Assembly (NCBI GenBank): GCA_048938295.1
Contig: JBHLMI010000002.1
Location: 30,001-62,000 of the forward strand
DNA from: Promethearchaeota archaeon
GTDB taxonomy: Archaea; Asgardarchaeota; Hermodarchaeia; Hermodarchaeales; Hermodarchaeaceae
Direction: 5' to 3'
DNA length: 32,000 nt
Shown: positions 1 through 32,000 of the stretch, piece after piece
Layout of the letters: the number at the start of each line of letters is the position of its first letter
Numbering within the stretch: the stretch's first letter is position 1
The notes under the pieces: generated by a model
What the model was told of the DNA's origin: nothing
The model's database searches: none
The model's input: the letters and a program-made list of their open reading frames with translations, nothing else
Translations under genes and position numbers: made by a program

Positions 1-1550
1 TGTCGGACTTCTTCAAGCTCAGCAGAGACGAGTAGAACAGCTACTCCTTGGTCACGCATTTCAATTAGTATTCGGTGGATATATTCAATGGCACCGACAT
101 CTAGACCACGGGTTGGATGTGAAGCGATGACTAACTTGGGATTCTTAGCCAATGCTCTAGCAACAATTAATTTCTGTTGATTCCCACCTGAAAGCGTACT
201 AGCTAAAGAATCAAGGTCCCCAATTCTTATCGAATAAGCATCCACCAATTGATTTGAATCATTAACAATTCGTTTGCCATCTAAAAGCATATTAAATGGT
301 CCTCGGCTGTAAGGAGGATGGTATTCAGAACCCAGAATCAAGTTTTCTTTAATGGAAAAGTCGAGAATTAGGCCACGTTTATGTCGATCCTGTGGGATAT
401 ACCCCACACCATGTTCATGCATTTTTCGAGGGCTATACTTCTTTATTATATCACCTTCAAAATAAATTTCACCACCTATAGGTTTACGGAGCCCCCAGAT
501 TGCTTCAACGAGTTCTTGCTGCCCGTTACCCTCGACACCAGCAATACCCAGGATTTCACCTGAATGGACTTCGAGGCTAACATCTTTAACGACGTCAAAT
601 CCACGGTCATCTTTGACGCTGAGGTGTTTCACAGTTAACACTGCTGGACCGGGAATAGCTTTAGTCTTGGAAACCTGAAATACAACAGGGCGACCAACCA
701 TCATTTCCGCTAACTGCTCAATGGATGTATCTGCTTTGTTGACGGTACCCACAAGTTTACCATCGCGAAGAACGGTGATTCGATCACAAAGGGCCATTGG
801 ATCTCGAAGTTTATGTGAGATGAGAATGATCGTTTTTCCCGCCTTTCGAAATTCTTCCAAAGTTTCAAAAAGCTCATCAACTTCTTGTGGCGTTAGGACA
901 GCAGTGGGCTCGTCAAGAATCAGAATTTCAGCTTCACGATACAAAACCTTGATGATTTCAACACGCTGTTGCATTCCAACTGAGAGAAATTGAACCTTCT
1001 CCTTTGGTTCAATGAAAAGCTTATTTTCTTCAGCAATTTCGAGGATCTTCTTTTCAGCGGCTTTCAGATTCATTGGAGTTACTCGATTAATCGAGCCCGT
1101 AATACCCCACGCTAAGCCTTTGAAGAATTGTTTGATCTGATAAGCTATGTATTTGCTAGAGGAATGAGAGGAGATTTCTGTTGGGATGACAGCTTTTTCG
1201 AAGCGGCTTTCAAGATTAACGTAAAGAGGTTCAGAGCCCAGCACAACATTTTCAGTTACCGAAAAAGGTGGGATGAGTTTGAAATGTTGGTGGACCATGC
1301 CAATCCCCACGCGAATAGCATCACGTGGGGATCTAAAAAATACCTCTTCACCCCTAATCTTAATGGTCCCTGAATCCTTAGAAATTAACCCATATAACAC
1401 GTTCATGAGAGTAGTTTTTCCAGCTCCGTTTTCACCAAGGAGACCATGGACTTCCCCTTCCTCAATTCGAAGCGTGATGTCCTGATTGGCTACGACATCT
1501 CCTGGAAAGGTTTTATTAATATTTTCGAGCTCAATGATGTAAATCTTCAG
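1..1550 (-). CDS. ABC transporter ATP-binding protein, two-NBD nucleoside/sugar (NupO/YufO-like) type; 3' end runs off the window
   Basis: Not in the ORF track. Manual translation gives an open frame from 1550 to 1 with Walker A GENGAGKTT, Q-loop MVHQHF, LSVGMQQRVEIIK, ILDEPT, ISHKL and a second NBD (GVEGNGQQEL, LSGGNQQKLIVAR, HPTRGLDVGA). The start codon is non-canonical (CTG at 1550 or ATT at 1544). Confidence 0.93.
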   Translation of the reverse strand, partial: MKIYIIELENINKTFPGDVVANQDITLRIEEGEVHGLLGENGAGKTTLMNVLYGLISKDSGTIKIRGEEVFFRSPRDAIRVGIGMVHQHFKLIPPFSVTENVVLGSEPLYVNLESRFEKAVIPTEISSHSSSKYIAYQIKQFFKGLAWGITGSINRVTPMNLKAAEKKILEIAEENKLFIEPKEKVQFLSVGMQQRVEIIKVLYREAEILILDEPTAVLTPQEVDELFETLEEFRKAGKTIILISHKLRDPMALCDRITVLRDGKLVGTVNKADTSIEQLAEMMVGRPVVFQVSKTKAIPGPAVLTVKHLSVKDDRGFDVVKDVSLEVHSGEILGIAGVEGNGQQELVEAIWGLRKPIGGEIYFEGDIIKKYSPRKMHEHGVGYIPQDRHKRGLILDFSIKENLILGSEYHPPYSRGPFNMLLDGKRIVNDSNQLVDAYSIRIGDLDSLASTLSGGNQQKLIVARALAKNPKLVIASHPTRGLDVGAIEYIHRILIEMRDQGVAVLLVSAELEEVR

Positions 1551-1594
1551 AACCTCCAGACTAAAATTTCAGCTCAATTCTGATGGCTGTTGAA

Positions 1595-1643
1595 ATCAGC
1601 TATTTTCGTGTGGAAGTTGTATTTAATCTCAGTGATAGCTGAT
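1595..1643. promoter_or_regulatory. 9-bp perfect inverted repeat upstream of the ABC ATPase
   Basis: atcagctat (1595-1603) and atagctgat (1635-1643) with a 31-nt spacer containing a TATA-like ttaaata on the minus strand. Function is inferred only. Confidence 0.3.
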
Positions 1644-1662
1644 AAGCCTAGTCAGAATATCA

Positions 1663-1693
1663 AGAAAAAAGAGGGGAAGGGCCTTGTCGGCCC
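1663..1693 (-). terminator. Hairpin + pyrimidine/U-tract terminator after the BMP gene
   Basis: Minus strand reads GGGCC-gacaa-GGCCC then ttcccctctttttt, starting about 10 nt after the BMP stop codon. Confidence 0.55.
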
Positions 1694-1701
1694 CATCTGA
1701 T

Positions 1702-2814
1702 TTAGAGGAAGTTAAAGTCTGTAGGAACTGTGATACTGCCATTGATAATTGCAGCACCAATGTCATTGACGATGAATTGTTCACCAGCGGTGATCTTGTA
1801 TCCGGGTGCTAAGAGATCGTTATTGAGCTCCCAACCAACACCACCGTCAGCTAAACTGAAGTATCGGACACCACCAGTAAAGTTGCCCCAAGTTGTTGCT
1901 TCTCCGATGGCCCTGTAGACACCGATATCAACACGTTTCAGCATTGAAGTGAGAATTGTGGTATAGGTTCCACTTGGGGGAATACCTAGGTACATCTGGG
2001 GCGAGTCAACGCCGATAGTCCAGACAGGATAGGCCAATGTTCCATTAACCGCTATCCCTGCATCGAGGACTCCAACACCAGATCCTCCCGCTGCTGCGAA
2101 GCAGATATCTGCTCCAGCAGAGAAGTGACCTTCGGCTTGGGTTTGGGCAGTGTCAGGATCGTCCCATGCACCGACCCAACTGAAGAGTGTGTTGGGTGAT
2201 GTGTCGTTTGTGACGGCTAGAGAAGGATTCGTGATGTTAGCACCAAAGAAGTAGCCAGCAGCGAATTTGTGGATGAGTGGTTCGTCTTTTCCACCAACAA
2301 AGGCAATCTTATCCTGCGTTGTTCGTAAACCGGCCAACGCGCCAACGAGAGCAGATCCTTGTTCTTCATCGAAGTTTATCTGCATGATATTCGGAAATTG
2401 TGTTGTGTTGAGCCAGTAGACGTCCACGATAGCGAATTTCTGAGTTGGAAAGTCTGTTGCAACAGCAGTCATAGCATCAGCGATTTCGAAGCCGATTCCG
2501 ATGATGAGGTCATACGGAGTCGAGTAGCCGATATGGAGTGCGTATTGTCTGAGCAAAGGTTCGAATTCAGCGATGGCTTGAGGTTCAGAGTATGTATAGT
2601 CGATACCCAACGAATTGTTAGCCATAATAGCGCCTTCGTTGCAAAGGTCATTGAAACCAAGATCTCCGAGCCCACCTGTGCCAAATACAATCGCTACTCC
2701 GTAGGGATTCGGTGGAGGTGGTTGCATGTAAATTGTCCATAGCACCCAGCCTCCGCCAACGCCGCCGATAATGACGACAATGGCGATGATTGCATAAAGT
2801 GTTCTTCGTTCCAT
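1702..2814 (-). CDS. BMP/PnrA-family (nucleoside) ABC substrate-binding protein with N-terminal TM anchor
   Basis: Motifs GGLGDLGFND, FDEEQGSALVG, KIAFVGG, AAGGSGVGV, IGVDSPQ, TSMLKRVD. Start revised from 2853 to ATG 2814 (MERRTL), which has GGAGGA 8 nt upstream. Hydrophobic anchor followed by a PPPPNP linker. Confidence 0.92.
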   Translation of the reverse strand: MERRTLYAIIAIVVIIGGVGGGWVLWTIYMQPPPPNPYGVAIVFGTGGLGDLGFNDLCNEGAIMANNSLGIDYTYSEPQAIAEFEPLLRQYALHIGYSTPYDLIIGIGFEIADAMTAVATDFPTQKFAIVDVYWLNTTQFPNIMQINFDEEQGSALVGALAGLRTTQDKIAFVGGKDEPLIHKFAAGYFFGANITNPSLAVTNDTSPNTLFSWVGAWDDPDTAQTQAEGHFSAGADICFAAAGGSGVGVLDAGIAVNGTLAYPVWTIGVDSPQMYLGIPPSGTYTTILTSMLKRVDIGVYRAIGEATTWGNFTGGVRYFSLADGGVGWELNNDLLAPGYKITAGEQFIVNDIGAAIINGSITVPTDFNFL

Positions 2815-3009
2815 TTTTTGGCTCCTCCAATCGAACTGTCTCAGAAATGACATCGATTCAAAGAAATGGTCAAGCAGTGGATTGAGCCGACTTATTTCTG
2901 ATTTAGTTCTAAGAGCTTGTTCTGTAATGAATCAAAGGAGTATAAAAATATAGACATTCTGACGTTGTACAAAATCTCCATTAATGTCAGATTTTTTGGA
3001 CATCCTAAG

Positions 3010-3672
3010 TCAGATGTCGACGATTCGACCTTGAGGTCCAACTGCAATCAGCTCAGTGGAACCTAAGCAGTCAGTTTTACCTTCAGCTTCATGAATATGT
3101 CCACTATATACAGCAAGGGGTTGCACCTCGGTGATGAAGTCACGGAGACTTTGATACCCGATGTGGCTACCACCCCAAGTTAAATCCGCACTTGTTCCAT
3201 AAGGCGGTGTATGGGTACATAGAACAAGGTTTTCTGAGTAATAAAACTGACTTAAAATTTGCGTTACTTTTTCTTCTGTTACTGCAAAAGGTAAACCAGG
3301 AAGCCCACCGCCTAGTCCTGCAAATGTCTTGTCCCCTAAGACAATAGATTCGCCATGGAAACAGTGAAGATTTTCAAAATCGCGGCACACGCATCTTAGT
3401 TCATCGGCGTCATCATGATTTCCAGGAACTAAGTATAGTTCTACGTTACTGGCTAATGGTTCGAGGGTATCTTCTAAACCTTTCCCAAAATTAGCAAAAT
3501 CACCAAGTCCAAATCCTACATCAACTTGTTTTAATTGCCCGCGAATGTGAGATATTGCGAGTTGATCACCGTGAAGATCTGAAAAAAACAGAACTTTCAT
3601 AGTGACATTAGGGCCTGAGTACCTGTCAAAAAAGCTTCCCCTTTTCTTGTCCCTATTCATGTAATTCTTCAT
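3010..3672 (-). CDS. Calcineurin-like metallophosphoesterase
   Basis: All five motifs are present: SDLHG, GD, GNHD, THTPP, GHIHE. The true start may be the ATG at 3600 (MKVLFF). Confidence 0.9.
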   Translation of the reverse strand: MKNYMNRDKKRGSFFDRYSGPNVTMKVLFFSDLHGDQLAISHIRGQLKQVDVGFGLGDFANFGKGLEDTLEPLASNVELYLVPGNHDDADELRCVCRDFENLHCFHGESIVLGDKTFAGLGGGLPGLPFAVTEEKVTQILSQFYYSENLVLCTHTPPYGTSADLTWGGSHIGYQSLRDFITEVQPLAVYSGHIHEAEGKTDCLGSTELIAVGPQGRIVDI

Positions 3673-3765
3673 GGTAGTTATCGAGCATAGAAATGGGTAA
3701 ACTGAATAAAGGAAGTCAATATATCAAGGAGTTATTTAATGACTTGGAATTGAGGTTCGTTTTTA

Positions 3766-4950
3766 ATGAAGAAAGCAGACGTGGTCTATGTGGATAGGAC
3801 CGTGTATCCACGGTATTCCATGCTTGATAAACTTGAGATCCTTTGGAATAGAATCGGGCTCAATAAGGCTATCAAAGAAGATGACCGGGTTATCATCAAG
3901 ACCCATTTTGGTGCTTATGGCAATCTCATGTACATGCGTCCAGCTTTGATGCGCAAAGTTGTGGACTTGGTGAAAGCCCAGAAAGGTTGGCCGATTCTCG
4001 CTGAAAGTGCAGGATTAGGGTATGGGGCTGGTTTGTACGGCGGACGGACCACAGCAGCTGAATATTACAAGATGGCAGCAGCCAACGGGTATACTATCGG
4101 GACGATGGGTGCCCCCATTGTGCTCCTTGATGGATACTGGGGTGTCGACACCTTCACTGTGCCTATCAAAGGGAAACACCTAGATCGAGTCGAAGTCGCC
4201 ATGGCACTGCGCGACGCTGATGTCGTCGTTGTGATGACCCACTTCAAAGGGCATGGAGGCACCGGGATGGGTGGAACTTTGAAAAATCTCGGGATTGGCT
4301 GTGTGGGTAAATACAGTAAGACCATGATGCATGGCCCGGATAACCCGATAGTCAACGCTGAAGAGTGCAAGGGACCTGAGTGTCGAAAGTGTGAACGCGT
4401 TTGTCCCACTCGTTGTATTACTGTGGACCCCAAGATTATCATTGATTTTGATCGGTGTATTCATTGTATCCATTGTGTGTCTGCGTGTAGTCAAGCTGGT
4501 TCGAAAGCCATCATAGCAAAATGGGGGGAGAATCCACCTGCATCGACCGAACGGATGATAGAAAACGCCCTTGGTGTACTGGAAGGGGTGGGTCGTGATC
4601 GCTTCTTTTACTTCAATGTCGCTTTGGATATCAGCGAGTTTTGTGATTGTATGCCAGTCGGACCACAGGCTATGGTGCCTGATCTTGGCATTTTTGCCTC
4701 CAGAGATCCCGTGGCTATTGATGCTGCCAGCATCGATAAGCTGAATGAGGCACTCCCGATTCCGAGTTCGGCATGTGGGGACATTGCTCCCGGTGAGGAT
4801 AAACTAGCGGTTGCTACACCTTGGCCTGATCCACATACTGGTGAAAAGACGCCGACTCAATGCCATCTGCTTCAATTAGACTATGCCACGGAACTGGGTG
4901 TTGGAAACAAAGAGTATTCGCTCAAACAGGTCGACAAGAAGCCGCCCTAA
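3766..4950 (+). CDS. DUF362-family Fe-S protein with an inserted 2x[4Fe-4S] ferredoxin domain
   Basis: VIIKTHFG, THFKGH, GGTLKNLGIGC, CKGPECRKCERVCP, CIHCIHCVSAC, SEFCDC, DPVAIDAAS. Confidence 0.88.
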   Translation: MKKADVVYVDRTVYPRYSMLDKLEILWNRIGLNKAIKEDDRVIIKTHFGAYGNLMYMRPALMRKVVDLVKAQKGWPILAESAGLGYGAGLYGGRTTAAEYYKMAAANGYTIGTMGAPIVLLDGYWGVDTFTVPIKGKHLDRVEVAMALRDADVVVVMTHFKGHGGTGMGGTLKNLGIGCVGKYSKTMMHGPDNPIVNAEECKGPECRKCERVCPTRCITVDPKIIIDFDRCIHCIHCVSACSQAGSKAIIAKWGENPPASTERMIENALGVLEGVGRDRFFYFNVALDISEFCDCMPVGPQAMVPDLGIFASRDPVAIDAASIDKLNEALPIPSSACGDIAPGEDKLAVATPWPDPHTGEKTPTQCHLLQLDYATELGVGNKEYSLKQVDKKPP

Positions 4951-4967
4951 TGAAGCTGAACCCGCCC

Positions 4968-5615
4968 CTATTTCGATTTCTTTGCCTTAACTTTAGATTT
5001 CGGTTTTTCCTTGGAAGGGCTTGGCTCATTTAGTTCAAACCACTGGTCGAGAAATAGCTTCGCATAGTGGATGGGCACTCCAACTTCGAATAAGTGACCA
5101 GCGATTTCATGCCGGGATTTCCCCTCTTTCGTTAGACGCGACGACAAATTGAACGTAAATTCCTTTAACTCCCAGGGGTAGACAACCCAGGCTTCGGTTT
5201 TTACCACATAATAGTCTGGAACCAGTTTCGTCCATGGTTTCATGTGCATCGTCGCTGTTCGGGGATTCTTATAGCCCCGTTGTTTCAGATGTTCCCCAGC
5301 AACGGTCAAACTGTCCCCAGTGTCAGAAATGTCATCAACCAGCAGAGGGCTTTCCCACTTCATATCACGTGGGATTTTCTGGCTAACCTGGGGTTCATGA
5401 TCTCTTGCATAGATTCCACGGTATAAATCGACCTTGACGTTCGCGGTATCCCGTGTGAAAAAGAGATCAGAGAGAATTCGAGCGGGAATCCAGCCTCCAC
5501 GTGCTACACCAACAATTACATCAGGTTGATAACCGGAATTTACGATCATCTCATAGAGCATAAAACACAGTTCGTAAAACCGCTCCCACCATACAAATTC
5601 GTACGTGATTGCCAT
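4968..5615 (-). CDS. Type I phosphoribosyltransferase (purine PRT, archaeal Gpt/Hpt-like)
   Basis: VGVARGGWIPA loop, PRPP-binding LLVDDISDTGDSL, KPW and WVVYPWE. The substrate is inferred. Confidence 0.9.
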   Translation of the reverse strand: MAITYEFVWWERFYELCFMLYEMIVNSGYQPDVIVGVARGGWIPARILSDLFFTRDTANVKVDLYRGIYARDHEPQVSQKIPRDMKWESPLLVDDISDTGDSLTVAGEHLKQRGYKNPRTATMHMKPWTKLVPDYYVVKTEAWVVYPWELKEFTFNLSSRLTKEGKSRHEIAGHLFEVGVPIHYAKLFLDQWFELNEPSPSKEKPKSKVKAKKSK

Positions 5616-5636
5616 ACTGCTAGATATCTACCCTAG

Positions 5637-5644
5637 ATATAAAA
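5637..5644 (-). promoter_or_regulatory. TATA box of the PRT gene (probably leaderless transcript)
   Basis: Minus strand ttttatat begins 29 nt upstream of ATG 5615, and no SD motif precedes the ATG. Confidence 0.45.
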
Positions 5645-5850
5645 CTTGTCGTCAGCCACTCAAGTTTTATTCCCTGTACGCAAGAGCTTCCGGACATCGT
5701 TATTCATACATTTAGTGTACTGCAAAAGTCATTGACATGCTTGAACCCAAGAAGATTAGCCAGTTGTAGTCCAGATGTTTACATAGTTCATGAGTTGAAA
5801 TCGAGCCATTTCGAGCCTCAATCTCGTTAAATTCTGTTTAAAAATTGCGA

Positions 5851-5954
5851 GCTGCGGACGCTAACCTCCGAGCAGATCAGTTCCGTCATACGCCATGATG
5901 AGTGGCTCTGGTTAGGTGCATGTTCGTCATCGTCGACGTCCGCATGCTCCCTGA
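5851..5954 (+). ncRNA. Candidate structured small RNA / box C/D-like sRNA
   Basis: Nested complementarity (5853-5860 with 5937-5944; 5861-5866 with 5910-5915; 5870-5873 with 5905-5908; 5884-5889 with 5895-5900), plus ATGATGA (5895-5901) and CTGA (5951-5954), in a 380-nt gap with no ORF of 60 aa or more. Strand uncertain. Confidence 0.3.
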
Positions 5955-5994
5955 ATAGGACGTTGTGGTACCCTTTAGGAGTTTCTGATTGTAC

Positions 5995-6441
5995 TTATTT
6001 GGTTTTTTGACCTTTAAGCAGCTCCTTAGTAGCAGCATTCATGGTAACTACAGGGCGTAGAAGGAGGTAGAGAATGATCAACCCAACAAGCAACAAAGCA
6101 ACTCCGAGGAGTTTGATGTAAAGAGCCAGTGGGCCAATACTAAGGGCAATCAATGCTATGGGTAGAACTGCACCGATGATAGCTCGAATAATAGTTAGTA
6201 GAATTGCTTTCTGTGTGTCCTTAACAAGTAGAACGGCAAGAAAAGCAATAATGAGGAAGAACAAGGTTACACCTGCAATAATGGCGATGAAGGGTTCTGC
6301 GAAGACAAAAGGAAGGAGGAAACTCCCAATCAAGAGCACTGCATAAATGACAATGGCAAGGAAAGTCCAGTAATTAAAAACGCTGGTAAATTTCTTCAAG
6401 TCCATCGATGCCTTAGTTATTCGGGTCATAGGATCGGACAA
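5995..6441 (-). CDS. Hypothetical membrane protein (about 4 TM helices)
   Basis: GGAGGT + 6 nt + TTG start; four hydrophobic segments; follows mtnA by about 40 nt on the same strand. Confidence 0.8.
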   Translation of the reverse strand: MSDPMTRITKASMDLKKFTSVFNYWTFLAIVIYAVLLIGSFLLPFVFAEPFIAIIAGVTLFFLIIAFLAVLLVKDTQKAILLTIIRAIIGAVLPIALIALSIGPLALYIKLLGVALLLVGLIILYLLLRPVVTMNAATKELLKGQKTK

Positions 6442-6481
6442 GAAAAGACCTCCAAACTCTTCCCTCCTCCTTGGATATTAC

Positions 6482-7600
6482 CTAAATGCCTTTCTCTTGA
6501 GATGAATATCCCATTTTCCCAACAAATTTTAAAATTTGTTTGGGGTTGATTTTTGTTAAGACTCCTTTTTCTGTGATAAGACCGGTCACATACCTTGCAG
6601 GTGTCACATCAAAAATGGGATTGAGTGCTTCAGTTCTATCTGGTGCAACTTGTACAGGTCCCATTTCTCCAGTCGGAAGTCGTCCGATTACAGTTCGTAC
6701 CTCTTTTGCAGGCCGCTCTTCAATTACGATCTGATTGCCATTAGAAATATCTAAATCAAACGTAGAAAGAGGGGCTGCTATATAGAAAGGCACTTTGTGA
6801 ATATGAGCAAGGAGTGCCTTCTCATAAGTCCCGATTTTGTTTGCTACATCACCATTGGCAACAATTCGGTCTGCCCCCACGATAACAGCATCCACCTTAC
6901 CTTTGCTGAAAAGGTAGCCGCAGGCACTGTCGACAAGCAGCTGATGTGGGATGTTATATTGTTGTAACTCCCATGTTGTTAAGCGACTCCCCTGGAGCCA
7001 GGGTCTGGTTTCGGATACATAGACCATTGCTAGATTTCCTATTTCGAATGCCTGTTTAATGACACTAAGGGCAGATCCATAATCCTGTATAGCGAGTCCA
7101 CCGGTATTGCAATGAGTAAGAACTCGGCTCTGGTGTTTTAGCAGCGCTGATCCGTGTTTTCCAATCGCCTGCGACGCAGAAATATCCGAGGCTAAAACTT
7201 GATTGGCAACTTTGTCAATATTAGCGCGTTTTTCATCTAGCGTCGTGCCCTTATCCGCTGCGGAAAGACAAGCGTCTACTGTTGTTGATAGGGTTACAGC
7301 AGTTGGACGTGCACTAACTATGACTTTCGCAGCTTCCTGAAGCAGATGGTTGAATTCTAATACTAACGTGGTTTGAATCTCATGAGCAGCTTGTGCCATC
7401 GCAAACGCGCCAGCGACCCCCACAGAACCAGCTCCACGAGTGACCAAGTCTTTAATCGCTTTTACTGTATCTTGCCAAGAAGTCAGACGTTTAATTTCTA
7501 GTTTAAACGGTAACCACCGTTGGTCAATCATACTTACAATGTAATCTTTCATTTGAACAGCATGAAGATCCAATGTTTGCCCTTCAACTTTAACTCGCAT
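6482..7600 (-). CDS. mtnA: S-methyl-5-thioribose-1-phosphate isomerase (eIF-2B-like family)
   Basis: RPTAV, LTHCNTGGLA, ETRPWLQGSRLT, VGADRI, ANKIGTY, NPIFDVTP; GGAGGT SD. Confidence 0.88.
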   Translation of the reverse strand: MRVKVEGQTLDLHAVQMKDYIVSMIDQRWLPFKLEIKRLTSWQDTVKAIKDLVTRGAGSVGVAGAFAMAQAAHEIQTTLVLEFNHLLQEAAKVIVSARPTAVTLSTTVDACLSAADKGTTLDEKRANIDKVANQVLASDISASQAIGKHGSALLKHQSRVLTHCNTGGLAIQDYGSALSVIKQAFEIGNLAMVYVSETRPWLQGSRLTTWELQQYNIPHQLLVDSACGYLFSKGKVDAVIVGADRIVANGDVANKIGTYEKALLAHIHKVPFYIAAPLSTFDLDISNGNQIVIEERPAKEVRTVIGRLPTGEMGPVQVAPDRTEALNPIFDVTPARYVTGLITEKGVLTKINPKQILKFVGKMGYSSQEKGI

Positions 7601-7709
7601 TATCTAACCTCCAATCTTTCAAATAACCGAATCAAGAGACCAAAAGAGTTTTGGGAATCGGTATCGGATTAGCTCGGCTGCAAGGAATTGCTTCGCAGGA
7701 GTTCAAATA

Positions 7710-8390
7710 ATGCTGTATCACCGCATAATAAAGGCGATGTTGTTTGATTTAGATGGAACATTAGTGAAGTTTCCTGAAATGTGGCAGCATTTTGACCAGT
7801 TAATGATTAAAACATTAGATGAGTTTGGGATTCCTCATCCTTCGCAAGATGCTCGTATTGCTATTTGGCATACGGGGAGCAATTTTGAGTCGGTGATTAA
7901 AAGCTGGGGAGTAGAGGATTACTCAAGCTTTATCCATCGGTTTGATGTCCTCGATTTCGAAAAGCGAAAAGAGCTAATTGCAGATGGAAAAATTCGACTC
8001 TTTGATGATGTTGATATATTAGACAATCTTGCTGAAAGGTTTTCTCTAGGTCTCCTCACGAACACGCCACCGGATATTGCTTGGTTGGAAGTGAAATCGT
8101 TTAATTTGGAAAGATTTTTCGATGATTTTGTAATGTTGGGGACTGTAGAACAACATATCGCTAAACCAGAGCCGGATGGTTTTCTCCGTTGTTTACATAA
8201 TCTCGGGGTAAATCCAAAAGAAGCAGTGATGGTAGGCGATTCAAGCAGCGATATTATTGGGGGAAATCGTGTGGGTATGATTACTGTATTAGTTGATCGA
8301 CCTGGACAACAGACACCCACTAACCTTAGACCACCGCCACATTTGACAATTACTAATCTTGATGAACTTCTCCAGTTCACCTCGCAATGA
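7710..8390 (+). CDS. HAD-superfamily hydrolase (subfamily IA)
   Basis: LFDLDGTL, LLTN, KPEPDG, MVGDSSSDIIGG. Confidence 0.9.
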   Translation: MLYHRIIKAMLFDLDGTLVKFPEMWQHFDQLMIKTLDEFGIPHPSQDARIAIWHTGSNFESVIKSWGVEDYSSFIHRFDVLDFEKRKELIADGKIRLFDDVDILDNLAERFSLGLLTNTPPDIAWLEVKSFNLERFFDDFVMLGTVEQHIAKPEPDGFLRCLHNLGVNPKEAVMVGDSSSDIIGGNRVGMITVLVDRPGQQTPTNLRPPPHLTITNLDELLQFTSQ

Positions 8391-8396
8391 GCTGGG

Positions 8397-9812
8397 CTAT
8401 TCTGAGGGGCGTCGCAATATTTCTCCATATTCAACAAGTGCAGCCATTCCTCGGGCTCCACGGATGGGAAGATGATAGGATGGAACACCAGCTACTCGAA
8501 GTTTATGCATCCGTTCACGGATTTCCTTCGTTGAGGGAACCGAGACCACGATGACTGGTTTCTTGCGTTGCGTAGAGGCTTCAACAATCGCTTGACTCAC
8601 CTGTTCAGCATCAAGTAAGGGAGTCATGAAGAGGGGAATCACAATAAGCCCATCAATTTCATCACAATCCAAAAGTGTGTTCATTGAAAAAGCAAATTGC
8701 TCTGCAGTCGCTGATCCAGTCAGGTCAATGGGATTTCGGACCGAGTAGAAATAAGGCAACTTTGTATGAAGGCGTTTTTGTAAATCTTTTGAAAGCTCAG
8801 GGGCTTCAAGGTTAAAATCGGCCAATGCATCTAAGGTCATTACACCGAAACCTCCGCCGCTGGTAATAACGCCAATGCGCTTTCCCTTAGCCGATGGTTG
8901 GTTAGCGAGTGCACGTGCAACATCGAAAAATTCACCGATGGTTTTTACTCGAATGACGCCTGCAGTTTCAAAGGCGGCATCATAAATTCGGTCAGTACCA
9001 GCGAGGGAGCCAGTGTGGCTGGAAACGGCTCGTGTGCCGGCTTCACTGCGTCCAGCTTTGATGACAATGAAGGGTTTGATTTTCGAGGCGCGTTTACAGA
9101 TCTCGATGAATTTTCGCCCACGGTTGATGGATTCTAAATAAAGCCCGGTTACTTGAGTATCCTCATCATCTTCCAGGTAATCGATGAGGTCTCCTTCGTC
9201 GACGTCAATGGCGTTTCCAAAGCTAACGAATTTACTAAATCCTATTTTTTCGTTGCAGGCAAAACTCATCACCGAACCGCCGACAGACCCTGACTGAGAG
9301 AGAAATGATATTCGCCCAGTATCTGGTCGAGGTGTGGTACTTGCAGGAAGAAATAGCGTATCAATATGAGTACTAGGGCTAAAGGTGCCTAAGCAGTTGG
9401 GTCCAAGAATCCGTATATTCCCTTGTTTCGCTAGCTCAAGGACCTCATTTTCGAGCTTGACACCATCGGGTCCCGATTCGCGAAATCCCCCGGAAACGAT
9501 GATGACATTGGGGACCTTCTTCTCAACGCACTCCTTCATGGCCACTGGGACATATTTGGCAGGAATAACGATGACTGCTAAATCTACTGGCCCTCCACAG
9601 TCTTTAAGGGAGCCATAGGTTTTGATGCCAAGGATATGGTGACCTTCCTTGGCTGCCTTGGGATTGATCAGGTATAATCGTCCAGGGAATTTTGCAGCGA
9701 CCATTTGTTCGATGATGATATGACCGATGCGTCCTGGGCGTCGAGAAGCCCCAATGATTGCGACGCCTTTCGGATGAAAGAAGCGATCGATTTGTGTTTC
9801 AATTGATTCCAT
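8397..9812 (-). CDS. acdA: ADP-forming acetate/acyl-CoA synthetase, alpha subunit
   Basis: CoA-binding GAS...IG, GPNCLG, SQSGSVG, phospho-His SSHTGSLAG, NPIDLTG. No ATP-grasp (beta) domain. Confidence 0.9.
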   Translation of the reverse strand: MESIETQIDRFFHPKGVAIIGASRRPGRIGHIIIEQMVAAKFPGRLYLINPKAAKEGHHILGIKTYGSLKDCGGPVDLAVIVIPAKYVPVAMKECVEKKVPNVIIVSGGFRESGPDGVKLENEVLELAKQGNIRILGPNCLGTFSPSTHIDTLFLPASTTPRPDTGRISFLSQSGSVGGSVMSFACNEKIGFSKFVSFGNAIDVDEGDLIDYLEDDEDTQVTGLYLESINRGRKFIEICKRASKIKPFIVIKAGRSEAGTRAVSSHTGSLAGTDRIYDAAFETAGVIRVKTIGEFFDVARALANQPSAKGKRIGVITSGGGFGVMTLDALADFNLEAPELSKDLQKRLHTKLPYFYSVRNPIDLTGSATAEQFAFSMNTLLDCDEIDGLIVIPLFMTPLLDAEQVSQAIVEASTQRKKPVIVVSVPSTKEIRERMHKLRVAGVPSYHLPIRGARGMAALVEYGEILRRPSE

Positions 9813-9917
9813 TGCTGACCACTCTTTGATAATTCAGACCTAACAAGACAGAAAGGTACTTTTCCCATCAACAACACCTTTAGGCTAATAAATGGATTTA
9901 CCTGTAACTGATAAAAG

Positions 9918-11216
9918 TTAGATTTTTGCATTCTGACAAGAAACTAATTTCTTCATCGCTTTTACGATGAGAAAGTCGGGTACCATTTGATCATTGAGGT
10001 AAGCCTTTCTTGGGAATTGTTGAACCACTTCTTCAGAAGCTTTTGGTTCACTCACCTCAACAAGTGCGAAATTATTTCTTACTAGTTCATTGAGGTATGC
10101 GCTTATCGGTCTGATGAACTGAATCGTTGACAGAGTTTCGGTATAGAGCATCGGTCTTTCATCAAAGTAATCGATGACGACTTTCATTCGGTCTTCATTT
10201 CTTTGGCTATCTCCGGGAACCCTGATCGTGTTGCAAACAGGCCAACTGAATGCCGGATGGAGAATACTAAACACGAAGATACCGTTTTCCTTTAACACCT
10301 GGGATATCTGCTGGAGTGTCGTTTTGTAATCCTCGATATCCATTAACGCCATATTGCAAATTACTTTATCAAAAGAAGATTTGCCAAACTTGTCTGAAAT
10401 GTACTCAGCGTTGAGTTTCACATACCGAATGCCTAATTGTTCTTTTTCTTCTCGTTCAATGGCAAAATCAAGCATTCTGGAAATGTCAATTCCAGTGACT
10501 TTTGCTCCTTCTTTAGCTAGATAACGGGCTACGTTTCCTTCACCACAAGCAACATCTAAAATTATCTCATTTTTGTGTATATCAAGCAAGCGATATAATT
10601 CGGGCAAAATGATGTGTTTGTGATGGTAATCCCCGCCTTCACTAAATTGGGACGCCCAAGTGGGGGCCGCCTCATCCCATAGAGTACCGGGACTAATTTC
10701 GTCAAGCGATTCTAATCGTTTCCATTGCCCACTTCTTCCAAGCGAGAGAACCCTTTGACGCCCCCAAGCCTCATGGGGAAACTCTTGTGACGCAATCTCA
10801 TCGTTCGGGCTAGGCTTCCATATAGCAATATCTTCTTCTAGTTGAAGGGCTCCAACTTGAGAGGGATGGGTGCCATCGTATTCGGCGAAATCTAGTGCAG
10901 GATTTATATTCCCACAATTTGCACAAGGAATGGTGTAGTAGTAATTATAGATTAGGAATTCTTTTTTGACCATTCTTTCTTTAGCACAGGCTAGGCAGGT
11001 AAATGTCTCACAAGTTGAACACCAGGCAATTCCGTTAAAGTGTCTCAGTTTGCCACAGGTGTTGCATTCATACTTCCAGTGAAGGGAACACCTTGGAGTA
11101 AAGGAGCCTACATCATGGGATGCTTCGTTCAAAGGATATCCCTTAACCACGTGGGCGTATTGGGAACAGTAGAAACACGAAACACACTCTAAAGAAGTCA
11201 TAAGTAATGAAAACAA
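9918..11216 (-). CDS. Cys/His-rich multi-zinc-finger domain fused to a class I SAM-dependent methyltransferase
   Basis: N-terminal CVSCFYC, CSLH, CNTC, CSTC, CLAC, CANC. C-terminal motif I LDVACGEG, GIDIS, FDKVICNMALMDI, LKENGIFVFSILHP. The start may be ATG 11201. Confidence 0.85.
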   Translation of the reverse strand: MFSLLMTSLECVSCFYCSQYAHVVKGYPLNEASHDVGSFTPRCSLHWKYECNTCGKLRHFNGIAWCSTCETFTCLACAKERMVKKEFLIYNYYYTIPCANCGNINPALDFAEYDGTHPSQVGALQLEEDIAIWKPSPNDEIASQEFPHEAWGRQRVLSLGRSGQWKRLESLDEISPGTLWDEAAPTWASQFSEGGDYHHKHIILPELYRLLDIHKNEIILDVACGEGNVARYLAKEGAKVTGIDISRMLDFAIEREEKEQLGIRYVKLNAEYISDKFGKSSFDKVICNMALMDIEDYKTTLQQISQVLKENGIFVFSILHPAFSWPVCNTIRVPGDSQRNEDRMKVVIDYFDERPMLYTETLSTIQFIRPISAYLNELVRNNFALVEVSEPKASEEVVQQFPRKAYLNDQMVPDFLIVKAMKKLVSCQNAKI

Positions 11217-11279
11217 AGAAAGTATAAAAAAAGCCTGCTGCCTTCCTTCAAGATGTGATTAGGTTCTGGTGAATGCACT

Positions 11280-12473
11280 GTGTCAACACCTTTGAAACCC
11301 GACAGAGTCCTTGTGCGGTATGGCGAAATTGGCTTGAAAACTCCTGGTGTTCGCCGTTACCTTGAGGGCTTACTTAGTAATCATTTAGGTGTAATGTTAA
11401 CCCGTCAAGTGGTGAGCTATTCTAAGATCACTCGCGAACGTGGACGCTTCTTCATCCAGACAACAGATGCTGAAACGGCTGCAGAAGCTGCGTCGCGAGT
11501 TTTCGGCGTTGTCTCGACTAGCCCAGTCTGGACGGTTTCATCTAATCCTGACAAGATTATCAATCAGGTTAAGGCGCTAACTTCTAGTTTCATTTCAGAG
11601 GGGCAGAGCTTTGCTGTAAGAGTCCGTCGCGTTAAAACGCACCCCTTTACCAGTCAAGAAATTGCATCCCAGGTCGGAGCAGCCATAATCGAGGTGACAG
11701 GACAGAAACACTCAGCAGCTCCCGTCGATCTGGATAATCCGAATGTTGAAATTCATATAGAAATCCGTGAGAAATCAAGCTACATCTTTACAACCGTCAT
11801 TGAAGGACCAGGTGGTTTCCCTTATGGGTCCCAAGGTACGGTTCTGGGCCTTCATTCGGGAGGTCTCGATAGCCCCGTCGCTCAATGGTTAATGATGAAA
11901 CGTGGAGCCCACGTTATTCCATTGTACTTTGGATCCGATGTTCCTCCAAAGCAGTCTTTGCGGACCCGAGCCATACAAAGTGCCAAGATTCTAGCGCAGT
12001 GGATTCCGCACACCAAAACAGAACTACTGATTATCCCTTATTATGAGATTCTCCGCCAATTATCAAGATCCAAGTATCCAAAGATAACTTGCGTTCTGTG
12101 TAAGCGGATGATGTATCGGATGGGAGCAATGGTGGCAGCACAGGAAGGGGCGAAGGCTTTGGTCACCGGTGAAACCTTGGGGCAAGTCGCTTCCCAAACA
12201 TTAGATAATCTAGCGGTGTTGGATTCAGCGATTGCCTTACCCATTTTCCGCCCCTTGATTGGAATAGATAAAAGTCAGACGATGAATCTAGCCCGTCGCA
12301 TAGGGAGCTACGATGCTTCGAGTAAAGATGTGGGCGATTGCTTTGCTGTGCCAAATAAGCCAACCATCGCTGCATCCTTAGAGCAAATCCATGAAGCGGA
12401 AGCAGCCTTAAACATCCCTGAAATAGTTACAAACGCCATCTCCCAGCTTGAACGTGTAACCCTTGCAAAATAG
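11280..12473 (+). CDS. thiI: tRNA 4-thiouridine(8) synthase with THUMP domain, no rhodanese domain
   Basis: RYGEIGLK, THUMP FAVRVRR, PP-loop SGGLDS, CVLCKRMM, GETLGQVASQT, RPLIG, distal Cys in GDCF. Confidence 0.95.
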   Translation: MSTPLKPDRVLVRYGEIGLKTPGVRRYLEGLLSNHLGVMLTRQVVSYSKITRERGRFFIQTTDAETAAEAASRVFGVVSTSPVWTVSSNPDKIINQVKALTSSFISEGQSFAVRVRRVKTHPFTSQEIASQVGAAIIEVTGQKHSAAPVDLDNPNVEIHIEIREKSSYIFTTVIEGPGGFPYGSQGTVLGLHSGGLDSPVAQWLMMKRGAHVIPLYFGSDVPPKQSLRTRAIQSAKILAQWIPHTKTELLIIPYYEILRQLSRSKYPKITCVLCKRMMYRMGAMVAAQEGAKALVTGETLGQVASQTLDNLAVLDSAIALPIFRPLIGIDKSQTMNLARRIGSYDASSKDVGDCFAVPNKPTIAASLEQIHEAEAALNIPEIVTNAISQLERVTLAK

Positions 12474-12512
12474 AAGAATTTAATTGCAGGAAGACAAGAA
12501 ATAGAAATTCTA

Positions 12513-12558
12513 GAAACTGACTTATAGATTAACCGCCGTTATTTCCTTTGTCAGTTTC
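12513..12558. promoter_or_regulatory. 9-bp perfect inverted repeat upstream of the HTH regulator
   Basis: gaaactgac (12513-12521) and gtcagtttc (12550-12558) with a 28-nt spacer. Function is inferred only. Confidence 0.35.
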
Positions 12559-12582
12559 CCCTCTGGTTGGTTAGGTGTAATA

Positions 12583-13272
12583 ATGTCAAAAAGAGCAATC
12601 GGTCGCGAGATGGACCGATACGAAATCGATCAACGAATCGTGGAAACCATCGTCCTGAAACCGAATGTGACCATCGATGGAATTGCCAAAGAAACTGGAT
12701 TAAGCTACACTGCCGTCCGCAACAGCCTTCAACGACTTCTTAATTTGGGTGTCGTCGTTGAAGCTGCTGACACAGAAAGGCAGGTACATCGGGGACGTCC
12801 TGCAACTTATTTCCGCATAGACAAAGGTTTACAGCTCTTCATTCCGCCTCGCCAGTTCAAACATCTCGCATTGACGCTAGTTAATCAAATGATGAAAGAA
12901 GAAGGCCCTGAGCATGTTGAAGGGCTTCTTGATCGAGCGGCAAAGCTTGAAGCAGAACGCCTTTCAATTGAATGGGAAAAGGAAAAAACTCAGCTAAAAA
13001 ATCTCAAACAGATAGTGCAAGCAATCTGTGACTACATTAACGAACAAGGGTGTTATGCTGAACCCAAACCTTTCGAAAATGGATTCTATGTTCATGTGAA
13101 CAATTGTGTCTATCATGGTGTATCCTCAAAATACCCTGGAACAATCTGTCGTTTCCATGAAAGCCTCATCACTCACTTAGCACATTATCATGACAAATCA
13201 CTCATCGTAATACACGAGCAAGCCATCGCAGAGGGAGCCCATAACTGCCGGTATATCATTTCTCGACGATAA
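12583..13272 (+). CDS. Winged-HTH transcriptional regulator with a Cys-containing C-terminal domain (SufR/V4R-like)
   Basis: HTH (IDGIAKETGLSYTAVRNSLQRL), wing RGRPATYF, C-terminal NNCVY...ICRFH...EGAHNCRY. Confidence 0.85.
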   Translation: MSKRAIGREMDRYEIDQRIVETIVLKPNVTIDGIAKETGLSYTAVRNSLQRLLNLGVVVEAADTERQVHRGRPATYFRIDKGLQLFIPPRQFKHLALTLVNQMMKEEGPEHVEGLLDRAAKLEAERLSIEWEKEKTQLKNLKQIVQAICDYINEQGCYAEPKPFENGFYVHVNNCVYHGVSSKYPGTICRFHESLITHLAHYHDKSLIVIHEQAIAEGAHNCRYIISRR

Positions 13273-13369
13273 TTTTTTCCATTTAACGAAATTTTAATCG
13301 GTAAGTTATGCTTTTAAACCATCCCGACTCAACATTGGCAGAACTTCCTATATTCTTAGGTGAATTCTA

Positions 13370-13690
13370 TTGGTAGACACTCCAAAAGAAGGCTTAGAAG
13401 CCATGGTCGGAACATTTGACTCCAACGCGGCTGCAGGCTGGAACTGCGTAATCGAAATGGACATCCAAGGCGACGCCAAATACAACATCACCATCGTAGA
13501 TCAGAAAATCAACTGGGGTGAAGGTCCTGCTGAAAAAGCAGACCTCATCATTACCATCAGCAAAGACGACTGGATGGCCATCACCAACGGCCAGCTCAAC
13601 GCCGTAGCCGCTTTCATGTCAGGCAAACTCAAGTCACAGGGTGACATGAGTCACCTGATGAAGCTCCAAAGCGTCTTCAAACTCGGCTAA
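13370..13690 (+). CDS. Stand-alone SCP2 sterol/lipid-binding domain protein
   Basis: ADLIITISKDDW, GQLNAVAAFMSGKLKSQGDM; AGGTGA SD before a TTG start. Confidence 0.92.
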   Translation: MVDTPKEGLEAMVGTFDSNAAAGWNCVIEMDIQGDAKYNITIVDQKINWGEGPAEKADLIITISKDDWMAITNGQLNAVAAFMSGKLKSQGDMSHLMKLQSVFKLG

Positions 13691-13751
13691 ACCCGTCAAC
13701 TGTTCTGAAACTCCTATGACCAACGCACCGTTGTTATCGGTGCTTGGATTC

Positions 13752-13793
13752 GAGTAGGGGTGGTATTACACCCACCCTTCTACTCATCTTTTT
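13752..13793 (+). terminator. Hairpin + T-tract terminator between SCP2 and the convergent small ORF
   Basis: gagtag/ctactc (13752-13757 / 13780-13785) plus gggtgg/ccaccc (13758-13763 / 13772-13777), followed by ttttt at 13789-13793. Confidence 0.6.
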
Positions 13794-13833
13794 CTACTTC
13801 AAGGACCAACGCATTCACCAGTAACTTCAAAAA

Positions 13834-14049
13834 CTAAAAGACTTCACGACCACGGGATTGGGCGTAGTCACTTTGATAGGTGCACATGGCGAGAATGGCA
13901 GCCACGATGACAATGATAAAGCAGATGGAAACAATAGCAAATGTGATGACGGGAGGGAGGGGAAGAAAGGGTCCGGTGATGAAGAGGATAATCCCGATGA
14001 TAGCAAAGGCTACAGCGATATAGATAAGCTGACTTGGATTCAATTTCAT
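13834..14049 (-). CDS. Small 2-TM hypothetical membrane protein (71 aa)
   Basis: GGAGG SD upstream, two hydrophobic helices joined by GPFLPLPP; 24 nt downstream of the aminotransferase stop. Confidence 0.7.
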   Translation of the reverse strand: MKLNPSQLIYIAVAFAIIGIILFITGPFLPLPPVITFAIVSICFIIVIVAAILAMCTYQSDYAQSRGREVF

Positions 14050-14073
14050 AGATGTGCATCCTCCGTGGATTGA

Positions 14074-15417
14074 TTATTTAACGGATTTCACTGCTTTGCC
14101 AAAGCGTTCGAGGGCGATGGCAATTTGTTCCGCAGTAATGGTTAATGGTGGGAGAAAGCGAATGCTGCTTCGTCCAGCTCCTAGAATCCAAAGTCGTTGT
14201 TTATTCACCGCGTTGTTTAGCACCGCATCGCGTTTCTTTGAATCATATGCATTGGTTGCTTTGTCCGTAACGATTTCTACAGCACTCATGAGACCACGCC
14301 CCCGTACATCCCCAATGATATTACTGGCTTCTTGAATTTCAGCCAGGCCTTTAAGGAGTTGTCGACCGCGCTTTGTCGCATTGCTGAGGAGCTCATCGCG
14401 TTCAATGGTACGGAGGACGGATAAGGAGAGAAGAGAAACGTAAGGTTCGGCCCCGAAGGTTTCTGAGTGACGGCTGTAATCTGTGAAGAGGGGTTTGGGT
14501 CCGATGGCAGCACCAAAGGGGAACCCTCCGCCTAAGGCTTTAGCTGTGCAGATATATTCAGGGACAATGCCGCCATGTTCGATGCTCCACCATTTTCCAG
14601 TTCGACCTAGCCCAGCTTGGACTTCGTCACTGATAATCTTGGTGTCGAGTTCATCGGCCAGCTTGCGGATTTCTGTGAACCATTTCACAGGTGCGGGGAT
14701 AATTCCGCCTTCACCACAGATTGGTTCTAGCACGATTGCGGCGATGTCGGTCCCGCCATATTCGATGCTGTCACGTAGATATTGGACGCATTCGAGGTTG
14801 CAGCTTTTTTCTTCTTGCCCGAATGGGCAGCGGAAACAGTAGGGATAGGGTCCTCGAATCACATCCAAGCCTTGAGGAAAGAAATCCTTTTGGATGTGTT
14901 TGCTAGCAGTCAGGGCTAGTGTGTAGCCAGTTCGTCCATGAAAGGCAGGACGAAAGGCGACGAAGCGAAAGCGGTGGCTATTATCCATTACTGACTTAAT
15001 TGCGGATTCAACTGCACGTCCACCGCTAGTGGTAAAGAAAACCTCTTTGGCATGATCTCCCGGCGTAATGCCTGTAAGTCTTTCAGCGAGAAGGATTTGA
15101 GGAATAAGGTCGAAATCGTGACCTGGAACTTGACGCATATATTCACTAATACGGTATTCGAAATCCTTTATGACTGGGTTTCGAATTCCTAAAGCGCGTA
15201 CGGCGACTCCTGCTGTCACATCCAAATATTGGTTTCCTTTCAAATCGTAAATCCATGGACCTTCGCCTTGTGTGTGGTCAACGATGGGATAGATATCCCG
15301 GCTTTGAGTTGTCTTAGCAACTACTTGTTCAGCACGTTGTATCCATTCTTTCGCGTTTTTTGTAATTTCCAACTCAGGACAGAGGTCTTTTAGCAACTCC
15401 TCGGCATCACGCTTCAT
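14074..15417 (-). CDS. Class III PLP-dependent aminotransferase (4-aminobutyrate/ornithine-type)
   Basis: YLDVTAGVAV, TTSGGRAVE, AFHGRT, LEPICGEGG, SDEVQAGLGRTG, PLP lysine in TAKALGGG. Substrate not determinable by eye. Confidence 0.92.
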   Translation of the reverse strand: MKRDAEELLKDLCPELEITKNAKEWIQRAEQVVAKTTQSRDIYPIVDHTQGEGPWIYDLKGNQYLDVTAGVAVRALGIRNPVIKDFEYRISEYMRQVPGHDFDLIPQILLAERLTGITPGDHAKEVFFTTSGGRAVESAIKSVMDNSHRFRFVAFRPAFHGRTGYTLALTASKHIQKDFFPQGLDVIRGPYPYCFRCPFGQEEKSCNLECVQYLRDSIEYGGTDIAAIVLEPICGEGGIIPAPVKWFTEIRKLADELDTKIISDEVQAGLGRTGKWWSIEHGGIVPEYICTAKALGGGFPFGAAIGPKPLFTDYSRHSETFGAEPYVSLLSLSVLRTIERDELLSNATKRGRQLLKGLAEIQEASNIIGDVRGRGLMSAVEIVTDKATNAYDSKKRDAVLNNAVNKQRLWILGAGRSSIRFLPPLTITAEQIAIALERFGKAVKSVK

Positions 15418-15560
15418 CTTTAACCAGCAACCCAGTATCTGTGCTTGCGTTAAGAAACTGAGAAGCTGTATTTAAGTTCCTGCTATTCGACGACAAGACA
15501 CCTCCCCTGACCAGGGGACTTGCTGAGTTAAATACGGCTTCCGTATTCTGGATAAATACA

Positions 15561-17072
15561 ATGAAGCCTGATTCCAAGCTTACAGCGTTAGTCCTGTTTT
15601 TTGTTGGTCTAGGATTTGTGGTCTTTGGAATGGTGAGTGAATTCATGTTAGGCGGTTTCCTTCCTAGCGAAGGGATGCAGAACCTGTATGCTAACGGCGT
15701 ATTCTTGGTTATTGTTACCGCGTTTTTTGCTGGGGGAATGATAATAATTCGTCGAGGATTGTTGGGTGAGTGGCAGTACCGCTATGATAGCATTATCTAC
15801 CTGATTACGGCAGTGATATGTCTCACCTCTGCTGTACAAACTACTTTTGGGTTACAAGCGGGTCATCCTTGGCTTGAATTACTACAAACCAATCCGATTC
15901 TGCTAAACATACTTTGGATGTTTGTCCTTCCACCAATTAATCCTTGGACAACCCTGTTAATCGGGGCCTGTTTGATCTTAATTGCCTGGTGGAATTACCG
16001 AAGCACTTCCCCTTTAAGAAGATTCCACGAGAACATTGAGTCTAAGATTGAAATCCACGACTCCGACCGATGGTGGGAAGTCTTGGTACGTTTGATCCGT
16101 ATTTCCGTATGGCTGGGATCTTTGTTTTTATTTATTCTTTGTTTCATTCTTCTCGGCAGTCCTCCACTGAGCCCATCCAATTGGGGGCTCCTTTATTTTC
16201 TAAGCACTTGGATAATTCTTCTTCGTGGAATCCTTGCTGTATGCTTGTTCAACTCAGCGATATTCATCGTCAACCAATTGGGTGATCTTGATACTGATTC
16301 TCTCCATCAAGTCAAAGCGAAGTTACCAATCAGTTCAGGAAAAATCACACAGAATAGAGCGAAATTAGTTGCATTAGTCCTTTTTTCTCTCGGTGTGATT
16401 TTTGCAGGACTCGTAAGCTTATTCTTCTTACTCCTTCTACTTGTGACTTACTTTTTCGCGTTTCTTTACTCGTTCCCCCCCATCCGGCTTAAAAGCCGCC
16501 CATTCCTTGATCTGATCATTATTGGAATTGGGTTCGGGTCGTGGGCTGTCCTGGCGGCCTGGGGATTGTATTCCTTTCTACCAATGTCATTCCTTCCCCT
16601 TTCTTTCTTACCAATCTCTCTCGTGATAGGAGCAGGAGTGTTTTATGCAGGAACGCATGGTATACATACGGCCTCAGACTATTCTGCAGACGCAGGAGCA
16701 GGAATTAAGACGACTGCGGTATACCTCGGACCGAGGAACACGACAAGATTAGGGGTGATATTGATCGGAGTAGGATTGCTTCTCCTGTATGCAAGTGTTG
16801 GATTATTCACCCACTTGTTTTGGTATGGATTACTCAAGTACAAAACCATCTTTTTGTTGATTTATCTCGGTTTGCCCTTCTTTGCACTCTTTCAGAAATT
16901 GCGGGGATGGCAACCTGACTCAGGTAAACGCCAATCTGAATTATATCAGATGCAACAGCAGGGACGAATGGTAACCTATCTCCTCTTCATTGTTCTGAGT
17001 GTCTATCTAGTTTTCTATGTCTTCCTCTTTTACCCTGTTTATTATCCACATTACTTCTTCCCATGGAGCTAG
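15561..17072 (+). CDS. UbiA-family prenyltransferase with an extra N-terminal membrane domain
   Basis: First acidic motif NQLGDLDTD...KLPISSGKI, YSFPPIRLKSRP, second motif SDYSAD..AGIKTTAVYLG; about 175 extra N-terminal residues with about 4 TM segments. Confidence 0.85.
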   Translation: MKPDSKLTALVLFFVGLGFVVFGMVSEFMLGGFLPSEGMQNLYANGVFLVIVTAFFAGGMIIIRRGLLGEWQYRYDSIIYLITAVICLTSAVQTTFGLQAGHPWLELLQTNPILLNILWMFVLPPINPWTTLLIGACLILIAWWNYRSTSPLRRFHENIESKIEIHDSDRWWEVLVRLIRISVWLGSLFLFILCFILLGSPPLSPSNWGLLYFLSTWIILLRGILAVCLFNSAIFIVNQLGDLDTDSLHQVKAKLPISSGKITQNRAKLVALVLFSLGVIFAGLVSLFFLLLLLVTYFFAFLYSFPPIRLKSRPFLDLIIIGIGFGSWAVLAAWGLYSFLPMSFLPLSFLPISLVIGAGVFYAGTHGIHTASDYSADAGAGIKTTAVYLGPRNTTRLGVILIGVGLLLLYASVGLFTHLFWYGLLKYKTIFLLIYLGLPFFALFQKLRGWQPDSGKRQSELYQMQQQGRMVTYLLFIVLSVYLVFYVFLFYPVYYPHYFFPWS

Positions 17073-17139
17073 AAGAGGAGGCTATCGGTGCCAAAGCTTT
17101 ATTTCACCCTCTAGGTATGATGTCGGCTGAGGATCTATA

Positions 17140-17802
17140 GTGCCAGTCCCCGGATTAGTCGCCTTTGATTTAGACGGAACTTTGGTTAGAATTTGGAGTG
17201 CTTGGAGTTGGATTCATAAGCTGCTCGGAACCGTCGAACCTGCGAAACCAAACGCTGACCGATATTATGCAGGAGAGATTAACTATTTCCAATGGGCGGA
17301 GCTTGATGTCGCACTCTGGCATGGCGTTCCCCTCAAGCAAATCGAGGAGGCTATCGACCAAGGGTTAGCGTTCATTGCGAACGTGAAAACCCTCATTGAT
17401 GCGTTGCATAGGCATGGTTTGAAAACAGCTATTATCAGTTCAGGGCTCACGGTATTTGCTAATCGTGTACAAGAAGTCCTTGGCATCGATGTAAGCAAGG
17501 CCAACGAACTACTTACTGATGAAGACGGCAAGATCTGTGGAGTACAAGTTCACGTCGCGTTTGACAATAAAGACCAAGTGTTAGAGATTATCGCACAAGA
17601 ACTGGATGTACCCCTCTACCAATGTGTTGCTATCGGCGATTCACGAAATGACATTCCTATGTTTCGAGCTGCAGGTTTTTCCATTGCATTCAACCCCTCT
17701 AATGAAGAGGTGGCAGAAGCTGCAAGTACGATTATCGTCAGTGAGGATGCTTTAGATTTACTCCCACCGCTTTTAGAATTTTATCAACTTATTACTCTCT
17801 AA
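17140..17802 (+). CDS. HAD-IB phosphatase (phosphoserine-phosphatase-like)
   Basis: AFDLDGTL, IISSG, ANEL, K in DNKDQ, IGDSRNDIPM. Confidence 0.87.
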   Translation: MPVPGLVAFDLDGTLVRIWSAWSWIHKLLGTVEPAKPNADRYYAGEINYFQWAELDVALWHGVPLKQIEEAIDQGLAFIANVKTLIDALHRHGLKTAIISSGLTVFANRVQEVLGIDVSKANELLTDEDGKICGVQVHVAFDNKDQVLEIIAQELDVPLYQCVAIGDSRNDIPMFRAAGFSIAFNPSNEEVAEAASTIIVSEDALDLLPPLLEFYQLITL

Positions 17803-17906
17803 GTCATCGTGCATGTTTCTACGTTAGATTTTAATGGCAGGATGGAACGGTAATCAGAACCATCATCATTTTGGTGGGGTTCAGCGAACAGTAGGAGTGA
17901 AATTGC

Positions 17907-19661
17907 ATGAGTCAGCGAACACTAATTGACGCAAGTATGGGTCGTATCAAGGCGGACATGGTCATCACTGATGTACAACCAATCGATGTGATTTCCCGAG
18001 AAATCCTGGAAGGTGGCATCGCTATTAAAGAAGGGATGATTTGTCGTATTGGCGATGTCTCTGACCTTATAGGAAGCAAAACCAAGGTCATTAAAGGACA
18101 AGGACGATATGCTACTCCGGCTTTCATCGAGTCCCATATCCATGTAGAAAGTACCATGCTTACCCTCACCGAATTCGCTAAAGCTGTAATCCCCCACGGC
18201 ACGGGAACTGCAATCATTGATCCCCACGAAATTGCCAATGTGACGGGAATCCGAGGATTAGAAATTTTCATGGAGGAAGCGCGAGATTTACCCCTCCATA
18301 TCCTCATTGAAGTCCCAAGTTGTGTTCCAGCAGCCTCACCTGAACTGGAGACCGCCGGAGCCAAGCTAGATGCATTCACCATTGATCGCTTGCTCCAAGA
18401 CCCCATGGTCATTGGTCTTGGTGAAGTCATGAACATCCCAGCAGTACTGAACAATGATGAAGACATTCACTTGAAAATCCAATTTGCCCGAAGTCAAGGT
18501 AAAGTGGTTGAAGGCCATGCGCCGGGATTGAAAGGGAAGAGACTGAACGCCTACATCGCTGCAGGAATTATGTCGGATCACGAATCAGAAACAGCGGAAG
18601 AAGCTGTGGATCGTCTCCGATTAGGCATGACCGTTATGGCACGGGAAGGATCCATTGTCCGGAATATGCTAGATATCTTGCTTCCCCTCTACAAGGAAGG
18701 CCGAGATCTTCGTAGAGCGACCATTTGCTCGGACGATCTATCCCCAGTTGAACTAGCGGATGTCGGTCATCTTGACCGGAGCTTGCGGAGAGCAATAGAT
18801 GCTGGCATCGACCCGTTGGTAGCCATTCAGCTTGTGACATCGAATCCTGCTAGTTACTTCAAGTTGCCTCGAGTGGGACATCTTGCTCCTGGAAACAATG
18901 GGGATATCGTCTTAATTGATGATTTGAAGAATATCAACGTGGATTTAGTTATTCTTCGTGGTAACGTGGTTGCTAAGGATGGACGGTTGACGGTGAAGTT
19001 GCCCAAATATGAGTATCCCCCTGATATGCGCACTACTATTCGATTTGGCGGCATTCCGACAGTCCTTAATTACATGATTCCTGCCGATGATGGAGACCAT
19101 AAAGTTCGAGTAATCATCGCCCATGAAGGTAGCCTTATCACGGGTTCTGAAATCGTTACTCTCAATGCATCAGAGGGGTACTTACATCCCGATCTTGAAA
19201 AGGATATCCTCACAATCGCTGTCACTGAGCGGTATATGAAAGGAGGTAGTATCGGAGTGGGCTTCGTCCAAGGCTTTGGATTAAAAGAAGGAGCCATCGC
19301 AAGTAGTATCGCCCATGACAGTCACAATATCATAAGCGTTGCTACGAGTCCTGAGGACGCCTTGATGGCAGTAAGTACGGTATCCCAGACGATGGGAGGG
19401 ATAGCAGCTATTAAAGGCCGGAAGATCCTGGCTAATCTGCCGTTACCCATCGCGGGAGTTATCACTGATGAACCTGTGGATAAAGTCACGAAACAGCTTC
19501 AGACTGTACGGACTGCAGCACTTGACCTTGGCTGTAGCCTCAACCACCCTTTCTTGACGATGAGTTTCATGGCACTCCCAGTAATTCCAGCCTTGAAGAT
19601 TACCGATAAGGGCATCGTGGATGCTAAAGAAATGAAGATTGTGTCGGTGATTGTCCGTTAG
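17907..19661 (+). CDS. ade: Adenine deaminase
   Basis: ESHIHVES, DPHEIANV, GLGEVMN, EGHAPG, SDHE, CSDD, SSIAHDSHN, FMALPVIPALKITDKG. Confidence 0.95.
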   Translation: MSQRTLIDASMGRIKADMVITDVQPIDVISREILEGGIAIKEGMICRIGDVSDLIGSKTKVIKGQGRYATPAFIESHIHVESTMLTLTEFAKAVIPHGTGTAIIDPHEIANVTGIRGLEIFMEEARDLPLHILIEVPSCVPAASPELETAGAKLDAFTIDRLLQDPMVIGLGEVMNIPAVLNNDEDIHLKIQFARSQGKVVEGHAPGLKGKRLNAYIAAGIMSDHESETAEEAVDRLRLGMTVMAREGSIVRNMLDILLPLYKEGRDLRRATICSDDLSPVELADVGHLDRSLRRAIDAGIDPLVAIQLVTSNPASYFKLPRVGHLAPGNNGDIVLIDDLKNINVDLVILRGNVVAKDGRLTVKLPKYEYPPDMRTTIRFGGIPTVLNYMIPADDGDHKVRVIIAHEGSLITGSEIVTLNASEGYLHPDLEKDILTIAVTERYMKGGSIGVGFVQGFGLKEGAIASSIAHDSHNIISVATSPEDALMAVSTVSQTMGGIAAIKGRKILANLPLPIAGVITDEPVDKVTKQLQTVRTAALDLGCSLNHPFLTMSFMALPVIPALKITDKGIVDAKEMKIVSVIVR

Positions 19662-19775
19662 AGCGTATTTCTAACTAAGTACAAGAAACTGTAGAAAGGA
19701 GTCAAACGATTACTACACTGCAAATCCTTTTTAGGCTCAATTCACAAACGACCATTAGACTGGAGGTACGCCTGT

Positions 19776-20447
19776 ATGTCATGGACTATTATACTAGCAA
19801 ACCTTGCACCTGTGTTTCTTGGTTTAGGAGCAATGGCTGCATTCGCATGGTTCTTAGACAATCTTATGGGTGACACTTACCGATCAAGTGGCTCTAACAA
19901 AGTTGAGGAAGAAGGAAAAGCTGAAGCCCCACCGACCATTGGTTGGCGTCGGGGCATTGTTCGTCTCATTGGGCTCATCGGCATTCCTATGGGCATATTA
20001 TGCTTCGTATCTTTTGCCGCAATACTCCTTACACCTGGTCTAAACATCTATGGTGATCCACTGACACTCTTTCTCTTGGCATGGATGGGGATTGCACTCT
20101 TCCTTACACCCATCAACAAATTACCTTGGGCTGCTCTTATCGGTCTTGCAGCAGGCCTCATTGCTGTTGTTGCAGTCGTTGCGCTTGCACCTTTAATTCC
20201 TGAAATCATTACACAACAAGTCCCGTTGAAGTATATCTTGATTGGCATCTTCATCATTGTGGGTGTTGTTGTGTTCACCCTCTTCAAATGGGCTGAAAAC
20301 ATCCTCGATTTAATTACGACCATCCTGGGGTCGCGGCCCTTCCTGTTGATCCTCAGCTTCCTTGCTCTTGCCCAGGCAATTGCACTGCCTATCATCTGGT
20401 TTGTCTTTGGTGGGTATGGCGGATTGCTCTGGTTCTTCTTCCACTAA
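19776..20447 (+). CDS. Hypothetical multi-pass membrane protein
   Basis: GGAGGT SD, about 6 hydrophobic segments, no recognised motif. Confidence 0.8.
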   Translation: MSWTIILANLAPVFLGLGAMAAFAWFLDNLMGDTYRSSGSNKVEEEGKAEAPPTIGWRRGIVRLIGLIGIPMGILCFVSFAAILLTPGLNIYGDPLTLFLLAWMGIALFLTPINKLPWAALIGLAAGLIAVVAVVALAPLIPEIITQQVPLKYILIGIFIIVGVVVFTLFKWAENILDLITTILGSRPFLLILSFLALAQAIALPIIWFVFGGYGGLLWFFFH

Positions 20448-20456
20448 ACCTTTGAT

Positions 20457-21926
20457 TTAACCGCTGATGAAGTAGGCGGGTGGAAGGGGAATGGGTAGGA
20501 GGAAGAGCCGCATGAGGAGATAGCCTGTTCCAATTAGAAGATATAGGAAGAACATGAGGGCACCTGTTCGAAGAAATTCATTATAAGAGATAGGACGATT
20601 CTCCCTATTGGCAACAGTCATGGTCATCACGTTTGCTACACTAGCGATGGGTGTTAGGGAACCACCAAGAACAGCCCCAATAACAAGAGCAGACCAAATT
20701 GCGCCACCGGGATTAGCCCCTTGGAGTAATTGGATTCGGGTCAAGGAATCTGCAACAGGTATCAAGGTGGCGGTCACTGGGATATTATCAATAGCCCCAC
20801 TAGTAAACCCAGTCAACCATAACATCGATACGGTTGCAGCAGCGGGATTACCTCCCGTGAGTACCGAAATCACACCTCCAATGAATGTCAAGACCCCAAA
20901 CTCTTCCATGCATCCAACAATTATGAATAGCCCAATGAAGAAAAATAACGCAGTCCATTCTACTTCTTTAAAAATACGTTCACTTGGAATTCCGCTGAGG
21001 AGAACGAAAAGGAGGGCCATGACAAAGGCGACCACCCATGTGAATCCAGCTATTCCAAACACGATGAAACCGATTATCATCGCCACAAACAAGATGGCAG
21101 TTCGATAGAAGATGTTACGGTCCTCTACCATCGTCCAGGCATCAAGTGCCATAAGATCATTAACTCGGCTTGGTCGAGGTTTAGTAAACTTTCTTCGGAA
21201 AAACCTGAGTGCAACCATACCGGTTACCCCGAGTAGGATTAAGCCCAAGGGAAGTAGCGTAGTGGCAAACCAAACAAAGTCATAAAAAGTTGCACCAGCG
21301 ACTAACATGCATGGAACACTAGCAATTACGGTAGTAATACCACCTATATTTCCACACATGGCATTCGCAATGAGGTAGGGTGTGGGATTCTGTTCTAGGG
21401 CATCACAAGCAAGAATCGTTAATGGACCGATGATTAATACCGTTGTTGCTAGTACGGTCGACATGGCGAAAGTTAGCCCACAGAAAATGAGTAACAACCT
21501 TCTTGGTGAGCCCTTACTGAATCGAAGGGCCTTGACTGCAATAAACTGAAACAATCCTGAGTCCTTGGCAATCTCTGTGATGACCATGAGAGAAAGAATC
21601 ACGATGATGGTAGAAAGATCGACCCATTCTCCAAAGAATTGGGCAAAAACCTCAGCATTGAAAACGATAGGCAAAAGCTGATAACTTAGCGCTAGTTCCA
21701 TGAAATGCTCATATTCAGGGCTACCAGGAAGAAAGCCGTTGGCAAGATCTGTGTAGATCTGAATCTGCGATAAGCGCCACGGTTCCCATATCTGAGCAAA
21801 ATAGATGATGGCGATGGAGGCACCAATGAGGGCAGCAATAGTGTGGTCGGTCATATCGAATGTAATCATTAACACTACTGCGATAAACACCAGAATGATA
21901 AAGACAGCCGGATAAATTATCAGCAT
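20457..21926 (-). CDS. ArsB/NhaD/SLC13-type ion transporter (P-protein-like), paralog 2
   Basis: DHTIAALIG, SGLFQFIA, NIGGITTVIASVP, EVEWTALFFFIGLF, SGAIDNIPVT, LGGSLTPIASVAN. Confidence 0.9.
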   Translation of the reverse strand: MLIIYPAVFIILVFIAVVLMITFDMTDHTIAALIGASIAIIYFAQIWEPWRLSQIQIYTDLANGFLPGSPEYEHFMELALSYQLLPIVFNAEVFAQFFGEWVDLSTIIVILSLMVITEIAKDSGLFQFIAVKALRFSKGSPRRLLLIFCGLTFAMSTVLATTVLIIGPLTILACDALEQNPTPYLIANAMCGNIGGITTVIASVPCMLVAGATFYDFVWFATTLLPLGLILLGVTGMVALRFFRRKFTKPRPSRVNDLMALDAWTMVEDRNIFYRTAILFVAMIIGFIVFGIAGFTWVVAFVMALLFVLLSGIPSERIFKEVEWTALFFFIGLFIIVGCMEEFGVLTFIGGVISVLTGGNPAAATVSMLWLTGFTSGAIDNIPVTATLIPVADSLTRIQLLQGANPGGAIWSALVIGAVLGGSLTPIASVANVMTMTVANRENRPISYNEFLRTGALMFFLYLLIGTGYLLMRLFLLPIPLPPAYFISG

Positions 21927-22042
21927 ATTATCGTCGCCCTAAGGTGGCAAGGCTGACTGCTAGATGTCAGGTCAATATTTATTTCTTAAGGGTAATTTGT
22001 CAAATAAGCTTTTCACTAGATTTTTTCGAAGAATCCACTAAA

Positions 22043-23443
22043 TCATAAACCGAGTGGGGCAGGGATGGGCATTAGGAATATCCTGAATAACACGTAGAGT
22101 GTGCTGAAAAAGAGAAACATCACAGTTAGGATTACTCCAATCAATAGGAACTGATTCTTGGGAATTGCACGATCTTCTTTTTCTGATATAGTCATGATGA
22201 GGACATTAGCTGCACTGGCTATCGGAGTAAGACAGCCACCCAACACAGCTCCAGCAAGCATTGATGCCCATAGAGCGCCTGCTGGGATTGGAACGGGACC
22301 AGATGCTAGGACATCGACTACAGGTATGAATGTGAGAGTCACTGGAATATTATCGACGAACCCGCTGGTCATTCCAGTGATCCATACCATCAGGGTAGCG
22401 GCAATATACGGATTACCCAATGTCAATGCTTGTATTCCATGTCCTATTGCATGTAGTACCCCGAATTCTTCAAGCAGTCCAACGAGAAAGAACAAGCCAA
22501 TAAAGAAGAATAGTGCAGACCATTCAATTTCCTTAAACAGTTGACTAGGTCGAATTCCACTTAATATGACAAAGAGGAGTGCGCCTCCCAGGGCAACCAG
22601 AAATGTGAGTCCTGCTGATCCTAGAATAATGAATCCAATAATGATAAGGATAAGAAGGATAGCAGTACGGTAAAATACTGGGCGGCTAGGAACCATCTCC
22701 CAAGGGTCAAGTTCCATGAGATCCTCAATCCGTGCTCGTCGAGGTTGGATGAGATCTTTTCGGAATAGGCGTAGGACCACAAACAACATAACTGCAATTA
22801 ATATCAATCCCAAGGGCATCATGTTGATAATAAACCAGGGGAAACTATAGAGGGTGGCTCCAGCAACCAGCATTGCAGGGACACTAGCGATCATCGATGT
22901 AATTCCACCGACATTGGATGCGAGAGCAATGGATATGAGAAACGGCACAGGATTGATTTCTAAGGCATCGCAGGCGAGAAAGGTCAAAGTGCCCATAATC
23001 AAGATTGTAGTGATTTGAGTTAGAACAGTGGTCATAGCGAAGCTCAAGGCACATAAAATTATCAGCAGCTTGCGTGTATCGCCTTTTGTGAATTTGATTG
23101 CCTGTACTGAGATAAATTGAAAGACGCCAGAATCTTTTGCGATTTCGGTAATGACCATCATTGAAAGGATAAGGATCAGAGTGGGAAGGTCGACCCATTT
23201 ATTGAAGAAGAAGGCGAAAACAACAACATTGAAGTTTGCAGGGAGAAGGTCATAGTTGGCTTCTGGATTTATGGCAATCACCGCATCACGCCATGCTGGC
23301 CAGATCATAGCCATGTAGAAGATAGCGATTACTCCTCCAATAAGGGCGGCAGCTGTGTGGTCCATGACATCTAGCATAATAAGAAGGATAATTGTCACAA
23401 ACAAGATTATTGCAAACACTGCAGGAAACATGATAGAGACCAA
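22043..23443 (-). CDS. ArsB/NhaD/SLC13-type ion transporter (P-protein-like), paralog 1
   Basis: DHTAAALIG, SGVFQFIS, SNVGGITSMIASVP, EIEWSALFFFIGLF, SGFVDNIPVT, LGGCLTPIASAAN. Confidence 0.9.
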   Translation of the reverse strand: MVSIMFPAVFAIILFVTIILLIMLDVMDHTAAALIGGVIAIFYMAMIWPAWRDAVIAINPEANYDLLPANFNVVVFAFFFNKWVDLPTLILILSMMVITEIAKDSGVFQFISVQAIKFTKGDTRKLLIILCALSFAMTTVLTQITTILIMGTLTFLACDALEINPVPFLISIALASNVGGITSMIASVPAMLVAGATLYSFPWFIINMMPLGLILIAVMLFVVLRLFRKDLIQPRRARIEDLMELDPWEMVPSRPVFYRTAILLILIIIGFIILGSAGLTFLVALGGALLFVILSGIRPSQLFKEIEWSALFFFIGLFFLVGLLEEFGVLHAIGHGIQALTLGNPYIAATLMVWITGMTSGFVDNIPVTLTFIPVVDVLASGPVPIPAGALWASMLAGAVLGGCLTPIASAANVLIMTISEKEDRAIPKNQFLLIGVILTVMFLFFSTLYVLFRIFLMPIPAPLGL

Positions 23444-23452
23444 TCACACCCT

Positions 23453-24247
23453 TTACAGTGTATCAACAAATTCGATAATAGCCCTTGCAAGCTCTTCAGG
23501 TTGTTCGAATTGAATGCTATGGTTCGTCTTATTGATAACCTTAGTGGTGACATTGTCTAAGTTCTTTGCATAGAAGTCAGCCCAGTTAGGGGAGAAAGTT
23601 TTGTCTCCTGAACCACAGATTACAAGCGTTGGGGCCTGGATTTCCTTGACACGGTCTTGAATATTAAATTTGGCGCAGGCTCCTTGAGCGCTTCCATGGC
23701 TATTTGTGAGCCGTTGACCTTCTTCGGCTAGTTGGACAAGAAGGTCAAACAAATCCGGCGTGGAACGGATTTTTTCAGGATCATAAAATTCGAATTTCAG
23801 CAGTTTCAAAACGGCTTCCTTGGGCTCGAGTCCATATGCCAGTTTACCAAGTTCAATTTGGACTAAGGCGCCCTCGACATCAACCATTGGGGCAGTATTG
23901 ATGAGAATAAGAGCTTTAACACGATTAGGCGTGTCGAGTGCTATTTGCTGAACGATGAAACCCCCCATACTATGACCAGCGATTATACATTGGCTAATTT
24001 GGAGGTGGTCAAGCAGCGCAATCATATCCTTGCTGTATAGATCTATCGTGCTAGGTTCAGTGAGTTCAGTTGATCGACCATGTCCACGTGAATCAGGCAT
24101 AATGACTTTGAAGTGGTCTCGAAGGTGCGGACGCAGAAAAGCCCAGTTTCGATTCGACCCCCGGACACCATGACAGAGAAGGAGCGGTTCACCCTCTCCA
24201 TCTACCTCAAAATAGATTTTACCACCATCAACATCTACATATGGCAT
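23453..24247 (-). CDS. Alpha/beta-fold hydrolase
   Basis: HGV oxyanion region, DSRGHGRS, nucleophile GHSMGG, Asp in GSGD, His in NHSIQFEQP. The next gene (permease) starts 9 nt after its stop. Confidence 0.92.
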   Translation of the reverse strand: MPYVDVDGGKIYFEVDGEGEPLLLCHGVRGSNRNWAFLRPHLRDHFKVIMPDSRGHGRSTELTEPSTIDLYSKDMIALLDHLQISQCIIAGHSMGGFIVQQIALDTPNRVKALILINTAPMVDVEGALVQIELGKLAYGLEPKEAVLKLLKFEFYDPEKIRSTPDLFDLLVQLAEEGQRLTNSHGSAQGACAKFNIQDRVKEIQAPTLVICGSGDKTFSPNWADFYAKNLDNVTTKVINKTNHSIQFEQPEELARAIIEFVDTL

Positions 24248-24461
24248 CGAGTTAGCCTCGCTTACACAAATGGCTTTCTTGTTGCTTATTAATGGTAATC
24301 CCTCAGAACTGTGTGAATCTTGTAATGATTTCGAAGAGGTAAGATTGCCTCAAAAGCAAATCCTAATAACAGTTAATTTGCCTTTTTGGTATATGAGGAC
24401 TGCCCACGAAAGATACAGAGACTGGCTGGGAATCGTCCTCTAGTCGTGGAGGCAAGGATTC

Positions 24462-24968
24462 GTGCAATTTATTTGGCCGATTCTAATCATTTTCATTGTA
24501 ATTATTCTGTTAGCTGCATGTATTATTTGCGTAGCGGTTCAGGATCGTCGTGATTCCCCGCCTCGTTCATACGTACGAGTCAGCCTCCGTGATCCTTGGC
24601 AACCGGTCACTGAAGATAGGAGGGGAGAACGCGAATGGGAACCTTCTGAACATCAGGTCGATGTGCTAATATGTTCTTGTGGGAAATGGAATGCCACCAA
24701 TGAACAGATCTGCTGGAACTGCCAGGCCTCCCTCAATAAACTTCAACATCAGACTTTTACTTTTGAAACGGAGGAAAAATGCGCTGTATGTGGCTATTGG
24801 GTATATCCGGGAGAATTGGTCGTGTTGTGTCCATCCTGCCAGGCTCAAGGTCATCGGACACATATGCTGGAATATGTTAAAGCGAAAGGCAGTTGCCCGG
24901 TGTGCAATGTCAGATTAACCTCTGAACAAATTCTTCGAACGGTTCCGATAATACGCAGCACAAATTAG
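24462..24968 (+). CDS. Membrane-anchored protein with a RanBP2/NZF-like zinc finger and a RING-like finger (putative E3 ligase)
   Basis: N-terminal hydrophobic helix; CSCGKWNATNEQICWNC; CAVC-x12-CPSC-x4-H-x2-H-x10-CPVC. The CDS is well supported; the E3 function is inferred. Confidence 0.8.
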   Translation: MQFIWPILIIFIVIILLAACIICVAVQDRRDSPPRSYVRVSLRDPWQPVTEDRRGEREWEPSEHQVDVLICSCGKWNATNEQICWNCQASLNKLQHQTFTFETEEKCAVCGYWVYPGELVVLCPSCQAQGHRTHMLEYVKAKGSCPVCNVRLTSEQILRTVPIIRSTN

Positions 24969-24998
24969 TGAATAGAAATCACCAAATCTCAGATGATA

Positions 24999-26183
24999 TT
25001 ACAGAAACACTGTTCTAGGTAGATTCGTGAGGTTACTAGATCCTTTCTTTGTAACAACGATATCGTCTTCGATTCGAATGCCACCGACTTTCTTATAATA
25101 TAACGCGGGTTCAATGGCGATAACAGCCCCAGATTTCAGGGGATGTGGTCTAAAGGACATTTTCGGATCTTCATGTACACTCAAGCCAATTCCGTGACCA
25201 AGCGCATGCAGCATCCCTTCTTCAATACCGGGGGTCCGATTGGCTGACGGATGTCCATCCCATTCAAAGGAATCAGCCATGACATTCACGAGACCCTCTG
25301 TCGTTTCACCAACATGTATAGCATCAACCACTGCATCGAGAGCGGATTCAACTGACTCAAACAGCTTCTGAATTTTCTGAGACACCTGCCCGCGAACAAT
25401 GGTACGGGTAACATCAGCATGATACCGTTCTTCGAGTCGGCGTGGAAAAATATCAATTATAACAGGTACATTTGCCCGAAGCAGATCACTACGAGCCCCC
25501 ATATAATGGTAGTCGGCACCTTTAGGACCACTAGCGACAATGATCTCTTCACTGCTTTCTGAGTCATTGTCCACAAGCGTGTGTTCAATTATTCGTTTGA
25601 GTCGTCCTACTGTCAAGGGAGTTCTTTGATAAAGTAGGACCTTTCGAGGTCCAATAGTTGTATTATTGATTAAGTCGATAACATGATTAAAGGTGACCAT
25701 TGTAGCCTGGCTGGCTGATTCAATAGCTTTGATTTCCTTTCGGTCTTTTGTTTCTCGTGCTTCAAAGAAAAGGGACTCGACTGGTTGAAGTTTCAGACCT
25801 AGTTTCTGCAATAAATGGATATGCAGTGCATCAGTTTCAAGGGGTACACCAATAACACCATTTTTTGGAAGAAAGTTTCGTAGTAGATCCTCCAGTATGC
25901 GTTGAACATATTCATCTGATGATACTGCATCCTGTATTGCCTGATTGATTGTTGGACTTAGGCTATGAAAATATCTCATTGGTGAATACTTCTTAGCTCG
26001 AGAACAGACAATATCTGATGCTGCAAGAATTCCAGGTTGATCAGGGAATTTCACATAGTAGGCATCGTCTACAGTGAGGAACCGTGTTAGGTAATAGAGA
26101 TTAGGTTTCAAAAGGCTCTTGCCCTGGAGAAAAAGAGCATCTACGTCATATTTCGCCATTAATCCATCTACGTCATCGATCAT
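24999..26183 (-). CDS. Xaa-Pro amino/dipeptidase, M24B family
   Basis: IDIFPR, YHADVTRT, HALGHGIGLSVHE, IEPALY, GGIRIEDD. Confidence 0.92.
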   Translation of the reverse strand: MIDDVDGLMAKYDVDALFLQGKSLLKPNLYYLTRFLTVDDAYYVKFPDQPGILAASDIVCSRAKKYSPMRYFHSLSPTINQAIQDAVSSDEYVQRILEDLLRNFLPKNGVIGVPLETDALHIHLLQKLGLKLQPVESLFFEARETKDRKEIKAIESASQATMVTFNHVIDLINNTTIGPRKVLLYQRTPLTVGRLKRIIEHTLVDNDSESSEEIIVASGPKGADYHYMGARSDLLRANVPVIIDIFPRRLEERYHADVTRTIVRGQVSQKIQKLFESVESALDAVVDAIHVGETTEGLVNVMADSFEWDGHPSANRTPGIEEGMLHALGHGIGLSVHEDPKMSFRPHPLKSGAVIAIEPALYYKKVGGIRIEDDIVVTKKGSSNLTNLPRTVFL

Positions 26184-26410
26184 GTTACAAACCCTCCTCG
26201 CAGGTCAAAGAGATTATGGCGTTCTGTGTGGGTTTACATCTTAAGTGTTCTGAACATTATACGTTGAGCTTAAGAGCCTGAATTTTGAATTCCTTAGCGT
26301 ATTGGGGTGTGCACAATATCTAAGTACCCTCAGTTATCACAGATGGGACCAGAATTTTGGTCAACCCTTCACAGATTACGTATTTGTGCTGACTAGACAG
26401 GCATTCTGAA

Positions 26411-27880
26411 GTGACCTCCATGAATGACAACGATCCATCTAACAATGCAGATACTCCCCCATCCACAATCTCGGTGGATCCCTTTAAAGGAGATCGGGAA
26501 CCTGCTCCAGAAGTGCCACAACCGGAAAAAACAGAAAAACCAAAGAAAGGCTTTTTTGCCTCGCTAAAATCCGTGCTTACCTTTGGCAGCTATTCGGTGT
26601 ATCTAGTTACCGCTTGGATTCTGGGAATCTTCGGGATTATCTTGGATAGCTATCTGATGTTGTTTCTAAGGGATTTCATTATCGCCTATATGCCACAGGT
26701 TGAACTGGTCTACATCACCATCGGATTCGCTGTTTTAGCATTTATTGGTATCGAGTTGATTGCAAGATTCTTTGGTGGTTATTTGGGTGACAATGTCAAT
26801 AGAAAATGGCTCTCAGTCCTGACTATGTTCATTTCTGGGCTTGGCATGATGATACTCGCATTTGCCACTGGATTGATCGGATTAATCGCAGGAATCCTCA
26901 TTATGTCCGGATCGTCACTATTTGCCAGTGGTTCAACATCTTACATCTATGAGCAGATAGAACCGGAACACAGTGGACTGGCGATGGGAATTTTTCAGAC
27001 AAGTAGTGGTTTTGGCCTCATTGGGCTGGGGTTAGTCACCTGGCTTCTTGAGATTGGTGTACCTTTCGTCTTCACAATTCAGATTGTCTTCTTCATTGGA
27101 GCTATGTGCTACATGGTTGCAGCAACGATTCGAGCCGTCTTTCTTGCTGAACCTCGACCGATCGTGCGTGAGAAACAGGAAAAGAATCATGCGCGAGAGT
27201 TCCTTAAACAAAATGCTAATGCTCTCAAATTACTCTGGATGATTTTACCCGTCTTTATGGTAGTGCTTATCCTTGACGCACTCAGTGATGGTTTTTACCG
27301 GTTCGTCAGCACCTTCTATCTCAACGAAGCGCTAGGATTCTCGATTGGCGAAATTAGCATCATGCTAATCGTTGTACTGGCGTTTTCGATTCCACTCTCG
27401 GTGTGGGTGGGCTCCTTTTTCGATAAATATGGCAGCCGTCGCGCTATCATCGCCGTATACAGCGTTATGCCAATCACCCTTGCATTGCTTATCCTTGCCC
27501 CCCTTTTCCCCTTCTGGTTACCACCCGCTACTGTTGCTTCAATAATTACTACTCATCCGATTCTAGAACCCTTAATGAGCACTGCTTTTATCGCGCTCGC
27601 AATGAAAAACATTAACGATATTCTTTGGTGGACCCTAATTCTAACCTACCTACGAAAGGCCATGCCACGGTCTGAAACCGCAAAGATGCTCAGCATCTTC
27701 TTCATCGTGGTCTTTTTTGCCTTCTTAATCACTCCGATTCCATCTGGCTTCATCTATACCTTCTTTGGAGCGATTCCCCTATTGGTGTTGACCCTTTGCA
27801 TTAATCTCGTTATCCTCGGCATTCTGGTCTTCGCTAATGTAGAACCCCAACCCATCCCCGAGGAATACAAAGACATGTGA
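26411..27880 (+). CDS. MFS transporter
   Basis: Motif A in both halves (GYLGDNVNRK; GSFFDKYGSRR), about 12 TM segments, low-complexity Pro/acidic N-tail. Confidence 0.88.
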   Translation: MTSMNDNDPSNNADTPPSTISVDPFKGDREPAPEVPQPEKTEKPKKGFFASLKSVLTFGSYSVYLVTAWILGIFGIILDSYLMLFLRDFIIAYMPQVELVYITIGFAVLAFIGIELIARFFGGYLGDNVNRKWLSVLTMFISGLGMMILAFATGLIGLIAGILIMSGSSLFASGSTSYIYEQIEPEHSGLAMGIFQTSSGFGLIGLGLVTWLLEIGVPFVFTIQIVFFIGAMCYMVAATIRAVFLAEPRPIVREKQEKNHAREFLKQNANALKLLWMILPVFMVVLILDALSDGFYRFVSTFYLNEALGFSIGEISIMLIVVLAFSIPLSVWVGSFFDKYGSRRAIIAVYSVMPITLALLILAPLFPFWLPPATVASIITTHPILEPLMSTAFIALAMKNINDILWWTLILTYLRKAMPRSETAKMLSIFFIVVFFAFLITPIPSGFIYTFFGAIPLLVLTLCINLVILGILVFANVEPQPIPEEYKDM

Positions 27881-27905
27881 AAAAGACAGCATCAGACCCA
27901 GTGCC

Positions 27906-29168
27906 CTAATCAGAGTCTGTCGGTTCACGTACTAGTGGAAGCAAAACAGCGGCAATCACCGTCAAGATTAATGCAAGGGTGAACATCAAACTTGGTCCAA
28001 ACAACGCCCAAAGATAACCTGCAATGAGGCTAGCGAAGAGAAGAGCAAAGCCAATGAGCATTTGGTATAAACCAAGTATGCTAGCGCGTACATCAATGGG
28101 GGACAGCTCAGAGACCAATGAGGATTGCATGGGAACAGTAGCCCCAATGCTAACCCCATAAAAAATCAAGGCTAAAATAACCATCCAGAAATTTGGTACA
28201 AACAGAAAGATAGCACACATTAATCCAAAGAAGGTAAAACCAATTAGAATAGTGAGTCTTCGTCCAATACGGTCGCCTAATTTTCCAAGGGGAGCTGAAG
28301 TGAGGGCTGCAGTAAGAGTAAAGGTCAGATAGGCAACTGGCACACCCAGAAAAGGAGTGGCTGGAATCACAATAAAGAGTCCAGCATAAAGAGTAAGTAG
28401 GGACCAGCTGAAAGAAGCCAAAGCAAAGATCATACTTAGAATAATGAAAATGGCAAGGCTGCGATTAACACCAGAGAACCGAAATACTGGTTTCCCCGGC
28501 GCCTTTCGGTAATCAACGATTCGAATAATTATAAGGATGGCCCCGATGAAAGTAGGAATTGTTGCAAAAACAAAGAGGAGCCTGAGGCTAGCGAGTAAAT
28601 CAAATCCTAATATTACCCCTAACCAGGGAACCGCAAATGTAACGAACAGGATGGTAATAACAACTCCAAGTGTTGCGCCCATATTATCCAGGGTCCTGAG
28701 AATGCCAAAGTCTCTCCCCCGGGTTTCGTGAGTAGATACATCAGCTACAAGTGCATCACGGGGGGCACCTCGAAGCTTGCCTGAACGATCTAATATCTTC
28801 GCTGGAATGAGCCATTGCCAAATCGGTGTGAAGGAATAAATTAGCCGTGAAGAGGCACCCATCATGTAACCAGACCAAATGAAAACCTTCCGTTTTTGAA
28901 CCATATCGGAAATGAATCCCCAAAAGCCCTTGGACACGTGGACGACAAAATCACCGATTCCATCAACTAGCCCTAATATTAGTGGTGCGAGACCTGGTGG
29001 CGTGAGTAGGGCAACGAAGACCGGCCAGATCGAGAAGACTATGTCCGAGCCCATATCATTGAGGAACGAGACCGCTCCAAAGGTTTGTATAACGCTACGT
29101 TCGGTAGGAACTTCATCCCAGGATTTTATTTCATTTGCGGAATCATCGTCCAACTTGGAATCCTCCAT
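27906..29168 (-). CDS. MFS transporter
   Basis: SFLNDMGSD, GFISDMVQKRK, DRSGKLRGAPRDAL, GKLGDRIGRR. Start revised to ATG 29168 to avoid overlap with the upstream gene (ORF track start 29231). Confidence 0.9.
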   Translation of the reverse strand: MEDSKLDDDSANEIKSWDEVPTERSVIQTFGAVSFLNDMGSDIVFSIWPVFVALLTPPGLAPLILGLVDGIGDFVVHVSKGFWGFISDMVQKRKVFIWSGYMMGASSRLIYSFTPIWQWLIPAKILDRSGKLRGAPRDALVADVSTHETRGRDFGILRTLDNMGATLGVVITILFVTFAVPWLGVILGFDLLASLRLLFVFATIPTFIGAILIIIRIVDYRKAPGKPVFRFSGVNRSLAIFIILSMIFALASFSWSLLTLYAGLFIVIPATPFLGVPVAYLTFTLTAALTSAPLGKLGDRIGRRLTILIGFTFFGLMCAIFLFVPNFWMVILALIFYGVSIGATVPMQSSLVSELSPIDVRASILGLYQMLIGFALLFASLIAGYLWALFGPSLMFTLALILTVIAAVLLPLVREPTDSD

Positions 29169-29208
29169 TTTGGGAAATAAAACAGATTCTGCTATGCCAC
29201 TTTGATGT

Positions 29209-31065
29209 TCAAATAAATAACGAAGCGGCATAGGTTTTAGAAAACTCAGGATGACGAGCTAAGTCAAGGAACTCGACGAATTTTGCCAGGATTTGCGCCT
29301 CTTGCCTTTGGGAAGTTGATAAGAGAGCTTGCTGGGCACCGACTAATGCGGCATTTCCAATGAGGCTAATATTTTTCAGGGGAAGAGGGGGGATTAGACC
29401 GATGCGTTGAGCACTCTCTGGATTTAGGTATGTTCCGAAAGCCCCAGCAACATAGACGTGACCTAAGTCTTCTGCATCAAGTTTTTGTTGTTTGAGTAAG
29501 AGGGTGTATCCGGATTTGATGGCTGCTTTTGCTAGGAGCAATTGTGAAATATCCTGCTCCGAAAGTGTAATTGAGGGGAGTCCCTTCTTGGTTACACCTT
29601 TGGTGAGTGTAATGAACCTAATGTTTTCTTCTTTTGTAATTAGGGGTGACGCCGCTTTGGTAAATCGACCCTTTGATGACAATAGCTTTGCCTGCGCGAG
29701 CTGAGCGATGGTATCGACTACGCCAGAGCCACATATTCCACGTGGTTCGATATTGTTAATGGTTGTCAAATTAAATTGCTTAGAAATTGTATTAAAGCTA
29801 ACTCTTTCGATGGCTCCACTCACTGCCTTCATACCATGCTTGATTCCTGCACCTTCAAAGGCAGGACCCGCAGCGCAAGAGGTGGCAACGAGATGGTCTT
29901 GGTTCCCCAAGATTACTTCACTATTAGTCCCAATGTCGATAAGGAGACAGGGTTCTTCTTGTTCATGGATTCCAGTAGCCAGAATATCTGCAACTGCATC
30001 TGCCCCGACATATCCTGCAATATTAGGCAAGATGTATACGACACATTGTGGTGGAAGATTAAGACCTAATTGACTGGCAGATACTTCAAGGGGACCCCGA
30101 AAGGGAGGAACAAACGGTCCATAACCAAGATGGGTGGTATCTAAACCAAGGAAAAGACTCGTCATCACCGTATTCCCTACAACGATGACCTCAAATATCT
30201 GGTCAGCGAAAGCATCAGAGGACACCAGTTTGCCAAGAAGAGTATTCACACCCTCAATTACTGCAGATTGTAATTCCTTCCTCGTTTCTAATCCAACTGC
30301 AGCGTAACTTAGCCGTGTCATAATATCCTCCCCAAATCGCAGTTGTGGATTCTCAATGCCTCCTGATGAAATCAGCTTAGCGGATGTTAACGAATAGAGG
30401 CTACCTGCTATCTTTGATGTTCCGATATCCAATGCGCATCCATAGATGCTTTCGCGAGCATCTCCCGCTTGAATATCAAGGAGTTGAAACTGGTTACGAA
30501 TTATCAAAGTAACCTCGCCATTGGCTTTGCGTACCGCCTGCGGTGTCTTTGTAATCACGGGAAGGGGATATTCCCAACGAGTGATGCCTTTATACTGTGG
30601 ATTCTTAGCTAAGCTAGCAAGAACCCTTTCGGTGTCTGGTTTAGATTCATTCGGATTGACACTAGAAACCCGAAGAAGAAGAGCATGCAGAGCAGGGCTA
30701 AAGTGTATCGGACGTAGAGTGCCAGTGATTTGTAATTGGCGTCGTGAAACATGGGTTGCAGTTGGAATAGTAATAATCAGATCTGTTTCACCGTTTATAC
30801 GAGCCTGACAGGCTAACCGAAACCCAGCTTTCTGTTGGTCGCTAGTTAATTGGATTCGCTCAGCAGATGTAAGCGGGTTTAGACCAGTTTGAGGTTCAAT
30901 GTGAACACGACATTTGCCACAGGTCCCCTGACCTCCACATTCAGAACGCAGCTGGATACCCACCTGACTTGCCACATCAAGTACTGTAAAGTTCTTCTGG
31001 ATTTGTATTCGCCGCCTATCTGGCTCGAAGGTAACTTCCACGTCATCCAAACTTGTATACTCCAT
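29209..31065 (-). CDS. ASKHA-domain reductive activator of corrinoid proteins (RACo/DUF4445) with an N-terminal [2Fe-2S] domain
   Basis: ECGGQGTCGKC...RLACQ ferredoxin; DIGTSK, FGEDIMTR, GYVGADAVA, DIGTNSE, AAGPAFEG, GICGSG, AGAFG. Confidence 0.92.
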   Translation of the reverse strand: MEYTSLDDVEVTFEPDRRRIQIQKNFTVLDVASQVGIQLRSECGGQGTCGKCRVHIEPQTGLNPLTSAERIQLTSDQQKAGFRLACQARINGETDLIITIPTATHVSRRQLQITGTLRPIHFSPALHALLLRVSSVNPNESKPDTERVLASLAKNPQYKGITRWEYPLPVITKTPQAVRKANGEVTLIIRNQFQLLDIQAGDARESIYGCALDIGTSKIAGSLYSLTSAKLISSGGIENPQLRFGEDIMTRLSYAAVGLETRKELQSAVIEGVNTLLGKLVSSDAFADQIFEVIVVGNTVMTSLFLGLDTTHLGYGPFVPPFRGPLEVSASQLGLNLPPQCVVYILPNIAGYVGADAVADILATGIHEQEEPCLLIDIGTNSEVILGNQDHLVATSCAAGPAFEGAGIKHGMKAVSGAIERVSFNTISKQFNLTTINNIEPRGICGSGVVDTIAQLAQAKLLSSKGRFTKAASPLITKEENIRFITLTKGVTKKGLPSITLSEQDISQLLLAKAAIKSGYTLLLKQQKLDAEDLGHVYVAGAFGTYLNPESAQRIGLIPPLPLKNISLIGNAALVGAQQALLSTSQRQEAQILAKFVEFLDLARHPEFSKTYAASLFI

Positions 31066-31125
31066 CCATTTTTTCGATACGGAGTGGTAGTTTTATTCAA
31101 ATAATAAACGCTGAAATTTTAAGCC

Positions 31126-31139
31126 GTCATATATATGAC
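31126..31139. promoter_or_regulatory. Perfect 14-bp palindrome with a TATA core in a divergent intergenic region
   Basis: gtcatatatatgac lies between the divergent RACo and Pro-rich genes. Confidence 0.4.
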
Positions 31140-31207
31140 TAGCATTGTAGATTATAAGGGATAAATCCATACAGTAAATGGTCTTTACCCTTGAGGTGAT
31201 ACACAAC

Positions 31208-31486
31208 TTGGCAGAAACTCCTCCCACTGGTCCACCATCTGGTCCACCATCTGGTCCACCATCTGGTCCACCTCCAGCTGCAGCACCACCGGCTCAACCC
31301 ACAGCCCCACCAAAGCCAGAAGAAAAGCCTCTTGCTCCAGATCAATGTCCCCGTTGCCGTAGTGATGCAACGACGATTTTACGCAAAGTTCCCATTGCCT
31401 ACGGTCATGAGGTCACACGAAAATGTGACAAATGTGGGAACATTTGGAAATACACCTCTAAGTTTGGCGCTGGTGCCTGGCCATAA
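31208..31486 (+). CDS. Small proline-rich protein with a C-terminal C4 zinc ribbon
   Basis: GAGGTGA SD then TTG at 31208 (ORF track starts at ATG 31178); GPPS repeats, then CPRC-x22-CDKC-GNIW. Confidence 0.78.
   Translation: MAETPPTGPPSGPPSGPPSGPPPAAAPPAQPTAPPKPEEKPLAPDQCPRCRSDATTILRKVPIAYGHEVTRKCDKCGNIWKYTSKFGAGAWP
31227..31272 (+). repeat. In-frame 12-bp tandem repeat (ctggtccaccat) x3.8
   Basis: Exact copies at 31227, 31239 and 31251, partial copy at 31263-31272; encodes GPPS units. Confidence 0.95.
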
Positions 31487-31600
31487 AATGCCCTCCAACC
31501 CTAACGGTCCATGCAAGGGAACTACTTGAGATGCTGCACAGCTGGTTTGTGAACTGGTGAATTAAGTCTGAGACACAATTGAGGAAAAGAAGAGAGTATC

Positions 31601-31762
31601 TTAGGCCTGTTGAAATCCGTAGCAGGAGGATTTGTCAGTAAGAAGGAGATAATGGGTGTCCCCTTTCTTTGCAAAGGGGTTCACACTAGTACAGGTTCCA
31701 GTTTTCTTATCGTAATTTTTACAGTTGAGGCAAATGGATTTTACAGACATTTCATCAGGCAT
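31601..31762 (-). CDS. Small Cys-containing hypothetical protein (about 53 aa)
   Basis: MPDEMSVKSICLNCKNYDKKTGTC...SSCYGF: four Cys in a CxxC-x9-C...C pattern; fills an otherwise empty gap. Start could be 31789, 31777 or 31762. Confidence 0.55.
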   Translation of the reverse strand: MPDEMSVKSICLNCKNYDKKTGTCTSVNPFAKKGDTHYLLLTDKSSCYGFQQA

Positions 31763-31908
31763 TATTTTCCGTGTCATGGCACATTGCACCCACTGAATAT
31801 TCGGTTTAAGGATGTGGGTGTGCTAAAATCTTTTCCATCACTCTATTTCAGGAAAAGTTACACCCAAATAATACCTTTACTGCAAGATAACATAATGGAG
31901 GACTATAC

Positions 31909-32000
31909 ATGACCATGGTGCACTCTTTGCTAGAAGAAGTACAAGAAAGCGTGAGAGGATTAGTTGATCAAATTGCCCATGAGCTAACGAAACGAAAAGC
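31909..32000 (+). CDS. 5' fragment of an unidentified gene running off the window
   Basis: GGAGGA + 6 nt + ATG at 31909; open to the edge (MTMVHSLLEEVQESVRGLVDQIAHELTKRK). Confidence 0.65.
   Translation, partial: MTMVHSLLEEVQESVRGLVDQIAHELTKRK

Follow-up and report, generated by a model that had tools for sequence, protein, structure and literature searches.

A putative three-zinc domain of an unnamed family joined to a class I methyltransferase in Asgard archaea

The locus and the methyltransferase half

The window, meaning the whole stretch of 32,000 nucleotides that was analyzed, contains on its minus strand an uninterrupted frame of 432 codons (positions 9918–11216, counted from a TTG; open reading frame list and translation), and the features recognized along it are collected in Table 1. 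The initial annotation had taken this frame as the gene; the open frame stands, but its start probably does not. All 20 aligned homologues begin at an ATG that corresponds to residue 6 (window position 11201), so the true coding sequence is probably the one that starts there and encodes 427 amino acids. Residue numbers follow the 432-residue TTG frame (P0001) throughout. Also, the TTTTTATA element upstream of this ATG could be a TATA box that serves a leaderless transcript, as judged from the usual archaeal distance between TATA box and start.

The public record of the window gene has 351 residues (P0031), being cut at Met82, and many relatives are likewise recorded with 346–358 residues. Since Met82 falls between C77 and C98, within the zinc module, a gene starting there would have its fold split in two. 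Because gene callers start at Met82, the zinc domain is hidden in many public records.

Table 1. Features of the fused gene, in window coordinates
Feature	Position	Strand	Basis
Possible archaeal TATA box, element TTTTTATA, about 25 nt upstream of the ATG	11223..11230	-	read from sequence
Probable coding sequence, 427 aa plus stop	9918..11201	-	homologue starts; the TTG frame reaches 5 codons further, to 11216
N-terminal putative three-zinc domain, residues 6–125, without a named family	10842..11201	-	sequence-family searches; domain-only model
Predicted zinc site 1, C3H: C14, C17, C43, H46 (knuckle, helix, CxxH)	11079..11177	-	ligand conservation
Predicted cross-braced two-zinc module: site 2 C51/C54/C74/C77, site 3 C66/C69/C98/C101	10914..11066	-	ligand co-loss
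Conserved connector, residues 126–200, including the N-terminal methyltransferase helices (W180, D181, W187, Y197, H198)	10617..10841	-	residues invariant across 21 homologues
Class I SAM-binding Rossmann core, residues 201–323	10248..10616	-	Pfam, Foldseek, PDB profile
C-terminal lid/substrate subdomain, residues 324–432 (Y350, R369, Y374, E390, P391)	9921..10247	-	shared with 3g5l and 3bkw
Fusion-specific lid insertion P334–D342, PxDSxRNED	10191..10217	-	alignment of fused and unfused proteins

The C-terminal half had been described as an intact class I methyltransferase, and the searches agree with this description. Over residues 213–320, three Pfam models score well above their cut-offs, being 70.7 bits for PF08241 Methyltransf_11 (cut-off 21.2), 68.3 for PF13847 Methyltransf_31 (27), and 65.3 for PF13649 Methyltransf_25 (27). 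Moreover, D221, G225, and G227 of motif I together with the acidic D244 are invariant in 21 homologues, the two glycines also in an alignment of 41 sequences; in this class of enzymes, the ribose of SAM is bound by an acidic residue where strand 2 ends. With the full-length model, the Foldseek matches at E ≤ 0.001 include at least 500 chains of methyltransferases, with 3g5l at the top (E 3e-16, TM 0.80 by target), and a profile search of the PDB gives 3g5l at E 8e-19 and 3bkw at E 1e-12, with alignments that reach the C-terminus. Judged from these motifs and profiles, the enzyme looks like an intact, SAM-dependent class I methyltransferase. None of the NCBIfam equivalog models is reached, the best being CpaM with 65 bits against a cut-off of 180. 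The catalytic domains of fused and unfused enzymes are clearly set apart: the identity to the query is at least 43% for the fused proteins and 33–39% for unfused enzymes of about 250 residues. A PADLOC match to "mad2" is confined to the generic SAM core.

The N-terminal putative zinc domain and its coupling to the enzyme

The six metal-binding knuckles that had been read from the sequence (C14xxC17, C43xxH46, C51xxC54, C66xxC69, C74xxC77, and C98xxC101), together with extra histidines, are all present and, like H59 and H117, show no or almost no variation among 21 Asgard homologues. In a set of 51 homologues that are 26–52% identical to the query, C14, C43, H46, C51, C54, and C74 are invariant. 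Such a conservation of the knuckles is far beyond chance.

The domain has no family match in Pfam, NCBIfam, PADLOC, or PHROGs, and a comparison with the PDB sequences returns only noise (E ≥ 0.057, with a retroviral zinc knuckle, a LIM domain, and ribosomal protein L43). The architecture, which the initial annotation did not recognize, is in this sense real, conserved, and unannotated, and the possibility raised there that the domain might belong to a known family found no named family in its favor. A profile of the domain alone, the search suggested at that time, was run exhaustively against 1.84 billion representative proteins and gave 89 cluster representatives at E ≤ 0.001; those traced to an origin are all archaeal or bacterial. 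The same methyltransferase is present in 33 of the 38 long homologues, and one protein from a Thermodesulfobacteriota MAG (P0058, 676 residues) carries two methyltransferase domains. Three others have a different, unrecognized C-terminal part, one of them (P0057) being a bona fide gene of 343 residues on a 200-kb contig, and the remaining two resemble frameshifted translations of high-GC DNA. The small number of representatives and the 33 of 38 with the methyltransferase indicate that the domain, as delimited by these profiles, is a rare unnamed family that is rarely found without this partner and almost always attached to one methyltransferase subfamily.

When the ligands were tabulated over the 51 homologues, C14, C43, and H46 were found in all of them and C17 in 50, C51, C54, and C74 never varied and C77 hardly did, C98 and C101 (as Cys or His) were both present in 35 and both missing in 15, and C69 was confined to the 15 sequences of the Asgard type. 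This pattern of ligand co-loss leads to the assignment of three putative zinc sites, a C3H site and a cross-braced pair, in which site 2 would be universal and site 3 would be optional, although complete in the Asgard clade. The number agrees with the approximately three zinc ions estimated initially from the count of ligands. A LIM-like sequential pairing of the eight cysteines was rejected in favor of the cross-brace because C51, C54, C74, and C77 persist together when C98 and C101 are lost.

The structure of the domain was taken from a domain-only model built with 51 homologues (mean pLDDT 96.2), which replaced a full-length model from 21 sequences (pLDDT 67 overall) where the N-domain was poorly resolved. 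According to the domain-only model, the N-domain is confidently predicted to be an autonomous fold. Searches with this model gave nothing below E 0.37 in the PDB with Foldseek, a best Z of 3.0 in a representative-wide VIA search (a small 30S ribosomal protein from Saccharolobus, not significant), TM values of at most 0.42 in a shape search of the ESM Atlas, and, in a feature search of the same Atlas, values of at most 0.87 with unnamed clusters only.

The two halves had been thought to be joined by a linker, but the segment between them does not look like a loose tether: over residues ~118–200, 10 positions are invariant in 21 homologues (W133, P135, P147, G152, R155, W180, D181, W187, Y197, and H198), of which W180 and W187 are kept in the unfused relatives too. 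In the full-length model, residues 133–162 are poorly modeled. A second element that accompanies the fusion is the lid insertion, whose PxDSxRxED pattern is nearly invariant in fused proteins from Asgard and non-Asgard genomes and falls in a gap in all seven of the unfused relatives of about 250 residues that were aligned. In these alignments, the restriction of the insertion to the fused family shows that the zinc module and the methyltransferase have coevolved, although it does not tell what they recognize.

Docking of the N-domain against the connector plus methyltransferase gave an ipSAE of 0.36, with 0.00 for the best control, a value to be read in light of the fact that scores up to 0.60 are found in only 7 of 80 solved complexes, yet in both of the mismatched pairs that pass. 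The mark itself was reached by 58 of the 80 solved complexes and by 2 of 110 mismatched pairs. In the docking runs, for which alignments built in this analysis were used, the pLDDT of the partners was at least 88, and the contacts agreed by at least 86% between runs. These models hint that the N-domain might dock on the rest of the protein.

Distribution and gene neighborhood

The fusion is shared by 34 protein clusters, all of about 420 residues (E down to 6e-74), and is found in 37 loci from independent assemblies of MAGs labeled Hermod-, Heimdall-, Thor-, and Promethearchaeota, across which the N-domains are 57–82% identical; the nearest locus (L023) is labeled Candidatus Hermodarchaeota, and the genome of the window belongs to an Asgard archaeon of the Hermod type. 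Among 400 Asgard genomes, 95 have a match, which is strong in about 85, and some of them carry two paralogues. The frequency is uneven, being 29 of 31 and 9 of 12 genomes in some Asgard families and 10 of 135 in another. Outside the Asgards, the fusion is rare: one MAG of the Thermodesulfobacteriota, one of the Methanobacteriota/Euryarchaeota, and metagenome contigs without an assignment carry it. The bacterial-type relatives are 24–35% identical.

In the window, the gene is divergent from thiI (TIGR00342, 314 bits, cut-off 264.5), which lies on the other strand at 78 bp from the ATG. This arrangement is kept in genomes of the same genus (G094 and G103) and at loci L009, L015, L023, L024, and L026, and it is missing from more than 30 other loci examined. 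The loci of the Hermod type have thiI and an acetyl-CoA synthetase as neighbors. At 22 Heimdall loci, a shared block of ArsR, an ArsP_1-type permease, a thioredoxin, and a Ras-like (GTPase-like) protein precedes the gene, sometimes with a small methyltransferase or an unrecognized protein just before it, and a RimI-like GNAT, an exonuclease III (307 bits), and an MFS-GPH transporter are convergent to it. The context of the Thor loci differs again from both, although the same MFS-GPH transporter cluster recurs close to the gene at 21 loci from Heimdall and Thor genomes. The mix of housekeeping and transport genes suggests that the Heimdall neighborhood is inherited synteny rather than a pathway.

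An arsenite methyltransferase (ArsM) was considered on account of the ArsR and ArsP_1-type genes at the Heimdall loci. The NCBIfam ArsM-type models score 27–33 bits against cut-offs of 510–575, on the generic SAM core only, and the permease is best matched by an SO_0444-type Cu/Zn efflux protein (143.5 bits, below the cut-off of 300). An arsenic role was rejected because of these low scores and the identities of the neighbors, being a permease of the Cu/Zn-efflux kind, a RimI-like GNAT, and, in the case of the Exo_endo_phos neighbor, an exonuclease III.

The non-Asgard context comprises six loci only, and in four of them, GT2 glycosyltransferases, DUF1848, and enzymes of the radical-SAM/SPASM type accompany the gene, which at two of these loci lies directly upstream of two radical-SAM/SPASM genes. 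These enzymes give partial NCBIfam matches, mostly to peptide maturases, and further neighbors are a creatininase-family protein, a sulfotransferase, and an FkbM methyltransferase.

Substrate and relation to known systems

The explanation that we consider the best, and that we hold with modest confidence, is a small and distinct family of SAM methyltransferases with a permanently attached zinc module that selects the substrate, a protein or peptide being favored. Here, a class I catalytic domain of the 3g5l/3bkw type, predicted to be active, would carry the N-terminal zinc module, and this module, the connector, and the PxDSxRNED lid loop would have evolved together and would form, above the catalytic pocket, a single surface that selects the substrate. 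This substrate would most likely not be a nucleic acid, and a small molecule would be the main alternative to a protein or peptide. The preference for the latter comes from the constraint on the domain, the cross-brace analogues that bind peptides, and the bacterial neighbors that resemble peptide maturases. The architecture with its conservation, the pattern of ligands, the intact SAM motifs, and the joint occurrence of lid insertion and N-domain are observed; zinc binding, docking, and the substrate class we infer. A role of the zinc module in substrate recognition, as proposed in the initial annotation, is plausible. Several points count against this explanation: the Asgard gene context is inconsistent between lineages, the likeness to ZZ fingers is too weak to show homology, the zinc sites are assigned from covariation, the nearest characterized structures of the catalytic domain belong to small-molecule enzymes, and the recurrent MFS cluster of the Heimdall and Thor loci would fit a small-molecule substrate as well.

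In a second reading, possible but held with clearly less conviction, the enzyme would methylate a small molecule or metabolite, for example, a cofactor, the head group of a lipid, or a natural product that is glycosylated or made by radical-SAM enzymes. Instead of reading macromolecules, the zinc domain would then serve as a structural cap or as a redox- or metal-sensing regulator. RebM, MitM, AtmM, UbiG, ToxA, and SpnF, all of them acting on small molecules, are the nearest characterized structural neighbors of the catalytic domain, and the clusters around the non-Asgard homologues look biosynthetic, with GT2, radical-SAM/SPASM, sulfotransferase, and FkbM genes. However, the bacterial-type relatives are distant enough in sequence that they may differ in substrate, and the Asgard loci lack a biosynthetic cluster. 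The recurrence of the MFS-GPH transporter cluster near the gene also fits a small molecule, although the Heimdall synteny may be inherited, its other members being housekeeping genes such as exonuclease III. The acidity of the protein would be in line with this reading as with the preferred one: the N-domains of the Asgard proteins have a pI of 4.7–6.6 and that of the window a net charge of -1, whereas the whole proteins have mostly a pI of 5.0–6.4 and a net charge of -3 to -20 (one exception has a pI of 8.1), with values of about 5.5 and -12 for the window protein. On the other hand, a domain of 115 residues with the identity seen across the Asgard classes is more constrained than a simple cap needs.

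That the enzyme is a tRNA or rRNA methyltransferase coupled to the divergent thiI, a role at which the initial annotation hinted, is improbable. The short distance between both genes and the persistence of the pair in G094, G103, L023, L024, and L026 would speak for it, and zinc fingers serve RNA methyltransferases in eukaryotes. However, the pairing is limited to the genus and close Hermod-type relatives, and with its absence from the other loci, the tRNA hypothesis loses its only support. Moreover, a Pfam scan of the protein found no RNA-binding family (THUMP, PUA, S4, or any other), the acidity of the protein and of its N-domain is unlike most RNA methyltransferases, and the sole tRNA methyltransferase in the PDB profile list, CmoM (8joz, E 7e-5), is matched on the generic SAM core only. 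Finally, that an assembly chimera or a frameshift has joined two genes, the concern of the initial annotation and an appearance that the public records cut at Met82 could give, has a negligible probability and was ruled out, since the frame is single and uninterrupted in the window, recurs in the 37 independent loci with the methyltransferase in most long homologues, and is open in most of the matches listed, among which the interruptions are few (stops in G009, TGA, and G392, TAG, or short frames), and since a start at Met82 would cut the zinc fold.

Regarding known enzymes, the closest are 3G5L from Listeria monocytogenes and 3BKW from Mesorhizobium loti, of the Methyltransf_11 type, whose catalytic part is built like that of the query, beginning with the N-terminal helices and ending with the C-terminal lid, and which share with it H320-P321, Y350, and the stretch from R369 to Y374. 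However, both lack the zinc domain and the connector, and the PxDSxRNED insertion is not conserved in 3g5l. Both are structural-genomics entries that offer no function to transfer to the query, and nothing relevant was found in the literature on these two proteins or on zinc-finger methyltransferases from Asgard archaea.

For the N-domain, the ZZ fingers (PF00569; p300, CBP, p62/SQSTM1, Nbr1, Ada2, and Mib1) recur among the best structural rows, with weak Z values of 2.0–2.5 that lie below the level of homology, an rmsd of 3.1–3.5, and 43–53 aligned residues. The N-domain covers nearly their whole length (47 of 49 and 51 of 53 residues), and the likeness would extend to a binuclear arrangement with four successive ligand pairs cross-braced as 1+3 and 2+4, which for the query is predicted from the co-loss of ligands. 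However, the last ligand pair, which in ZZ fingers is usually a pair of histidines, is a CxxC in the query, a β-hairpin of 20 residues is inserted before it, and in front of the module there are a helix and a further C3H site. Also, the Pfam ZZ model has no match among the 51 N-domains at E ≤ 10, and a scan of the whole genome with PF00569 at E ≤ 10 misses the query gene. ZZ fingers with solved structures bind peptides, and according to their entry titles, the structures for p300 and p62 contain a bound peptide. A bolder version of the protein reading, rather unlikely in our estimate, would see in the N-domain an archaeal counterpart of the ZZ finger, related or merely analogous, that reads short peptide tails or the N-termini of proteins. 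The enzyme would then be the first of a new family that methylates proteins or peptides, possibly at their N-terminus, and that is conserved across the Asgard archaea, with bacterial cousins that would methylate radical-SAM-matured peptides.

The eight-ligand cross-brace spacing predicted for the query is also that of FYVE, PHD, RING, and B-box fingers, but all the rows of these four types are nonsignificant (Foldseek E ≥ 0.37, Atlas TM ≤ 0.42). A FYVE finger was rejected: the basic R(R/K)HHCR motif, expected around the third cysteine, is absent, the stretch between C54 and C66 reading GKLRHFNGIAW, the FYVE_2 model matches only 5 of the 51 N-domains (E ≥ 0.11), and the FYVE rows are no better than those of other cross-brace fingers.

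Zinc-finger-guided methyltransferases are a hallmark of protein and RNA regulation in eukaryotes, of which the Asgard archaea are the closest prokaryotic relatives. PRMT3 with its C2H2 finger, ZCCHC4, and the SMYD proteins with their MYND finger are eukaryotic methyltransferases with zinc-finger targeting modules. The exhaustive profile search, with its 89 representatives at E ≤ 0.001, detected no homology to such enzymes, which have other finger types and belong to other catalytic families (PRMT, SET, and others); the likeness would be one of design principle only, that is, a substrate-selecting zinc module on a methyltransferase. If the substrate were a protein tail, the Asgard enzyme could represent a possible precursor of reader-coupled methylation, and if it were a metabolite, an ordinary variant with an accessory domain. 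Across the Asgard archaea, an unnamed domain with three putative zinc sites is locked to one methyltransferase subfamily, and its definition provides a new domain family that can be named, together with a clean target for biochemistry. A zinc module on a methyltransferase is already a known kind of enzyme, whereas the family of the module and its pairing with a dedicated subfamily are new.

Gene start and upstream spacer of the zinc-methyltransferase

In this lineage, the public gene calls of the zinc-methyltransferase start at Met82 (432-residue numbering, in which the ATG is residue 6), so that the first 81 residues are missing, and with them a segment that contains most of the putative zinc ligands. 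The public record of the protein encoded in the window (P0031) has 351 aa, and the recorded lengths of its relatives are 346-358 aa (P0033-P0035 and P0142, among others). Because these records start at Met82, the N-domain, the putative three-zinc module of residues 6-125, is therefore invisible in many databases.

The 78 bp that separate the gene from the divergent thiI hold one single A/T-rich element, TTTTTATA, which reads TATAAAAA on the opposite strand. This could be a common element for both genes. The zinc-methyltransferase transcript would be leaderless.

On the other side of thiI, a gene for an HTH regulator follows directly, and this pair is kept in the same genus. The immediate downstream neighbor of the zinc-methyltransferase, on the same strand after a gap of ~105 bp, encodes an acetate-CoA ligase alpha-type subunit.

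Positions of the features discussed, in the window or in the named genome (G) or locus (L)
Feature	Position	Strand	Remarks
Segment up to the Met82 start of public gene calls	window 10971-11201		residues 6-82
Divergent spacer	window 11202-11279
HTH regulator with MetOD1/SufR-like C-terminal Cys/His domain	window 12583-13272	+	SufR_cyano E 2e-8, below cut-off
ADP-forming acetate-CoA ligase alpha-type subunit, 471 aa	window 8397-9812	-	TIGR02717 483 bits, below 567 cut-off
N-domain copies with in-frame stop	G392:C19:68051-68377; G009:C20:10157-10486
P0057	L060:5001-6032
Non-Asgard cassette	L022:6001-11130
DUF1848 proteins	L019:7432-8367; L020:7920-8858		312 bits in L019

Variant copies and other fusions of the N-domain

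Two Asgard copies of the N-domain are interrupted by an in-frame stop codon, TAG in one copy and TGA in the other, which could represent decay or recoding. In P0058, a protein of 676 aa from a Thermodesulfobacteriota MAG, a single N-domain precedes a tandem pair of class I methyltransferase domains, for which Pfam matches lie near residues 181-292 and 464-567. Moreover, in P0057, P0059 and P0083 the zinc domain is joined to unrelated C-terminal regions of ~200 aa for which no family match was found, P0083 perhaps having a membrane helix; the module is therefore reused outside methyltransferases.

Neighborhoods in Heimdall and non-Asgard genomes

In 22 Heimdall loci (within L027-L059), a strongly conserved block lies upstream of the zinc-methyltransferase on the same strand, comprising an ArsR-type regulator, an ArsP_1/SO_0444-like permease, a Thioredoxin_3 protein and a Ras/Roc-like protein of ~230 aa, and in several of these loci the GTPase-like gene is immediately 5' of the zinc-methyltransferase.

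Among non-Asgard relatives, two contigs that are unrelated to each other (L019 and L020) have a DUF1848 gene as the first or second gene downstream of the zinc-methyltransferase. A conserved cassette is found in L022 and in the contig of P0075, where a 37-aa ORF lies just upstream of it. Its order is zinc-methyltransferase, a radical-SAM/SPASM gene and a second, weakly STM4011-like, radical-SAM/SPASM-like gene, followed by a creatininase-family gene or directly by GT2, and then a sulfotransferase, being possibly a peptide or glycoconjugate pathway.
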